Assembly (NCBI GenBank): GCA_041687695.1
Contig: JAWLBL010000034.1
Coordinates: 1-60,379, forward strand
Reading direction: 5' to 3'
DNA: 60,379 bases
Source of the DNA: Myxococcota bacterium
GTDB taxonomy: Bacteria; Myxococcota_A; UBA9042; PHBI01; JAWLBL01
The notes below the pieces were generated by a model. It was not told the origin of the DNA. It did not search any database and saw only the letters and a program-made list of their open reading frames with translations. Of this stretch, positions 1-60,379 are shown in pieces (position 1 is the first letter of the stretch; the number at the start of each line of letters is the position of its first letter). Made by a program: the position numbers and the translations under genes.

Positions 1-490
1 GAATACGACACCCTCTTCCTACCAGTCGGCCGGGACCGTCGACCATCCATGCGCGCAGCGAGCTGCGCGAAGCCGGAGCACGAGCGAGCTCGTGCAGTCT
101 GGACGCCCCGTCGCGGCGCCCCCTGGGATCGCCGGCTTCCAGAGGGTGTCGCAAGAGGCCAACCGGAGTGCTCCACCTTGGTGGAGCCCCCATCCGGCGC
201 AGCTTGCTGCGCCGGGTATGGCGGCCCGATCCCGGCGGCAAGCCGCCGGGGCCGGGGCTCCGGCAAGCCGGAGCACTCCAAGGCCCCCTCGCCGGCATGA
301 ATACGACACCCTCTTCCTACCAGTCGGCCGGGACCGTCGACCATCCATGCGCGCAGCGAGCTGCGCGAAGCCGGAGCACGAGCGAGCTCGTGCAGTCTGG
401 ACGCCCCGTCGCGGCGCCCCCTGGGATCGCCGGCTTCCAGCCGGCCGGGTTCGGTGACCATCCCCTGGGATCGCCGGCTTCCAGCCGGCC
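1..490. repeat. REP/REPIN-like cluster: 142-bp direct repeat (1-142 and 299-440) flanking a four-hairpin element (165-279), plus CTGGGATCGCCGGCTTCCAG(CCGGC) palindromic units
   Basis: 1-142 is repeated at 299-440. 165-279 is bounded by the inverted repeat GGAGTGCTCC...GGAGCACTCC and contains the hairpins CTCCACC-TT-GGTGGAG, GCGCAGC-TT-GCTGCGC, CCCGGCGGC-AA-GCCGCCGGG and GCTCCGGC-AA-GCCGGAGC. The same element recurs at 45749-45862 and from 60056. Confidence 0.9.
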
Positions 491-590
491 GGAGTCGGTG
501 ACCCATCATGCGCGCGGCGAGCCGAGCGGAGGTGGAGCGCGCGCGAGTTCGAAGGCCGGTCGCTGCGGTGCGAAGGCGCCCCGCGCGGGG

Positions 591-2219
591 TCAGCGGGCC
601 GCGTCGGCCCAGTCGGCGAAGCCCTTCATCAGGGCTTTGAAGAAGAGATCGCCCAGCACGCGGGCGCCGGCGGGGGTCGCGTGGGCGAAGTCGCCCCAGC
701 CCAGACGCGGGTTGGCGTGGAACCAACGGCCCATCGAGCCCTCGCCGCCCATCGCGTCGAAGACTGAGTAGAACGCGCAGCCCTCGGCGAAGGCCACCTC
801 GCGTTGCACCGGTATCATCTTCAGCAGCTGCGGGTCGGTGCGGATGGCGCCGCGGTGGCGCTCGCCGTGGTCGAGCGGGCTCATCACCAGGCACGCCGCC
901 TCGGGGCGCGCCGTGCGGAAGCGGCGCACCACCTCGGTGAAGCTCTCGCGATACTTGTCCATGTTCATGCCGCGATCGACCAGCTCGTTGCCGCCGAACA
1001 TGATGACCATCAGGTCCGGACGCCGGTTCTGGATCTGCCTCGTCCAGTGCTCGGGGTCCGCGTTGAGCAGCCGCGCCCCGCGCGCGCCGACCAGGCCCAG
1101 GCAGTCGTAGACGACCCCGGGCAGCGAGCGCTCGAGCACGACGCCGTAGGCGCGCACGAGGCCCCCGCCGACGTTCTTGATCTCGAAGCGGTGCGGCCCG
1201 TCGGGCACCTCGGTCACGTGCACGCGGTCGGTCGGCGCGTCGGCGGCCGTCTTCACGACCTCGGGCTCGCCGTCGTCGACCTTCACCGCCAGGTCGCCGT
1301 GGCCAGGCGCCGCCAGGTAGTGCACCTCGAAGCGGCTGGCGTTGTGGCCGACCGGGCCCTTGTCGACGGTCTGGAAGCTGGCGCGGGCGCCCAGGTAGCC
1401 GCGCGCCGACACGCCGCCGAAGCCGTACAGGCCGTCCCGGGCCCCGCCGTCGATGATCTTCAGGGCCTTCCAGCCGCTGGTGCTGTAGCGGATGTCCTTC
1501 TGCCGGTACCAGTCCGAGCCCGACTCGATCAGCATGAAGCCGTGCCCCGAGTCGCCGAACTGGCGCTGCAGCAGACGCCGGGTCATCGAGGTCATCCCGT
1601 CGGCGGCGATGGCCGAGTCGCCCCAGTGCGAGACGCGGGTGATGGCGCCGGGCTCCTTGCGCGCCGTGCGGCCGAGGGCCTCGTAGAAGGGCTCCATGGC
1701 GCCCTTGGGATCCTCGATGGTGACCTCGACCCCGGCGTACAGGGCCTCGGGGACCTTGATGCGGGCCCGGGCGGGCGCGGACGGCGGCGCGTCGGGCCGT
1801 TCGGCGCCCGGGTCCACCAGCGCGGTCGCCGGGCCGGTCCCCGGCGGGACCTCGGGCTGGGGCTCGACCGTGATGGCGACCGCCGGCGGGTCGACGGCGT
1901 CGGCGTCGTCGTCGAGGCCGGCGGTGGCCTGCAGGGCCGCGACCTCGGACTCGTCGAGGCCGCTGGTGGTCAGCTGGCCGCCCGAGGCGTGGGCCAGCGA
2001 GGGGCCGCCGGTCTGGGGGTCGAACATGCCGGCGAACGGGGTGGGGTCCTCGGGGGTCCACACGCGGAAGCGCTCGGCGCCCGGGATGACGTACGGAGCG
2101 GCTGCCATCAACAGGACGCCGAGCAGGGAGACGACCGCCTTGGGGACGCCGGGGGGCAGGCCCTGCTCGTCCCACGGGTCGTTCGCGTCACGCGTCTGGC
2201 TGTCGCGGAAGCTGGCCAC
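591..2219 (-). CDS. Periplasmic SGNH/GDSL-family protein (Ape1/PatB-like O-acetyl esterase or transferase)
   Basis: Block I WGDSAIA, block III FGGNE and C-terminal DFAH (DxxH), with an N-terminal TM segment. The GTG start at 2219 has a GAGG RBS and lies just after the MBOAT stop; the track ORF start (2414) overlaps the MBOAT gene. Confidence 0.8.
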   Translation of the reverse strand: MASFRDSQTRDANDPWDEQGLPPGVPKAVVSLLGVLLMAAAPYVIPGAERFRVWTPEDPTPFAGMFDPQTGGPSLAHASGGQLTTSGLDESEVAALQATAGLDDDADAVDPPAVAITVEPQPEVPPGTGPATALVDPGAERPDAPPSAPARARIKVPEALYAGVEVTIEDPKGAMEPFYEALGRTARKEPGAITRVSHWGDSAIAADGMTSMTRRLLQRQFGDSGHGFMLIESGSDWYRQKDIRYSTSGWKALKIIDGGARDGLYGFGGVSARGYLGARASFQTVDKGPVGHNASRFEVHYLAAPGHGDLAVKVDDGEPEVVKTAADAPTDRVHVTEVPDGPHRFEIKNVGGGLVRAYGVVLERSLPGVVYDCLGLVGARGARLLNADPEHWTRQIQNRRPDLMVIMFGGNELVDRGMNMDKYRESFTEVVRRFRTARPEAACLVMSPLDHGERHRGAIRTDPQLLKMIPVQREVAFAEGCAFYSVFDAMGGEGSMGRWFHANPRLGWGDFAHATPAGARVLGDLFFKALMKGFADWADAAR

Positions 2220-2230
2220 GGCGCCCTCGC

Positions 2231-3661
2231 TCAGAACTGGAAGTAGATGAAGGGTTTCACGTCGCTGTGGGCGACCTGCATGATGAGCAGGATGGACGCG
2301 GTGACGAGGGCGCCCTGGGCGAAGGCGGGGACGCGCTCGAAGGCGGCGCCGAGGCGGTCGACCCAGGCGCGCGGCGTCCAGTGCACGATGAAGCTGCCCA
2401 CGAGCATCACCCACAGGGTCGGGGTCATGGCGGTGACGTGCCAGGTGCCCTGGAACAGGGCGTCGACGATGTCACCCGCCTGCCCGAACGACTGCGAGCG
2501 GAAGAGTATTCGGGTCATGACGACGAAGTGCAGCGTCAGGAAGATGCGCCAGGTCCAGCCCCACCAGTCCATCTTGGGTTTTTCGCGGCCGCGCACGTTC
2601 ACGCGCATGAAGCGGTTGATGCACATGGCCAGCGCGTGCAGGGCGCCGTAGACCACGAAGGTCCAGCTGGCGCCGTGCCACAGCCCGATGAGGATGAAGG
2701 TGATGAAGAGGTTGCGGTAGGTGAACCAGGCCCCGCCCTTGGAGCCGCCGAGCGGGTAGTACAGGTAGTCGCGCAGCCAGGTGCCCAGGCTCATGTGCCA
2801 GCGCTTCCAGAAGTCGGCGACGCTGGTGGCCAGATAGGGGCGGTTGAAGTTGTCGGGCAGGTGGAAGCCGAAGAGCAGCGCCGAGCCGATGGCGATGTCG
2901 GAGTAGGCCGAGAAGTCCATGTAGATCTGCATCGTGTAGCCGAACAGACCCAGGTAGACCTCGGCCGAGCTGAAGCGCTCGGGGGCGTCGAAGATGCGGT
3001 CGACCAGGTTGATGCCGATGTAGTCGGCGATGACGACCTTCTTGAACAGGCCGATGCCGATGAGCCACAGGGCGCGGCTGACCTGGTCGCGCGACAGGAA
3101 GGGGCGGCGGCCGATCTGGGGCAGGAAGTCGACGGCGCGGACGATGGGGCCCGCGATGAGCTGCGGGAAGTAGCCGACGAAGAACGAAAAGCGCATCAGG
3201 CTGCGCTCGGGCTTCAGCAGGCCGCGGTAGACGTCGATGGAGTAGCTCATCGTCTGGAACGTGTAGAAGCTGATGCCGGCGGGCAGCAGGATGTCCAGGC
3301 GGCTGAAGGTCATCCCGGCGCCGAACACGTTCGCGACGTCGACCAAGGACTCGTAGAAGAAGTTCGCGTACTTGAAGACACCCAGCAGGCCCAGGTTCAT
3401 GGCCAGGCTGAGGACGAGCCAGGCCTTCTTCGCGCGCGGGCGGCCCGACTCGGCGGCCTGCCCCATCTTCATGCCGGCGAAGTAGTCGGTCAGGGTCGAG
3501 GCGAAGATGAGCGTCAGGAACCAGGGGTTCGAGGCCGCGTAGAAGACGTAGCTGGCGACCGTCAGGAAGACGATGCGCATGAGGCCCGCGCGGGCGAGTC
3601 CCCAGTAGACGAGGAACACGACGACCAAGAAGATCGCGTACTCCAGGCTGTTGAACAGCAT
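2231..3661 (-). CDS. MBOAT family O-acyltransferase (AlgI/PatA/DltB-like)
   Basis: Motifs MLFNS, LPAGISFYTFQTMSY, FPQLIAGPI, DFSAYSDIAIG, NFNRPY, FWKRWHMSL, catalytic GLWHGA and C-terminal FIYFQF. Confidence 0.95.
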   Translation of the reverse strand: MLFNSLEYAIFLVVVFLVYWGLARAGLMRIVFLTVASYVFYAASNPWFLTLIFASTLTDYFAGMKMGQAAESGRPRAKKAWLVLSLAMNLGLLGVFKYANFFYESLVDVANVFGAGMTFSRLDILLPAGISFYTFQTMSYSIDVYRGLLKPERSLMRFSFFVGYFPQLIAGPIVRAVDFLPQIGRRPFLSRDQVSRALWLIGIGLFKKVVIADYIGINLVDRIFDAPERFSSAEVYLGLFGYTMQIYMDFSAYSDIAIGSALLFGFHLPDNFNRPYLATSVADFWKRWHMSLGTWLRDYLYYPLGGSKGGAWFTYRNLFITFILIGLWHGASWTFVVYGALHALAMCINRFMRVNVRGREKPKMDWWGWTWRIFLTLHFVVMTRILFRSQSFGQAGDIVDALFQGTWHVTAMTPTLWVMLVGSFIVHWTPRAWVDRLGAAFERVPAFAQGALVTASILLIMQVAHSDVKPFIYFQF

Positions 3662-3931
3662 CGCGGCCCCTCGAGGTGGTCAGCGCGAATCAGGGTGGCG
3701 TCGGGGCGGCCCTTGCTCGTTCGGGAGAGCGGCCCCGGATTAGACGCCGACCTGCCCGGCGTCAAGAAGTTCCGGAGTGAGCCCCCGAACCGCGCCCGTG
3801 TAAAGGTGCGGGACAGGGCACGCCGGGCCAGAGTCCAATGATTTCGACACCATTCCCGAGCGATGGGTGAAGTTGCACCATGACACGCCCCCCACCGGCA
3901 CGTTAGAGTCACCGTCGGGGGGCCCGGGGGC

Positions 3932-4900
3932 ATGCTCGAAGTCGACAGGACCAAGGCGGCGCTGTGCAGCGTCGACGCCACGACCGGCGAGGCGGCGCGC
4001 GAGCGGCTGTGCCAGGTCGTCAAGGCCGCGGCCGAGGCCGACCTGGTCGTGGCGTTCCGGGTGACCCGGGTCGAGGGGCGAGACCACTACGATGGCCTGG
4101 TGGCCTGCGGCGACCCCGACCTGCGCGAGCGGTGCGTGGCGCTCGACGGTCAGCCGATGCAGCGCCTGCCGTGGTCGGCCGAGCGCCCGCGCCCGCGCGA
4201 GATCAACCGGATGAGCGACCCCTACGCCTCGCTCGACGCGCGCCAACTCGAGCAGACCCCGGTGGTCCGCGACATCTACTTGCCCATGGGGGTGCTGTCC
4301 CAACCGCGCGTGCTGGCGTTCCAGGGGCGCGCCTTCGTGGGGTTCTTCGGCCTGATGTTCCGCCGCCCGGTCGCCGCCGACGAGCTGGCGACGCTGTCCC
4401 GCCTGACCTCGTCCCTGGTCGCCGGGATGCAGGCGGCCGAGGCCCTGGACGCGCCCACGCCCGAGGCGATGTTCCTCCTCACGCGCCCCGATGGGGCGCC
4501 GCTGCACGTGACCCCAGCCGCCCGCCGGTGGATCGGCGCGGCGGCCCTCGAGCGCATCGCCGCGCATGTGCGGCGGCTCGATCGCGGCGACGCGGCCGGG
4601 CTCCCGACCCAAGGGGCGGTGGCCGGCCTGGTCTACCGCATCGTCCGCATGACCGGCGACGGCCTGACCCGCTACCTGGTCACCTTCGAGGCCGCCGCCC
4701 CCATCACCCAGGCCCCCGACGCCCTGCTGACGCCCCGGCAGCGCGAGATCGCCCGCCACGCGGTCGCCGGCGCCACGGTCCCCGAGATCGCGCGGGCCAG
4801 CGGCCTGTCCCGGGAGACCGTCAAGAGCCACCTCAAGCAGATCTACCGCCGGCTCGAGGTCGGCAGCCGCGTCGAGCTGGCCGAGCGCCTGGCCGGCTGA
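3932..4900 (+). CDS. LuxR-family HTH transcriptional regulator with N-terminal GAF-like sensor region
   Basis: C-terminal LTPRQREIA...G...EIA...GLSRETVKSHLKQIYRRLEVGSRVEL is a LuxR/GerE HTH. Confidence 0.9.
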   Translation: MLEVDRTKAALCSVDATTGEAARERLCQVVKAAAEADLVVAFRVTRVEGRDHYDGLVACGDPDLRERCVALDGQPMQRLPWSAERPRPREINRMSDPYASLDARQLEQTPVVRDIYLPMGVLSQPRVLAFQGRAFVGFFGLMFRRPVAADELATLSRLTSSLVAGMQAAEALDAPTPEAMFLLTRPDGAPLHVTPAARRWIGAAALERIAAHVRRLDRGDAAGLPTQGAVAGLVYRIVRMTGDGLTRYLVTFEAAAPITQAPDALLTPRQREIARHAVAGATVPEIARASGLSRETVKSHLKQIYRRLEVGSRVELAERLAG

Positions 4901-4906
4901 CGCTCG

Positions 4907-5674
4907 TCACCGCGGCGGCACCCCCAGCAGCCAGGTGTAGGCCAGCGGCCCCTTGCCGCGGACGCGCTCGGCCGTGAACGTCCAGCCGGGAGCGTCGACC
5001 CGCGCCACGAGGGCGCGCAGCTCGTCGGGTGAGCGCGTGCGCAGGTGGCTCACCAGGCCGTCCCAGGCGATGGCCAGGGGCAGCACGGGCAGCAGGTAGG
5101 TGAAGAGCAGCCAGGGCCAGCGCACCGGGCGCACGAAGGGCATCGCGAACAGGACCGCGAGCGGGATGAGCGCCGAGCCGAGCACGGTCGGGACGGCGCG
5201 CTCGGACAGCTCGAAGATGGCGATGGGCTGCCGCGCGGCGACCGCGTCGCGCAGGACCCGCAGGGCCTGCGCGTCGTCGAAGTGGTGGAAGGCGTTGAAG
5301 ACGGTGCGCAGCCCGACCAGCTCGCGGGGCACGGCGGCGGCGTCGACCGGCGTGGCATGCACGGCGACGCCTTGCGCCGCCAGACGCCCCAGCGCGGCGC
5401 GGTTGGGCGCGAGATCGCTCAGGACGAGGTCGACCTCGCGCCCCTCGGCGCGCAGGACCTCGACGATCTCGACGACCGGCCCGCCCGCGCCCGAGCACAG
5501 GTCGACGATGCGGTCGCGCCCGCTCAGCTCCAGCGCCCGGGCCACCGCCGGGGCCAACAGGGCCGGCGCCCCCGCAGCCTGCTCGACGGTGCGCAGGTAG
5601 GCCGTCCCCGCGTCGCCCAGCACGGCCGGCCACGCGTCCAGATCCTGAAGCTCGAACAGGTGCACTCGTCCCAT
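4907..5674 (-). CDS. Class I SAM-dependent methyltransferase-like protein
   Basis: Motif I IVDLCSGAGGP, LSDL, VDA and FNAFHHF. ATG at 5674 follows a GGAGGA RBS. Confidence 0.85.
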   Translation of the reverse strand: MGRVHLFELQDLDAWPAVLGDAGTAYLRTVEQAAGAPALLAPAVARALELSGRDRIVDLCSGAGGPVVEIVEVLRAEGREVDLVLSDLAPNRAALGRLAAQGVAVHATPVDAAAVPRELVGLRTVFNAFHHFDDAQALRVLRDAVAARQPIAIFELSERAVPTVLGSALIPLAVLFAMPFVRPVRWPWLLFTYLLPVLPLAIAWDGLVSHLRTRSPDELRALVARVDAPGWTFTAERVRGKGPLAYTWLLGVPPR

Positions 5675-5815
5675 CGCGGCGTCTCCTCCTCGGCGGCTGG
5701 CGTGCAGCCTAACGCGCGCCCGGCCCCCGCTCCGATGACCGCCCGCGCCACCCCGACTGACCCGGCGCGCCACGGCCTCTTGTGGACCGACCCGGACTCG
5801 CCCCATCCTGCCGTC

Positions 5816-6838
5816 ATGCCACCCTCACCCCAGGTCGCGGCCTTGCTGGTCCGCCGCCTCGTCGACGTGCTGGTCTCGCGCGGCGCCCCCCGCGAGGCCC
5901 TGCTCGCCCGCGCCGCCCTCCCCCGCGGCGCCCTCGCCACGCTGCGCCTCCGCCTGCCCTGGTCCCACGTCGAGGACCTCATCGAGGCCGCCGAGGCCCT
6001 CACCGGCGACGACCGCCTGGGCCTGCACATCTCGCGCGCCCACGATCTCGACACCCTCGCCCTGCCCGGCCTGCTCTTCTTCGCCAGCCGCACCCTGGGC
6101 GACGCCGTGCGCCGCCTCGAGCGCGTCCAGCGCCTGTGGTCGGACGCCTACCGCGGCGTCGTCACCCTCGACCCGCCGCGCTTCACCTTCACCCTCCACG
6201 TCCCCGAGCGCCGCGCCTCGGTCCACCTGCGCGAGCAGGCCCTCGCCGACACCCTCGCCATCATGCGCGCCGCCACCGGCCGCCCCGTCGCGCCGACCGC
6301 CGTCCACTTCGCCCACCACCGCGGCGGCGACCTCAGCGAGTACGAGTCGTTCTTCGACGCCCCCGTCACCTTCGGCGCGCCCGCGACCCTCATGACCTTC
6401 GCCCCGGACGTGTTCGCTCTGCCCCTGGCCACCGCCAGCCCGCTCTTCGCCGAGCACTTCGAGCGCCAGGCCGCCGCCGAGCTGGCCCGCCTCCCCGCCG
6501 GCCAGACCCTCGCGGGTCGCGTCCGCGCCCTGCTCGACGACGATCTGGCCGCCCTCGAGCTGGCCACCACCTCGCTCGCCTCGGTCGCCGCCCGCCTCCG
6601 CGTGCCGGCGCGCAGCCTGCAACGCGCCCTCGCCCGCGAGGGCACCTCCTTCGCCGCGCTGCTCGACGCGCTCCGCCGCGAGGTCGCCGAGGAGCGCCTC
6701 ACGACCGGCGAGCCCATCGCGGAGGTCTCCTGGCGCCTGGGCTTCTCGGAGCCGGCGGCCTTCCACCGCGCCTTCAGGCGCTGGACCGGCCAGCCCCCCG
6801 ACGCATGGCGCCAGCGCGGCGGCCCCGGACGCCCCTGA
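5816..6838 (+). CDS. AraC-family transcriptional regulator (Arabinose_bd_2 type)
   Basis: C-terminal double HTH (RSLQRAL..EGTSF...; IAEVSWRLGFSEPAAFHRAFRRWTGQPP). Divergent from the methyltransferase. Start uncertain (5735 or 5816). Confidence 0.9.
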   Translation: MPPSPQVAALLVRRLVDVLVSRGAPREALLARAALPRGALATLRLRLPWSHVEDLIEAAEALTGDDRLGLHISRAHDLDTLALPGLLFFASRTLGDAVRRLERVQRLWSDAYRGVVTLDPPRFTFTLHVPERRASVHLREQALADTLAIMRAATGRPVAPTAVHFAHHRGGDLSEYESFFDAPVTFGAPATLMTFAPDVFALPLATASPLFAEHFERQAAAELARLPAGQTLAGRVRALLDDDLAALELATTSLASVAARLRVPARSLQRALAREGTSFAALLDALRREVAEERLTTGEPIAEVSWRLGFSEPAAFHRAFRRWTGQPPDAWRQRGGPGRP

Positions 6839-6856
6839 GCCGGGCGCGGAGCGCGC

Positions 6857-8731
6857 TCACCAGGCGAAGGTCAGGCTCGACTGCAGGGTCCACATCACAT
6901 CGGCACCCTCAGCCAGGCGCGGCGAGAGGGCGCGGCCGGCCGACAGGACGCCGGCCTCGGTCGACCAGCGCATCATGTAGCGGATGGGGGCGCCGGGGGC
7001 GACGGGCTCGCGGGGCAGCCACTCGAGGCGGGCGGCGACGTCGACCTCGACGCCCAGGGCGCAGGCCGGGTCGAAGGCGCTGCAGTCGTTGTCGGCGAAG
7101 GGGTCGTCCGCGTCGCGCGGGGCGTAGTAGTCGGCGACGAAGCCCAGGACGCGCCCGCCGTTGAGGGTGTCGGCCCAGGCGAGGACCGCCTGGCCGACGA
7201 GCTCGACCTGGTAGCCGACGCCGCCCAGGCGGTAGCGCGCCTTGGGCACGAGGTAGGTCGCGTTGGCGACGCCGCCGCCGCTGTGCAGGGCGTCCGAGGC
7301 GCGCCCGGCCGCCGTGTTGAAGGTGCGCGCCCGCACGGCCACCGGGAACATCAGCAGGCCCACCCGGTAGTCGGCGTGCATGGGGAACATCTCGAAGGTG
7401 GGGTCGCCGATGAGCTGCGCGTCGCCCGAGCTGTGGCCCAGCTCGACCAGCGCGTCCCAGGCGGGCGAGGTCAGGCCGAGGCGGACGGCGAAGTTCGTGA
7501 TGTCGCCCTCGGTGGCGTTGTCCGCGAGGCCGGTCTTCTCGTCGAAGAGCCCGCCCGGGATGATCTTGAGGCCGCGCGTCTCGCCCCGGATGAGCGCGAC
7601 CTCGCCCTCGGTGAGGACCGACGGCCCCGTCTCGGACAGCCCCACCTGCACGCGCCAGAAGGCGTCGATGATGTGCATCTCGCTGTAGGTGAAGTCCTGG
7701 CTGCGGTTGACGTAGATGGCCCCCAGGGTCAGCTCGTCGGTGTCGGCGACCAGGCGCAGGGCCGGGTCGCGCCAGATGAGGCCGGTGATCCACTGGCGGA
7801 CGTCGTCGTCGCACTTGGGGGTGGGCGCGGCGCCGTCCGGGTCGGTGGCGCCGCCGCAGGTCCGCTCGCCGAGGAAGCCGTAGGGGCCGGGCGCCGGGCG
7901 GGTGTCGACGGAGGCGGGTTTGCTGCCGAAGCCGAGCGCGTCCTGCACCAGCCAGTCGCGGCCGGCGATGAAGATGAGCGGCGTCTCGCTGCGGTCGCCC
8001 CGGGTGAGGGCGTTGTAGATGGTCAGCGGGCGCGTGGCGAAGAGGACGCGGTCGAAGGTCGAGCCGCCCTCGGCGTCGCCGAAGTCGTTGCGGAAGCCGT
8101 TGCCGTCGTTGAACAGCAGGCCGAGGCCGCCCTGCGACGCCTGACGGCCCACGCGCAGGACGCCGATGGGCAGCGCGGTCTCGAGCCACAGGCGGCGCAC
8201 ATGGACGGGCGGGCGCTCGTCGCCGCCGAGGCCGGTGGTCGAGGGGTTGCCGGCGAAGAGCGGGACCGCGGCCTGCCGGGCGTTGTCGCCCCAAAGGACG
8301 TTGTCCAGCACGTCGATCTGAGCGTACAGGGCGACCCGCGGGAGCACGCCGGCGGCCGGGTCGCCGCCCCAGCTCAGGCTGGGCTCGAGCCGCAGGCGGC
8401 TGAAGACCCAGGAGGCCTCGGTCGCGTCGTCGCGCCCGGTGTGGGCGGCCGAGGCCAGGCTGCCGTCGGCGTCGAGGCGGGCCACGGGCGCGTCGTCGAT
8501 CCACACGGCGCGGGTGCGGAAGTAGCCGCCGAAGTCGAACCGCAGGCCGCCCAGGGGGGCGGCGGGCGCGGGCGGCGGCGGGGCGACGACCGGGAGCGGG
8601 GCGGGCCGAGGCTCGTCCGCGGCTGGCGCGTCGGCGGGCGGAGCGTCGGCCGAGCCTGTGTCAGCGTGGGCAGCGCCCGCGATGGGCGCTACCAGCGAAC
8701 AGACCAGCAAGAGACGGGCGAAGTGGCGCAT
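6857..8731 (-). CDS. Probable outer-membrane beta-barrel protein (TIGR04551/alginate-export-like)
   Basis: Signal peptide MRHFARLLLVCSLVAPIAGAAHA. Motifs GYFRTR, RLRLEPSL, IDVLDNVLWG and VRRLW..LRVGRQ...GLGLLFNDG. Terminal alternating strand ending in an aromatic residue (LQSSLTFAW). Family name is from recollection, not from a search. Confidence 0.7.
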   Translation of the reverse strand: MRHFARLLLVCSLVAPIAGAAHADTGSADAPPADAPAADEPRPAPLPVVAPPPPAPAAPLGGLRFDFGGYFRTRAVWIDDAPVARLDADGSLASAAHTGRDDATEASWVFSRLRLEPSLSWGGDPAAGVLPRVALYAQIDVLDNVLWGDNARQAAVPLFAGNPSTTGLGGDERPPVHVRRLWLETALPIGVLRVGRQASQGGLGLLFNDGNGFRNDFGDAEGGSTFDRVLFATRPLTIYNALTRGDRSETPLIFIAGRDWLVQDALGFGSKPASVDTRPAPGPYGFLGERTCGGATDPDGAAPTPKCDDDVRQWITGLIWRDPALRLVADTDELTLGAIYVNRSQDFTYSEMHIIDAFWRVQVGLSETGPSVLTEGEVALIRGETRGLKIIPGGLFDEKTGLADNATEGDITNFAVRLGLTSPAWDALVELGHSSGDAQLIGDPTFEMFPMHADYRVGLLMFPVAVRARTFNTAAGRASDALHSGGGVANATYLVPKARYRLGGVGYQVELVGQAVLAWADTLNGGRVLGFVADYYAPRDADDPFADNDCSAFDPACALGVEVDVAARLEWLPREPVAPGAPIRYMMRWSTEAGVLSAGRALSPRLAEGADVMWTLQSSLTFAW

Positions 8732-8787
8732 GCGGAGCCTCGGCCGGCGGCCTCGGGGCGCTGTGGGACGGCGCAGGTGACCTGGCG

Positions 8788-9342
8788 TCAGTCGAGGTTG
8801 CCGGTGCAGGCGTAGAAGTCGTCGTTGCAGCCCTTGTCGTCCTGGCAGTCCTTGCACTGCTGGGCCTGCGGGTCGTCGATGCACTTGAGCAGGCACTCGC
8901 CGATGGTGCACAGGACGATGCGGCCGTAGCAGCCGGCGCAGCCGTCGGACAGCTGGACGCCCTTGCTGGTGACCATGCACTGGATGGCGCACGTGTCGGG
9001 GGTCGGGTGGTTCAGGCACGCGAGCCCGCAGTCGCCCGCCGCCTCGCGCGCCAGCTCGCGGCCGGTCTGGCCCTCGCCGACGTCCGAGTGCAGCCAGTTG
9101 AGGTCGGTCTCGTTCTGGCACTGGTCGACCACCGCCTCGGCGACGTCCTCGCCGACGTCGGCGGTCGCGTCGTCGCCAGCGGTGGTGTCGTCGCCGGTAC
9201 TGGTGTCCGCCTCTTGCTTGGTGTCGGGCGACTCGCCGCCGGTCGACTCGCTCTCGCAGGCCGCCAGCGTCGAGGCGGCCAGCAACAGGCCGAGGAGCAG
9301 GCCGCCCGAGCGGCGGAGGGCAGGCAGGGAGGGAAGGCTCAT
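8788..9342 (-). CDS. Small lipoprotein with an acidic linker and a 14-Cys helical domain
   Basis: Lipobox TLAAC, D/T/E-rich linker, then CQNE...CGLAC...CAIQC...CAGC...CTIGECLLKC...CKDC...C...FYACTG. It is the real C-terminal part of track ORF 8788..11436. Confidence 0.85.
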   Translation of the reverse strand: MSLPSLPALRRSGGLLLGLLLAASTLAACESESTGGESPDTKQEADTSTGDDTTAGDDATADVGEDVAEAVVDQCQNETDLNWLHSDVGEGQTGRELAREAAGDCGLACLNHPTPDTCAIQCMVTSKGVQLSDGCAGCYGRIVLCTIGECLLKCIDDPQAQQCKDCQDDKGCNDDFYACTGNLD

Positions 9343-9371
9343 CGAAGGCTCCACGAGGTGGTGAGGACGGT

Positions 9372-11933
9372 TCAGGGGTTCGAGGCGGGGGTCGCGGTGA
9401 CCTTCGCGGGGGTCTGGTCGGCGGTCAGCCAGGCGCGCGCGGACCACTCGCCCTCGGGCGCCGCCGGCAGCGTCGCGACGTTGGCGCCCACGGCCGCGTC
9501 GAACGGGGCGTCGACGGTCGCCACGACCTCGCCCGAGGCGTCGAGCACCTCGACCGTGAGGTCGGCTCGCACCAGGGCGGTCGCGGTGTGCTGCACGTCG
9601 CGGTCGAGCAGGCGGTAGCCGGCGCTGGCCCACTCGCCGAGCCCGGGCTCGGGCGACTTCGCCATCTCCTGCGCGACGCCCGGCACGTGCATGGCCACGG
9701 TCAGCGTCGTCCCGTCGGCCTCCGCCGTCAGGGTCGCCCCCTCGGCCGCGCCGACCGCGAACGGGGTCGAGTCGAGGGTCAGCGTCTCGAGCGCGCCGCC
9801 GCCCACCGGCAGCACGTTGCAGGTCAGCCGCAGGCGGTAGGTGTCGGCGGGCCAGTCGGCCGGGACCTGCCAGTAGAAGCGCCACAGGTGGGTGCGCTCG
9901 GCGACCGTCGCGCCGGCCAGCTGCGGCGGGTCCGGGTCGTAGGCGCTGACCATCTCGTAGCGGCTGTTGTCGTAGGCGCGCCCCGTCCATCCGTGCAGGG
10001 CCGGCACGTCGACGAAGTCGTCGCCCTCCTTGCGCTGCACCTTGACGGTCGGCGAGCCCAGCGCCGGGTCGCCGCAGTTCGCGGCCAGCTGCACCGTCTG
10101 GGTGCGGGCCACCGCCGCCGGCGGCTGCACGGTGACCACGCCCGGCGCCAGCGAGTGCTCGCGCGCCCGCGGCACGAACGGCGGCACGGACGCGAGCGAC
10201 GGCGACTCCTCGAACAGCGCCGGCCCGTTCATCCCGGCCATCATCGCGTCCATCATCGCCAGGCCCTCGTCGGCGAAGAACACGGCGCCGCCCGGGCCCC
10301 ACAGGCTCATGGTCGACTCGTAGCCGCCCAGGTACCAGTCGTCCGGCGCCGTCAGATACAGCAGGTGGTCCTGGCTGTAGCCCAGCACCATCAGCTGCGC
10401 CGGCGCGCCGTTCCAGGTCTTCTTCGCCGCCGCCTCGCGCGCGTACTTCACGATGGACCAGGCCGGCTCGCCCGGCATGGTGATCATCCACACGTCCCCC
10501 AGCCGCGCCGTCGTCAGGTACACCTGATGCACCGCGTTGTGGGGCACCGGCTCCTCGAGCACGTCGATGAGCCAGCCCAGGTCGACGCACAGCTTCGGCT
10601 TGCCCTCGCTGCTGCCGCCCTTGGCCACGCCGACGCCGACGCACTGCCAGCCGCCGAAGGTGAAGGGCACGTCGAACTCGTCCATGAACTCGTCCGCCCA
10701 GGGGCGGCCCTCGTAGATGCGCTCGTGGACCAGCTCGATGCGCTGGCTGCGGATGGCCAGCTCGGCGTCGCTCTTCCAGGTCAGGGTGTCGTACAGCGCC
10801 AGGATCTTGGGCGCCGCCGCCTCCCCCAGCCGCTCGAGCTGCGCGAGCCGCGGGTGCCCCAGCGAGTCTCCCGCCGGCGACGCGTCGCCGCCCGCCGACT
10901 GCGCGAACATGCCGAAGACGGGCTTGCCCTCGCGCGCGAAGAACGCCTCCTCGAACTTGTGCTCGACGTACCCGGGCGCGTCCTCGGTGAACAGATCGTT
11001 GCCGTCGCCGAACACCGTCCCGTGCAGCGGGAAGTGCATGACGACGGCCATCGGCGCGCCGTCCGCCTTGCGCCGGAAGGCCAGCATCGACAGGCGCGGG
11101 TCCTTGCCGTAGGTCGGGTTGTTCTCGCCGCGGCGGTCGCGATAGACCTCGTCGGCCGGGTCCCAGTCGTCCTGGAAGCCGTGCGCCCACTCGGCCGGCT
11201 CGCGGGCCTCCCAGGCCTCGGCGATGGCCTCGGCGAAGACCGCGGCGATGCTCTCGGCGACCTCGGTGTCGAACGAGTCGATGCCGGCGTTGCCCAGGTG
11301 CTCGGGCAGCGGCCAGTAGCGCGCCGTCGCGTGGTGGCTGTGCCCGGCGACGGTGATGACCCGCCCGGCGAAGTCCAGCCCGTGGTCCTTCTTCAGGTGC
11401 CGCGCGATGGCGTCGGTCAGGTACGACTCCGAGCACATCAGCGGGCTCTTGACGAAGGCCATGCGCTCGGTGCCGACCTCCATGGCGATGGCCTTGACCG
11501 ACTGCTTGCCGTAAAAGCCCGCTGCCCCCTTGAGCTTGTCGGACCAGTGCGTGCGCCGGCCGTTCAGGCGCCCGCCGTAGCCGGCCATCGACACGCCCAC
11601 GGGCCCGTCGATCATCCGCACGGCGACGCCGGCCATCAGCGGCCCGGCGCCCGCCGGCTTCTCCTCGTCCAGGCGCACCTTGCCGCGCCCCCAGGTCTCG
11701 GGATCCGGCACGAACGGCACGTCCCCGCCGACCGCGGTGTCGCCCGCCGCGTCGGCCTGCCCGTCGTCCTCGTCCGCGTCGCTCGCGTCGCCCTGCGCGA
11801 CGTCCTCGGCCACGTCGACGTCACCCTTGGCGCCGTCCGCCTCGCCGCTCGCCGCCTCGCCGCAGCCCGCCGCCAACAGCGCCAGCGCCAGCCAGCCCCA
11901 GCCCACCGTCCGCCCGAACCCCGCTCGCCTCAC
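9372..11933 (-). CDS. Neutral/alkaline ceramidase-family lipoprotein with C-terminal Ig-like extensions
   Basis: Lipobox LAAGC. Motifs VSMAGYG, AGHSHH, HFPLHGT, QSAGGDASP, MPGEP and GYSQDHLLY...GGYE match the neutral ceramidase N-terminal domain. GTG start with a GAGGGAG RBS. Confidence 0.8.
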   Translation of the reverse strand: MRRAGFGRTVGWGWLALALLAAGCGEAASGEADGAKGDVDVAEDVAQGDASDADEDDGQADAAGDTAVGGDVPFVPDPETWGRGKVRLDEEKPAGAGPLMAGVAVRMIDGPVGVSMAGYGGRLNGRRTHWSDKLKGAAGFYGKQSVKAIAMEVGTERMAFVKSPLMCSESYLTDAIARHLKKDHGLDFAGRVITVAGHSHHATARYWPLPEHLGNAGIDSFDTEVAESIAAVFAEAIAEAWEAREPAEWAHGFQDDWDPADEVYRDRRGENNPTYGKDPRLSMLAFRRKADGAPMAVVMHFPLHGTVFGDGNDLFTEDAPGYVEHKFEEAFFAREGKPVFGMFAQSAGGDASPAGDSLGHPRLAQLERLGEAAAPKILALYDTLTWKSDAELAIRSQRIELVHERIYEGRPWADEFMDEFDVPFTFGGWQCVGVGVAKGGSSEGKPKLCVDLGWLIDVLEEPVPHNAVHQVYLTTARLGDVWMITMPGEPAWSIVKYAREAAAKKTWNGAPAQLMVLGYSQDHLLYLTAPDDWYLGGYESTMSLWGPGGAVFFADEGLAMMDAMMAGMNGPALFEESPSLASVPPFVPRAREHSLAPGVVTVQPPAAVARTQTVQLAANCGDPALGSPTVKVQRKEGDDFVDVPALHGWTGRAYDNSRYEMVSAYDPDPPQLAGATVAERTHLWRFYWQVPADWPADTYRLRLTCNVLPVGGGALETLTLDSTPFAVGAAEGATLTAEADGTTLTVAMHVPGVAQEMAKSPEPGLGEWASAGYRLLDRDVQHTATALVRADLTVEVLDASGEVVATVDAPFDAAVGANVATLPAAPEGEWSARAWLTADQTPAKVTATPASNP

Positions 11934-12047
11934 TTCGCGCTCCCTCGCCGGCCTGCCGCCGACCCACGGACGGGCGAACCCCCGCTGTGCCGCCCAACGC
12001 GTCTGCCGCACCCGCGGCCGCGAAGCGCCCCACCCGCCCCGGCGCGG

Positions 12048-12077
12048 AGTATCACGGCCCGCGCCGCGCGGGGTCAA
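12048..12077 (-). promoter_or_regulatory. Putative sigma70-type promoter for the ceramidase operon
   Basis: TTGACC (12077-12072) followed after 18 bp by GATACT (12053-12048) on the minus strand. Confidence 0.45.
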
Positions 12078-12105
12078 GGACACACGTGAGCCAACACGCC
12101 CGAGA

Positions 12106-13197
12106 TCAGAGCTCGGCGCGGCACGCCCGATACAGGTCCGACCAGCCGTCGCGCTCCTTGACGACGGTCTCCAGGTACTCGCGCCAGACGACCGCGTCCT
12201 GCACCGGGTCCTTGACGACCGCCCCGACCAGCCCCGAGGCCACGTCCTCGGCCCGCAGCACGCCGTCGCCGAAGTGCGCCGCCAGGGCCAAGCCGCTGCC
12301 GACCACGCTGATGGCCTCGGCCGGCGACAGGGTCCCCGACGGGCTCTTGAGCCGCGTCCGCCCGTCGCCCGTCTGCCCGTCGCGCAGCTCGCGGAAGACG
12401 GTGACGATGCGCCGGATCTCGTCGAGCGGCGCCGCCTCGGCCGGCAGCGCCAGCGCCCGCCCCAGGGCCTCGACGCGGGTCGCGACGATGCGGACCTCCT
12501 CCTCCTCGGTGGCCGGCACCGGCAGCACGACCGTGTTGAAGCGCCGCTTGAGCGCGCTCGACAGCTCGTTGACCCCGCGGTCGCGGCTGTTGGCCGTGGC
12601 GATGAGGTTGAAGCCCCGCGTCGCCTGCACCTCCTCGCCCAGCTCGGGGATGGGCAGGGTCTTCTCGCTCAGGACCGTGATGAGGGTGTCCTGCACGTCG
12701 GCCGGGATGCGCGTCAGCTCCTCGACCCGCGCCAGCTTGCCGTCGGCCATCGCGCGCATCACCGGGCTGGGCACCAGCGCCTGCCGCGTCGGCCCCTGCG
12801 CCAGCAGCAGCGCATAGTTCCACCCGTAGCGCATCGCCTCCTCGGCCGTCCCGGCCGTCCCCTGCACCAGCAGGGTCGAGTCGCCGCTGATCGCCGCCGC
12901 CAGATGCTCCGAGACCCAGGTCTTGGCCGTCCCCGGCACGCCCAGCAGCAGCAGCGCCCGGTCGGTCGCCAGCGTCGCCACCGCGACCTCGATGACCCGC
13001 CGGCCGCCGATGTACTTGGGCCGCACCTCGAAGCCGTCGTCCAGCCGCCCGCCCATGAGGTAGGTCACCACCGCCCAGGGCGACAGCCTCCACCGCGGCG
13101 GCCTCGGCCGCGTGTCCCGCCGAGCCAGCGCCTCCAGCTCCTCGGCGAACTCCTCCTCGGCGTGTCGGCGGATGACCGCCGTGGGGTCCTGGCTCAC
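12106..13197 (-). CDS. MoxR-type AAA+ ATPase (YehL-like)
   Basis: Walker A GVPGTAKT, YGWNYA, Walker B RVEELTR, TANSRDRGVNELSSALKRRF. Confidence 0.9.
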   Translation of the reverse strand: MSQDPTAVIRRHAEEEFAEELEALARRDTRPRPPRWRLSPWAVVTYLMGGRLDDGFEVRPKYIGGRRVIEVAVATLATDRALLLLGVPGTAKTWVSEHLAAAISGDSTLLVQGTAGTAEEAMRYGWNYALLLAQGPTRQALVPSPVMRAMADGKLARVEELTRIPADVQDTLITVLSEKTLPIPELGEEVQATRGFNLIATANSRDRGVNELSSALKRRFNTVVLPVPATEEEEVRIVATRVEALGRALALPAEAAPLDEIRRIVTVFRELRDGQTGDGRTRLKSPSGTLSPAEAISVVGSGLALAAHFGDGVLRAEDVASGLVGAVVKDPVQDAVVWREYLETVVKERDGWSDLYRACRAEL

Positions 13198-13276
13198 TGC
13201 ATCGCTCCCGGTCGACTCGGCCGCCGCGGACCGTAGCGAGCCCCCGCGGGGCTGTCGAGCCCGACCTGAGGCCGCC

Positions 13277-14425
13277 TCACCACGAGCCGCTGGCCCCGCC
13301 CCCGCCGAAGCGCCCCCCGCCGCCCGAGTAGCCGCCGCTCGAGCGGGACGAGCTCGAGCCGCCGGAGCTGGACCCGCTCGAAGACCACGTGCTGCCTGAG
13401 CCGGACGACGAGCCGCCCTCGCCGAACATCGCGAGCGACAGCACCGCCCACACGGCGCCGAGTCCGTAGAGCTTGCTGCCTTCGGACCACAGGTCGGCGG
13501 CCTCCATGGGCACCTCGTCCCAGCTCCACACGGCGAAGCCCACGAACAGGGCCAGCACCGGGACGAAGGCGAGCACCGCGTAGAGCTTGCTGGCCCGCCA
13601 GCCCACCACGACCAGCACGCCCACGGTGGCGCTGACCGCCCACACCGCAGCGTAGAACAGTGGAAACCCGGCCTGCCCCATGAACACCAGCGCCATCAGC
13701 GCGGCCCCGCCGACCCACAGCCCCGCCGTCCAGGGCCGCAGCGCGACCCACCGCGCCGCCCGCTCCCGCTCGGCCGCCTTGCGCCGCTTGCCGTAGAGCC
13801 GCCCGACCGGCGGCACCCGGCGGTAGTACCAGCCCCCGACGCCGGCCGCCAGCAACGCCACCAGCACCAGATCCAGCCCGCCCGACCCCAGCGGCCGCGG
13901 CGGCGCGACGACCGCCTCGCCGGGCCGCAGGTGCGCGGTGCGCTCGACGACCCCGTCCACGATCCGCGTGACCGCCGCCCCGTAGTCGCTGGCCTTCAGC
14001 GCCGGCACCGCCAGGTTCAGCAGCCGCTTGGCCTGGTGGTCCGGCAGCGCCTCCTCGAGCCCCTGCCCCATCTCCAGCCGGCTGCGTCGGTCCTTGGTCG
14101 CCAGCACCAGCAGCACGCCCCGGTCCTCGCCCGCCCGGCCGCCGCCCCACCGCTCGGCCACCGCCATCGAGAGGTCCTCGATCGGCTGCCCCCCAGTCGT
14201 AGGCAGGACCAGCACCGCCATCTGCACGCCCGTCCGCTCCCAATGCTCCCGCAGCCGGCCCCGCAGCGTCGCCTCCACCTCGGGCTCCAGCACCCCGGCC
14301 AGGTCCGTCACCGGTCCCTCGATGCGCGGCACCTCGGCCCGGGCCGAACCGACGAGGCCGGCCATGACCATCAGCGCGGCCCCAAGCGCCGCACCGCACC
14401 CCATCCCCCCACCCGCTCGCGGCAT
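13277..14425 (-). CDS. TPM-domain membrane protein (YgcG-like)
   Basis: VTDLAGVL, GVQMAVLVLPT, RGVLLVLA..DR..RLEMG.GLE. Several TM helices and a Gly/Ser-rich tail GGGGRFGGGGASGSW. Start at 14425 follows GAGGAGG. Confidence 0.9.
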   Translation of the reverse strand: MPRAGGGMGCGAALGAALMVMAGLVGSARAEVPRIEGPVTDLAGVLEPEVEATLRGRLREHWERTGVQMAVLVLPTTGGQPIEDLSMAVAERWGGGRAGEDRGVLLVLATKDRRSRLEMGQGLEEALPDHQAKRLLNLAVPALKASDYGAAVTRIVDGVVERTAHLRPGEAVVAPPRPLGSGGLDLVLVALLAAGVGGWYYRRVPPVGRLYGKRRKAAERERAARWVALRPWTAGLWVGGAALMALVFMGQAGFPLFYAAVWAVSATVGVLVVVGWRASKLYAVLAFVPVLALFVGFAVWSWDEVPMEAADLWSEGSKLYGLGAVWAVLSLAMFGEGGSSSGSGSTWSSSGSSSGGSSSSRSSGGYSGGGGRFGGGGASGSW

Positions 14426-14576
14426 CCCGCCCTCCTCGCAAACGGTCACCACTGTCGCCTGGCCCGCCCCATCCGTCGAGCCGAGCCGCTCCGCCGAACC
14501 ACCGGTCTGGCGGCCGGGCTCCCACCGTGTCACTGTCCCGGACCCAGCCGAACGCGCTCACCGCGCGTGGGCGTGG

Positions 14577-14761
14577 AACGATGTGGTCGTTGCGCCAGGG
14601 CCGGCGGGTCCGTCAGAGTAACGATCATCGCGTGCGTCGCGAGGAGCGGCCGAAGGTCGGCAACGATCGTGTCGTTACGTACGGCCTGCATCGGATGAGC
14701 TCGAAACGAAGCGCTCGTTCGCTTGCGGGTCGCGGCAGGTGCGTGCAACGACGTGGTCGTT
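14577..14761. repeat. Phased array of five palindromes AACGA-N5-TCGTT with unique 27-28 bp spacers
   Basis: Motifs start at 14577 (AACGA TGTGG TCGTT), 14620 (AACGA TCATC GCGTG, imperfect), 14662 (AACGA TCGTG TCGTT), 14705 (AACGA AGCGC TCGTT) and 14747 (AACGA CGTGG TCGTT). Periods are 43, 42, 43 and 42 bp. Confidence 0.9.
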
Positions 14762-14771
14762 CCTCGCTGGG

Positions 14772-14802
14772 TTGACAGGGGGGCGCGGCACGGCGGTACC
14801 GT
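14772..14802 (+). promoter_or_regulatory. Putative promoter (-35 TTGACA) for the gene at 14826
   Basis: Perfect TTGACA at 14772-14777, 10 bp after the last palindrome. The candidate -10 TACCGT has a non-optimal 19-bp spacer. Confidence 0.4.
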
Positions 14803-14825
14803 GGCTGCACCGCCTGGAGGACCCG

Positions 14826-15626
14826 ATGCCCAACGCACCCGCGCTCGACGAGGATCGCATACCCGCCGCAGAGATCCTGGAAGCGCGGCGCGAGCGGCTG
14901 CTGGCGCTACCGGCCGAGTCGTTGCGGCGGCCCCGGATCTCGCCGCAGCGGGCGATGGAGCTGACGGCCATCCTGTCGAAGCACCTGGCGCCGCTGCTGG
15001 GCCGGCTCGAGGCCGAGCTGAGCGAGGCGCGGGCGGCCGAGCGGCGGGCGCAGGCCGAGGGGCTGGAGGACGCGGCCATGGCGTTCTACATGGCGGCCCT
15101 CCGCGCGCGGCGGCCCGAGACCTCGGAGAGCGAGGCGGAGCGCAAGCGGCTGGCCGCGCGGGTCCGCGACCGTGACGCGAGCCTGCTGAGGTGGGCGCAG
15201 GCCTTCTTCGCCGGGCAGCCCGCGCGCGAGGCCCTGCTGGCCCACATCCGGCCCGGCTCCGGGCACAGGGACGACGCCGAGGATGTGCTGCGGCTCGTGG
15301 CGCTCTTTCGCGAAGCCGGCCCGTGGCCACCCGGAATCGCCGAGCTGACGCCTGAGGCGCTGGCCGAAGCCGCCAGGGACGCCACCCGGCTCCTCGGCCT
15401 CGCCGTCGCCTCGCGCGAGTCCGCGCCCAAGGCCCTGGACCTGGCCCGCCGCGCCTACACCGCCTGGCTGTCCGACTACGAGGCGCTGCGAAAGCTGGCC
15501 GTGTACCTGAGCCCCGACGACGCCGACACCCGCAAGCGATTCCCCGGCGTCACCGGCCGCCGCGGCTCGGGGTCGCGCCGCACCCGCAAGCCTTCGAGGC
15601 AACCGGCCACGGAGGCGGCCGAGTAG
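14826..15626 (+). CDS. Uncharacterised all-alpha-helical protein (266 aa) with basic C-terminal tail
   Basis: GGAGGA RBS before ATG 14826 and high-GC coding bias. Internal IRPGSGHRDDAEDVLRLVALF motif and tail RRGSGSRRTRKPSR. No recognisable domain. Confidence 0.8.
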   Translation: MPNAPALDEDRIPAAEILEARRERLLALPAESLRRPRISPQRAMELTAILSKHLAPLLGRLEAELSEARAAERRAQAEGLEDAAMAFYMAALRARRPETSESEAERKRLAARVRDRDASLLRWAQAFFAGQPAREALLAHIRPGSGHRDDAEDVLRLVALFREAGPWPPGIAELTPEALAEAARDATRLLGLAVASRESAPKALDLARRAYTAWLSDYEALRKLAVYLSPDDADTRKRFPGVTGRRGSGSRRTRKPSRQPATEAAE

Positions 15627-15632
15627 CGCGGC

Positions 15633-15923
15633 TCAGCGCCCGGCGATCTCGAGGCGGTCGATGCGCAGGCGGCCGATGCGGACGTCGCCCAGGGCGGCGC
15701 GGCCGATGGCGAGGGCGCCGATGCTGACGGCGCCCAGGGCGAAGGCGCCGATGGCGGTGGCCCCGATGGCCAGGGCGCCGAGTGAGCGGGCGCCCTCGGG
15801 TGGCCGAGCGGCGCGGCGTGGATGGCCGGTCTCTCGGCGATGGGAACGCAAGGCTCGCGCGCCGGCCAGGCCGGCGAGGAGCGGCCCGGCCAGCCAGAGC
15901 GAGGACCCGGTCTTGGTGGTCAT
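15633..15923 (-). CDS. Small hypothetical membrane protein with (A/S)IGA-type pentapeptide repeats
   Basis: SLGALAIGATAIGAFALGAVSIGALAIGR repeat. GGAGG RBS. Lies downstream of the di-haem cytochrome gene. Confidence 0.65.
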   Translation of the reverse strand: MTTKTGSSLWLAGPLLAGLAGARALRSHRRETGHPRRAARPPEGARSLGALAIGATAIGAFALGAVSIGALAIGRAALGDVRIGRLRIDRLEIAGR

Positions 15924-16002
15924 CGGCCTCCCCCGTGTCGTCGTGTCATGGAGACCGTCGACACGGGGGCGAAGCTGGCGAGGGGGCGAGGCCTGGCGCG
16001 GC

Positions 16003-17409
16003 TCAGAGCACCATCATGAAGGCGACGACGTCGGCCTTCTCCTGCTCGGTGAGCTTGGTGCCGAGGACCAGGTTGAAGAACTCGACCGTGTCGGCCAGGG
16101 TCAGTAGGCGCCCGTCGTGCAGGTAGGGCGGGCTCTCTTTGATGCCGCGCAGGGGGAAGGTCTTGATGGGGCCTTCGCGGTTGGCGATGCGGCCGTTGAC
16201 GTTCATCGGCTCGTGGAAGCGGGCGACGTTGAGGTCGTGCATGGTGTTGTCGGTGTAGTGGGGCGCCGGGTGGCACGTGCCGCACTGGGCCTTGCCGAAG
16301 AAGAGGGCCTCGCCGCGCAGCTCCTCGGCGGTGGCCAGGGCCGGGTCGAGGCGGCCGAAGACGTTCAGCTTGGGCGCGGGCGGGAAGTCGAGGATGGCCT
16401 GGAACTCGCTCATGTGGTGGACCTGCGAGCCGCGCTCGAGGGTGTTCGAGCCCTTCTTGGCGGCCTGGACGATGTCGCCGTCGAAGTAGGCGGCGCGCTG
16501 CTCGAACTCGGTGAAGTCCTCGACGGTCTTGAGGGCGCGCTGCGAGCCGAACAGGCGCTGGACGTTCACGCCGCGCAGGGTCGGGGTGTCGATGCGGCGG
16601 CGGTGGGTCTGGGGGCGGATGTCGCCGACCAGGTGGGTCGCGGCGTTGGTGTGGCCGTTGGCGTGGCAGTCGAAGCAGGTGACGCCGGCGTGGGCCTCGG
16701 CCGAGCGGCGGTCGAAGGTGGCGTTGAACTGCTGCTGCGGGAAGGGGGTGACCAGCAGGCGCAGGCCCTCGAGCTGCTTGGGGTTCAGGATGCCGAGGAA
16801 CAGCGCGTGGTGGTTCTCGAGGGTGACCAGCTGGCCCTGCGAGACGTCGCCGAGGTCGGGGCGGGTCGTCAGGAAGATGGCCGGCGGGAACTCGGGCAGG
16901 AAGTGGTCGGGGACGTCGAAGTCGACGTCGAAGCGGTTGAGGTCGCGCTTGCTCTGCCGCTGCACGAGGTCGATGTGGAACTGCGGGAAGACCATGCCGC
17001 CCTCGGCGTGCTTGGGGTGCGGCAGGGGCAGGAAGCCCTTGGGGAACAGGCCCCGGCGGCGGATCTCCGCCGGCGTCAGCTCGGCCAGCTGCTGCCAGGT
17101 CATCCCCTGGGGCAGCTTGACCCGGACGCCGGTCTGCACCGCCTTGCCGCGGGTCATCTTGTAGGGCGAGGGCCGGTTGGCCAGATCATAGCGCTCGGCG
17201 AGCAGCGCCTTGGCCTTCTGCATGACTGCGGGCTTCTCGGCCGACAGGCGCCGCATCACCTCGGGGAACGGCACGGTCTCGACCACCGGCGAGTAGCTCG
17301 ACGGCGGCTCGGACGCGATCGGTCGCCCGCCCTGGGCGAGCAGCGTCCCTCCGAACCCCAAGACGACCAGGCCCACCACGGCCGCGACGACGCGTACGCT
17401 TCGTTCCAT
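16003..17409 (-). CDS. Di-haem cytochrome c, CcP/MauG superfamily
   Basis: Signal peptide, two haem motifs CFDCH and CGTCH, DTPTLRG, and KTFPLRGI..SPPYLHDGRLLTL. Confidence 0.9.
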   Translation of the reverse strand: MERSVRVVAAVVGLVVLGFGGTLLAQGGRPIASEPPSSYSPVVETVPFPEVMRRLSAEKPAVMQKAKALLAERYDLANRPSPYKMTRGKAVQTGVRVKLPQGMTWQQLAELTPAEIRRRGLFPKGFLPLPHPKHAEGGMVFPQFHIDLVQRQSKRDLNRFDVDFDVPDHFLPEFPPAIFLTTRPDLGDVSQGQLVTLENHHALFLGILNPKQLEGLRLLVTPFPQQQFNATFDRRSAEAHAGVTCFDCHANGHTNAATHLVGDIRPQTHRRRIDTPTLRGVNVQRLFGSQRALKTVEDFTEFEQRAAYFDGDIVQAAKKGSNTLERGSQVHHMSEFQAILDFPPAPKLNVFGRLDPALATAEELRGEALFFGKAQCGTCHPAPHYTDNTMHDLNVARFHEPMNVNGRIANREGPIKTFPLRGIKESPPYLHDGRLLTLADTVEFFNLVLGTKLTEQEKADVVAFMMVL

Positions 17410-17691
17410 GACACCCCTCCTCAGGTTGATTGTGGCGCGGTGCAGGCATCGTAGGCCCCGGCCCAACGCCCCCGAAGGGAGAGGTCCCTAGCGGTGGACG
17501 CGGGCCTTCGCCGTGCGCCTTTTGGCACGCTGCGGCACACCGGCCGCCCGGGGGCACCGCCGAGCGCGGGCCTGGAGTCAGGAATTTCGGGCGCTTGCGC
17601 TTCCTTCGGTTGCGCCCGGGGAGGGGCCGTGTACCTTCCCCCCGTTCGCCCCTCGCGGCGACGCGACGTCCTCGACGCCCCCGAGCCGGCC

Positions 17692-18471
17692 ATGACCGCC
17701 CTTCCGCGCCCCGAAACGCCCGCCCCCATCGCCTGGCCAGGCCCCCTGCCGCGGCACCTCGCCGTCATCATGGACGGCAACGGCCGCTGGGCGACCGCGC
17801 GCGGGCTGCCGCGCATCGAGGGCCACCGCCAGGGCGCCGAGGTGGTCCGCAGCACCGTGCGCCTCGCGCGCCGCCTGGGCATCCAGGCGCTGACCCTGTA
17901 CGCGTTCTCCGAGCAGAACTGGCAGCGCCCCGAGGGCGAGGTCGCGGCGCTGATGCGCCTGCTCTACGACTTCACCCAGTCCGAGCGCCCCGAGCTGCTC
18001 GCCCGCGGCATCCGCTTCCGCTGCGTCGGCGACCTCGAGCGCCTGCCCCTGCCCGTCCAGGCCGCCATCGCCGGCCTGTCCGACGCCACCGCGCACCTGA
18101 CCGACATGCAGCTGTCCATCGCCGTCTCGTACGGCGGCCGCGAGGAGATCGTCCACGCCGCGCGCGTGCTGGCCGAGCAGGCCGCCGCCGGGCACCTCGA
18201 CCCGGCCGACATCGACGCCGCCCGCCTCGAGGACGCCCTGTGGACCCGCGGCCTGCCCGGCGACGTCGACCTCGTCGTGCGGACCAGCGGCGAGCGGCGC
18301 GTGTCGAACTTCCTCCTGTGGCAGATCGCCTACGCCGAGCTGCACTTCACCGACGTGCTCTGGCCCGACTTCTCGGAAGAGCACCTCTTCGAGGCCCTGC
18401 GCGACTTCGGCCGCCGCGAGCGCCGCTTCGGCGGCGTCGACCCGGCCGACGGTTGTCCGTCCGACAGCTGA
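17692..18471 (+). CDS. uppS: Undecaprenyl/polyprenyl diphosphate synthase (cis-prenyltransferase)
   Basis: HLAVIMDGNGRWA, LYAFSEQNWQRP, SYGGREEI, RTSGERRVSNFLLWQIAYAEL, RERRFGG. Confidence 0.95.
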   Translation: MTALPRPETPAPIAWPGPLPRHLAVIMDGNGRWATARGLPRIEGHRQGAEVVRSTVRLARRLGIQALTLYAFSEQNWQRPEGEVAALMRLLYDFTQSERPELLARGIRFRCVGDLERLPLPVQAAIAGLSDATAHLTDMQLSIAVSYGGREEIVHAARVLAEQAAAGHLDPADIDAARLEDALWTRGLPGDVDLVVRTSGERRVSNFLLWQIAYAELHFTDVLWPDFSEEHLFEALRDFGRRERRFGGVDPADGCPSDS

Positions 18472-18483
18472 TCAGCGCCCGGG

Positions 18484-18666
18484 TCAGCCGGCCGCCGCGC
18501 GGAGGTCGGCCCTGATGGACTCGAGCAGCGCGATGTCGTTGCCGAGGTCGGCGTGGTCGTCCTCGGAGGTGGCGGGGTCGTCCTGGCGGGCGCGCCAGAC
18601 TTCCTGCTGGGTCTCGAGGGCGATGAGGATGAAGTGGACGGCCTTTTGCGAAAGCTCGACGCGCAT
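18484..18666 (-). CDS. Small hypothetical protein (60 aa, helical hairpin)
   Basis: Fills an intergenic gap, has protein-like composition (SEDDHADLGNDIALLESI) and GC-biased third codon positions. Confidence 0.55.
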   Translation of the reverse strand: MRVELSQKAVHFILIALETQQEVWRARQDDPATSEDDHADLGNDIALLESIRADLRAAAG

Positions 18667-18740
18667 GGGCGGACTCTGGGAATAAAGCCAATGATTCCGG
18701 TGGGTCGACAGGGGGCGGAGGGTAGGATAGCCGATGTCGC

Positions 18741-21113
18741 GTGATGCGACGCATGACGATTATCGGCTTTGTTTTCGGCATGTTGGTGATGGCCTGGGGC
18801 GGCGTGGCGGCCGCGGCGCCGCCGGACGGGCGGACCCGTGAGCTGCCGGCGGCGGTCGGGCCCACGACCCGGGCGGCGCTCGAGGCGCTGGAGGCCAGCG
18901 AGGGGCCGGTGCGGGCGCGCTACGATCGGCGGCGAGGCACGGCGCGATCGCTACGCGGCAAGCTGGGGCGGCTGGGGCCGAGCGGGGCGGCGCGGGACGA
19001 GGCGGCGTTCAAGGGCTGGGTGGCCGCACACGAGGCGCTGCTGGGCCTGGACGACGGCGCGATGCGTGACGGGGCGGTGCGGCTGACGGCGCTGGTCACC
19101 GATCGGCACGGGCACGCGCACGCCAGCTTCGCGCGGGTGCACCGCGGGCTGCCGGTGTGGGGCAGCGACTTCACGGTGCACGCGGACCCGCGCGGGGTGG
19201 TGACCGCCGTGACCGGCCGCTTCGAAGGGCGGCTGGGGCTGGAGGTGGCTGCGCGGGTGGCCGGGCCCGACGCGCGAGAGCGGGCGCGGCGCCACCCGTG
19301 GAGCCGGGCGGCCGAGACGCGCGCCGAGGCGGCCGAGCTGGGGGTGCTGTCGACCGAGGGCGGGCCGCGCCTGGCGTGGCGGGTCGAGGTGGACGGGGCG
19401 CCCGACGAGGCCTGGGCGGTCTGGGTGGACGCCGACACGGGCGAGATCCTGGACAGCGAGCCGCTGGTCATGGACGCGGTGACGCCGGCCTTCGCCGACG
19501 GGGTCACCGGGGCCGGCAAGAAGGTGCCGCTGGAGGCCGCGTGGTCGGAGGCCCACGGCGGCTTCATCCTGTCGTCGTGGCCGCTGGCGCTGGGCGGTCG
19601 GCGGCACGACACGCTGGACGCGGGCGGGCACGACAAGTTCGACCCGGTGGCCTCGTTCGCGGTGCCGTTCGTCAGCCCGGACGGCGTGTTCGACGACACG
19701 GCCGCGGTCGACGCCCACCGGCACGTGCGGCAGGTGCTGGATTGGCTGCACGACACGCACGGCTGGCGCAGCTGGGACGGCCAGGGCGCCGCGATGACCG
19801 CGCTGGTCCACTTCGGCGAGCAGCTCTCGAACGCCTTCTGGCACGGCAAGCTGAAGGCGATGATGTTCGGCGACGGCGACGGACAGGTGATGACCAGCCT
19901 CGCCGGATGCCTGGACATCGCCGCCCACGAGCTGACCCACGCCGTCATCCAGGCGACCGTGAACCTGGCCTACAAGGGCCAGGCGGGCGCGCTGAACGAG
20001 CACGTCGCCGACGCCTTCAGCACCTTCCTGGACCCGCCGACCGGGGCCGCCGACGACTGGTTCCTGGGCGAGGACTGCATGGGCCCGCGGGCGGGGCGCA
20101 AGTTCCTGCGCCACATGAAGCGTCCCTGGCTGGGCGGGCAGCCGGCGCACCTGTTCGAGTACGTCGAGCTGCCCGAGACCAAGGAGGGCGACTACGGCGG
20201 CGTTCACGTCAACAGCGGCATCCCCAACCGGGCGCTGGCGCTGATGGTCGACGAGCTGGGCGCGCCGAACGTGGCGCGGCTGTACTTCCAGATGCTGTCG
20301 GGGCGCTACCTGCCGTCCACCGCGGACTTCGGCGACTTCCGAGACGGGCTGCTGGCGGCCTGCGACGCCGTCTGGGGGGGCGATGCGTGGGCCTGCAACC
20401 GCGTCCTCGCCTCGATCGAGCGGGTCGGCCTGTACGCCGCGGGCGAGACGCCGCCCTGCCCCGCCGGCTCCGTGAAGGACACGCTGCGCGGGTGCTACTG
20501 CGGCAAGGGGACGCTGTTCGACGAGGCCGCGTGGGCGTGCACCGACGACCCGGGCGAGGCTTGTGGCGGCGTGCCGGCGATGGGCGAGTGCCGGGCGGGG
20601 AGCGTGGTCGCCTGCGAGGGCGGGCAGGTCGTCGAGACCGAGTGCGACGCGGCCGCGGAGGCCTGCCGCTACGCGACCGACGTGCAGGCCCACGTGTGCG
20701 AGCCGGTCACGGCGGCGTGCGCGGAGGCGCCGCAGGGGCGCTGCGACGGCGAGACGCTGGGGCGCTGCGAGGGCGGCCAGTGGGTGAGCGTCGACTGCGC
20801 GGCCGAGGGGCGGACCTGCGAGGAGAGCGCCGCGGGCGCGGCCTGCGTGGCGCCGGTCGGCTGCGTGCGCGACTGCCGTGACCGGGTCTGCGGCGACGAT
20901 GGCTGCGGCGGGACCTGCGGGCAGTGCCCGGCGGGCGACACCTGCGGGCCGGCGGCCCAGTGCGTGGACGCGGGCGGGGGCGAGGGAGGCGACGACGACG
21001 GGTGCGCGGGCGGCGCCGCGAGCGGGGCGTGGGCGGCGGTGATGGCGCTGGGCTGGGCCCTGTCGCGGCGGCGACGACGACGGCTCAGCGACCCGGCGAG
21101 TAGCCGGCCATGA
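18741..21113 (+). CDS. M4 (thermolysin) family metallopeptidase with FTP/PepSY propeptide, Cys-rich repeats and MYXO-CTERM-like anchor
   Basis: NAFW, HELTH, GALNEHVAD and DYGGVHVNSGIPN motifs. Cys-rich CGDDGCGGTCG repeat. Tail GC...WAAVMALGWALSRRRRRR. Confidence 0.93.
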   Translation: MMRRMTIIGFVFGMLVMAWGGVAAAAPPDGRTRELPAAVGPTTRAALEALEASEGPVRARYDRRRGTARSLRGKLGRLGPSGAARDEAAFKGWVAAHEALLGLDDGAMRDGAVRLTALVTDRHGHAHASFARVHRGLPVWGSDFTVHADPRGVVTAVTGRFEGRLGLEVAARVAGPDARERARRHPWSRAAETRAEAAELGVLSTEGGPRLAWRVEVDGAPDEAWAVWVDADTGEILDSEPLVMDAVTPAFADGVTGAGKKVPLEAAWSEAHGGFILSSWPLALGGRRHDTLDAGGHDKFDPVASFAVPFVSPDGVFDDTAAVDAHRHVRQVLDWLHDTHGWRSWDGQGAAMTALVHFGEQLSNAFWHGKLKAMMFGDGDGQVMTSLAGCLDIAAHELTHAVIQATVNLAYKGQAGALNEHVADAFSTFLDPPTGAADDWFLGEDCMGPRAGRKFLRHMKRPWLGGQPAHLFEYVELPETKEGDYGGVHVNSGIPNRALALMVDELGAPNVARLYFQMLSGRYLPSTADFGDFRDGLLAACDAVWGGDAWACNRVLASIERVGLYAAGETPPCPAGSVKDTLRGCYCGKGTLFDEAAWACTDDPGEACGGVPAMGECRAGSVVACEGGQVVETECDAAAEACRYATDVQAHVCEPVTAACAEAPQGRCDGETLGRCEGGQWVSVDCAAEGRTCEESAAGAACVAPVGCVRDCRDRVCGDDGCGGTCGQCPAGDTCGPAAQCVDAGGGEGGDDDGCAGGAASGAWAAVMALGWALSRRRRRRLSDPASSRP

Positions 21114-22464
21114 GCGCGTTCCAGAAGATGTCGGCCAGCCGCTCGTAGCCGGCGCGGGTGAAGTGGACGTAGTCGCCCGCGCCCAGGCGCGGCTCGGAGC
21201 CGACCCACTGCACCATCGACAGGTCGCCGCCCATCGCCGCGACCCAGTCCCAGTACCCGCAGCCGTAGCGCTGGGCCACGCGCCGCTGCACCTCGATGAC
21301 CTGCGCCTGCCGCGGCCGCCGGTGGTAGGTGGTCACGACCTCGCCGTCGAGGCCCGGCGTCTCGACCTTCACCGGGCGGTCCGACGGGCCGATGTAAAGG
21401 CAGCTGGCCTGCGGCACCAGCGAGCGCACGCGGTTGATGACGTGGTCGAGGCGCTTTTCGTAGGCGTCGAGGGGGTCGTCGTCGTCGCCGATGGCGTTGG
21501 TGCCGTAGGCGAGCACGACCAGATCCGGCTTGCGGCGGGTCAGGTGGTCGGCGAAGACGCGCGGGTCCCACTCGAGCTGGCTCGAGGCGCGGGCGCCGTT
21601 GATGCCCAGCTGGTCCATCAGGACGCCGGGGCGGTCGCGCTCGAGGGAGGCCCCGAAGAGCAGGACCTGGCCGTTGCCGCGCGGGCGCAGCTCGATGGTG
21701 TGGCGGCCGTCGGGGACCTCGAAGTGGGCGTAGCCGGGGCCGGGCTCGGCGCTGCGGGTGGAGATGCGCTTGGGCTTGGCGCCGTCGATGCTGACCAGGA
21801 GATCGCCGCCCTTGGGCTGCTTCCAGAAGTACAGCTCGATGTCGGTGACGTTGCGGCCGAACTCGCTGACGCGGGCCGTCTCGATCTTGCAGAAGTCGCG
21901 CTTGTCGTCCGAGGCGAACGAGCAGCCGGCGATGCCGTACAGGCCGTCGTCGCGCGAGTGGCGGGAGCTGACCCAGTAGGGGCTCCAGCCGCGGGAGTAG
22001 TCGATGTTGACGTCGCGGTGGTTGTAGTCGCGCCAGGGCTTGGCGCTGACGACGAAGCCGGGGCCCGAGTCGCCGAAGCGCGCCTGCAGCCGGTGGCGGA
22101 TGAGGCGCGTGAAGCCGTCGCCCGCGACGTGGCTGGCGCCCCAGACCAGGATGCGGGTGGTGCGCTGGCCGCGCTCGGTCTCGCGGAGGCTCTCGTAGAA
22201 GCGGTGCAGCGCGCGGCCGCTGGCGTCCTCGATGGGGGTCGCCACGCCGAGGGTGTCCGCCGGGACGGGCACGTCGGGGGGCAGCAGGCCCTGCTCGGGC
22301 TGCCGCTCGGGCTCGGCGAGCGCCGACGGGGTCGTCGACTGGCGGACGGTGGTGGTCGGCTCGCGGGCGGCGGCGGGCAAGGTGACGAGCAGGGCCCCGA
22401 TGAGGGCCCCGACGAGGGCCGGCTGGCGCGGTCGTCCTGATCCTGAGGGGCGCATCTCGAACAT
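21085..22464 (-). CDS. SGNH/GDSL-family protein, paralogue of 591..2219
   Basis: WGASHVAGD, LQARFGDSGPGF, GINGAR, YGTN and DYVHFT. N-terminal signal peptide. Confidence 0.85.
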   Translation of the reverse strand: MFEMRPSGSGRPRQPALVGALIGALLVTLPAAAREPTTTVRQSTTPSALAEPERQPEQGLLPPDVPVPADTLGVATPIEDASGRALHRFYESLRETERGQRTTRILVWGASHVAGDGFTRLIRHRLQARFGDSGPGFVVSAKPWRDYNHRDVNIDYSRGWSPYWVSSRHSRDDGLYGIAGCSFASDDKRDFCKIETARVSEFGRNVTDIELYFWKQPKGGDLLVSIDGAKPKRISTRSAEPGPGYAHFEVPDGRHTIELRPRGNGQVLLFGASLERDRPGVLMDQLGINGARASSQLEWDPRVFADHLTRRKPDLVVLAYGTNAIGDDDDPLDAYEKRLDHVINRVRSLVPQASCLYIGPSDRPVKVETPGLDGEVVTTYHRRPRQAQVIEVQRRVAQRYGCGYWDWVAAMGGDLSMVQWVGSEPRLGAGDYVHFTRAGYERLADIFWNALMAGYSPGR

Positions 22465-22471
22465 CTCCGCG

Positions 22472-22500
22472 ATGATGGGGGGCCGGGCGGGCCGGGTCAA
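22472..22500 (-). promoter_or_regulatory. Putative sigma70 promoter, probably giving a leaderless mRNA
   Basis: TTGACC-17 bp-CATCAT, then 7 nt to ATG 22464. Confidence 0.5.
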
Positions 22501-22642
22501 CAAAGGCGAGCCCCACATGACGGGCCATAACGGCTCGCCGGACGCCCTTCATCCCGCGCATCCGGCGGAGGTCCGGGGCTTGCCGGAGCCGTTTGGTGCG
22601 CGGCGCAGGAGGCGGCGTGGGTGCGATCGGCGGTGACGCCCG

Positions 22643-23095
22643 CTAAAGAGCGCGGGCGCGCAGGTTCCGGCCGGCCTCGAGCGCGCCCCTGGCGAGGGCC
22701 TCGAGCCGGTCGGCCCCTGTATCTTCGCCGCGATGGGACCACTCGGCCACGATGCGGTCGCGTCGCCACGACAGCGGCGGCGACAGCGCCTCGGCGGCCT
22801 CGAGGGCGTCGCTCGGCGGCAGCCCCGGCTCGACCTCGACCCGCGCGAAGGCCGGGCCAGGCCCCTCGGGCGCCGCGAAGACCAGCCGCACCAGCTGCCC
22901 GTCGACGGCGCCGCGCAAGGTCACCGCCTCGGCCTGCCGCGAGGCCCCGTCCAGCCCCAGCCGCCGCGCCACCTCGGCGCAGGCGTCGGCCACCGCCTGC
23001 CGGCGCGCCCGCTCGGACCGCGCGCGGCGCGCCTCGATGGCCCGCCCCACCACGACCAGCAGCACCAGGACGACGACGATGGCGACCCAGTGCAA
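22643..23095 (-). CDS. Hypothetical membrane-anchored protein
   Basis: N-terminal TM helix (HWVAIVVVLVLLVVVG). Begins 4 bp after the rsgA stop. Confidence 0.65.
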   Translation of the reverse strand: MHWVAIVVVLVLLVVVGRAIEARRARSERARRQAVADACAEVARRLGLDGASRQAEAVTLRGAVDGQLVRLVFAAPEGPGPAFARVEVEPGLPPSDALEAAEALSPPLSWRRDRIVAEWSHRGEDTGADRLEALARGALEAGRNLRARAL

Positions 23096-23099
23096 GACG

Positions 23100-24023
23100 C
23101 TAACCTTCTCCGCGCCGGACCGAGTCGAGGATGCGCAGGTAGCTGGCGTAGCGCTCGCGGTCCACCTCGCCGCGCTCGGCCGCCAGGACCACGGCGCACC
23201 CGGGCTCGCGCTCGTGCAGGCAGTTCCGGAAGCGACACTGGATGCGGTAGGGGCGGAGATCGCGGAAGCCGTAGCCGATGTCCGCCAGATCCGTCCCGGC
23301 CAGGCTGAAGGCGCGCACGCCGGGCGTGTCGGCGATGAGGCCCCCCTCGGGCCACGGCGGGCCGACCGGGTGGCAGGTCGACACCGAGGTCGTGTGGCGC
23401 CCGCGGCCCGTGGCCTCGTTGACCTCGCCGGTCACCAGGGCCGCGCCCGGCACCAGCGCGTTGAGCAGCGTCGACTTGCCGACGCCAGAGTGGCCGACGA
23501 ACACGCTGAAGCCGTCCTCGAGCGCCTCGCGCAGCGGCCCGAGCCCGGCGCCGGTCTGGGCAGACACCTCCCACACCGGGCAGCCCAGCTGGCGATAGGG
23601 CTCCAACACCTCGAGGGCGCGCGCCGCCTCGGGCAGATCCATCTTGTTGAGGATGATGGAGGCCTCGATGTCCTCGGCGTCGGCCGCGACCAGGAAGCGG
23701 TCGACCAGGCCCGGGCGCGGCTCGGGGACGGCGGCCAGCACCACGAACAGGCGGTCGACGTGCGCCGCCATGACCTGCCGCAGGTGCTCGTTGCCGGCCT
23801 GCGGGCGCCACAGCGTCTGGCGGCGCTCCTCGACCTCGACCACCTCGGCGCCGCCGCGGCCCTCGAGGACCCGCACCCGGTCGCCGACCGCCAGGATGAA
23901 GCGCTCGCGCGGCGGGCGGCAGCGCACGCGCCGGCCACGCTCGCCGTGCAGCAGCACCGTGGCGCGGATGCCGTGGACCTCGACCACGGTCCCGCGGCGA
24001 GGCTCCGCGGCCGGGCGCGTCAC
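23100..24023 (-). CDS. rsgA: Ribosome small subunit-dependent GTPase A
   Basis: OB fold AVGDRV, NKMD, GHSGVGKSTL, GRGRHTT, DTPG and Zn finger CRFRNCLHEREPGC. GTG start overlaps the upstream stop. Confidence 0.95.
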   Translation of the reverse strand: MTRPAAEPRRGTVVEVHGIRATVLLHGERGRRVRCRPPRERFILAVGDRVRVLEGRGGAEVVEVEERRQTLWRPQAGNEHLRQVMAAHVDRLFVVLAAVPEPRPGLVDRFLVAADAEDIEASIILNKMDLPEAARALEVLEPYRQLGCPVWEVSAQTGAGLGPLREALEDGFSVFVGHSGVGKSTLLNALVPGAALVTGEVNEATGRGRHTTSVSTCHPVGPPWPEGGLIADTPGVRAFSLAGTDLADIGYGFRDLRPYRIQCRFRNCLHEREPGCAVVLAAERGEVDRERYASYLRILDSVRRGEG

Positions 24024-25153
24024 TTGAGCTGCTGGAAGCTGTAGGTCGCGTCGCCCGCCAGCGTCCGCGGCTCGGGCGAGTCGGCGGTGCGCAGCTTCAG
24101 CAGGTAGCGCGCGCGGTACAGGAAGGTCCACGGCCGCATGAGCCGCTCGACGATGGCGCGCTCGAGCTTGCTCAGCGAGCGGAGATCGTCCAGCCGCCCC
24201 TCGAGGGCGTCGGCCTTGACGATGCCGGTCAGCGCGTCGCCCGAGGCCAGCTGGACCTTCAGCGGGATCTGGTAGCCGCTCTCGGCGTCGGCCTGGAAGC
24301 CGTCGGCGCGCACGTCCAGGTCGGGCTCGTAGACCTCGACCCGCTCGTCGGTCGCGTAGACCAGCCAGCCCTGCACCTTGCCTCCCAGCGACTCGGCCCG
24401 CTCGAAGGCGCTGACCAGCAGCGACCCCTCGGCGCCGATGCCGTTGACGTTGATCCAGCGCTTGGCCATCAGGTACGGCGCGACGTTGCCGGCGCGGTGC
24501 TCGACGAAGCCGAGCCCCTCGAGCTCGATCTCCTCGGGGTCCTGTCCCTCGCGCGGGATGCGCAGGGTCCCGGTGACCTTGGCCCGGGGCGCGATCAAGG
24601 TGGTGACGTAGTAGCGGCCCTGTCCGAAGTCCGCCCGGCCTCCTTCGGGGCGCAGCGCCGGCAGCGCGGACTCGAGCTCGAGGTCGACCTCTAGCTTGGC
24701 GTGCCGGAACTTCAGCTCGGCCTCGCCGACCCGGGCGCTGATCGTGGAGTCGCCGAGGACCGCCTCGAGCTGGCCGGCGGCGGTCGACCACTGCCCGCGG
24801 GGCTTGCGCACCGACGCGCCGAGGCTGGGGCGGTCGGGCAGGTCGAAGCTGACGCGCAGGTCGGCGCGCCCGTTGGCGCCGGCCAGGTTGCTGACCAGCA
24901 GCCGGACGTAGCCGCGGCCGCCGCCCTCGAGCTCGAGGCGGAAGGTCAGCTGCTCGGAGAACGCGCTGCCCTCGGCCCGCGCCGGCGTCGCCGAGACCAT
25001 CGCAAGGTCCCGGTCGGCGAGCTCGTCCGCGGTGCGGCCATCCGGCAGGACGTGGCGGCCGCTCCCACACGCGGCCAGCGCGACGGCCACGGCGAACGAC
25101 GCCAACATCATGATGGAGGGGCGGAAGGATGACGGACCTTTCATGGGCGCCAT
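24020..25153 (-). CDS. Hypothetical lipoprotein, beta-rich (possibly AttH/lipocalin-like double barrel)
   Basis: Lipobox [26 protein letters not shown] and GYQIP motifs. The fold is inferred. Confidence 0.65.
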
Positions 25154-25223
25154 CCTGCCTCCGAGGCCGGCGATTGCCAAGCGGCGGCCGGCTTCGGCCG
25201 CGCCGAGGGCGCGCGGCCTGGGG

Positions 25224-26300
<1,077 letters not shown>

Positions 26301-26499
26301 GGGCGCGGTATGTAATCGATGTGGCCGGCGTGGTCATCCGGGATGTCGGGCCGTCGCGCCCGATGCGGGGCGCGGGTCGGTGGCGGACGGGGTTGCAGCG
26401 AACCCCGCGGAACGGTAGAGCGATGCCTTCGCGGCGCCCCCCGACGGGGTGGCGGCGGAGTCGCGTCGGGTCGTTGGGGCCCCGGTCGGTGAGGTCGTG

Positions 26500-29400
26500 A
26501 TGCAGGTGTGGAAGCGTCGGTCGGTGGTGCTCGCGGTGTGCGGCGCCCTCGCGGGTTCGATCTCGGCGTGCGGCGACGGCGCCGCCGATCCGAAGGACAC
26601 GTCCCAGGAGATCGACGCCAGCGACCCCGACACGAAGGGCGACACGGGGGGAGACGCGGGCGGCGACACGCAGGACGACGCCGACCCGGACACGGTGACG
26701 CCCGACGTCGAGGGCGACGGCGACGCGCAGGGCGACGGGGACGGCGACGCGCAGGGCGACGGGGACGGCGACGCGCAGGGCGACGGGGACGGCGACGCGA
26801 CGCAGCTGCCCGACGACGGGCCCGAGGTCACGCCCGACGTGCCCGACGTGCCGGACGTGCCGGACGAGGGCCCCGAGGTGACGCCGGACGTGCCCGACGT
26901 GCCGGACGTCGTCACGGGCACACCACCCGCGGCCGGCGATCTGGTCTTCACCGAGCTGATGATCAACCCGGCCGTGGTGTCGGACCTCGTCGGCGAGTGG
27001 GTCGAGCTGCACAACACGACCGCCGAGGCGCTCGATCTGTCGGGCTGCGTCCTGCACGACGACGGCTCCGAGAGCTTCACCTTCGGCGCCGGCGAGGCGG
27101 TGATCCCGGCCGGGGCCTACTGGGTGCTCGCCCCCTCGGGCGACGCCGCCAAGAACGACGGGGTCACCGTCGACGTCGTGGTCCCCGGCCTGAAGCTGTC
27201 CAACAGCGCCGACGCCGTGGCGCTGACCTGCGACGGGGTCGAGATCGACCGCGTCGCCTACGACGTCGCCGACGGCTTCCCGGTCAAGACCGGCTTCTCG
27301 TCCGCCCTCGACCCGTCGACGCCTCCCTCGGCTACCACCAACGACGAGGTCGCCAGCTGGTGCAGTGGCGCCTCCGCCTATGGCGCCCACAACCACGGCA
27401 GCCCGGGCGCCGCCAACCCGCCCTGCCCCGTCGACGGCGGCCTGGTCACCGCCTGCGTCCTGGCGGCGCCCATCGACCTCAAGGCCCTCGAGGGCACGCC
27501 CGTCGCCGTGCTGGGTCAGGTCTACCAGCCCGGCGTCACCGACGCCTCGCCCTTCCTCGACCCCTTCCCGGGGCTCGTCGCCCAGGCCGGCTGGGGCCCT
27601 GACGGCACCGACCCGCTCGAGGACGGCGACGCCTGGACCTGGACGAACGCCGACGGGACCCAGGGCTGGGTCGACTCCGCCGCCCCGGCCGGGTACGACC
27701 AGTACCAGGTCACCCTCGCGGCCCCGCAGCCGGGCACCTGGGCCTTCGCCTTCCGCTTCTCGCGCGACGGCGGCGACAGCTGGGTCCTGTGCGACACCTC
27801 CGGCAGCGACGACGGCTACCAGCTCGTCGACGCCGGCCGCCTCACCTCGGTCGCCGACCCGTGCGCGCCCAACCCGTGCACCGACGCCCCGGCGCCCCTG
27901 TGCGTGAACGGCACGACCCTGCGCACCTACCCCGCGACCGGCGTTTGCAAGGTCGGCGCCGACTTCGCGGCCTCGTGCTCGTACCCGCACCAGGACGTCC
28001 CGTGCGACCTGACGCTGGGCACGTGCCAGCTGGGCGCCTGCGTGGGCGGCGCGGTGCCCCCGGGCCCCGGCGAGGTCGTCTTCAACGAGATCATGATGTC
28101 GCCGCTGGGCGTGGCGAACCTCAACGGGCAGTGGCTCGAGCTGGCGAGCACGGCGGAGGCGCCGGTCGACCTGACCGGGTGCGTCCTGGCCGACGGCTTC
28201 GGCGGGTCGGTCGCGGTCGGGACGCCGGCCGAGCCGGTGCTGCTCGTGGCCGGCGGCTATGCGGTGCTGGCCGGCGGCGACGAGGCGCTGGGCGGCAAGG
28301 CGCCCGCCGCGACCTGGGGCAGCGAGCTGGCGCTGGGCCAGGGCAGCACGCTCACGCTGACGTGCGGCGGGGTCGAGATCGACGCCGTGACGCTCGACAT
28401 CGACTTCCTGAGCGCGACCTACGGCGATCCGCCGCTGGGCAAGGCTGGCATCGCGCTGCAGCTGGGCTCCGGGGCGCTCGATGCCGCGGCCAACGACGAC
28501 GGCACGCAGTGGTGCCACGCCAAGACGACCTTCCCGACCGGCGATCTCGGCACGCCGGGGGCCGACAACCGGCACTGCCCGTCGCCCGAGCCGGTGGACC
28601 TGTGCCGCCTGGCGCCGCCGCTCGAGCAGGTGGCCGAGGCGGGCGCGAAGGTCACGGTGGTCGGGCAGCTCGTGGAGGCGGGGATGACCGACGTGTCGGC
28701 CGGCAACGACCCGGGCGTGCTGGTCGAGGTCGGGTTCGGCCCGGTCGGCAGCGACCCGAGCCAGGACGCCGACGGCTGGACCCTGTTCGCCGCCGATCCC
28801 ATCGAGGGGTGGACCGAGAGCGAGCCTGGCCTGGACGCGTGGGAGGGCAGCTTTGCGGCGCCGTCGCCGGGCGAATACGCCTATGCGGCGCGCGTGTCGG
28901 TGGACGAGGGCCTGACCTGGACGTGGTGCGATGCGCCCGGGGAGGCCGAGGGCGCCGACGGCTCCGAGGACGGCTTCCAGCCGGCGCTGGCCGGCGCGTT
29001 GACCTCGATCGTCCCGCTGGTGTGCGACCCGAACCCCTGCACGACGCCGCCGGCGCCTGGCTGCAAGGGCGACACGCAGGTCACCTACACGGGGCCGGGC
29101 GCGTGCTCGGCCAGCGGCGGCGAGGCGGTCTGCGCGTGGGGCGAGATCCTGGTCGACTGCACGGCCACCGGGGCGGTCTGCGTGGCCGGCGAGTGCCTGA
29201 CCGACGTCGGCAAGCCAGGGCCGGGCGATCTGGTCATCACCGAGATCATGAAGGACCCGAACGAGCTCGACGACGCGCACGCCGAGTGGTTCGAGGTGCT
29301 CAACGTGTCCGACCTGGCGCTCGACCTCGAGGGGTGTGTCCTCAAGGACAAGGGCACCGACAAGCACACCATCGCGACCGGCAGCAAGCTGATCGCCGGG

Positions 29401-31443
29401 CCGGGCGAGCTGCTGCTCTTCGTGCGCAAGTCGAGCCTCGGAATCAACGGCGGCCTGACGCCGGACTACGTCTTCGGGGACGAGGGCGACCCGCTGACCC
29501 TGGGCAACGGGTCGGACGAGCTGATCATCGAGTGCGGCGGCCAGGTCATCGACCAGGTGGCCTGGACGATCTCGTTTCTGACCAACGCCGGAAAGCGGCC
29601 GGCCATCGGCGGCTCGGGCTTCGCCATGAGCCTGGACCCGACGGCCTACGACGCGACCGCCAACGACGCCGGCGTCAGCTGGTGCAACGCGGTCGACAGC
29701 TACCACCCGTCGAACACCGGCACGCCCGGGACCCCGAACCCGTCGTGCTTCGGCGAGCCGGAGCCCGACCCCTGCGACCCGAACCCGTGCGACGCCCCGC
29801 CCGAGGACACCTGCGACGTCGACGGCGTGACGCTGGTGACCTACTCGAGCAAGGGGACGTGCGAGGCCGACGGGGGCTCGTTCGGCTGCACCTACGCCAA
29901 GACCTCGGTGGACTGCGCGGCGGACGGCAAGATCTGCGAGAGCGGCTCGTGCGTGGCGCCGCCGGTGGACCCGTGCGAGCCCAACCCCTGCCCGGCGCCG
30001 CCCGAGGCCACCTGCGACGCGGACGGCGTGACCCTGTGGGTGTACGGCCCGGCGGCGTGCACCGACGTCGACGGCGAGGCCAGCTGCGCCTACGGCCCCA
30101 CCGAGGTGGACTGCGCGGGGCTGGGCGAGGTCTGCCAAGACGGGGCCTGCGTCGCCCCGCCGGTGGACCCGTGCGACCCCAACCCCTGCACCGAGCCGCC
30201 GGCCGCCGCCTGCGAGCCCGACGGGGTGACCCTGACGACCTACGCCGCGGTGGGGGCCTGCGCCGCCGACGGCGAGACGGCCAGCTGCGACTATGGCCCG
30301 GCCCAGGTCGACTGCGGCGCCACCGACCAGATCTGCCAGGACGGAGCCTGCGTGGCGCCGACGGTGGACCCGTGCGAGCCCAACCCCTGTGACGCGCCGC
30401 CTGCAGACGTGTGCGACTCGGACGGGATCATCCTGTGGACCTACCCCGCGCTGGGCGAGTGCACGGCCGACGGCGAGGCCGCGTCCTGCGCCTACCCGCC
30501 CGCGCAGACCAACTGCGCCATGCTGGACGCGGTCTGCCTGGACGACGCGTGCCAGACCACCGCGGCGCCCGCGGCGGGCGACATGGCGTTCACCGAGGTG
30601 TGGCCGGGCGGCGGCGAGCCGACCGACGCCGCGTGGGTCGAGCTGTTCGTCGCGGCCGAGGCGCCGCTCGACCTCGACGGGTGCGTGCTGGACCTGGGTG
30701 ACGGCGCCGGCCACACGCTGGCCGGGCTGGTCGCCCTGCCCGAGACCTGGGTCGTGTTCGGCAACGCCGCGGCCGCCGCCGACGTCGACGTGCCGGTCGA
30801 CTACGAGATCGCGGACCTGGCCATCGGCGGCGGGGCCCTGAGCCTCACCTGCGGCGGCGTCACGGTCGACGCGCTGGCGACCGACCTGGTCGCGTCCGAG
30901 AGCGGCTCCGGCTGGTCCGCCCAGGTCGATCCGTTGGCCGCGTCCGCGGACGCCAACGACGTCGCCTACGCCTGGTGCCCCTCGGCGGCCCCGCTCGGCG
31001 CGGGCGAGCTGTCGGGGACGCCCGGCGCCCCCAACTCCCTGTGCGACGACCAGGTCGACTGGTGCGGGCTGCAGTGGCCGCACGAGGTCGAGACCGCCCC
31101 AGACGCGCCGTTCACGGTCTACCTGCAGGTCTGGGAGCCCGGCCTGACGACCCTGTCCGCCGGCCCCGACGCCCACCCGACGGTGTACGGCGAGGTGGGC
31201 TGGGCCCCCGAGGGCAGCGACCCGACCGCCGACGCGGCCGCCTACAGCTGGTCACCCCTGAGCCTCAACGGGGGCTTCAGCGACCCCAGCAACGACGAGT
31301 ACATGGCCGACGTCGCGGTGCCGGCGGCCGGCGAGTACGTCTTCGTCGGCCGCTTCACGCGCGACGGCGGCGAGACCTGGCGGACCTGCTGGGTCGTCGG
31401 CCAGGACGGCGTGCAGGGCGCGGCGACCATCACGGCGCCCTGA
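26500..31443 (+). CDS. Large surface lipoprotein with four lamin-tail domains, three Ig/carbohydrate-binding-like domains and Cys-rich DPCxPNPC repeats
   Basis: Lipobox SISAC. LTD signatures (LVFTELM..GEWVEL.N..LDLSGC...GSPGAAN) occur four times. GQVYQPG..G.GP.G.DP..W..Y..RFS.DGG..W occurs three times. There are six DPCxPNPC-type modules. Confidence 0.88.
26713..26910 (+). repeat. Coding tandem repeats: 24-bp GDGDGDAQ x~3.5 and 51-bp PD(D/E)[14 protein letters not shown] x2
   Basis: Directly visible repeated sequence encoding the acidic linker of the LTD lipoprotein. Confidence 0.85.
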
Positions 31444-31510
31444 CGCGGGGAGCGGCGGCGGTCCCGGCTCGGTGAAGGGCCGGGCCGCGCCGCGCCGCCA
31501 CCGGGTCGGC

Positions 31511-31834
31511 TCAGGTCGACAGCTCGCGCAGCAGGCGCAGCGTCTCGCACTCTTCGGGATCGAGGCGCCCGTCGGCCTCGATGACCGCGCGCAGGGCCTC
31601 GAAGAAGGTCTCGCGGTGCTTGGCGGGGATCTCGAAGGGGTCGAACTCGGGCGGCGCGTGGTCTAGCCAGGCGCGGGCCTGGCGGACGCCTTCGTCGCCC
31701 AGGGCCAGGTCACCGGCCAGCTCCATCACGACGGCGCGCTCCTCGTCGGCGACGTCCAGATCGGACCAGGCGGCGACGCAGGCCATCTGCAGCAGGCGGC
31801 GACGCACGTCGGGGCTCATGTGCTCGAGGTTCAT
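31511..31834 (-). CDS. TerB-family protein
   Basis: AAWSDLDVADEERAVV and VIEADGRLDPEECETL form the two-repeat TerB signature. Confidence 0.8.
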   Translation of the reverse strand: MNLEHMSPDVRRRLLQMACVAAWSDLDVADEERAVVMELAGDLALGDEGVRQARAWLDHAPPEFDPFEIPAKHRETFFEALRAVIEADGRLDPEECETLRLLRELST

Positions 31835-31937
31835 CAGCGGTTCCTTGGAAGGGGGGAAGCGGCGCCGGAAGGTAACAGCGCCGCCGCCGGACCGCCAGCG
31901 AACGTCTCGGAGCAGCCCCGACGCCCCTCAGGGCCCC

Positions 31938-34900
31938 TCAGCGCTCCGACTCGACCAGCCGGGCGTAGCCGTCCATGTCCAGCGGGCTGTAGCGCTCCGC
32001 CGCCTCGTCGAGCCAGTACAGCGCGTCTCCGGTGCGTCCCGGGTCCGCCCCCTCGGCCTGCAGGTGGTGCTTGACCACCTTGAGGCTGTCGGTGGTCTCG
32101 AGGGCCTCGACCACGCGCACGAAGCGCGGGCGGGCCGCCGGGAAGAGATCGCGCTGCACGGCCCGGAAGACGGCCTCGCCGTCGAAGGACGCGCCCGGCG
32201 TCAGCTGCACGGCGGCCATGCCGGCGCGCCCCTCGCGGCCCGGCAGCGCGACGCCGTAGACCGCCGCCAGGGCGATGCCCGGCGCGTGCATCAGCACCTC
32301 GGCCACCTCGTCGGTCGAGACGTTCTCGCCCTTCCAGCGGAAGGTGTCGCCGATGCGGTCGACGAACCAGTAGTCGCCGTCGGCGTCCTGGCGCAGCAGA
32401 TCGCCCGTGGCGAACCAGGCGTCGCCGGGAGCGAACACGTCCCGCAGCACCTTGGCGTCGGTCGCCCGCTCGTCGGTGTACCCGTCGAAGCGAGCCAGCG
32501 GGTGGACGTCGGAGATCCGGGCGATGAGCGCCCCTGGCTGGCCTGTCGCGACCGGCGTCAGGCGCCCGTCGCCGTCGCGGACGTAGCGCTCCTCGGCCAC
32601 GTCGTAGCGGACCAGCGCCAGCTCGGTGGCGCCCAGCACGGCGCGGCCGACCGAGCCGACCTTGTCGCCGGTCAGGTTGGCGAGCGCGACGTTGCCCTCG
32701 GTGGAGCCATAGAACTCGAGCACGCGCACGGGGCCGAAGCGCTCGAGCAGGCGCTGCCAGACCTGCGGACGCATGCCGTTGCCGACGAACAGGCGCGCCG
32801 GGTGGACGTGCTCGTTGGGCGCGACCGGCGAGGCGACCAGGTAGCGGCACAGCTCGCCGACGTAGAAGACGACCGTGGCGCCGTAGCGGCGGACGTCGTT
32901 CCAGAAGGTCGACTGTGAAAAGCGGGGGGCCAGGGCGAGGCGGGCGCCGCCGACCAGGGCGCCGCCGACGGCGACCAGGATACCGGTCGCGTGGTGCAGC
33001 GGCAGGCAGCAGTAGACGGTGTCGCGCGGGGTCAGGCCGCAGGCGGCGGCCGAGCCCAGGGCGGCCAGGGCCCAGCGGCGGTTGGTGATGCGCGCGGCCT
33101 TGGGCAGGCCGGTCGTGCCCGACGTGAACAGGAGCAGGGCCAGGTCGCGGGCGCGCCCCGGGTTGGCCGGCAGGTCCGCGGGCGGGGCGGTGACGGTGGG
33201 GTCGAGCAGGGGGTCGAGGTGGACCACCCCCTCGGGCAGGAGCGCGTGGTCGGTGGCCCCCAGGGCCAGGACGGCCCTGCCGCTGGCGTCGCCGGTGGGC
33301 GCACGCGTGGGCGCGAATGCGTCGGCGGCGACCTCGGCGTGGGCCGGGTCGACCACCAGGACGTCGACCTCGCCGGCCGCGAGGGCGTGGGCGAGCGAGC
33401 GGCCGCGCATGCCGGCGTTGAGCAGCACCGAGACGGCGCCGAGGCGGCTGACGGCGGCGACGACGGTCAGGAAGTCCGGGCCGTTGTCCATCAGGACGCC
33501 GACGTGGTGCCCGCGGCGGACGCCCTGGCCGACGAGGGCGGCCAGCACCTGGTTGACGCGGCGGTCGGCCTCGGCCCAGGTGTAGGCGCGGCCCTGCCAC
33601 AGAAAGAAGGTGGCGTCGGGGATGGCCTCGGCCTGCTCGGCCAGGGCGCGGCCGATGCTGACGCGGCTGCCGTCGTGCAGGCTCTCGAGGCGGGCGAGGC
33701 GCGGCAGCTGGTAGCGCAGCCCGTCGACCAGGCCGGCGACCTCGAGCGAGACGTCGCCCAGGCGGTGCCACAGCCCGTCGACCACGCTGGTCGCCAGGTC
33801 GTAGAGCAGCTGCGTCTTCGGGGCGTCGTCGGGCGGCGCGAGGCCGGGCGGCGGCGCGGGCAGCGGCGCGGCGGGCCCGCCGGCGCGTCCCAGCAGGGCC
33901 GGCGGGTCGCCCTGCCCCGCCTTCCAGGCGATCCAGTCGGCGACGCAGGGCCAGACCTCGGTCATCGCCTTGGAGCCGACCACCAACCCGAAGTGCCCGG
34001 CGTCGATGGCGACGTCGTGCACCTCGGCCGCGGGGGCGGCCTTGCGGATGGCGCGCACCGACGCGGGGCGCGCGAGGTCGTCGCGCTCGCCGACGAAGGC
34101 CAGCACCGGGCAGGTGATGTCGGCCAGGCTGACGGTGCGCCCGGCGACCACGAAGCCGCCCGACGCCATGCGGTTTTCGACCACCATCGCGTCGACGAAC
34201 TGGCGGAAGGCCGGGCCCGGCCAGGCGACGAAGCCCTCGCCGCCCAGAAAGCGCCGCTTGGGCTCGCGGCGCTCGAGCGCCTCGCGATCGGGGAGCAGCC
34301 CCAGAAGGCCCACCAGCTGCTTGACCTCCTGGCGCGGGCTCAGCAGCTTGAAGCCGGCGGCGGTCAGGACGCCCGGCAGCCCCTCGAGCTCGTCGAGCGG
34401 GCCGGAGACGGCCTTGCGGGCCACGCGGATGAGGCGCTCGGCCAGCGAGTCGTGCACCTTGACGGGCAGGTTGCGGTGGATGTCGACCGGCGCGCCGAAG
34501 GTGACGACCGACGCGATGTCGCGGGCGCGGCGATAGGCGGCGGCCTGGTAGACGAACATGCCGCCCTGCGAGTAGCCGGCCAGGTGGACCGGGTGGCCGG
34601 TCGCGGCGGCGACCTCGGCGATGGCGGCGTCGACGGCCAGGACGTGGTCGTCGAGCGTGCGGGCGAGCCCCCCTTCGGCGGCCTCGGGGGCGCCGAAGTC
34701 GACCAGCCACACGTCGAGGCCCAGCGCGGTCATGGTGGTCACGGCGCTCAGCTCGGGCGAGATGTCGTAGATCTCGCTGGTCACCATGAGCGGCGGCACC
34801 AGCACCAGCGGCTGCGCGACCGCGCCGAGCGGCCCGTCGGGGTCGCGGTGGTAGCGGCGCAGGCCGTGGTGGCGTCCCTGGGTCACCCGGTCGAAGGGCG

Positions 34901-35003
34901 CACGGTAGGGGGCCCCCAGGCGCCCCTCGCGCAGCAGCTCGATGGCGTTGCTGGCCGCGTTGCGGGCGCCGCGCTGCAGGCGCCGGAGCGTCTTGGACTT
35001 CAT
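31938..35003 (-). CDS. Fusion of a PhaC-like alpha/beta hydrolase and a FATP/FadD6-type long-chain acyl-CoA synthetase (Rv1683-like)
   Basis: N-terminal PLVLVPPLM, GYSQGG, GERDDL and AGHFG. C-terminal FTSGTTGLPK, YGSTEG, TGDL and DRIGDTFRWKGENV. ATG 35003 overlaps the upstream stop (ATGA). Confidence 0.9.
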   Translation of the reverse strand: MKSKTLRRLQRGARNAASNAIELLREGRLGAPYRAPFDRVTQGRHHGLRRYHRDPDGPLGAVAQPLVLVPPLMVTSEIYDISPELSAVTTMTALGLDVWLVDFGAPEAAEGGLARTLDDHVLAVDAAIAEVAAATGHPVHLAGYSQGGMFVYQAAAYRRARDIASVVTFGAPVDIHRNLPVKVHDSLAERLIRVARKAVSGPLDELEGLPGVLTAAGFKLLSPRQEVKQLVGLLGLLPDREALERREPKRRFLGGEGFVAWPGPAFRQFVDAMVVENRMASGGFVVAGRTVSLADITCPVLAFVGERDDLARPASVRAIRKAAPAAEVHDVAIDAGHFGLVVGSKAMTEVWPCVADWIAWKAGQGDPPALLGRAGGPAAPLPAPPPGLAPPDDAPKTQLLYDLATSVVDGLWHRLGDVSLEVAGLVDGLRYQLPRLARLESLHDGSRVSIGRALAEQAEAIPDATFFLWQGRAYTWAEADRRVNQVLAALVGQGVRRGHHVGVLMDNGPDFLTVVAAVSRLGAVSVLLNAGMRGRSLAHALAAGEVDVLVVDPAHAEVAADAFAPTRAPTGDASGRAVLALGATDHALLPEGVVHLDPLLDPTVTAPPADLPANPGRARDLALLLFTSGTTGLPKAARITNRRWALAALGSAAACGLTPRDTVYCCLPLHHATGILVAVGGALVGGARLALAPRFSQSTFWNDVRRYGATVVFYVGELCRYLVASPVAPNEHVHPARLFVGNGMRPQVWQRLLERFGPVRVLEFYGSTEGNVALANLTGDKVGSVGRAVLGATELALVRYDVAEERYVRDGDGRLTPVATGQPGALIARISDVHPLARFDGYTDERATDAKVLRDVFAPGDAWFATGDLLRQDADGDYWFVDRIGDTFRWKGENVSTDEVAEVLMHAPGIALAAVYGVALPGREGRAGMAAVQLTPGASFDGEAVFRAVQRDLFPAARPRFVRVVEALETTDSLKVVKHHLQAEGADPGRTGDALYWLDEAAERYSPLDMDGYARLVESER

Positions 35004-36127
35004 CGGAACCCCTCCAGCGCGCGCTCGCGCTCGGCCTGCGACAGCCACGGCGGCCCCAGCAGGCACTCTTGATCCAGGTAGGCGCGGTCGTCCCCCGGCG
35101 CCTGCAGCCACCAGCCGACCTCGTCGCGGTGGACCACCCAACCGGCCGGCAGCCCCAGGTATTGCACGATCTCGGGGAAGCGCCCCGCCAGGTGGTCGAC
35201 CGCCGCGAACCGGACCGTCTCGTCGTCGTGGACGTGGTCGGGGTCGGCGCAGCCGAACTGCCAGCCGCTGTCGGTCTCGGCGCGCGGCCGGGCGCGCTGG
35301 GCGAAGACCTCGGCCGCCCCCTCGACCCGCGAGCAGACCAGGGCGACATCGGCGGCGCAGGGCGAGGCGGGCGCGCCGGCGACCCCCAGGCGGGTCAGGG
35401 CGCGGGCCTGGGCGTCGAGCACGCGCAAGCAGCGCGAGACGCCGTAGACCCACTGGTACTCCTGGTCGGGGTCCATGAGCTCGGCCTCGACCAGGACGTT
35501 GGGCGCCGGCGTGGCCATGCGCGCGTCGAAGGCCTGGCGCAAAAAGCCCGTGCCCAGCGCGTCGCGCAGCTGCCGCCAGGTGGCGTCGTCGTGCAGCGTG
35601 CTCGAGCCCAGGGTCAGCATCCAGTAGCCGTAGGGCAGCAGCTCGCCGGGCGGCGGCGGGCCGTCGGCGGCCAGCTGGTGGGCGGCCAGCTGCCCGAACA
35701 GGGTCGTCAGGCGCTCGAAGGGGACGTCGGGGGCGACCTCGGTGACGATGTCGGGGCGCCCCAGCTGGTACAGGCCCATCAGCCGGGCCACGACGCGGTC
35801 GCCGAGGTGGCCGTGGCGCACGGCGAAGGCGTTGCCGGCGTCTGGCGGCGGGGTCAGGCGCGCGACGGCGGCGCCGGCCGGCTCGGCGTGGCCCACCAGA
35901 AGGTCCTCGACCCTGGTGTCGGCGGGCAGGCGCGCCAGCAGGGCGGCCATCGCGCGGCGGCCGTGGGCCAGGTCACCCTCGGGCCACACCGCGGTCAGGC
36001 GCGTGCGCGGCGCGCCCTCACCGTCGAGGCGCTCGGCGACGAACGGCTCGGGCAAGCCGCCAGCCGCGGCGTCCGCCAGGGCGTCAGGCAATTCGGGGAG
36101 GTCGAGGGCGAACGACAGCTGAATCAT
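35000..36127 (-). CDS. Hypothetical protein with C-terminal Imm33/DUF2185-like domain
   Basis: C-terminal DSGWQFGC...RFPEIVQYLGLPAGW motif. Confidence 0.65.
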   Translation of the reverse strand: MIQLSFALDLPELPDALADAAAGGLPEPFVAERLDGEGAPRTRLTAVWPEGDLAHGRRAMAALLARLPADTRVEDLLVGHAEPAGAAVARLTPPPDAGNAFAVRHGHLGDRVVARLMGLYQLGRPDIVTEVAPDVPFERLTTLFGQLAAHQLAADGPPPPGELLPYGYWMLTLGSSTLHDDATWRQLRDALGTGFLRQAFDARMATPAPNVLVEAELMDPDQEYQWVYGVSRCLRVLDAQARALTRLGVAGAPASPCAADVALVCSRVEGAAEVFAQRARPRAETDSGWQFGCADPDHVHDDETVRFAAVDHLAGRFPEIVQYLGLPAGWVVHRDEVGWWLQAPGDDRAYLDQECLLGPPWLSQAERERALEGFR

Positions 36128-36275
36128 GGCGGCCAAGGATACGCACGAGTCGCGGGGTTGTCAGTGACCGCGTCGTCGGGACAGGCGTTCGTCCTCGACG
36201 GCCGCCGGGGCCGGGCTTACCATCGCCGTCCCCGAGAGGCCATCGGCGCCCCTCTCCACGCCGCAGGAACCGATC

Positions 36276-37085
36276 ATGAGCGCGACCACGCCCCCGCAGA
36301 CGACCCTCCGCTCCGAGCGCCAGGGCGCCATCGCCCGCCTCGTCATCGACGACCCCGCCTCGCGCAACGGCCTGACGGCCGAGAGCTGCCGCGCCCTGGC
36401 GGCCGCCCTGCACGAGGCCGTCGCCGACCCCGAGGTGCGCGCCATCGTGCTGACCGGCGCCGGCGGCCACTTCTGCTCGGGCGCCAACCTGCGCGCGGCC
36501 GCCTCGCTGATGGGCGCGTCCGCCGACGAGCTGCACGCCCACGTGCGCCACGGCTTCCACGCCATCGTCGAGGCGCTGCAGACCTCGCCCAAGCCGACCC
36601 TGGCCGTCATCCGCGGCGCCTGCGTCGGCTTCGGCTTCGACATGGCGCTGTCCTGCGACCTCCGCCTGAGCGCCGACGACGCCAAGTTCGGCCAGGTCTT
36701 CACGCGCCTCGGATTGGTGCCCGACGGCGGCTCCAGCTACACGCTGCCGCGCCTGGTGGGCCTCGGCCGCGCCATGGAGCTGATGCTGCTGGCCGACACC
36801 TTCGACGGGCGGCAGGCGGCCGAGTGGCAGCTGGTCAACCGCGCCGTCCCCGACGCCGACCTCGACGCCGTCGCGGGCGACTGGGCCTCGCGCCTGGCCG
36901 CCGGACCGCCGCTGGCGTTCGCACGCGCCAAGCGCAACCTGCTGGCGGGCGCCGCGGGTGGCACGCTGGCCGAGGCCCTGGACCGCGAGGCCGCCGCGCA
37001 GACCGAGTGCCTGCAGAGCGAGGACTTGATGCGGGGCGTGCGCGCGTTCTTCGCCAAAGGCAAACCCGAGTTCGTCGGGCGCTGA
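36276..37085 (+). CDS. Enoyl-CoA hydratase/isomerase (PaaG-like)
   Basis: LTGAGGHFCSGANL, GACVGFG...CDLR, FTRLGLVPDGG, RAMELML. Confidence 0.93.
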   Translation: MSATTPPQTTLRSERQGAIARLVIDDPASRNGLTAESCRALAAALHEAVADPEVRAIVLTGAGGHFCSGANLRAAASLMGASADELHAHVRHGFHAIVEALQTSPKPTLAVIRGACVGFGFDMALSCDLRLSADDAKFGQVFTRLGLVPDGGSSYTLPRLVGLGRAMELMLLADTFDGRQAAEWQLVNRAVPDADLDAVAGDWASRLAAGPPLAFARAKRNLLAGAAGGTLAEALDREAAAQTECLQSEDLMRGVRAFFAKGKPEFVGR

Positions 37086-37110
37086 CACCCACTCCCGAGG
37101 AGGCCACCGG

Positions 37111-40100
37111 TTGACCATCCCCCGCCTCGCCCAAGCGCACGGGCTCGAAGCGACCTACCTGAGCTTCCTCGAGGCCCTGCCGGCCGCCGGCTTCCGCGGC
37201 GACGTCCAGACCGACTACGCCACGCGCCTGAGCGCCGCGACCGACAACAGCATCTACCAGGTGCTGCCGCAGGCGGTCGTGTTCCCCCGGTCGGCCCAGG
37301 ACGTCGAGGTCGCGCTGAGGCTGCTGAGCGAGGAGCGCTTCCGGGCGGTGCGCCTGAGCCCGCGCGGCGGCGGCACGGGCACCAACGGGCAGTCGCTGAC
37401 CGACGGCGTCGTGCTGGACGTGTCGCGCCACATGCGGCGCGTGCTCGAGGTGAACCTGCGCGAGGGCTGGGCGCGCGTCGAGCCGGGCGTGGTGCTCGAC
37501 CAGCTGAACGAGGCGGTCGCGCCCTACGGCGTGTTCTTCGCGCCGAACCTGTCGCCGTCGAACCGCGCGACCCTCGGCGGCATGATCAACACCGACGCGT
37601 GCGGCGAGGGGTCGCGCGTGTACGGGCGCACCTCGGACCACCTGCTGGCGCTGGACACCGTGCTGCTGGGCGGTCAGCGCTGGACGTCGACGCCGCTGGA
37701 CCGGGCGGGCCTCGAGGCGGCGATGGCGCGCGACGACCGCGCCGGGCAAGCGCACCGCACGCTGCACGCCATCACGACCGAACACCAGGCGCTGATTGCC
37801 CAGCAGTTCCCCAAGCTGCAGCGCTTCATGACCGGCTACAACCTGGCCCTGGTGGCCGACCCCGACGCGGGCCGCTTCGACCTCAACTACCTGCTGGCCG
37901 GCTCCGAGGGCACGCTGGGCGTGGTCGTCGAGGCCAAGGTCCGCCTGACGAAGCTGCCCGCCCACAAGCAGCTGGTCGTCCTCAAGTACACGTCCTTCGA
38001 CGACGCCCTGGGCTCGGCGCGCCTCGTCGCCGAGAGCGACCCCAGCGCCATCGAGACCGTCGACGAGAAGATCCTGCGCCTCGCGCGCGAGGACATCCTG
38101 TGGCACCGCGTCGCGCCGATGGTCACCGACGCGCCGGACGCCCCGACCCGCGCCATCAACCTGGTCCAGTTCACCGGCGACGACGCGGCCGCCGTCCGGG
38201 CCAAGGTCGACGCCCTGACGGCGGCGGTCGACGCCCACCGCGGCGGCCCGCGCCGGCCGACCGGCTACTACGTCGCGCAGAACGCCGGCGAGATCGCCGT
38301 CCTGTGGGAGCTGCGCAAGAAGGGCGTGGGCCTGCTGGGCAACGCGCCCGGCCCGCGCAAGCCGGTGCCCTTCGTCGAGGACACGGTCGTCCCGCCCGAG
38401 CGCCTGGCCGACTACATCGCCGAGTTCCGCGCCATCCTGGACGAGGCCGGCCTCGAGTACGGCATGTTCGGCCACGTCGACGTGGGCTGCCTGCACGTCC
38501 GCCCGGCGCTCGACCTCAAGCAGCACGAGGACGAGCGGCTCCTGCAGACCATCAGCGACCAGGTCGCCACGCTGGTCCGCAAGTACGGCGGCGTCATGTG
38601 GGGCGAGCACGGCCGCGGCTACCGCGCCCAGTACGGCCCCGACTTCTTCGGGCCGGTGCTCTACGAGCAGCTGCGCCGCGTCAAGGCGGCCTTCGACCCG
38701 TTCAACCAGCTCAACCCGGGCAAGATCGCGACGGCCCAGGGCACCGACCTCGCCGTCGTCCCCGTCGACGGCCCGCGCCGCGGCCAGCAGGACCGCCAGG
38801 TGCCGGCCCCGGTCCGCCAGAAGTTCGCCGTCGCCATCGACTGCAACGGCAACGGCGCCTGCTTCGACTACAGCACCGCCCGCGTGATGTGCCCCTCCTA
38901 CAAGGAGACCGTCGACCGCATCCACTCGCCCAAGGGCCGCGCCACCGTGATGCGCGAGTGGCTGCGCCAGCTGGCCGTGGCCGGCTTCGACCCGCTGGCC
39001 CAGCGCCGGGCCCGCCTCGGCGACGTCTTCCGCAAGTGGGGCGCCGCCCTCGCCCGCCGCTTCGGCGCCTACGACTACTCGCACGAGGTCTACGCCGCCA
39101 TGGACGGCTGCCTCGCCTGCAAGGCCTGCGCGACCCAGTGCCCCGTCAAGGTCGACGTCCCCGACTTCCGCGCCGAGTTCTACGACCTCTACCACCGCCG
39201 CTACCCGCGCCCCCTGCGCGACCACTTCGTCGCCGGGCTCGAGCGCGTCCTCGCCCCCATGTCGCGCGCCCCGAGCCTGTTCAACCTGTTCTTCGACAGC
39301 CGCGCCTTCCGCTGGCTGCTGGCGAAGACGGTCGGCATCGTCGACGCCCCGCGCCTGTCCGCCCCGACCCTGTCGGCCCGCCTGCACGCCCGAGGCCTGC
39401 CCCCCTTCGACCCGGCCGCCATCCGCGCGGCCGACGAGGTCACCCGCGCCCGCTCGGTCGTCCTGCTGCAGGACGCCTTCACGACCTACTACGAAGCGCC
39501 CGTGGTCGAGGCCGTCCACGATCTGCTGACCGCCCTCGGCTACCAGGTCCACGTCGCGCCCATGTTCGAGAACGGCAAGGCGCTGCACGTCAAAGGCTTC
39601 ATGAGCCGCTTCCGCGGCCTGGTCCGCCGCAACGCCCAGCGCCTGCGCGACCTGTCCGCCCTCGGCCTACCGCTGGTCGGCGTCGACCCTGCGGTCGTCC
39701 TGACCTACCGCGCCGAGTACCCCAAGGCCCTGGGCGAGGCCCCCGACTTCCGCGTCCACCTCCTGCAGGAGTGGCTCGCCGCCGAGCTCGACAAGGGCGC
39801 CACCCCGCGTCCGCCGGCCGTCCCTGCGCCCCCCGCCGTGCCCTTTCAGCTCTTCGGCCACTGCACCGAGAAGGCCCTCGCCCCCAAGAGCCAGGATCAG
39901 TGGCGCCAGGTCTTCGCCGCCTTCGGCCTCGACCTCCAGCACGCCCCGGTCGGCTGCTGCGGCATGAGCGGCGTCTACGGCCACGAGGCCATCCACCAAA
40001 CTGAGTCCCGCGGCCTCTTCGACAAGGCCTGGGCCCCCGTCCTGGCCAAGACCCAGGCCACCCCCATCGCCGACGGCTACTCCTGCCGCAGCCAGACCAA

Positions 40101-40170
40101 GCGCTTCGGCGGCCAAGCCCTCCCCCACCCCGCCCAGGCCCTCCTCGCCGCCCTGCGCCCGCCCGGCTGA
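37111..40170 (+). CDS. ydiJ: FAD-linked oxidase / Fe-S protein (D-2-hydroxyglutarate dehydrogenase YdiJ-like)
   Basis: PRGGGTGTNGQSL, GSEGTL, GEHG, CNGNGAC, CLACKACATQCP, CCGMSG, GYSCRSQ. Confidence 0.92.
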   Translation: MTIPRLAQAHGLEATYLSFLEALPAAGFRGDVQTDYATRLSAATDNSIYQVLPQAVVFPRSAQDVEVALRLLSEERFRAVRLSPRGGGTGTNGQSLTDGVVLDVSRHMRRVLEVNLREGWARVEPGVVLDQLNEAVAPYGVFFAPNLSPSNRATLGGMINTDACGEGSRVYGRTSDHLLALDTVLLGGQRWTSTPLDRAGLEAAMARDDRAGQAHRTLHAITTEHQALIAQQFPKLQRFMTGYNLALVADPDAGRFDLNYLLAGSEGTLGVVVEAKVRLTKLPAHKQLVVLKYTSFDDALGSARLVAESDPSAIETVDEKILRLAREDILWHRVAPMVTDAPDAPTRAINLVQFTGDDAAAVRAKVDALTAAVDAHRGGPRRPTGYYVAQNAGEIAVLWELRKKGVGLLGNAPGPRKPVPFVEDTVVPPERLADYIAEFRAILDEAGLEYGMFGHVDVGCLHVRPALDLKQHEDERLLQTISDQVATLVRKYGGVMWGEHGRGYRAQYGPDFFGPVLYEQLRRVKAAFDPFNQLNPGKIATAQGTDLAVVPVDGPRRGQQDRQVPAPVRQKFAVAIDCNGNGACFDYSTARVMCPSYKETVDRIHSPKGRATVMREWLRQLAVAGFDPLAQRRARLGDVFRKWGAALARRFGAYDYSHEVYAAMDGCLACKACATQCPVKVDVPDFRAEFYDLYHRRYPRPLRDHFVAGLERVLAPMSRAPSLFNLFFDSRAFRWLLAKTVGIVDAPRLSAPTLSARLHARGLPPFDPAAIRAADEVTRARSVVLLQDAFTTYYEAPVVEAVHDLLTALGYQVHVAPMFENGKALHVKGFMSRFRGLVRRNAQRLRDLSALGLPLVGVDPAVVLTYRAEYPKALGEAPDFRVHLLQEWLAAELDKGATPRPPAVPAPPAVPFQLFGHCTEKALAPKSQDQWRQVFAAFGLDLQHAPVGCCGMSGVYGHEAIHQTESRGLFDKAWAPVLAKTQATPIADGYSCRSQTKRFGGQALPHPAQALLAALRPPG

Positions 40171-40183
40171 CCCGCTCGCAACG

Positions 40184-40753
40184 TCATCGGGCCGGGGCCT
40201 CATGCTCGCGGCAGATCCGTGAGGCGTCGCCCTGGGTCAGCGCCTGGCCGGTCACGCCGCAGCGCAGCGCGGGCCCCTCGCGCCGGAGATGGGCGCAGGT
40301 CCGGCACTGGCCGAAGGTCTTGAACCCTCGGCCCGCCTGTAGCGCGCGCAGCAGCCGGATCGCGGCGGCCAGAGCCTCGGCCTGCTCGGCGTCGGGCAGC
40401 CGGGTCAGGGCCGGCGCGGGGTGCGCCGCCTCCACGATCGCCTGGCCGGCGGGCGTGAGCACGCAGTGCAAGATCCGTCCGTCGTCGGGATCGGCCAGCT
40501 TCCGCACCAGCCCCCGCCGCTCCAGCGCGAGCAGGGTCTGGCTGGTCGTGCCCTTGGTGACCCCGAGGTACTCGGTGAGCGCGCCCGCCGTGTCGCTGTA
40601 GCGGTTGGCCACCGACAGGTACACCAGGGCCTCGAGCTGGACCAGCTTCAACCCGTGCTCGGTGGCCTGCTCCCGCAGCTGCGAGCGGAACAGCGAGCTC
40701 AGTCGCTCGATCAACAGGTGCAGCTCGCTCGCGCCCGACGCCCCGCCGTCCAT
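40184..40753 (-). CDS. MarR-family regulator with C-terminal Cys/His cluster
   Basis: GLKLVQLEALVYL..NRYSDT..LTEYLGVTKGTTSQTL..LERRGL, and tail FGQCRTCAH...CGVT...ICREH. Confidence 0.9.
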   Translation of the reverse strand: MDGGASGASELHLLIERLSSLFRSQLREQATEHGLKLVQLEALVYLSVANRYSDTAGALTEYLGVTKGTTSQTLLALERRGLVRKLADPDDGRILHCVLTPAGQAIVEAAHPAPALTRLPDAEQAEALAAAIRLLRALQAGRGFKTFGQCRTCAHLRREGPALRCGVTGQALTQGDASRICREHEAPAR

Positions 40754-40789
40754 CCGCGTCCCTCTCCTCGGAGACCAACCGCTCGCACG

Positions 40790-40855
40790 GTAGCGACTCA
40801 AAACCAGCTTGACAAGCCATCCGGTCGCGCCGTTTAGTATCGACTCGCAACCAGC
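40790..40855. promoter_or_regulatory. Two putative MarR operators flanking a TTGACA -35 box
   Basis: GTAGCGACTCAAAACCAGC (40790-40808) and GTATCGACTCGCAACCAGC (40837-40855) are direct copies of an imperfect palindrome. TTGACA lies at 40809-40814. Confidence 0.65.
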
Positions 40856-40885
40856 GCCCGCCAGCCCCTGTTCCAAGGAGAGGAC

Positions 40886-41467
40886 ATGACGAAGCTGCAG
40901 CTGATCCCGGCCGACGCGGCCGCCCTCGCCCCCGCGTGGAGCACGGTGGCCTGGTTCAACACGCGCGAAGCGCCACGACCGGAGGCGCTGCGCGGCCGCG
41001 TGGTGGTCCTGCACGCCTTCCAGATGCTCTGCCCCGGATGCGTCAGCCACGGGATCCCGCAGGCCCAACGGATCCAGGCCACGTTCGCGCCCGAGGACGT
41101 CTGCGTCGTCGGCCTGCACAGCGTCTTCGAGCACCACGAGGCCATGCGCCCCGTGTCCCTCGAGGCGTTCCTGCACGAGTACCGCGTCACCTTCCCGGTG
41201 GCGGTCGACGCCCCGGGAGACGCCTCGCCCATCCCCAAGACCATGGCCGCCTACGAGATGCGCGGCACCCCGACGCTCGTCCTCATCGACAAGGCGGGGC
41301 GTCTGCGGCTACACGTCTTTGGCCGTCCGGACGACATGGCCGTCGGCGCCGCCGTCGCGTCCCTGGTCGCCGAGCAGGTCGACGACGCGCCGCCCGGGTT
41401 CGTCGCCCCTCGCGGGGACGAAACCGACGACCCTACGCGCTGTGACCCCGACGGTTGCCGCCTGTAG
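40886..41467 (+). CDS. Redoxin/TlpA-like thioredoxin-fold protein
   Basis: LRGRVVVLHAFQMLCPGC, GTPTLVLIDK.G and a GGAGAGG RBS. Confidence 0.9.
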   Translation: MTKLQLIPADAAALAPAWSTVAWFNTREAPRPEALRGRVVVLHAFQMLCPGCVSHGIPQAQRIQATFAPEDVCVVGLHSVFEHHEAMRPVSLEAFLHEYRVTFPVAVDAPGDASPIPKTMAAYEMRGTPTLVLIDKAGRLRLHVFGRPDDMAVGAAVASLVAEQVDDAPPGFVAPRGDETDDPTRCDPDGCRL

Positions 41468-41493
41468 GTCATCGCCCCCCGCGGAGTCTCCCC

Positions 41494-42207
41494 ATGAACC
41501 AGGCCCCTCCCATCATCCACACCTTGCAGGTCGGACTCCCGCGGAGCCTCGGTGAGGAGGGGGCCGCCGACCCCATGGACCGCCCGTGGACCACCGGCCT
41601 GTTCAAGCAGCCGGTCGACGGGCCGCTCCACCTCGGCGCCCAGAACCTCGAGGGCGACGGCCAGGCCGACCTCCACCACCACGGAGGGGTCGACAAGGCC
41701 GTCTGCGTCTACCCGTTGAGCCGGTATCCCTACTGGGAGCGCCGCCTCGAGCGCGCCCTGGCGCTCGGCGCCTTCGGCGAGAACTTCACCGTCGCGGGGC
41801 AGGACGAGGACGCCGTGTGTCTCGGCGACGTGTATGCCGTCGGCGAAGCCCTGGTCCAGGTCTCGCAGCCGCGCTCGCCGTGCTGGAAGCTCGCCCGACG
41901 GTGGCGGGTGCCGTCCCTGGCGCTGTGGGTCCAGGAGACGGGCTTCACGGGCTGGTACCTGCGGGTGCTCCAGCCCGGGTCCGTCGAGGCCGGCCAGGCG
42001 CTCGTGCTGCGAGAGCGCCCCCACCCCGACTGGACCATCACCCGCCTGAACGCGGCCCGCTTCGGTCAGGCGACCGATGTCGCGCAGCTCACCGAGCTCG
42101 CGGCCTGCCAGGCCCTGAGCGAGAACTGGCGCGCCTGGTTCCGCCGCCGGCTCGAGACTCCGGCCGCCAGCGACGACCGCGCTCGCCTTCAGGGGCCCGT
42201 CAGCTAG
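41494..42207 (+). CDS. MOSC + 3-alpha domain protein (YiiM-like)
   Basis: GDGQADL.HHGG.DKAV, FGENFT, QVSQPRSPCWKL, TGWYLRVL.PG. Confidence 0.92.
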   Translation: MNQAPPIIHTLQVGLPRSLGEEGAADPMDRPWTTGLFKQPVDGPLHLGAQNLEGDGQADLHHHGGVDKAVCVYPLSRYPYWERRLERALALGAFGENFTVAGQDEDAVCLGDVYAVGEALVQVSQPRSPCWKLARRWRVPSLALWVQETGFTGWYLRVLQPGSVEAGQALVLRERPHPDWTITRLNAARFGQATDVAQLTELAACQALSENWRAWFRRRLETPAASDDRARLQGPVS

Positions 42208-42265
42208 CCTGTCGTCACAGGTCCTCTCGGCTGCGCGGCCGAAACGCCCACGGGCCGGGCGCACC

Positions 42266-43132
42266 TCACGCGACGTCGCGGTCCTCGCTGGGGAGATCCT
42301 GACCGCAGGTGGGGCAGGTCGGGTGGTCGTGTCCGGCGCGCTGGCGGCGCTGCAGCTCCTTTTCGTCGCGGAGCCTCGCCAGCTCGTCGGTGAACCCCGA
42401 GCCGAGGATGCCCGCCGGGAGCGCCACCATCCCGATGCCGAGCACGGCGATGAACGACCCGAGCAGCTGCCCGATGGGCGTGATGGGCGCCATGTCGCCG
42501 TAGCCGACCGTGGTGAGCGTGGCCACCGCCCACCACATCACCGCCGGGATGCTCGAGAACGCCTCGGGTTGGGCGTCGTGCTCGGCGACATAGACGATGC
42601 TGGCGGACATGACGACCAGCACGAACACCAGGACCAGGCTGATGAGCAGCTCGTCGCGGCGCGCGACGAACACGTTGCCGAGCGTCCGCAGCGAGCGCGA
42701 GTAGCGGACCAGCTTGAGCAGGCGCAGGATGCGCAGCAGCCGCGGGATGCGCAGGACGCGCAGGTCGACCGCCGTGAACCGCTCGAGGAAGAACGGCAGG
42801 ATGGCCAGCAGATCGATGAGGGCCAGCGGCGTGGCGGCGAAGCGCAGGCGTCCACTGACGGGCCGCCCGTAGCGTTCGTCCTCGGCACACGACCACACAC
42901 GCAGGACGTACTCGGCGGTGAACACCGCGACCGAGGCGACCTCGAAGGCGTGGAGGGCGTCGCCCCAGGTGGCGCGGATGGAGTCGACCGTCTCGAGCAT
43001 CATCCCGACGACGTTGAGCACGATGAGCCAGACCAGCGCGGTGGATACGATCCTCGCGCCGCGCTCGCCCTCGGCGTCCATGGGAGGGTCCAGGAGGCGC
43101 CTGACGCGGGCCCTCAGCGGCTTCGGCTTCAT
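42266..43132 (-). CDS. Voltage-gated (6TM) potassium channel
   Basis: Filter TTVGYGD, S4 LRVLRIPRLLRILRLLKLVR and a C-terminal CPTC motif. Confidence 0.93.
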   Translation of the reverse strand: MKPKPLRARVRRLLDPPMDAEGERGARIVSTALVWLIVLNVVGMMLETVDSIRATWGDALHAFEVASVAVFTAEYVLRVWSCAEDERYGRPVSGRLRFAATPLALIDLLAILPFFLERFTAVDLRVLRIPRLLRILRLLKLVRYSRSLRTLGNVFVARRDELLISLVLVFVLVVMSASIVYVAEHDAQPEAFSSIPAVMWWAVATLTTVGYGDMAPITPIGQLLGSFIAVLGIGMVALPAGILGSGFTDELARLRDEKELQRRQRAGHDHPTCPTCGQDLPSEDRDVA

Positions 43133-43257
43133 CGGTTGCAAGCGGGCTGCAGCTCCTGCTCGGGTGCGGTGGGACGGCGGCGCTTCGGGCCGCGACGCGC
43201 GGCATAGTGGCAGCCCTCGGTCCATCGGCCAAGGGAACGCCCAGCCGTCGGCGCGGC

Positions 43258-44571
43258 TCAGGATTCGGCTTCGCTGAGCCCCCCGTCAGCCTCGGCGACC
43301 GCCAGCCCGCCGCCCTCGACCGCCGCGAGCGCCAGACCGCCCGAGACGCCCGGGTGACGCGCCAGGATGGCCTGCGCGGCCTGGCCGGCGGCCGCTCTCA
43401 CCGCCCGGCTCGCCCGCCCCGCGGCCAGCTGCTGGACCGCGGCCAGCGAGTCGCGCGTCCCCAGCTCGCTCAACGCGACCAGCGCGGCCAGGCGCAGCTC
43501 GTCCCACTCGCGCTCCAGCGCCCGGACCAGCAGGTCCTCCAGCCCCGGCTCGCCCATCCGAGCGATGGCCTGCACCGTCGCCAGCCGGAGCGGATCGTTG
43601 CCGTGGCGCAGGTTCGCCTCCATCACCGGCCGCGCCTCGACCAGCTTCAGCGCCCCCGCGAACGGCCACGCGGTCAGCTGCACCAGCGGCTCGGGGTCGC
43701 TCAGCGCCGCCAGCACATGGGGCTTACAGACCTCGGCCTCGGTCCGCTGCGCCAGGACCTGCAGCGCGAACGCCCGCACCTCGCGCGGCTCGCTCCGCGC
43801 CTCGAACACGCTCACCAGCAGCGGCGCCGCCCGCTCGACCGGCAGGAACCGCCCCGCCATCGCCCGCACCATCACCTGCGGGTGCTCCGGCGCCTCCTCC
43901 AGCGCGACCCGCGCCTCCGCCGAGTCCGGAAACAGCGACGCCAGACACTCCAGCGCCCGCGCCGACCGGGGGCCATCCTCGACGTCCCGCACCACCCTCA
44001 GCAGCCGCTCCGGCAGCGGCGGCCCGGCGGCCAGCAGTCTCGCCACCGCGACGACCGCCTCGATGCGCTCGGTGAGCCGCCGCGGCGACCGCGCCAGGCG
44101 CGGAAAACGACCAATGACCCGCCCGGATTCGATCTGGATCGGCTGGAAACGCAGCGCCCGGATCACCTCGACGTCGTTGAAGGTCAGCGTGGCCGCCACC
44201 TCGACCGCCTGCACGGTGTCACTCCCGTCCCCCAGCCCCAGGAACCGTCGCGCCATCCACGGGCGCCAGTCGTCCGGGTGATGACTCAAAATGTCGGGGA
44301 TTCCGGCGTGCGGCCCCGCCCCGACCTCGAGCCCCACTTTGAACTCGACGAGCGTCTCAACCTGGCCACGGCGGCGTCGCCTGGAGGTGAATACGCGACG
44401 CACTGCGAGCGAAGCACCCCGAGCGCTGCCCTCCAGCGTCAGCGCGCCGGTTCGCCGAAGCCCGAACCGACGCCCGACGACCCCGAACGCCCGCGAAACC
44501 GAAAGCGAGTAGGCGACGGCCGCCGCGAGCGGCACCGTGCACGCGACGCCCAGCCAAATGAAAAACTCCAT
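43258..44571 (-). CDS. Membrane-anchored HEAT-repeat protein
   Basis: N-terminal TM helix and HEAT-like repeats (LRLATVQAIARMG, LRLAALVALSELG, VRAAAGQA). C-terminal GGLALA..GGL motif. Confidence 0.75.
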   Translation of the reverse strand: MEFFIWLGVACTVPLAAAVAYSLSVSRAFGVVGRRFGLRRTGALTLEGSARGASLAVRRVFTSRRRRRGQVETLVEFKVGLEVGAGPHAGIPDILSHHPDDWRPWMARRFLGLGDGSDTVQAVEVAATLTFNDVEVIRALRFQPIQIESGRVIGRFPRLARSPRRLTERIEAVVAVARLLAAGPPLPERLLRVVRDVEDGPRSARALECLASLFPDSAEARVALEEAPEHPQVMVRAMAGRFLPVERAAPLLVSVFEARSEPREVRAFALQVLAQRTEAEVCKPHVLAALSDPEPLVQLTAWPFAGALKLVEARPVMEANLRHGNDPLRLATVQAIARMGEPGLEDLLVRALEREWDELRLAALVALSELGTRDSLAAVQQLAAGRASRAVRAAAGQAAQAILARHPGVSGGLALAAVEGGGLAVAEADGGLSEAES

Positions 44572-44576
44572 GCGAA

Positions 44577-45497
44577 TCAGCGCCTCTTGCACCCCGCCAC
44601 CGGGTCGTAGACCCGCGGCGTCCCCGCCTCGCCCTTCACGAACTCGCCCCGCGCCGCGTCCCAGGTCCACTCGAACGCGGTCCCGGTGCGCTTGCCGGTC
44701 TCGTCGTCCTCGGGGTCCCCGCGCTCGGGCTCCAGCACGCTCAGCACAGGTGCTGCTCCGCGCTTGGCGACCTCGATCGTCCCGGCCGGCCGGCTCATGC
44801 ACACGCCGTCGCGCTTCTCCTGCCGGCTCGGCACCTCGCCCGACCCCGCGCCCATCGTCAGCACCGTCTTCAGCCGCCCCTCGACCGCGTGCACCAGCAC
44901 CCGCCGCTCGTGCCAGCCCGCCCCCGCCGCTTGCCGACAAGTCACCTCCAGGCTCGCCAGGTCTTCGAAGGCCTTCACCACGCGCAGCTTCGCCCCGTCG
45001 TCGCAGTGCTCGGCCGTCCGCAGCGCTCCCAGGATCCTCGGCTTGCCGTCCAGCGTCCGCACCACCACCGCCAGCGGGCACCACGGCTTGCCGCAGTCCT
45101 CTTGCGTCAGCAGGAACGCCTTGGCCTGCGCCTTGCCCGGCAGCGGCCACACCCGCCCGTTCACCCGGTCCAGCGCCCGCCCGACCTTGAACGCCTCGCA
45201 CGTGCGGCCGTCGGCGACCTCGCTCCCTTCGCGGTGCAGGAACACCAGGAACCGCTCCTTGGGCCACACCAGGTGCACGGCCTCGGTCCCCGCGCCGCTC
45301 CCGGCCGCCTCCACCCGCTCGACCTCAGGCGCCGCGCCCCGCAGCGGCCCGGCCAACACCTCACACGCCTCGAGCCGCTCGCGCAGGGCGGCGTCCAGCG
45401 TCGGCGCCGGCGGCCCGGGATCCCCGGCCAGCGCCGGCGCGACCACCATCAGCCCCAGCGCGAGGGCGCCCCATCGAGTCGAAGCGACCGAGACCAT
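44577..45497 (-). CDS. Hypothetical secreted protein
   Basis: Signal peptide (WGALALGLMVVAPALA), paired Cys residues and an AGGAGG RBS. Confidence 0.7.
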   Translation of the reverse strand: MVSVASTRWGALALGLMVVAPALAGDPGPPAPTLDAALRERLEACEVLAGPLRGAAPEVERVEAAGSGAGTEAVHLVWPKERFLVFLHREGSEVADGRTCEAFKVGRALDRVNGRVWPLPGKAQAKAFLLTQEDCGKPWCPLAVVVRTLDGKPRILGALRTAEHCDDGAKLRVVKAFEDLASLEVTCRQAAGAGWHERRVLVHAVEGRLKTVLTMGAGSGEVPSRQEKRDGVCMSRPAGTIEVAKRGAAPVLSVLEPERGDPEDDETGKRTGTAFEWTWDAARGEFVKGEAGTPRVYDPVAGCKRR

Positions 45498-45632
45498 GAT
45501 GAACCTCCTGGCGGCAAGCGTGCTTCATCGCTACGTACTACCGCACGACGGCCCGTACGCACCCTCGCGCTGCATCATCCCCGTTCCTCGGCCCGCCGAC
45601 CAGACCAGCCCTTCGGTTAGCGTCGCGCGTCC

Positions 45633-45960
45633 CACATCGTCGCCCCGCCGGCCGGCTGGAAGCCGGCGATCCCAGCCGCAAGCCGGACATCGTCGTCCCG
45701 CGGGCCGGCTGGAAGAGGCTGTCGCATAGACGCCGTTGAAGGAGCCTTGGAGTGCTCCAGCTTGCTGGAGCCCCGGACCCGGCGGCTTGCCGCCGGGATC
45801 TGCCCCCAAACCCGGCGCAGCAAGCTGCGCCGGATGGGGGCTCCACCAAGGTGGAGCACTCCGGTTGGCCTCTTGCGACGCCCTCTGGAATCCGGAGATC
45901 CCAGCCGCCAGTCTGACAGCGTCGCCAGTCGGGCCGGCTGGAAGCCGGCGATCCCAGCCG
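45633..45960. repeat. REP/REPIN-like cluster; inverted copy of the four-hairpin element (45749-45862) with GCCGGCTGGAAGCCGGCGATCCCAG units
   Basis: Reverse complement of the 123-283 region with a few substitutions. Flanking copies lie at about 45647-45675 and 45932-45957, with a degenerate copy at about 45703. Confidence 0.9.
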
Positions 45961-46090
45961 CCCGCCGGGCCCCTCCGGCGGAGCCCGCCGCTGGAGAGAT
46001 GGGTGGGAAGACGTAGCCGCCGCGCCGCGTTCGGCTTAGCTTGCGCGGGGCCGGGCCGCAGGGGCGGCCGGGCGTTCCTCGGGAGGTGTG

Positions 46091-46519
46091 ATGAGCAGCG
46101 CGACGCGGACGGAGCTCGGCTGGACGGTGACGCGGGTCACCTTCGGCCTGTGCTTCGCCTTCTTCCACGGCTACGGCAAGGTCTTCGGCGGCAAGATGGA
46201 GAAGTTCACCCAGGGCGTCGCCAGCCTGGGCTTCCCGTTCCCCGAGTTCTTCGCCTGGTGCGCCGGGCTGACCGAGTTCTTCGGCGGGCTGCTCATCGCG
46301 GTCGGCCTGGCGACGCGCCCGGCGGCGGCGCTCAGCGCCTTCACCATGATGGTCGCGATGTACCGCCACCGCGCCGACGGCATCGCCAGCATGGAGAGCG
46401 CGATGCTGTTCTTCGCGGTCTTCGTCTTCGCGCTGCTGCACGGCGGCGGGCGCTGGTCGCTCGACCGCGTCCTCAACGTGCGCATGCCGCTCTCGACCAA
46501 GATGAAGCGCGCGGCCTGA
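46091..46519 (+). CDS. DoxX-family membrane protein
   Basis: RVTFG..F..HG..K, EFFGGLLIAVGLATRPAA, GGGRWSLD. Confidence 0.9.
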   Translation: MSSATRTELGWTVTRVTFGLCFAFFHGYGKVFGGKMEKFTQGVASLGFPFPEFFAWCAGLTEFFGGLLIAVGLATRPAAALSAFTMMVAMYRHRADGIASMESAMLFFAVFVFALLHGGGRWSLDRVLNVRMPLSTKMKRAA

Positions 46520-46567
46520 GCCCGAGCCCGCTCGAAGGGTCGGCCGAGGCCGCGCCCGGGCGCCCGC

Positions 46568-48355
46568 CTACTCGCAGCCCTCGGCCTTCTTGACGGCCAC
46601 CTGCCCCTCGGTCCCCGCCGTCACCTCGGTGGCGGTGACCTTGGCGGTGCACCCGTGGGCCACCGTGGGACCGCCGCACGCGCTGCAGGCCACGTGCTCC
46701 AGCGTGACCTCGGCCTCGTCGTCGACCTGCACGCCGCCGGCCTCGCCCACGTGCGACAGCTTCACGTGCCGCAGCACCGCCCCGCGCGTCTGCCCGTACA
46801 GATGCAGGCCGCCCCACGCCCCCGGCTCGGCCCGCAGCCCGCGGAAGGTGATCGGCGCCTCGGCCGTCCCCTCGAGCTTCAGCACCGCCGCGCCGCCATA
46901 GCCGGCCCCCAGCACGACGCCCTCGCCCATCGCGAAGGCCGACCCGGCCTCGACCGTCAGCGTCGCCCCGTCGGTCACCCCGGTCTCGCCCTCGACGAAG
47001 GTCACCACGGCCGGCCTCTGCGCCCGCCAGGTCGCGCTGCTCCCCACGTCCGACGCGCTGACGTCGATGCGCGCCCCCTCGTCGTACACGTTGCCCGCGC
47101 CCAGCTGCCCCAGCTGCAGCGCGAACAGGCTCACCGCCGTCGGCACCCGCTGGAAGGTGTTGCGCTCGAACGCCTCGAGCTTGGCCTGGGTCACGTCCAG
47201 CTTCACGCCCTGCTTGCAGTCGCTGAAGGTCACGTCCTCGAGCCGAGCCTTGCCCGTCACGACCAGCGCCGCGTCGTCGTCCCCGCCGCCGGCCCACTGG
47301 AACCGCACGTGCTGCAGCTGCGCCGCGCCCGAGCCGTACACCCGCAGCCCGCCCCACGCGCCCGCCGCCTCGTCGGTCCCCGAGGTGAAGACCACCGGGG
47401 CCTCGGCCGATCCGACCGCCACCAGCTGGCCGCTGCCGCCGTAGCCGACGTCGAGGCCCGCGTCGGCGCCCACCTTCACGACCGTGCCGGGCGCCAGCGT
47501 CAGCTTGGCCGACGCGCCGTCCTGGCCCTGCACCTCGACCGTCCCGGTCAGCAGCAGCGGCACGCCCGGGTTGCCCCAGGTGTGCTCGCCGGTCAGCGCG
47601 CCGCCCTGCACCCGGATGTACGCGTCCTCGGCGAAGGTGTGGCCCGGCTTGACGCCCTGCACCGCCGTCGGCCCCAGGTTCATCGCCATCGGCGTGCCGG
47701 CGTCCGCGAAGTTGCACGCGCCGATCTCGGCCGGCTTGGCGTCCAGATCCACCCGAATCGCCGGCCCCCGCACGTCGCGGAAGGTCACGTTCACCACGCG
47801 GATGCCCTCGACGCCCGCCGACAGGAACAGCGCCCCGTTGTCGTCGGTGCCGGCGTGGGCGATCTCCAGCCCCTCGACCGTCGATCGGTCCGCGTTGTCG
47901 TACAGCGTCACGCCGCGCCAGACGCCCGCCTCCTGGTCGCCGGCCGACGCGAAGACCACCGGCTCGGCCGCCGTGCCCTTGACGACCAGCTTCGACGGCG
48001 CCGAGTAGCCGACCTGCAGCGACGCGCCTGGCTCGAAGGCCAGCTTCGCGCCCGCCTCGAGGGTCAGGGTGCCGCCGTTGACCTCGTAGTCGCCGGCGAC
48101 CTTCACCGCGCCACACTCCTTGCGGATGGTGCGGTCCTGGCTCTCGGTGCCCGACAGCTCGGCCGGGCAGCCCTCGGGGCGGGCCGGCTCGGGCGTGCCC
48201 GGCGCGTGGCCGGGGCTGTCGTCCCCCGCCGCCGCGGGCGCCTGACCGGCCTGGGCTTTCGCCGGATCGGCGGGCGGGGCGTCGGCGGCCTTCTTGCTGC
48301 AGGCCGGCGCGAGGAGGACCAGGGAGGACAGGGCGACGAAGCGGAGGGTGTTCAT
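46568..48355 (-). CDS. Lipoprotein with right-handed beta-helix repeats
   Basis: Lipobox LAPAC and three copies of LTLEAG...GY....L...GTAxxPVVF....G.W.G. Confidence 0.8.
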   Translation of the reverse strand: MNTLRFVALSSLVLLAPACSKKAADAPPADPAKAQAGQAPAAAGDDSPGHAPGTPEPARPEGCPAELSGTESQDRTIRKECGAVKVAGDYEVNGGTLTLEAGAKLAFEPGASLQVGYSAPSKLVVKGTAAEPVVFASAGDQEAGVWRGVTLYDNADRSTVEGLEIAHAGTDDNGALFLSAGVEGIRVVNVTFRDVRGPAIRVDLDAKPAEIGACNFADAGTPMAMNLGPTAVQGVKPGHTFAEDAYIRVQGGALTGEHTWGNPGVPLLLTGTVEVQGQDGASAKLTLAPGTVVKVGADAGLDVGYGGSGQLVAVGSAEAPVVFTSGTDEAAGAWGGLRVYGSGAAQLQHVRFQWAGGGDDDAALVVTGKARLEDVTFSDCKQGVKLDVTQAKLEAFERNTFQRVPTAVSLFALQLGQLGAGNVYDEGARIDVSASDVGSSATWRAQRPAVVTFVEGETGVTDGATLTVEAGSAFAMGEGVVLGAGYGGAAVLKLEGTAEAPITFRGLRAEPGAWGGLHLYGQTRGAVLRHVKLSHVGEAGGVQVDDEAEVTLEHVACSACGGPTVAHGCTAKVTATEVTAGTEGQVAVKKAEGCE

Positions 48356-48457
48356 GGGCGGCGGATTTACACCCGCGGGAGGCGGCGCGCAAGCGGCAAG
48401 AAATCCGTTACATTGCAACCACTTGCGCACCACGCCCGCGCCGCCGGCGGGCGGACC

Positions 48458-48874
48458 TCAGCGCGAGAACGGCCACTTCTTGCCGTTGCCGCAGAAGTTG
48501 CGCAGATCGCTGTTCGAGATGCTCGAGCAGCTCTCCTTGCACAGGTTGCGGATGTCGCTGCTGGAGATCGACGAGCACGAGCCGTTGCAGTAGTTGCGTA
48601 GATCGCTGTCCGAGATGGACGAGCACGAGCCCGAGCAGAAGTTGCGGACGTCGCTGTTCGAGATGGACGAGCAGCTCTTGTTGCAGAAGTTGCGGCGGTC
48701 GCTGTTCGAGATGGACGAGCACGATCCGTTGCACATGTTGCGCATGTCGCTGTCGGAGATGCTCGAGCACCCGGCGAGGACGTACTCGACGCCGCTCTCG
48801 ATGACCACCGGGGCCGGGGCGGGACCGGCAGAGAAGAGGGTTCCCAGGACGACGGCGCTGAGCAGGGCGAACAT
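48458..48874 (-). CDS. Small secreted protein (138 aa) made of six 16-aa Cys repeats
   Basis: GGAG RBS and ATG at 48874, hydrophobic signal, then six xCSSIS(D/N/S)SDxRNxCxx units (48485-48772, 48-bp period). Hidden inside track ORF 48458..50518. Confidence 0.85.
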   Translation of the reverse strand: MFALLSAVVLGTLFSAGPAPAPVVIESGVEYVLAGCSSISDSDMRNMCNGSCSSISNSDRRNFCNKSCSSISNSDVRNFCSGSCSSISDSDLRNYCNGSCSSISSSDIRNLCKESCSSISNSDLRNFCGNGKKWPFSR

Positions 48875-48962
48875 GGCGGTTCTCCGTGTGGCAGGTGGGG
48901 CGCGGGGGCCCCGCGGACGGGTCGGACGCGGCCGGCACTCGCCGGTCGGCCCGCTAGCAACG

Positions 48963-48991
48963 TTGACACCCGAACGGGCGCTGAGTATGCG
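48963..48991 (+). promoter_or_regulatory. Putative sigma70 promoter, probably leaderless, for the aminotransferase
   Basis: TTGACA-17 bp-TATGCG. ATG 48998 lies 6 nt after the -10 box and has no SD. Confidence 0.55.
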
Positions 48992-48997
48992 ACGCGC

Positions 48998-50269
48998 ATG
49001 GACGCGACCGCAAACCTCGATGTTCACGCCTCGTTCCGGCCCGTCCCGCGGACCGGCGTCATCTACGTCATGCACGAGGCGGCGCAGCGCGGCTTCGTCT
49101 ACGGGCACCCGGACTGGGCCAACCTGGGCCAGGGCGCGCCCGAGACCGACGCCCTGCCCGGCTCGACGCCGCGGGTCACGTCGATCGATCTGGACCCGAC
49201 CGTCAACGAGTACGCCCCGGTCGCCGGCCTGCCCGCCCTGCGCGAGGCGGTCGCCGAGCTGTACAACGCCCGCTACCGCCGCGGCATGGGCTCGAAGTAC
49301 ACGGCCGACAACGTCGCCATCTCGGCGGGCGGCCGCGCGGGCCTCGCGCGCCTCGCGGCCTCGCTGGGCCAGATCCACCTGGGCCACTTCCTGCCCGACT
49401 ACACGGCCTACGAGGAGCTGCTCGACATCTTCCGCGCCTTCGTGCCGATGCCCATCGTGCTCGACCGCGCGTCGGGCTTTTGCATCACGCCCGACCGGCT
49501 GCGCAGCGAGATCGTCGGCAAGGGGCTGGGCGCCCTGCTCCTGTCCAACCCCTGCAACCCGACCGGCCAGGTGGTCCGAGGCGGCGCCCTGCGCGCCTGG
49601 GTCGACATCTGCCGCGAGACGTCCTGCACCCTCATCCTCGACGAGTTCTACGCCCACTACCTGTACGGCGACGTCGCCCGCTCCGAGGCCCCCGCCTGCA
49701 GCGCCGCCCGCTACGTCGAGGACGTCGACCAGGACCCGGTGGTCATCGTCGACGGCCTGACCAAGAACTGGCGCTACCCCGGCTGGCGCCTGTCCTGGAC
49801 GGTCGGCCCGCGCGACGTCATCGAGCGCCTCACCTCCGCCGGCAGCTTCCTGGACGGCGGCGCCCCCCACCCCATCCAGCGCGCCGCCCTGCCCCTGGTC
49901 ACGCAAGAGGTCGCCGACCAGGAGGCCCGCGCCATCCAGCGCGCCTTCGGCCAAAAACGCGAGCTGATGGTCGAGCGCGTCCGCGCCATGGGCTTCGGCC
50001 TGCCGGCGGCCCCCTCGGGCGCCTTCTACTGCTTCGTCTCGCTCGACAACCTGCCGCCCAGGCTGCGCGACGGCATGGCCTTCTTCCGCGCCGCCCTCGA
50101 CAAGCAGGTCATCGTCGTCCCCGGCGAGTTCTTCGACGTCAACCCGGGCAAGCGACGCAGCCACATCCCCTCGCGCCTCAAGCAGTTCGTCCGCCTGTCC
50201 TTCGGCCCCGAGATGGAGACGGTCGCCTCCGGCCTCGACCGCCTCGACGCCCTCATCCGCGAGGCCTGA
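48998..50269 (+). CDS. PLP-dependent aminotransferase, class I/II
   Basis: NLGQGAPE, SNPCNPTG, ILDEFY, DGLTKNWRYPGWR (PLP Lys) and FVRLSF. Confidence 0.93.
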   Translation: MDATANLDVHASFRPVPRTGVIYVMHEAAQRGFVYGHPDWANLGQGAPETDALPGSTPRVTSIDLDPTVNEYAPVAGLPALREAVAELYNARYRRGMGSKYTADNVAISAGGRAGLARLAASLGQIHLGHFLPDYTAYEELLDIFRAFVPMPIVLDRASGFCITPDRLRSEIVGKGLGALLLSNPCNPTGQVVRGGALRAWVDICRETSCTLILDEFYAHYLYGDVARSEAPACSAARYVEDVDQDPVVIVDGLTKNWRYPGWRLSWTVGPRDVIERLTSAGSFLDGGAPHPIQRAALPLVTQEVADQEARAIQRAFGQKRELMVERVRAMGFGLPAAPSGAFYCFVSLDNLPPRLRDGMAFFRAALDKQVIVVPGEFFDVNPGKRRSHIPSRLKQFVRLSFGPEMETVASGLDRLDALIREA

Positions 50270-50674
50270 CCCGCTCGCGACCGTCCGCGCCCGCGCCGCC
50301 CCCCTGGAGTGCCCTCGCTCGCGAGGGCTCGTTGGATCAGCGCCGCTCGCGGCGCTCCCCAAGGCCGAGCCCCCAACGACTCCCGGATCTGCCCCTCCAG
50401 CGGCTCGTCCTGCATGGCCACCAAGGCCTCGACCCGCTCGCGACCGTCCGCGCCCGCACTCGGAGTGCCCTCGCTCGCGAGGGCTCGTTGGATCAGCGCC
50501 GCTCGCGGCGCTCCCCAAGGCCGAGCCCCCAACGACTCCCGGATCTGCCCCTCCAGCGGCTCGTCCTGCATGGCCACCAAGGCCTCGACCCGCTCGCGAC
50601 CGTCCGCGCCCACGCCCCCCTGGAGTGCCCTCGCTCGCGAGGGCTCGTTGGATCAGCGCCGCTCGCGGCGCTCC
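50268..50674. repeat. Tandem repeat of ~156-163 bp (about 2.6 copies), each with a GGAG REP-like double hairpin and a diverged copy of the 3' end of the adjacent HEAT-lipoprotein gene
   Basis: Units start at 50268, 50431 and 50587. The REP-like GGAGTGCCCTCGCTCGCGAGGGCTC...AGCGCCGCTCGCGGCGCTCC occurs at 50306, 50462 and 50622. Confidence 0.9.
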
Positions 50675-51712
50675 CTAAGGCCGAGCCGCCAACAACTCGC
50701 GGATCTGATCGAAGAGCGGGTCATCCTGCATGTCGAGGAGGCGCTCGAGCATCTTGCGCCCGGGCTCGCCCTGCTTGGCCAGGCCGCGCATCGCCGCGTA
50801 ACGAACGAAGCGGTTCTTGTCACGGGCCGTCATCGCTTGAAGCGCCAAGATGTCATCCTCGACGGGAGCCACCAGCAGCACCGCCGCGAGGTTCTGCGTC
50901 ACCCGGTCGGTGACGGGGCTCTGGACCAGCCGCTCCAGATGCGGCGCCAGCCCCGGCGCGAGGGAGGCGAAGTCGGTCCGCAGCCGCGCGGCGGCTCGCT
51001 CGCGGGCGGCCTGGTCGGCGCTCGAGACCAGCTCGTTCAGCAGCGCGACCACCTCGGCGGGCAGCTCGTCGGCCGGCATGCCCTCGACCGCCTTCTGGGT
51101 GAACGGGCGCACGGCCGGGTCGGCCTTGCCCAGCGCGTCCAGCAGCGCCTTGTGGCCGGGGCCGCCCAGGGCCGCCAGGAGCTCGACCGCCTGCCGCTGC
51201 AGGAACGGTTGGTGGGTCGAGCGGGCCATGCGGGCCAGCGCCTCGGGGTCGAAGCGGTGGTGCTCGGCCAGGAAGATGGCGGCGTACGCGCGGTGCGGGT
51301 CGGGCAGGTCGGCGAAGGTCAGCGCGCGCAGGGCCGGCAGGGCGTCGGCGCCGAGACGGGCCAGGGCCATGGTCGCCTGCATCACCTTGGGGCGGGGCTC
51401 CTCGGGCAGGCCGCGGATCCCGTCGTAGGCCTGCTTGACCTCGGGCGGCCAGGCCGCCGGGTCGGCGTCGGGATCGGGGCCGAAGGCGTCCTCGGGGACG
51501 GGGATCACCGGCTTGGGCGGCGTGGCCGTGGCCGTCGCCTCGGCCGTCGCCTCGGGGGCAGCGCCGGGCTCGGTCGCCGGGGCCTGGGCGGCCGGCGCGG
51601 CGGTGGGCGCCTGGGCCGGGGCCGCCGGCGCGGGCTCGGAGCGCTTGCAGGCCGGGGCGCCGAGCAGCAGCGCGGCGGCGAACAGGGCGGGCGACGACTT
51701 CCAGATGCGCAT
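50675..51712 (-). CDS. HEAT-repeat lipoprotein
   Basis: GGAGG RBS, lipobox GAPAC, Ala/Pro/Thr linker and HEAT-like repeats (QRQAVELLAALG, FVRYAAMRGLAKQG). Confidence 0.8.
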   Translation of the reverse strand: MRIWKSSPALFAAALLLGAPACKRSEPAPAAPAQAPTAAPAAQAPATEPGAAPEATAEATATATPPKPVIPVPEDAFGPDPDADPAAWPPEVKQAYDGIRGLPEEPRPKVMQATMALARLGADALPALRALTFADLPDPHRAYAAIFLAEHHRFDPEALARMARSTHQPFLQRQAVELLAALGGPGHKALLDALGKADPAVRPFTQKAVEGMPADELPAEVVALLNELVSSADQAARERAAARLRTDFASLAPGLAPHLERLVQSPVTDRVTQNLAAVLLVAPVEDDILALQAMTARDKNRFVRYAAMRGLAKQGEPGRKMLERLLDMQDDPLFDQIRELLAARP

Positions 51713-51859
51713 GGGGCCTCCTCCGGCGGGGAACGTAGCCGAGGGCACGGCCAGCGGCAATCGACCGGCCTGCGCGGCACCCGCGTGCCGCCTACCTGCC
51801 CGCTGCGCATTGGTCGCGCGGAGTGGTCGCGGCGACGACGGCATGCTACAGGGCGCCCC

Positions 51860-52276
51860 ATGGTACACACGACGTCGCTGACGATCCCGACCCGCGGGCG
51901 AGGCACCTACGACATCACCCGCGAGGTGCAGCGCGCGGTCGCGCAGTCCGGCGCGTCGACCGGGCTGTGCCACCTGTTCGTCCACCACACCAGCGCGTCG
52001 CTGCTCATCTGCGAGAACGCCGACCCGGACGTGCGCCGCGACCTCGAGGGCTGGCTCGAGCGGCTGGCGCCCGACGGGGACCCGCGCTACGCCCATGACG
52101 CCGAGGGGCCCGACGACATGTCGGCGCACCTGCGCAGCGTCCTGACGTCGGTGTCGCTGTCGGTGCCGGTGGCGGGCGGGCGGTGCGACCTGGGGACGTG
52201 GCAGGGCCTGTACCTGTACGAGCACCGGACCGCGCCCCACCAGCGGCGGGTCACGATCACCGTTCTGGGCGCCTGA
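51860..52276 (+). CDS. yjbQ: Secondary thiamine-phosphate synthase / UPF0047 protein
   Basis: HTSASLLI.ENADPDV..DL, Y.H..EGPDDM.AH, LGTWQG..L.EHR. Confidence 0.93.
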   Translation: MVHTTSLTIPTRGRGTYDITREVQRAVAQSGASTGLCHLFVHHTSASLLICENADPDVRRDLEGWLERLAPDGDPRYAHDAEGPDDMSAHLRSVLTSVSLSVPVAGGRCDLGTWQGLYLYEHRTAPHQRRVTITVLGA

Positions 52277-53312
52277 CCGGCGGCGCCGTGGCGTCGGCCG
52301 CGGCCACGGGACGCAGCTCGTCCAGCTCGGGCTCGAGGCGCGCGCGCACCAGGCGCGTCAGCTCGCCCCAGCGGCTCGGGACCAGGTGCGTGCCGTCGTG
52401 CTCGACCCACTCGACGGCCGGGTGGCGGGCGCGCACGCGGGCGACCTGCGCCAGCGGCACCATGACGTCGTTGCGCTGGGCGACCACCGTCATGCGCGCC
52501 GGGTCGGTCGCGGGCTCGTGGGCCAGCGGGTCCAGCCAGGCCAGGTCGTCCATGTCGAAGTCCCGACGCACCCGCCCCAGCGCCCCCGCCATCAACGGCG
52601 TGGCGTAGCGCATCACGCCCAGCTCACTGCAGGTCTGGCGCACGCACACCACCGGGCAGTACAGCACCGCGCGCCGCAGCGGATGGCAGTTGGCCAGGTG
52701 CAGCGCCAGCTGGCCTCCGACCGAGTACCCCAGGACGGACACGCTGTCGTATCCGAAGGTGGCCACCAGCGATCGGGTCAGCGACCGCAACCCCGTGATG
52801 GCCGAGCGGAAGCTGTGGACCATGTCCGACAGCCGCGGGCTCGCCAGCCCGGCCCCCGGCCAGGCGACGTAGCTGCCGAAGTAGTGGTGGTTCATCACGT
52901 TGTAGACCACGTCGACGCCGTGCAGCTGGCCCAGCCCGAAGAGCCGCTGCATGAACCCGGCGAACGGCACGCCGTAGCAGTGACACACGACCACCACGTG
53001 CCGGCTGCGCCTCGCCGCCGGCCGCGCCATCCAGGCCACCACGCGGTCGCGCGCCCTCGCCTCCCCCGGCCGGCGATACGGGTTGTCCAGGACCAGGCGC
53101 CCGCCCGCCGCGACGCGGACCTCCTGCACCTCGCCCGGAAACTCCTTGTATAGCCCGAAGGCCTCTATATCCTCTCGCAGCCGCTGGCGACCCGGGTCCC
53201 GCCACAGGGTCTGCGGTCGCCGGAACGCGTAGGCCAGCTCGCCCAGCGACCACACGCTCGTGAAGGCGACCTCCAGGCCCCAGGTGGCCCTGGACAAGGC
53301 GCGTTGCAGCAT
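52257..53312 (-). CDS. Alpha/beta hydrolase (ABHD18-like)
   Basis: Nucleophile elbow GYSVGG, QRNDVMVP (Asp) and DGTH (His). Confidence 0.75.
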   Translation of the reverse strand: MLQRALSRATWGLEVAFTSVWSLGELAYAFRRPQTLWRDPGRQRLREDIEAFGLYKEFPGEVQEVRVAAGGRLVLDNPYRRPGEARARDRVVAWMARPAARRSRHVVVVCHCYGVPFAGFMQRLFGLGQLHGVDVVYNVMNHHYFGSYVAWPGAGLASPRLSDMVHSFRSAITGLRSLTRSLVATFGYDSVSVLGYSVGGQLALHLANCHPLRRAVLYCPVVCVRQTCSELGVMRYATPLMAGALGRVRRDFDMDDLAWLDPLAHEPATDPARMTVVAQRNDVMVPLAQVARVRARHPAVEWVEHDGTHLVPSRWGELTRLVRARLEPELDELRPVAAADATAPPVRRPER

Positions 53313-53399
53313 GATGGCCTCGCTCACAGGCTCGTTCGTCAGGGCCTTCAGGATGACCCTCGCCCACACCGCCCACAAGGCCCCGGTCCCGTCGCGCTG

Positions 53400-55709
53400 A
53401 TGCCCACCCTCGAGCCGCTCATCACGGGCCGCGAAGCCCGCCAGCTCGGCCGCGCCCTGGCCGTCTACGGCCTCGTCGGCGTCGCGGCCGGCCTGATGGC
53501 CGTCGTCTTCGAGGAGATGATCGACTGGGTGAGCGAGCTGCTCGGCGTCGTCCCCGCCCGCTACACCTTCGCGACCGAGGACGCGCTCATCGTCGGCCTC
53601 GACTTCGGCCAGCCCTTCCCCTGGCACATCCTGCTCATCCCGGCCCTCGGCGCCCTCGCCTCCGGCCTCATCTGCGCCTGGCTCGCCCCCGAGGCCATGG
53701 GCTCCGGCGGCGGCCAGGTCATCGACGCCTACCACCGCCGCCAGGGCCGCATCCGCCACCGCGTCCCGGTCGTCAAGTCCGTCGCCAGCGCCATCACCAT
53801 CGGCTCGGGCGGCTCCGCCGGCTACGAGGGCCCCATCTCGCAGATCGCCGCGGGCATCGGCGCCGTCGTCAGCGACCGCCTCCGCCTGACCGCCCGCGAG
53901 CGCCGCATCATCATCGTCGCCGGCATGGCCGCCGGCGTCGGCGCCGTCTTCCACTCCCCGCTCGCCGCCGCCATCCTCGCCGCCGAGATCCTCTACTCCG
54001 ACATCGACCTCGAGCACGAGGTCCTCGCCCCCTCCATCATCACCTCGACCATCGCCTTCGCCGTCTTCGGCGCCGTCCGCGGCTGGGAGCCCGCCTTCAC
54101 CACCCCCGCCCACGGCTTCGAGCACTACTCGCAGCTCGGCGCCTACGCCGTCCTCGCCCTGGCGGTCGCCCTGGGCGCCATCGGCTTCGTCCACACGGTC
54201 ACCTTCTTCCGCCGCCACCTCGGCAAGGCCCAGCGCCTGCCCCTGTGGCTCCGCCCCGCCATCGGCGGCCTGGGCGTCGGCGCCGTCGGCCTCTTCGTCC
54301 CGCAGGCCCTGGGCAGCGGCTACGGCATCATCCAGGTCGCCCTCGACGGCCGCGTCGGCCCGCTCCTGCTCCTGCTCCTGGCCGTCACCAAGACCCTCAC
54401 CAGCGCCCTGACCACCGGCTCCGGCGGCTCGGGCGGCCTCTTCGCGCCGGCCTTCGTCGTCGGCGGCGCCCTGGGCGGCGCGGTGGGCCTCGCCGCCGCC
54501 GCCCTCTTCCCGGGCCTGCAGATCGCCCCCGCCACCTTCGTGGTCGTCGGCATGGCCGCCTTCCTGGGCGCCGTCATGCGCGTCCCGCTGGGCGCCGTCA
54601 TCATGGTCGCCGAGCTGACCGGCGACTACCAGCTGCTCGTCCCCGCCCTGTGGGTCTGCATCCTGGCGTGGCTCCTGACCCGCCGCCACCGCCTGTACCC
54701 GCAGCAGGTCCCCAGCCGCTTCGACGCGCCCGGGCAGCTCTCCGACATGATGGGCGAGGTCCTGCGCCGCGTCTCGGTCCGCGAGGCCATGGACCCGCAC
54801 AAGGGCGCCCCGGTCACCGTCGCCCCCGACATGCCCATCGGAGAGGTCCTCGCCTGCTTCGCCTCGACCCCGCAGGCCGTCTTCCCCATCGTCCGCCCGC
54901 AGACGGGCGCCCTCCTCGGCGTCGTCGACGGCCACGCCCTGCGCCGGACCCTGCAGGAGACCGGCCACGAGGCCATGCTCATCGCCCACGACTTCGCCTC
55001 GCCGGCCGTCTCGGTGCGCCCCGTCGACACGCTCTACGACGCCATCGCCAGCATGACCGCCAGCGGCTACGACGAGCTGGTCGTCGTCTCGACCGAGGAC
55101 CCCGGCCAGCTGGCGGGCATCCTGACCCGCCGCGAGATCATCGCCGCCTATCACCGCCGGATGCTGGGCGCCGAGGCCGAGGCCATGGGCCGCCCCCGCC
55201 CCGCCGCCCCGCCCGCCCCCGAGCCGCCGCCCGCCGCCGGCCCCGAGGCCATCCCGCAGGCCCTCGACCGAGGCGCCATCGTCCGCCTCGAGGGCGGCGG
55301 CGACCGCGACCAGGCCCTGGCCCGCCTGGTGGCCCGCGCCCCGCTGCCCGAGACCATCGACCGCGACCGCCTGCTCGCGGCGCTCATCGAGCGCGAGGCG
55401 CTGGGCTCGACCGGCATCGGCGACGGCCTGGCCATCCCGCACCCCAGCGGCGAGCTGCTGGGCGGCCACACGCAGCCGCTCATCCTCGTGGGGCTGCTCT
55501 GGCAGCCCGTGCCGTGGAACGCCCTCGACGGCGTCCCGGTCGACACGGTCTGCGTGCTGCTGACGCCCAGCGGCGTCACGCACCTGCGCCTGCTGTCGCA
55601 CCTCGCGCGGACCCTGTCCGACCCCACCCTGCGCGGGCTGCTGCGCGACAAGGCGCCCGACGAGGAGATCGCCGCGCGCGTCGCCGAGCTGGCGGCCCAG
55701 GTGGCCTGA
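53400..55709 (+). CDS. ClC chloride channel/transporter with two CBS domains and a C-terminal PTS EIIA (type 2) domain
   Basis: GSGGG, GYEGP and GLFAP ClC motifs, a CBS pair, and EIIA signature REALGSTGIGDGLAIPH. Confidence 0.9.
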   Translation: MPTLEPLITGREARQLGRALAVYGLVGVAAGLMAVVFEEMIDWVSELLGVVPARYTFATEDALIVGLDFGQPFPWHILLIPALGALASGLICAWLAPEAMGSGGGQVIDAYHRRQGRIRHRVPVVKSVASAITIGSGGSAGYEGPISQIAAGIGAVVSDRLRLTARERRIIIVAGMAAGVGAVFHSPLAAAILAAEILYSDIDLEHEVLAPSIITSTIAFAVFGAVRGWEPAFTTPAHGFEHYSQLGAYAVLALAVALGAIGFVHTVTFFRRHLGKAQRLPLWLRPAIGGLGVGAVGLFVPQALGSGYGIIQVALDGRVGPLLLLLLAVTKTLTSALTTGSGGSGGLFAPAFVVGGALGGAVGLAAAALFPGLQIAPATFVVVGMAAFLGAVMRVPLGAVIMVAELTGDYQLLVPALWVCILAWLLTRRHRLYPQQVPSRFDAPGQLSDMMGEVLRRVSVREAMDPHKGAPVTVAPDMPIGEVLACFASTPQAVFPIVRPQTGALLGVVDGHALRRTLQETGHEAMLIAHDFASPAVSVRPVDTLYDAIASMTASGYDELVVVSTEDPGQLAGILTRREIIAAYHRRMLGAEAEAMGRPRPAAPPAPEPPPAAGPEAIPQALDRGAIVRLEGGGDRDQALARLVARAPLPETIDRDRLLAALIEREALGSTGIGDGLAIPHPSGELLGGHTQPLILVGLLWQPVPWNALDGVPVDTVCVLLTPSGVTHLRLLSHLARTLSDPTLRGLLRDKAPDEEIAARVAELAAQVA

Positions 55710-55799
55710 CAGGCGCGCGTCCATAAGGTTTCCGGGTGCTTGCGCCCCCTTGGGGCTGGAGCACTTCCGAGCCATCGGACGCCCGACGAGGAGGACGCC

Positions 55800-56054
55800 A
55801 TGCAGCAGGACCACTACGACCGCCAGGCGCTGGACAGCCGCATCTCGAAGCTGCGCCACGGGCTGGACTCGCTGTCCAACCAGCTGCGCGAGGACGTCTC
55901 GAAGACCAGCGACCCACGCGCCGAGGCGCTGTTCGAGACCACGGCCGAGGTCCTGCGCGGCCTGCTCAAGGCCTTCGAGCACTTCGCCGAGGGCAGCGAG
56001 GCGGCCTGGCGGCCCGGGCCCGGCCAGCAGCGCCCGGATCACCCGCGGCGCTGA
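55800..56054 (+). CDS. Small conserved hypothetical helical protein
   Basis: GAGGAGG RBS and LREDV.K..DPRA.ALFETTAEVL.GL.KAF motif. Confidence 0.75.
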   Translation: MQQDHYDRQALDSRISKLRHGLDSLSNQLREDVSKTSDPRAEALFETTAEVLRGLLKAFEHFAEGSEAAWRPGPGQQRPDHPRR

Positions 56055-56175
56055 CGCGGCCCCACCCCGAACCGCGCGGCGCGGGCGGCCTCGGCGGCGG
56101 CCCGCGCGCGTGTTTGGGGGTCGACAGCGCGGGCCTCGATCGGTAGTGTGCCCCGTCCCCGGCGGACGCACACGC

Positions 56176-57216
56176 ATGAAGAAGCCCCTATCTATTCCAC
56201 ACCTTGCGGCCTCCTCGGCCGCGGCGCTCGCGCTCGCGCTCGGCCTGCTCGCGGGCTGCGACGGCTCGGCGGCCGAGCCCCCTCCGGCGGACACGGCCCA
56301 GACGCCCGACGAGCGGCCGGCCGACGCCGTCGACCCCGATGGCGCCGTGCCCGACGCCGGCCCTGACGTGACGCCGGTGCCCGCCCTGATCGACGCGCCG
56401 GTCGTCCCCAACGTCTTCGCCGATCTGCAGCAACCCTCCGAGGGGCTGGCCTTCGACGGCCTCGGCGGCCTGTACGTCTCGCGCGGCGCCGAGATCCTGC
56501 GCCTGTCGCCCGACGGAGCCAGCGAGTCGGTCGGCACCCTGCCGCCCGTGCCCGACGGCGCCGGGGCCGGCGCCACCGGCATGGCCGTGGGCCCGGACGG
56601 CGCCCTGTACGTCGCGCGCTACGACGCCGGGCGCATCGACCGCCTGCCGCTCGACGGCGGCGCGGCCACGGTGTTCCTGGACGACGCGGGGCACCCCAAC
56701 GCGCTGACCTTCGCCGCCGACGGCGCCCTCTGGTTCACCGACTCGGGCAGCGGCGGCCAGGCCGACGGGGCCGTCGTCCGGGTGCCTCCTCAGGGCACGC
56801 CCCAGCGCGTCGTCGACGGCGTGACCTACGCCAACGGGATCGCCCTCGACGAGGCCCGGGGCTTCGTCTGGTTCGCCTCCACCAGCCCGGGCAGCCTGCA
56901 CCGCGCGCCGCTCGCGGCCGACGGCGCCGTGGGCGCGCCCGAGCTGGTCAGCGACGACGACGCGCTCGCCGTCGCCGACGGGCTGGCGCTGGCTCCCGAC
57001 GGAGCGGTGCTAGTCGCCGCCTTCGCCCAGGGTGCCATCTACGCCTGGACCTCCGACGGCCTGCGTCTCGTCGTCCACGACCCCGACCAGGGGCGCCTGC
57101 TGGGCATCGCCAGCCTCGCCCTCGCTTCGGGCCCGGGGTTCGCCCCCACCTCCGTCTTCGCCACCAGCCTGCTGTCGCCGACCCTGTTCCAGGCGTCGGT
57201 GCTCGAGGAACCATGA
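56176..57216 (+). CDS. SMP-30/gluconolactonase-like beta-propeller lipoprotein
   Basis: Lipobox LLAGC, PSEG, PNAL...WFTDS, YANGIAL and ADGLAL. Confidence 0.85.
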   Translation: MKKPLSIPHLAASSAAALALALGLLAGCDGSAAEPPPADTAQTPDERPADAVDPDGAVPDAGPDVTPVPALIDAPVVPNVFADLQQPSEGLAFDGLGGLYVSRGAEILRLSPDGASESVGTLPPVPDGAGAGATGMAVGPDGALYVARYDAGRIDRLPLDGGAATVFLDDAGHPNALTFAADGALWFTDSGSGGQADGAVVRVPPQGTPQRVVDGVTYANGIALDEARGFVWFASTSPGSLHRAPLAADGAVGAPELVSDDDALAVADGLALAPDGAVLVAAFAQGAIYAWTSDGLRLVVHDPDQGRLLGIASLALASGPGFAPTSVFATSLLSPTLFQASVLEEP

Positions 57217-60008
57217 TGTCGCTCTGGACGCGCGCCCGCGCGCTGCTCGCCGTGACCGCCCTGTCGCTGCCCCTCGCCGCCGCCTGCGGCAGCCAGGAGA
57301 CCGCCCCGACCGAGGCCGCCGCCGGCCAGGCCGCGACGCTGACCGGCTCGCTGGCCCAGCAGCGCACCTTCACCCTCGAGGGCGGCGCCATCGGCGCCAT
57401 GGCCTGGCACCCCACCCTGCCCTGGATCGCCCTGGGCGGACAGGACGGCACCGTGCGCGTCGTCGATCTGGACGGCGGGCGCGAGGTGCCGATGAAGCAG
57501 TCGCACGACGAGTGGGTCACCGAGGTGGCCTGGACGCCGGGCGGCCGCTACGTGGTGTCGGGCAGCACCGACAACACCGTGCGCCTCTGGGACGTGACGA
57601 CCCGCTCGGTGGTCCGCACGCTCAGCGGCCACTCGGGCGACGTCAAGGCGCTCGCCGTCAGCGCCGACGGCACGCGCATCGCCTCGGGCGGCGTCGACCG
57701 CCGGGTCATCCTGTGGAAGACCGAGGACGGCGAGGCGCTCGAGACCTACCGCGGCTACCGCAACAGCGTCTACACGCTGGCCTTCCACCCCAACGACGAG
57801 TCCATCGTCTTCGTGGGCGGCCGCGAGAGCACCATCCACCTGTGGGACACCGAGGCCCGCGAGCGGCTCGACCGCCTGAGCGACCACACCAACTCGGTCT
57901 TCGATCTCCGCTTCACGCCCGACGGGGCCCACATGGTGTCGACCGGCGCCGACGGCCGGCTGCTGGTGTGGAACACCGAGGACTGGACGTCGCGCCAGCT
58001 CTACCAGGGCGACTACATGGCCGACGCCATCGCCATCGATCGCCAGGGCCAGCGGGTCGCGATGGGCGACCGCAAGGGCGAGGTCAACATCTACGACCGG
58101 GCCACCGGCACGCTCGAGCGCATGGTCCCGGTGGGCAAGGCCATGATCCAGAGCCTGGACTTCTCGCCCGACGGCAAGCGGCTGGCCGCGGCGACCGACG
58201 ACGGCAAGCTCGTCATGATCGACGTCGAGGCGGTCGACGGCGGGGCCCCGGCGCCGATCGCGGCCTTCACCGGGTTCGCGGCCTCGCTCGACGAGGTGGC
58301 GGTGGGCGCGGGCGGCCAGGTGGTCGCGGGCCTGGGGGGCGGCGACGTCACGGTGTGGGACGGCCGCACCGGGGCCGTGCGGGCGCGCGTCGCGGCGCAG
58401 GGCGCGCGGTTCGAGACGCTGGCCCTGTCGCGCGACGGCGAGACGCTGGCCGTGGGCGTCGACAGCGGCGAGGTGCGGCTGTACGGCAGCGCGGACGGCG
58501 CGCTGCGCAAGACCCACGCGGGCATCGGGCAGAGCGTGGCCGCGCTGGGCTTCTCGCCGGACGGGCGGACGATCTTCGTCGGCGGCGGCTGGGGCAAGCT
58601 GGCCGCGCTGGACGTGGAGTCGGGCGCCGAGGGGGCGGCCTTCGACGGGCACGACGAAGGCCTCACCGCCATCAGCGTCTACCCGGACGGCTCGCGGATC
58701 CTGACGTCGTCGCGCGACGAGCACACGCGGTGCTGGGACGTGCAGACGGGCAAGTCGCTGTGGGCCCTGTACGGCGACGTGCCGCGGTCGAACGCGGTCA
58801 GCGGCGACGGGCAGCGGGTCGCCGTCGGCGACCAGAAGGGCATCATCCGGCTGTACGAGGGCGACACGGGCAAGCGGGTGGGCGAGATGGCCGGGCACCG
58901 GCGGGCGGTCGTGGGGTTGGCCTTCGCGCCGGGCGACGAGCGGCTCGTCTCGGCCGGCTGGGACCGGTCGGTCAAGCTGTGGTCGGTGCCGGACCAGGCG
59001 ATCATCACGTCGACGCTGCCGCACCGGGGCTGGCTGGCCTCGCTGGCGGCGACGCCCGACGGAGGCACGCTGGTGACCGGCGGCCGGGGCGGCGCGGGGC
59101 CGGCGGTGCTGTTCGAAGTGCGCGACAAGGCCGACGAGGGGCTGCCCGAGGACGACGGGGCCGTGGTGGCCGCCAACGACGTGCCCGGGCTGACGCTGCC
59201 CAAGCTCGAGGGGCTGCCCGAGGACGTCGAGGTGGTGCGCACCAAGACCAACGAGGAGCGGGCCGAGGAGATCCTGGCCTCCATCCGGGATCTGTCGGCC
59301 AAGGGCGACAAGGACGCCGCCTGTGACCAGGCGCTGTCGGTCACGCGGCTGGTCGACAACGTCGACCCCTACCGGCGCGAGCTGACCGAGGTCTGCGCCG
59401 ACGCCGCCACGGCGCACGCCACGCCCGAGGGCTTCGGCAAGTGCCTGAAGTTCAGCCAGATCGCGCTCGAGCTGACGCCGCGCCACAAGCCGCTCGAGGC
59501 GCTGGTGACGCGCTGCACGCTGATGCGCCTCGACGGGCGGCTCGACGAGCTGGCCAAGGCGCTCGCCGACGCGCCCAACGAGGAGAAGAGCCTGCGCCAC
59601 TACAACTGGCGCACCCTCATCGCGGGCGGGCTCGAGATCGAAAAGCGCGTCCACCAGCACGACAAGGACCTGAAGGTCGAGGGCTCGCGCGAGAAGCTGG
59701 CCCGCGGCTACGCCTACCTGGCGCTCGGCAGCTATCACCTGTCCAGCTTCTCGGGCGAGAACCGAGAGGAGCTGCTGGGCAAGGCGACGCGCTACAGCCG
59801 CGAGGCCGACCAGCTCGCGGGCTCGGACCCGGTGGTCGACGCGGTCCTGTGGACGCTCACCAAAGAGCGCTACATGCCCATGTGGATCTACGGCGGCGCC
59901 CTGGGCGGTCTGGCCCTGCTCGGCATCGGCGTCGCCATCCTGATGGGCCGCCGCCGCGCCCGCAAGATGGCCCTGCTGGCCGAGGACGACACCGACGCCG
60001 CGGCCTGA
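57213..60008 (+). CDS. WD40-repeat lipoprotein with helical domain and C-terminal TM helix
   Basis: Lipobox LAAAC and about 14 WD repeats (GH...SG..D.TVRLWD). C-terminal WIYGGALGGLALLGIGVAILMGRRRARK. ATGA overlap with the upstream gene. Confidence 0.88.
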   Translation: MMSLWTRARALLAVTALSLPLAAACGSQETAPTEAAAGQAATLTGSLAQQRTFTLEGGAIGAMAWHPTLPWIALGGQDGTVRVVDLDGGREVPMKQSHDEWVTEVAWTPGGRYVVSGSTDNTVRLWDVTTRSVVRTLSGHSGDVKALAVSADGTRIASGGVDRRVILWKTEDGEALETYRGYRNSVYTLAFHPNDESIVFVGGRESTIHLWDTEARERLDRLSDHTNSVFDLRFTPDGAHMVSTGADGRLLVWNTEDWTSRQLYQGDYMADAIAIDRQGQRVAMGDRKGEVNIYDRATGTLERMVPVGKAMIQSLDFSPDGKRLAAATDDGKLVMIDVEAVDGGAPAPIAAFTGFAASLDEVAVGAGGQVVAGLGGGDVTVWDGRTGAVRARVAAQGARFETLALSRDGETLAVGVDSGEVRLYGSADGALRKTHAGIGQSVAALGFSPDGRTIFVGGGWGKLAALDVESGAEGAAFDGHDEGLTAISVYPDGSRILTSSRDEHTRCWDVQTGKSLWALYGDVPRSNAVSGDGQRVAVGDQKGIIRLYEGDTGKRVGEMAGHRRAVVGLAFAPGDERLVSAGWDRSVKLWSVPDQAIITSTLPHRGWLASLAATPDGGTLVTGGRGGAGPAVLFEVRDKADEGLPEDDGAVVAANDVPGLTLPKLEGLPEDVEVVRTKTNEERAEEILASIRDLSAKGDKDAACDQALSVTRLVDNVDPYRRELTEVCADAATAHATPEGFGKCLKFSQIALELTPRHKPLEALVTRCTLMRLDGRLDELAKALADAPNEEKSLRHYNWRTLIAGGLEIEKRVHQHDKDLKVEGSREKLARGYAYLALGSYHLSSFSGENREELLGKATRYSREADQLAGSDPVVDAVLWTLTKERYMPMWIYGGALGGLALLGIGVAILMGRRRARKMALLAEDDTDAAA

Positions 60009-60024
60009 CCTGGCGGGCCTGCGC

Positions 60025-60379
60025 CCTGGGATCGCCGCCTCGCAAGAGGCCAACCGGAGTGCTCCGGCTTGCCGGAGCCCCGATGCGGCGCAGCTTGCTG
60101 CGCCGGGCTTGGCGGCCAGATCCCGGCGGCAAGCCGCAGGGGGCCCCGGCAAGCTGGAGCACTAGGAAGAAACTAGGTCGGAGGAGGGGCTGCGCCGGGC
60201 TTGGCGGCCCGATCCCGGCGGCAAGCCGCCGGGGCCGGGGCTCCAGCAAGCTGGAGCACTCCAAGGCCGCCTCCGCCGGCGGCCAACCGGAGTGCTCCGG
60301 CTTGCCGGAGCCCCGATGCGGCGCAGCTTGCTGCGCCGGGCTTGGCGGCCAGATCCCGGCGGCAAGCCGCAGGGGGCCC
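60025..60379. repeat. REP/REPIN-like cluster; tandem full and partial copies of the four-hairpin GGAGTGCTCC element
   Basis: Copies at about 60056-60163, 60189-60262 (partial) and 60289-end (truncated), homologous to 165-279. Confidence 0.9.

What the first reader, a model, noticed from the sequence alone, without database searches (positions are those of the whole stretch)
14577..15626. Helically phased five-palindrome array (AACGA-N5-TCGTT, 42.5-bp period) coupled to an uncharacterised all-alpha protein
Seen in the sequence: five 15-bp palindromes (often extendable to GNAACGA-N5-TCGTTNC) start at 14577, 14620, 14662, 14705 and 14747. The spacing alternates 43/42/43/42, i.e. 85 bp per two units or about four helical turns each. 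Both the 5-nt centres and the 27-28 bp spacers are unique, so this is not a simple tandem duplication: only the motif and the spacing are conserved. The array ends 10 bp before a perfect TTGACA and the RBS of a 266-aa helical protein with a G-S-G-x-x-D-x-A-x-D motif and a basic tail. That protein has no HTH, Cas or ParB signature that I recognise. Inference: this is a dedicated array-plus-protein module. It could be (a) same-face binding sites for cooperative loading of a dimeric protein (autoregulation, a DNA sponge, or a centromere/iteron-like site), or (b) a transcribed repeat-spacer RNA with small hairpins, reminiscent of CRISPR or TIGR-type guide arrays but with a different architecture. 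It does not match the FNR, CRP or LexA boxes I know.
Basis: partly seen in the sequence, partly recalled or inferred. Interest (0 to 1): 0.88.

Follow-up and report, generated by a model that had tools for sequence, protein, structure and literature searches.

The report
Phased palindrome array with partner protein
Six short DNA palindromes spaced four helical turns apart sit in front of an uncharacterised helical protein, and most relatives of that protein carry their own, differently spelled array of the same spacing, which points to an undescribed kind of matched protein and DNA-site pair.

Summary
The array is real. Four perfect AACGA-N5-TCGTT palindromes, one imperfect copy and an overlooked sixth in-phase site over the probable -10 box are spaced 43/42/43/42/42 bp; the chain is unique in the 7.97-Mb genome. 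The 266-aa all-alpha protein belongs to an unnamed family found here in Myxococcota. All 8 strong paralogues in this genome, and 43 of 64 family loci with full flanks (control periods 3-7 of 64), have a 41-44-bp array beside the gene, upstream or downstream, each with its own sequence. Mismatch patterns and a 10.5-bp sub-period point to double-stranded DNA, not a guide RNA. DUF6261 genes follow the same rule and predicted models share a layout, but sequence homology was not detected. The genome also holds 47 gene-less arrays, 22 resembling gene-linked ones. Best reading (0.58): a small mobile cassette whose protein coats its own same-face array and here represses its own promoter. Binding is inferred, not shown: protein-array co-variation is weak, the proteins are mostly acidic, and the basic tail is not conserved. 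Not found in print by my searches; earlier scan notes saw the DUF6261 rule.

The parts
14577..14591 (.). Site 1, perfect AACGA-N5-TCGTT
14620..14634 (.). Site 2, imperfect (right arm GCGTG); ACG-N7-CGT core kept
14662..14676 (.). Site 3, perfect
14705..14719 (.). Site 4, perfect
14747..14761 (.). Site 5, perfect
14772..14777 (+). Consensus -35 hexamer TTGACA of the probable promoter of the gene (promoter inferred; strict scan negative)
14789..14803 (.).
14816..14821 (+). Ribosome-binding site GGAGGA
14826..15626 (+). 266-aa all-alpha protein (P0001) of an unnamed family; conserved IRxGxGxxDxAxD loop, RAY, Y218, FP; model pLDDT 93

Best explanation
A one-gene cassette: promoter, an all-alpha protein and a private array of palindromes repeated every four helical turns (two turns in some relatives). 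The protein most likely binds its own palindromes on double-stranded DNA as a symmetric oligomer and loads along one face of the helix. At this locus site 6 covers the -10 position and site 5 abuts the -35 box, so a filled array would shut off the gene (autorepression); since arrays lie downstream about as often as upstream, the array is mainly a loading platform or sink, not only an operator. Cassettes spread by duplication and horizontal transfer, often among toxin-antitoxin and restriction genes, and array sequence changes faster than protein, giving each paralogue its own site. Shown: array, phasing, gene-array linkage, dispersal of one cassette, orphan arrays. Inferred: binding, oligomer state, promoter, repression, purpose.
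For: Motif and period kept while spacers are randomised; six sites in phase, the sixth over the -10 position. Linkage: 7 of 8 paralogues next to an automatically detected array vs 119 of 5552 other genes, p=2e-11 (the eighth is this locus); 43 of 64 loci vs 3-7 of 64 for five control period bands. Genome-wide period peak at 41-44 bp (13/53/24/10 arrays vs 1 at 40 and 0 at 46), a 10.5-bp sub-period in 59 arrays (0 of 300 permutations reach it) and 21-bp arrays beside two further genes of this type. Strand-neutral mismatches: G.T 43, A.C 43; 186 one-sided breaks vs 13 compensated changes in 32 arrays. Of 48 other arrays the closest to this one is L008, beside a protein of the same clade; Mantel rho 0.07, p=0.017. 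A 1.39-kb promoter-gene-array unit of a DUF6261-like gene is 90% identical at two unrelated sites. Defence-type neighbours at 19 of 62 family loci vs 3 of 40 random loci, p=0.006. Same geometry as sopC, 12 x 43 bp with a 16-bp protein-bound inverted repeat (PMC3177203 abstract).
Against: No binding data. No DNA-binding domain in Pfam or NCBIfam; members are net acidic (median -6, 15% net basic) and the basic tail is not conserved. Co-variation is weak: L069/L106 (62% identical proteins) have unrelated arrays. 21 of 64 loci had no array within 700 bp by my threshold, though two lie just outside it and some have degenerate ones. 47 of 69 arrays in this genome have no such gene beside them. The same motif pair occurs at 34 places in GTDB, none beside this family and one beside DUF6261, so the motif is not specific to the protein. 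13 of 22 double changes are compensatory (p=0.012 vs one third), a small hairpin-like signal. The neighbour control is from one genome and my defence labels are lenient; this locus itself has no defence neighbour. The sixth site was found after the fact and may partly reflect the -10 box.
Confidence: 0.58

Rival explanations
1. Self-propagating minisatellite: the protein helps make, expand or move its array (a REP/RAYT-like relation with a non-HUH protein); arrays are its products or substrates and orphan arrays are non-autonomous copies.
For: 22 of 47 orphan arrays resemble a gene-linked array at E<1e-6, 0 with reversed queries; whole cassettes are duplicated into unrelated sites; conserved D149, D153, R209, Y218 could be catalytic (inference); orphans favour convergent gaps, 20 of 42 vs 216 of 1422 long gaps, as REP elements do (recalled).
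Against: No transposase, recombinase or polymerase family match; no terminal inverted or direct repeat of 9 bp or more around this locus; here spacers have decayed while sites are kept, which fits binding better than copying. Orphans are equally explained by loss of the gene.
Confidence: 0.17
2. The array is read by geometry or by a host factor (nucleoid protein, condensin, cruciform binder); the gene needs such an element nearby but its product does not recognise the sequence.
For: Period conserved while sequence is not; acidic proteins; 21/42-bp palindromic minisatellites with this motif in many phyla without the gene; 41-, 23- and 22-nt tandem repeats reported in Porphyromonas gingivalis (PMC4596501 section 7).
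Against: One host factor would favour one motif per genome, yet this genome has over 20 different gene-linked motifs; related proteins have somewhat more similar arrays.
Confidence: 0.13
3. The array is transcribed and processed into about 42-nt RNAs that guide or neutralise the protein (CRISPR-, TIGR- or type III antitoxin-like).
For: Constant motif with unique spacers at this locus; the + strand folds better than shuffles (z=-3.67), as any palindrome-rich sequence would; 13 of 22 double changes compensated.
Against: No Rfam match; spacers are near-identical in most family arrays; no wobble-pair strand bias (43:43, per-array p=0.91); arrays lie before the -35 box or after the gene; periods are tied to helical multiples; spacers have no full-length match elsewhere in the genome.
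Confidence: 0.05
4. Operator of a known global regulator controlling the divergent TPM / MoxR-AAA operon; the helical gene is a bystander.
For: The array lies in the shared divergent intergenic region.
Against: Only 1 perfect site elsewhere in 7.97 Mb; arrays follow the protein family and a TPM neighbour appeared at no other of 62 loci; phase runs into this gene's promoter.
Confidence: 0.02

Closest known systems
F-plasmid sopC centromere with SopB (type Ia ParABS)
   Same: 43-bp period, 15-16-bp palindrome with about 5 important bases per arm, next to a gene (PMC3177203 abstract)
   Different: Protein has no ParB match; no ParA partner; chromosomal; over 20 such cassettes per genome with different motifs; arrays on either side of the gene
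DUF6261 (PF19775) genes with 41-44-bp arrays
   Same: About 260-aa all-alpha protein, private 41-44-bp palindromic array (17 of 30 Myxococcota DUF6261 loci); one Bacteroidales DUF6261 array carries this same motif (L184); predicted models split into the same two sub-bundles
   Different: 0 of 99 members match PF19775; profile-profile probability 0.2-0.6%; different conserved motifs
41-nt tandem repeats of MITEPgRS/464 and 23-nt BrickBuilt repeats of Porphyromonas gingivalis
   Same: Intergenic minisatellites of about four and two helical turns, dispersed in a genome (PMC4596501 section 7 part 1)
   Different: Those are one sequence family each, bounded by IS5-like terminal inverted repeats and without a gene; here motifs are private, gene-linked and no terminal repeats were found
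Single-protein plasmid systems KfrA (IncP) and pSK1 Par (recalled, not checked here)
   Same: Largely helical protein binding iterated sites at its own promoter
   Different: Those are plasmid-borne with an N-terminal HTH and short direct repeats; no plasmid match for P0001
REP/REPIN with RAYT transposases (recalled)
   Same: Gene-linked palindrome family plus dispersed orphan copies
   Different: No HUH/Y1 domain; fixed helical period; this genome has a separate 53-58-bp REP-like class

Membership tests
ParABS (sopABC type) | Array of about 43-bp repeats each with a 15-16-bp inverted repeat | tested here: met
ParABS (sopABC type) | ParB/SopB-family centromere-binding protein | tested here: not met
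   no ParB family among Pfam or NCBIfam matches of 99 members
ParABS (sopABC type) | Adjacent ParA-type NTPase | tested here: not met
   none among 137 neighbours of 62 loci; the AAA gene here is MoxR-type
DUF6261 (PF19775) | Match to the Pfam model | tested here: not met
   0 of 99 at E<=0.01
DUF6261 (PF19775) | Remote homology (profile or fold) | tested here: inconclusive
   hhalign not significant; nearest named Atlas cluster 0.82, DUF6261 on 45% of members; similar helix order and 8 shared top-50 VIA hits, all at noise-level Z; models could not be superposed directly
DUF6261 (PF19775) | Adjacent 41-44-bp palindromic array (rule from earlier scan notes, not a curated definition) | tested here: met
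CRISPR-Cas | Known repeat, unrelated acquired spacers, cas genes | tested here: not met
   no Rfam match; family arrays are tandem copies; no cas among neighbours
TIGR-Tas | Nop-domain effector (recalled) | tested here: not met
   no Nop match by sequence in 99 members
TIGR-Tas | Array processed into guide RNAs | not testable with these tools
   no RNA data obtained
Type III toxin-antitoxin | Promoter, repeat array, terminator, toxin in one transcript (recalled) | tested here: not met
   -35 lies between array and gene; no terminator found; 21 loci have the array only downstream
MITE / IS element | Terminal inverted repeats, target-site duplication or transposase | tested here: not met
   none of 9 bp or more between 14441-14580 and 15621-15720; none evident at the C1/C6 ends; true ends of this cassette unknown
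REP-RAYT | HUH (Y1) transposase | tested here: not met
Catalogued anti-phage systems (PADLOC 2.0) | Match to a system component | tested here: not met
   three single-member hits at E 3e-4 to 9e-4 among 99

The most novel reading that the evidence does not exclude
A widespread, undescribed superfamily (this family, DUF6261 and further orphan helical families) in which each protein is held on its own helically phased DNA array, the array acting as a DNA 'antitoxin' or sink: loss, cleavage or dilution of the array (phage attack, cassette loss) frees the protein, giving addiction or abortive defence; fast joint change of protein and array yields over 20 orthogonal pairs in one genome, and the proteins may also seed the orphan arrays.
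Probability: 0.2. Interest if true: 0.9.

Novelty: categorically new. Interest (0 to 1): 0.7.

Why it matters
If the pairing is protein-DNA recognition, this is a large natural library of orthogonal protein and site pairs with a fold lacking a known DNA-binding motif, and it would explain a conspicuous class of bacterial intergenic minisatellites (about 70 arrays in this genome, with 21- and 42-bp periods in many phyla) now treated as noise. It gives DUF6261-like proteins a testable function and extends the rule, noted earlier in this scan for Bacteroidota, to a second family without detectable sequence homology. The rating 'categorically new' means that no described system was met in the membership tests; the mechanism is inferred, and in broad terms it may prove to be an autoregulated DNA-binding protein with iterated sites.

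Tried and rejected
Fold searches gave nothing clear: Foldseek PDB and BFVD no match at E<=0.001; VIA best Z 8.2, helical-bundle noise, including DGR Avd at Z 7.1; PDB sequence search best E 0.075. Homodimer prediction: no answer (median 0.36, mark 0.42). Sequencing runs: none was listed, so no expression or strain data. Word-index protein searches found only the query and no longer fused form (weak evidence). No relative in IMG/VR, phage or plasmid collections, and no motif pair in IMG/VR. GTDB scan with P0030 found nothing. Rfam: none. A fixed 5-bp centre is not a class rule: centres of 0-9 bp are all enriched. The G022 trio (85-90% identical array plus gene) shares part of a neighbouring SNF2 gene, so I did not count it as clean evidence of a discrete cassette. 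The 45-bp repeat just downstream of the gene is coding (15633-15923) and not an array. No transitive sequence link between this family and DUF6261 through the other array-linked families; one singleton scores E about 0.01 to both. Literature: eight searches found no description of the pairing; a recalled report of 42-bp repeats near P. gingivalis hagB could not be confirmed; the library lacks most subscription journals and bioRxiv supplements were not seen.

Full report
1. Observation. The five sites are at the stated coordinates with spacings 43/42/43/42. Four are perfect AACGA-N5-TCGTT; the one at 14620 has a broken right arm. The perfect motif occurs 5 times in the 7.97-Mb, 73% G+C genome, 4 of them here; 0.32 one-mismatch matches are expected per window. 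Flanks of the five units are not significantly more alike than shuffled (0.354 vs 0.320, p=0.11), so motif and period are kept while the rest has drifted. A sixth, symmetric variant (CACGG-N5-CCGTG) lies 42 bp further, at 14789-14803. The core ACG-N7-CGT occurs six times in 14300-15100, all in phase, and no other phased chain of three or more exists in the genome. TTGACA (14772-14777) lies between sites 5 and 6, and site 6 covers the -10 position for a 17-19-bp spacer; the -10 match is weak and the strict scan called no promoter, so the promoter is an inference.

2. The protein. P0001 (266 aa) has 193 relatives at E<=0.001 among 50%-identity representatives; the nearest Atlas clusters are unnamed and mostly Myxococcota. 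From 99 near-full-length hits (alignment A1) no Pfam, NCBIfam or PADLOC family matches more than one member. The model is confident and all-alpha (pLDDT 93). Conserved positions include G146, D149, D153, R209, A210, Y218, P240 and several moderately conserved arginines; members are net acidic (median -6) and the last 30 residues are net basic in 34%, so the basic tail is not a family trait. The family is patchy: 11 of 41 related genomes and 11 of 151 genomes of the phylum, 1-17 matches each.

3. The rule. This genome has 8 strong paralogues. Each has an intergenic 41-44-bp array beside it, each with a different sequence. Automatic detection finds 7 of 8 (this locus is too diverged) against 119 of 5552 other called genes, p=2e-11. 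Across 80 family loci (8 from this genome; two duplicates dropped), 64 had at least 600 bp on both sides; 43 of these have a 40-45-bp array within 700 bp, against 3-7 of 64 for five control period bands. Over all 80: 27 upstream only, 21 downstream only, 3 both (one of these, this locus, is a false downstream call on a coding repeat), 29 none. Of the 21 full-flank misses, two have arrays about 1.1 kb upstream and some show short degenerate ones. Neighbouring genes are not conserved (137 proteins, 62 loci), so the array belongs to this gene and not to the divergent TPM / MoxR-AAA genes.

4. A larger class. Tandem repeats in the genome peak sharply at 41-44 bp (confirmed by lag scan). After I excluded 14 coding, duplicate or off-period calls by eye, 69 arrays remain: 22 beside one of 24 helical orphan genes of 230-295 aa that I picked by inspection (so this count is not an independent test) and 47 without; 22 of the 47 resemble a gene-linked array at E<1e-6, against 0 with reversed queries. 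This locus has no orphan copy. The 24 genes fall into this family plus a remote branch (hhalign 86%), a DUF6261 group (one over the Pfam cut-off; others linked at 89-97%) and singletons. Many end in a Pro/Ala/Glu tail such as EPVA (12 of 17 proteins with such a tail are array-adjacent). Two have 21-bp arrays, and 59 arrays show a 10.5-bp sub-period beyond all 300 permutations. Recurring palindromes are about ten times more common than in column-permuted arrays, with no fixed centre length. One DUF6261-like promoter-gene-array unit of 1.39 kb is 90% identical at two unrelated sites. These genes have lower GC3 than the genome (p=5e-6), and by my hand labelling 19 of 62 family loci have a toxin-antitoxin, restriction or similar neighbour against 3 of 40 random loci of this genome (p=0.006; within this genome 4 of 8, p=0.01). 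The labels are lenient (SNF2, HerA, AAA_21/23 counted), the control is one genome, and this locus has no such neighbour.

5. DNA or RNA. In 32 family arrays, departures from palindrome pairing are 186 one-sided against 13 compensated and 9 uncompensated double changes; G.T and A.C mismatches are 43 and 43 with no per-array bias (p=0.91). This is expected for sites read on double-stranded DNA and not for a transcript hairpin, although the 13 of 22 compensated doubles exceed one third (p=0.012). Most arrays are tandem copies with near-identical spacers, Rfam has no match, and the four spacers here match elsewhere in the genome over at most 20 bases.

6. Do protein and array match? Among 49 loci, array similarity rises weakly with protein identity (rho 0.07, Mantel p=0.017 for pairs under 60% identity); the closest of 48 arrays to this one is L008, whose protein is in the same 16-member clade and whose units read AAC(G/C)AT-N3-RTYGTB. 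Against: two paralogues at 62% identity have unrelated arrays. A GTDB scan for two perfect sites 41-44 bp apart gave 34 loci in many phyla, 26 at exactly 42 bp; 16 have a best period of 21-22 bp, several are coding repeats, none lies beside this family, and one (L184, Bacteroidales) lies just upstream of a DUF6261 gene (E 8e-34). The motif is thus common in 21/42-bp minisatellites and not exclusive to this protein.

7. Relation to DUF6261. The Atlas lead and the DUF6261 gene with a 44-bp array in this genome came before I saw earlier scan notes on a DUF6261-array rule in Bacteroidota. I tested that rule in Myxococcota: 17 of 30 DUF6261 loci have a 42-44-bp array by the same thresholds. P0001's family is not DUF6261 by Pfam (0 of 99) or by profile comparison. 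The two predicted models have a similar helix order, both split into an N-plus-C-terminal bundle and an inserted middle four-helix bundle, and share 8 of their top 50 VIA entries, but at Z-scores that any helical bundle can reach. Common ancestry is plausible and unproven.

8. Mechanism. Most likely (0.58) the protein binds its palindromes as a symmetric oligomer, loads on one helical face, represses its own promoter here, and uses the array as a platform or sink; the cassette travels with the mobile gene pool. Rivals: the protein makes or moves the arrays (0.17); a host factor or DNA geometry reads them (0.13); an RNA array (0.05); an operator for the neighbours (0.02). No binding, expression or phenotype was shown.

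9. Known systems and print. The geometry is that of F-plasmid sopC (PMC3177203, abstract and outline read), but ParB and ParA are missing. P. gingivalis has 41- and 23-nt repeats inside IS5-type MITEs (PMC4596501, passages and section 7 part 1 read), without a gene. A 2026 survey of periodic intergenic arrays reports periods of 60-79, 18, 5, 10, 8 and 7 nt in the passages I saw, with no mention of Myxococc- or palindrom- (10.64898/2026.10.21.760802, abstract and passages; supplements not seen). PMC5771137 passages added nothing. KfrA, pSK1 Par, RAYT, TIGR and type III TA features are recalled. Eight searches found no description of the pairing.

10. Verdict. Real, non-random, and one example of an undescribed gene-array pairing shared by at least two large helical protein families; function inferred. 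Interest 0.7.

Noticed in passing
G000 genome-wide (e.g. C12:105025, C22:44343, C32:3882, C45:285): A separate class of 44 intergenic repeats of 53-58-bp period, mostly sharing one REP-like palindrome (CCGGCTGGAAGCCGG), with a second family around ACGTTWCCGCGGWAACGT.
   Followed up: no
G000 C1:369643, C6:67712, C15:109192, C18:4462, C20:152796, C38:52646, C43:17740, C45:16625, C52:22422, C9:184494, C23:22734: Array-linked helical proteins of several families end in a Pro/Ala/Glu-rich tail finishing EPVA, EPVDA or similar; possibly a shared degradation or interaction tag.
   Followed up: partly
L091/L092 (G000 C1:370.6 kb, C6:67.3 kb) and orphan C2:212444: The array has a large perfect inverted repeat at its centre (GAGGGGGTCNGACCCCCTC core), so units flip orientation; the same centre occurs in a gene-less array.
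   Followed up: partly
L164, L166, L173, L174, L177, L178, L179: 21-bp minisatellites built of AACG half-sites in alternating orientation every 10-11 bp in Bacteroidota, Planctomycetes, Treponema and Mesorhizobium, many at contig ends, with no partner gene seen.
   Followed up: partly
L022 and L027 (G022): About 820 bp separate array and gene in two of three close paralogues but not in the third (L012); the shared stretch includes the 5' part of an SNF2 gene.
   Followed up: no
window 15633-15923 (-): 96-aa protein with repeated AIGALAIG-like pentapeptides, convergent on the gene; no Pfam match.
   Followed up: no
window 16003-17466 (-): Secreted-looking protein with two CxxCH haem motifs, resembling di-haem cytochrome c peroxidases (label recalled; Pfam only weak).
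   Followed up: no
L114 upstream (G052) and L130 upstream (G046): A 16-copy 61-bp array and a 12-copy 30-bp array upstream of DUF6261 genes; the first has a CRISPR-like period.
   Followed up: no
G000 C27:1039-4925: A 2.3-kb or longer 82-bp (2 x 41) array at a contig start with no gene beside it.
   Followed up: no
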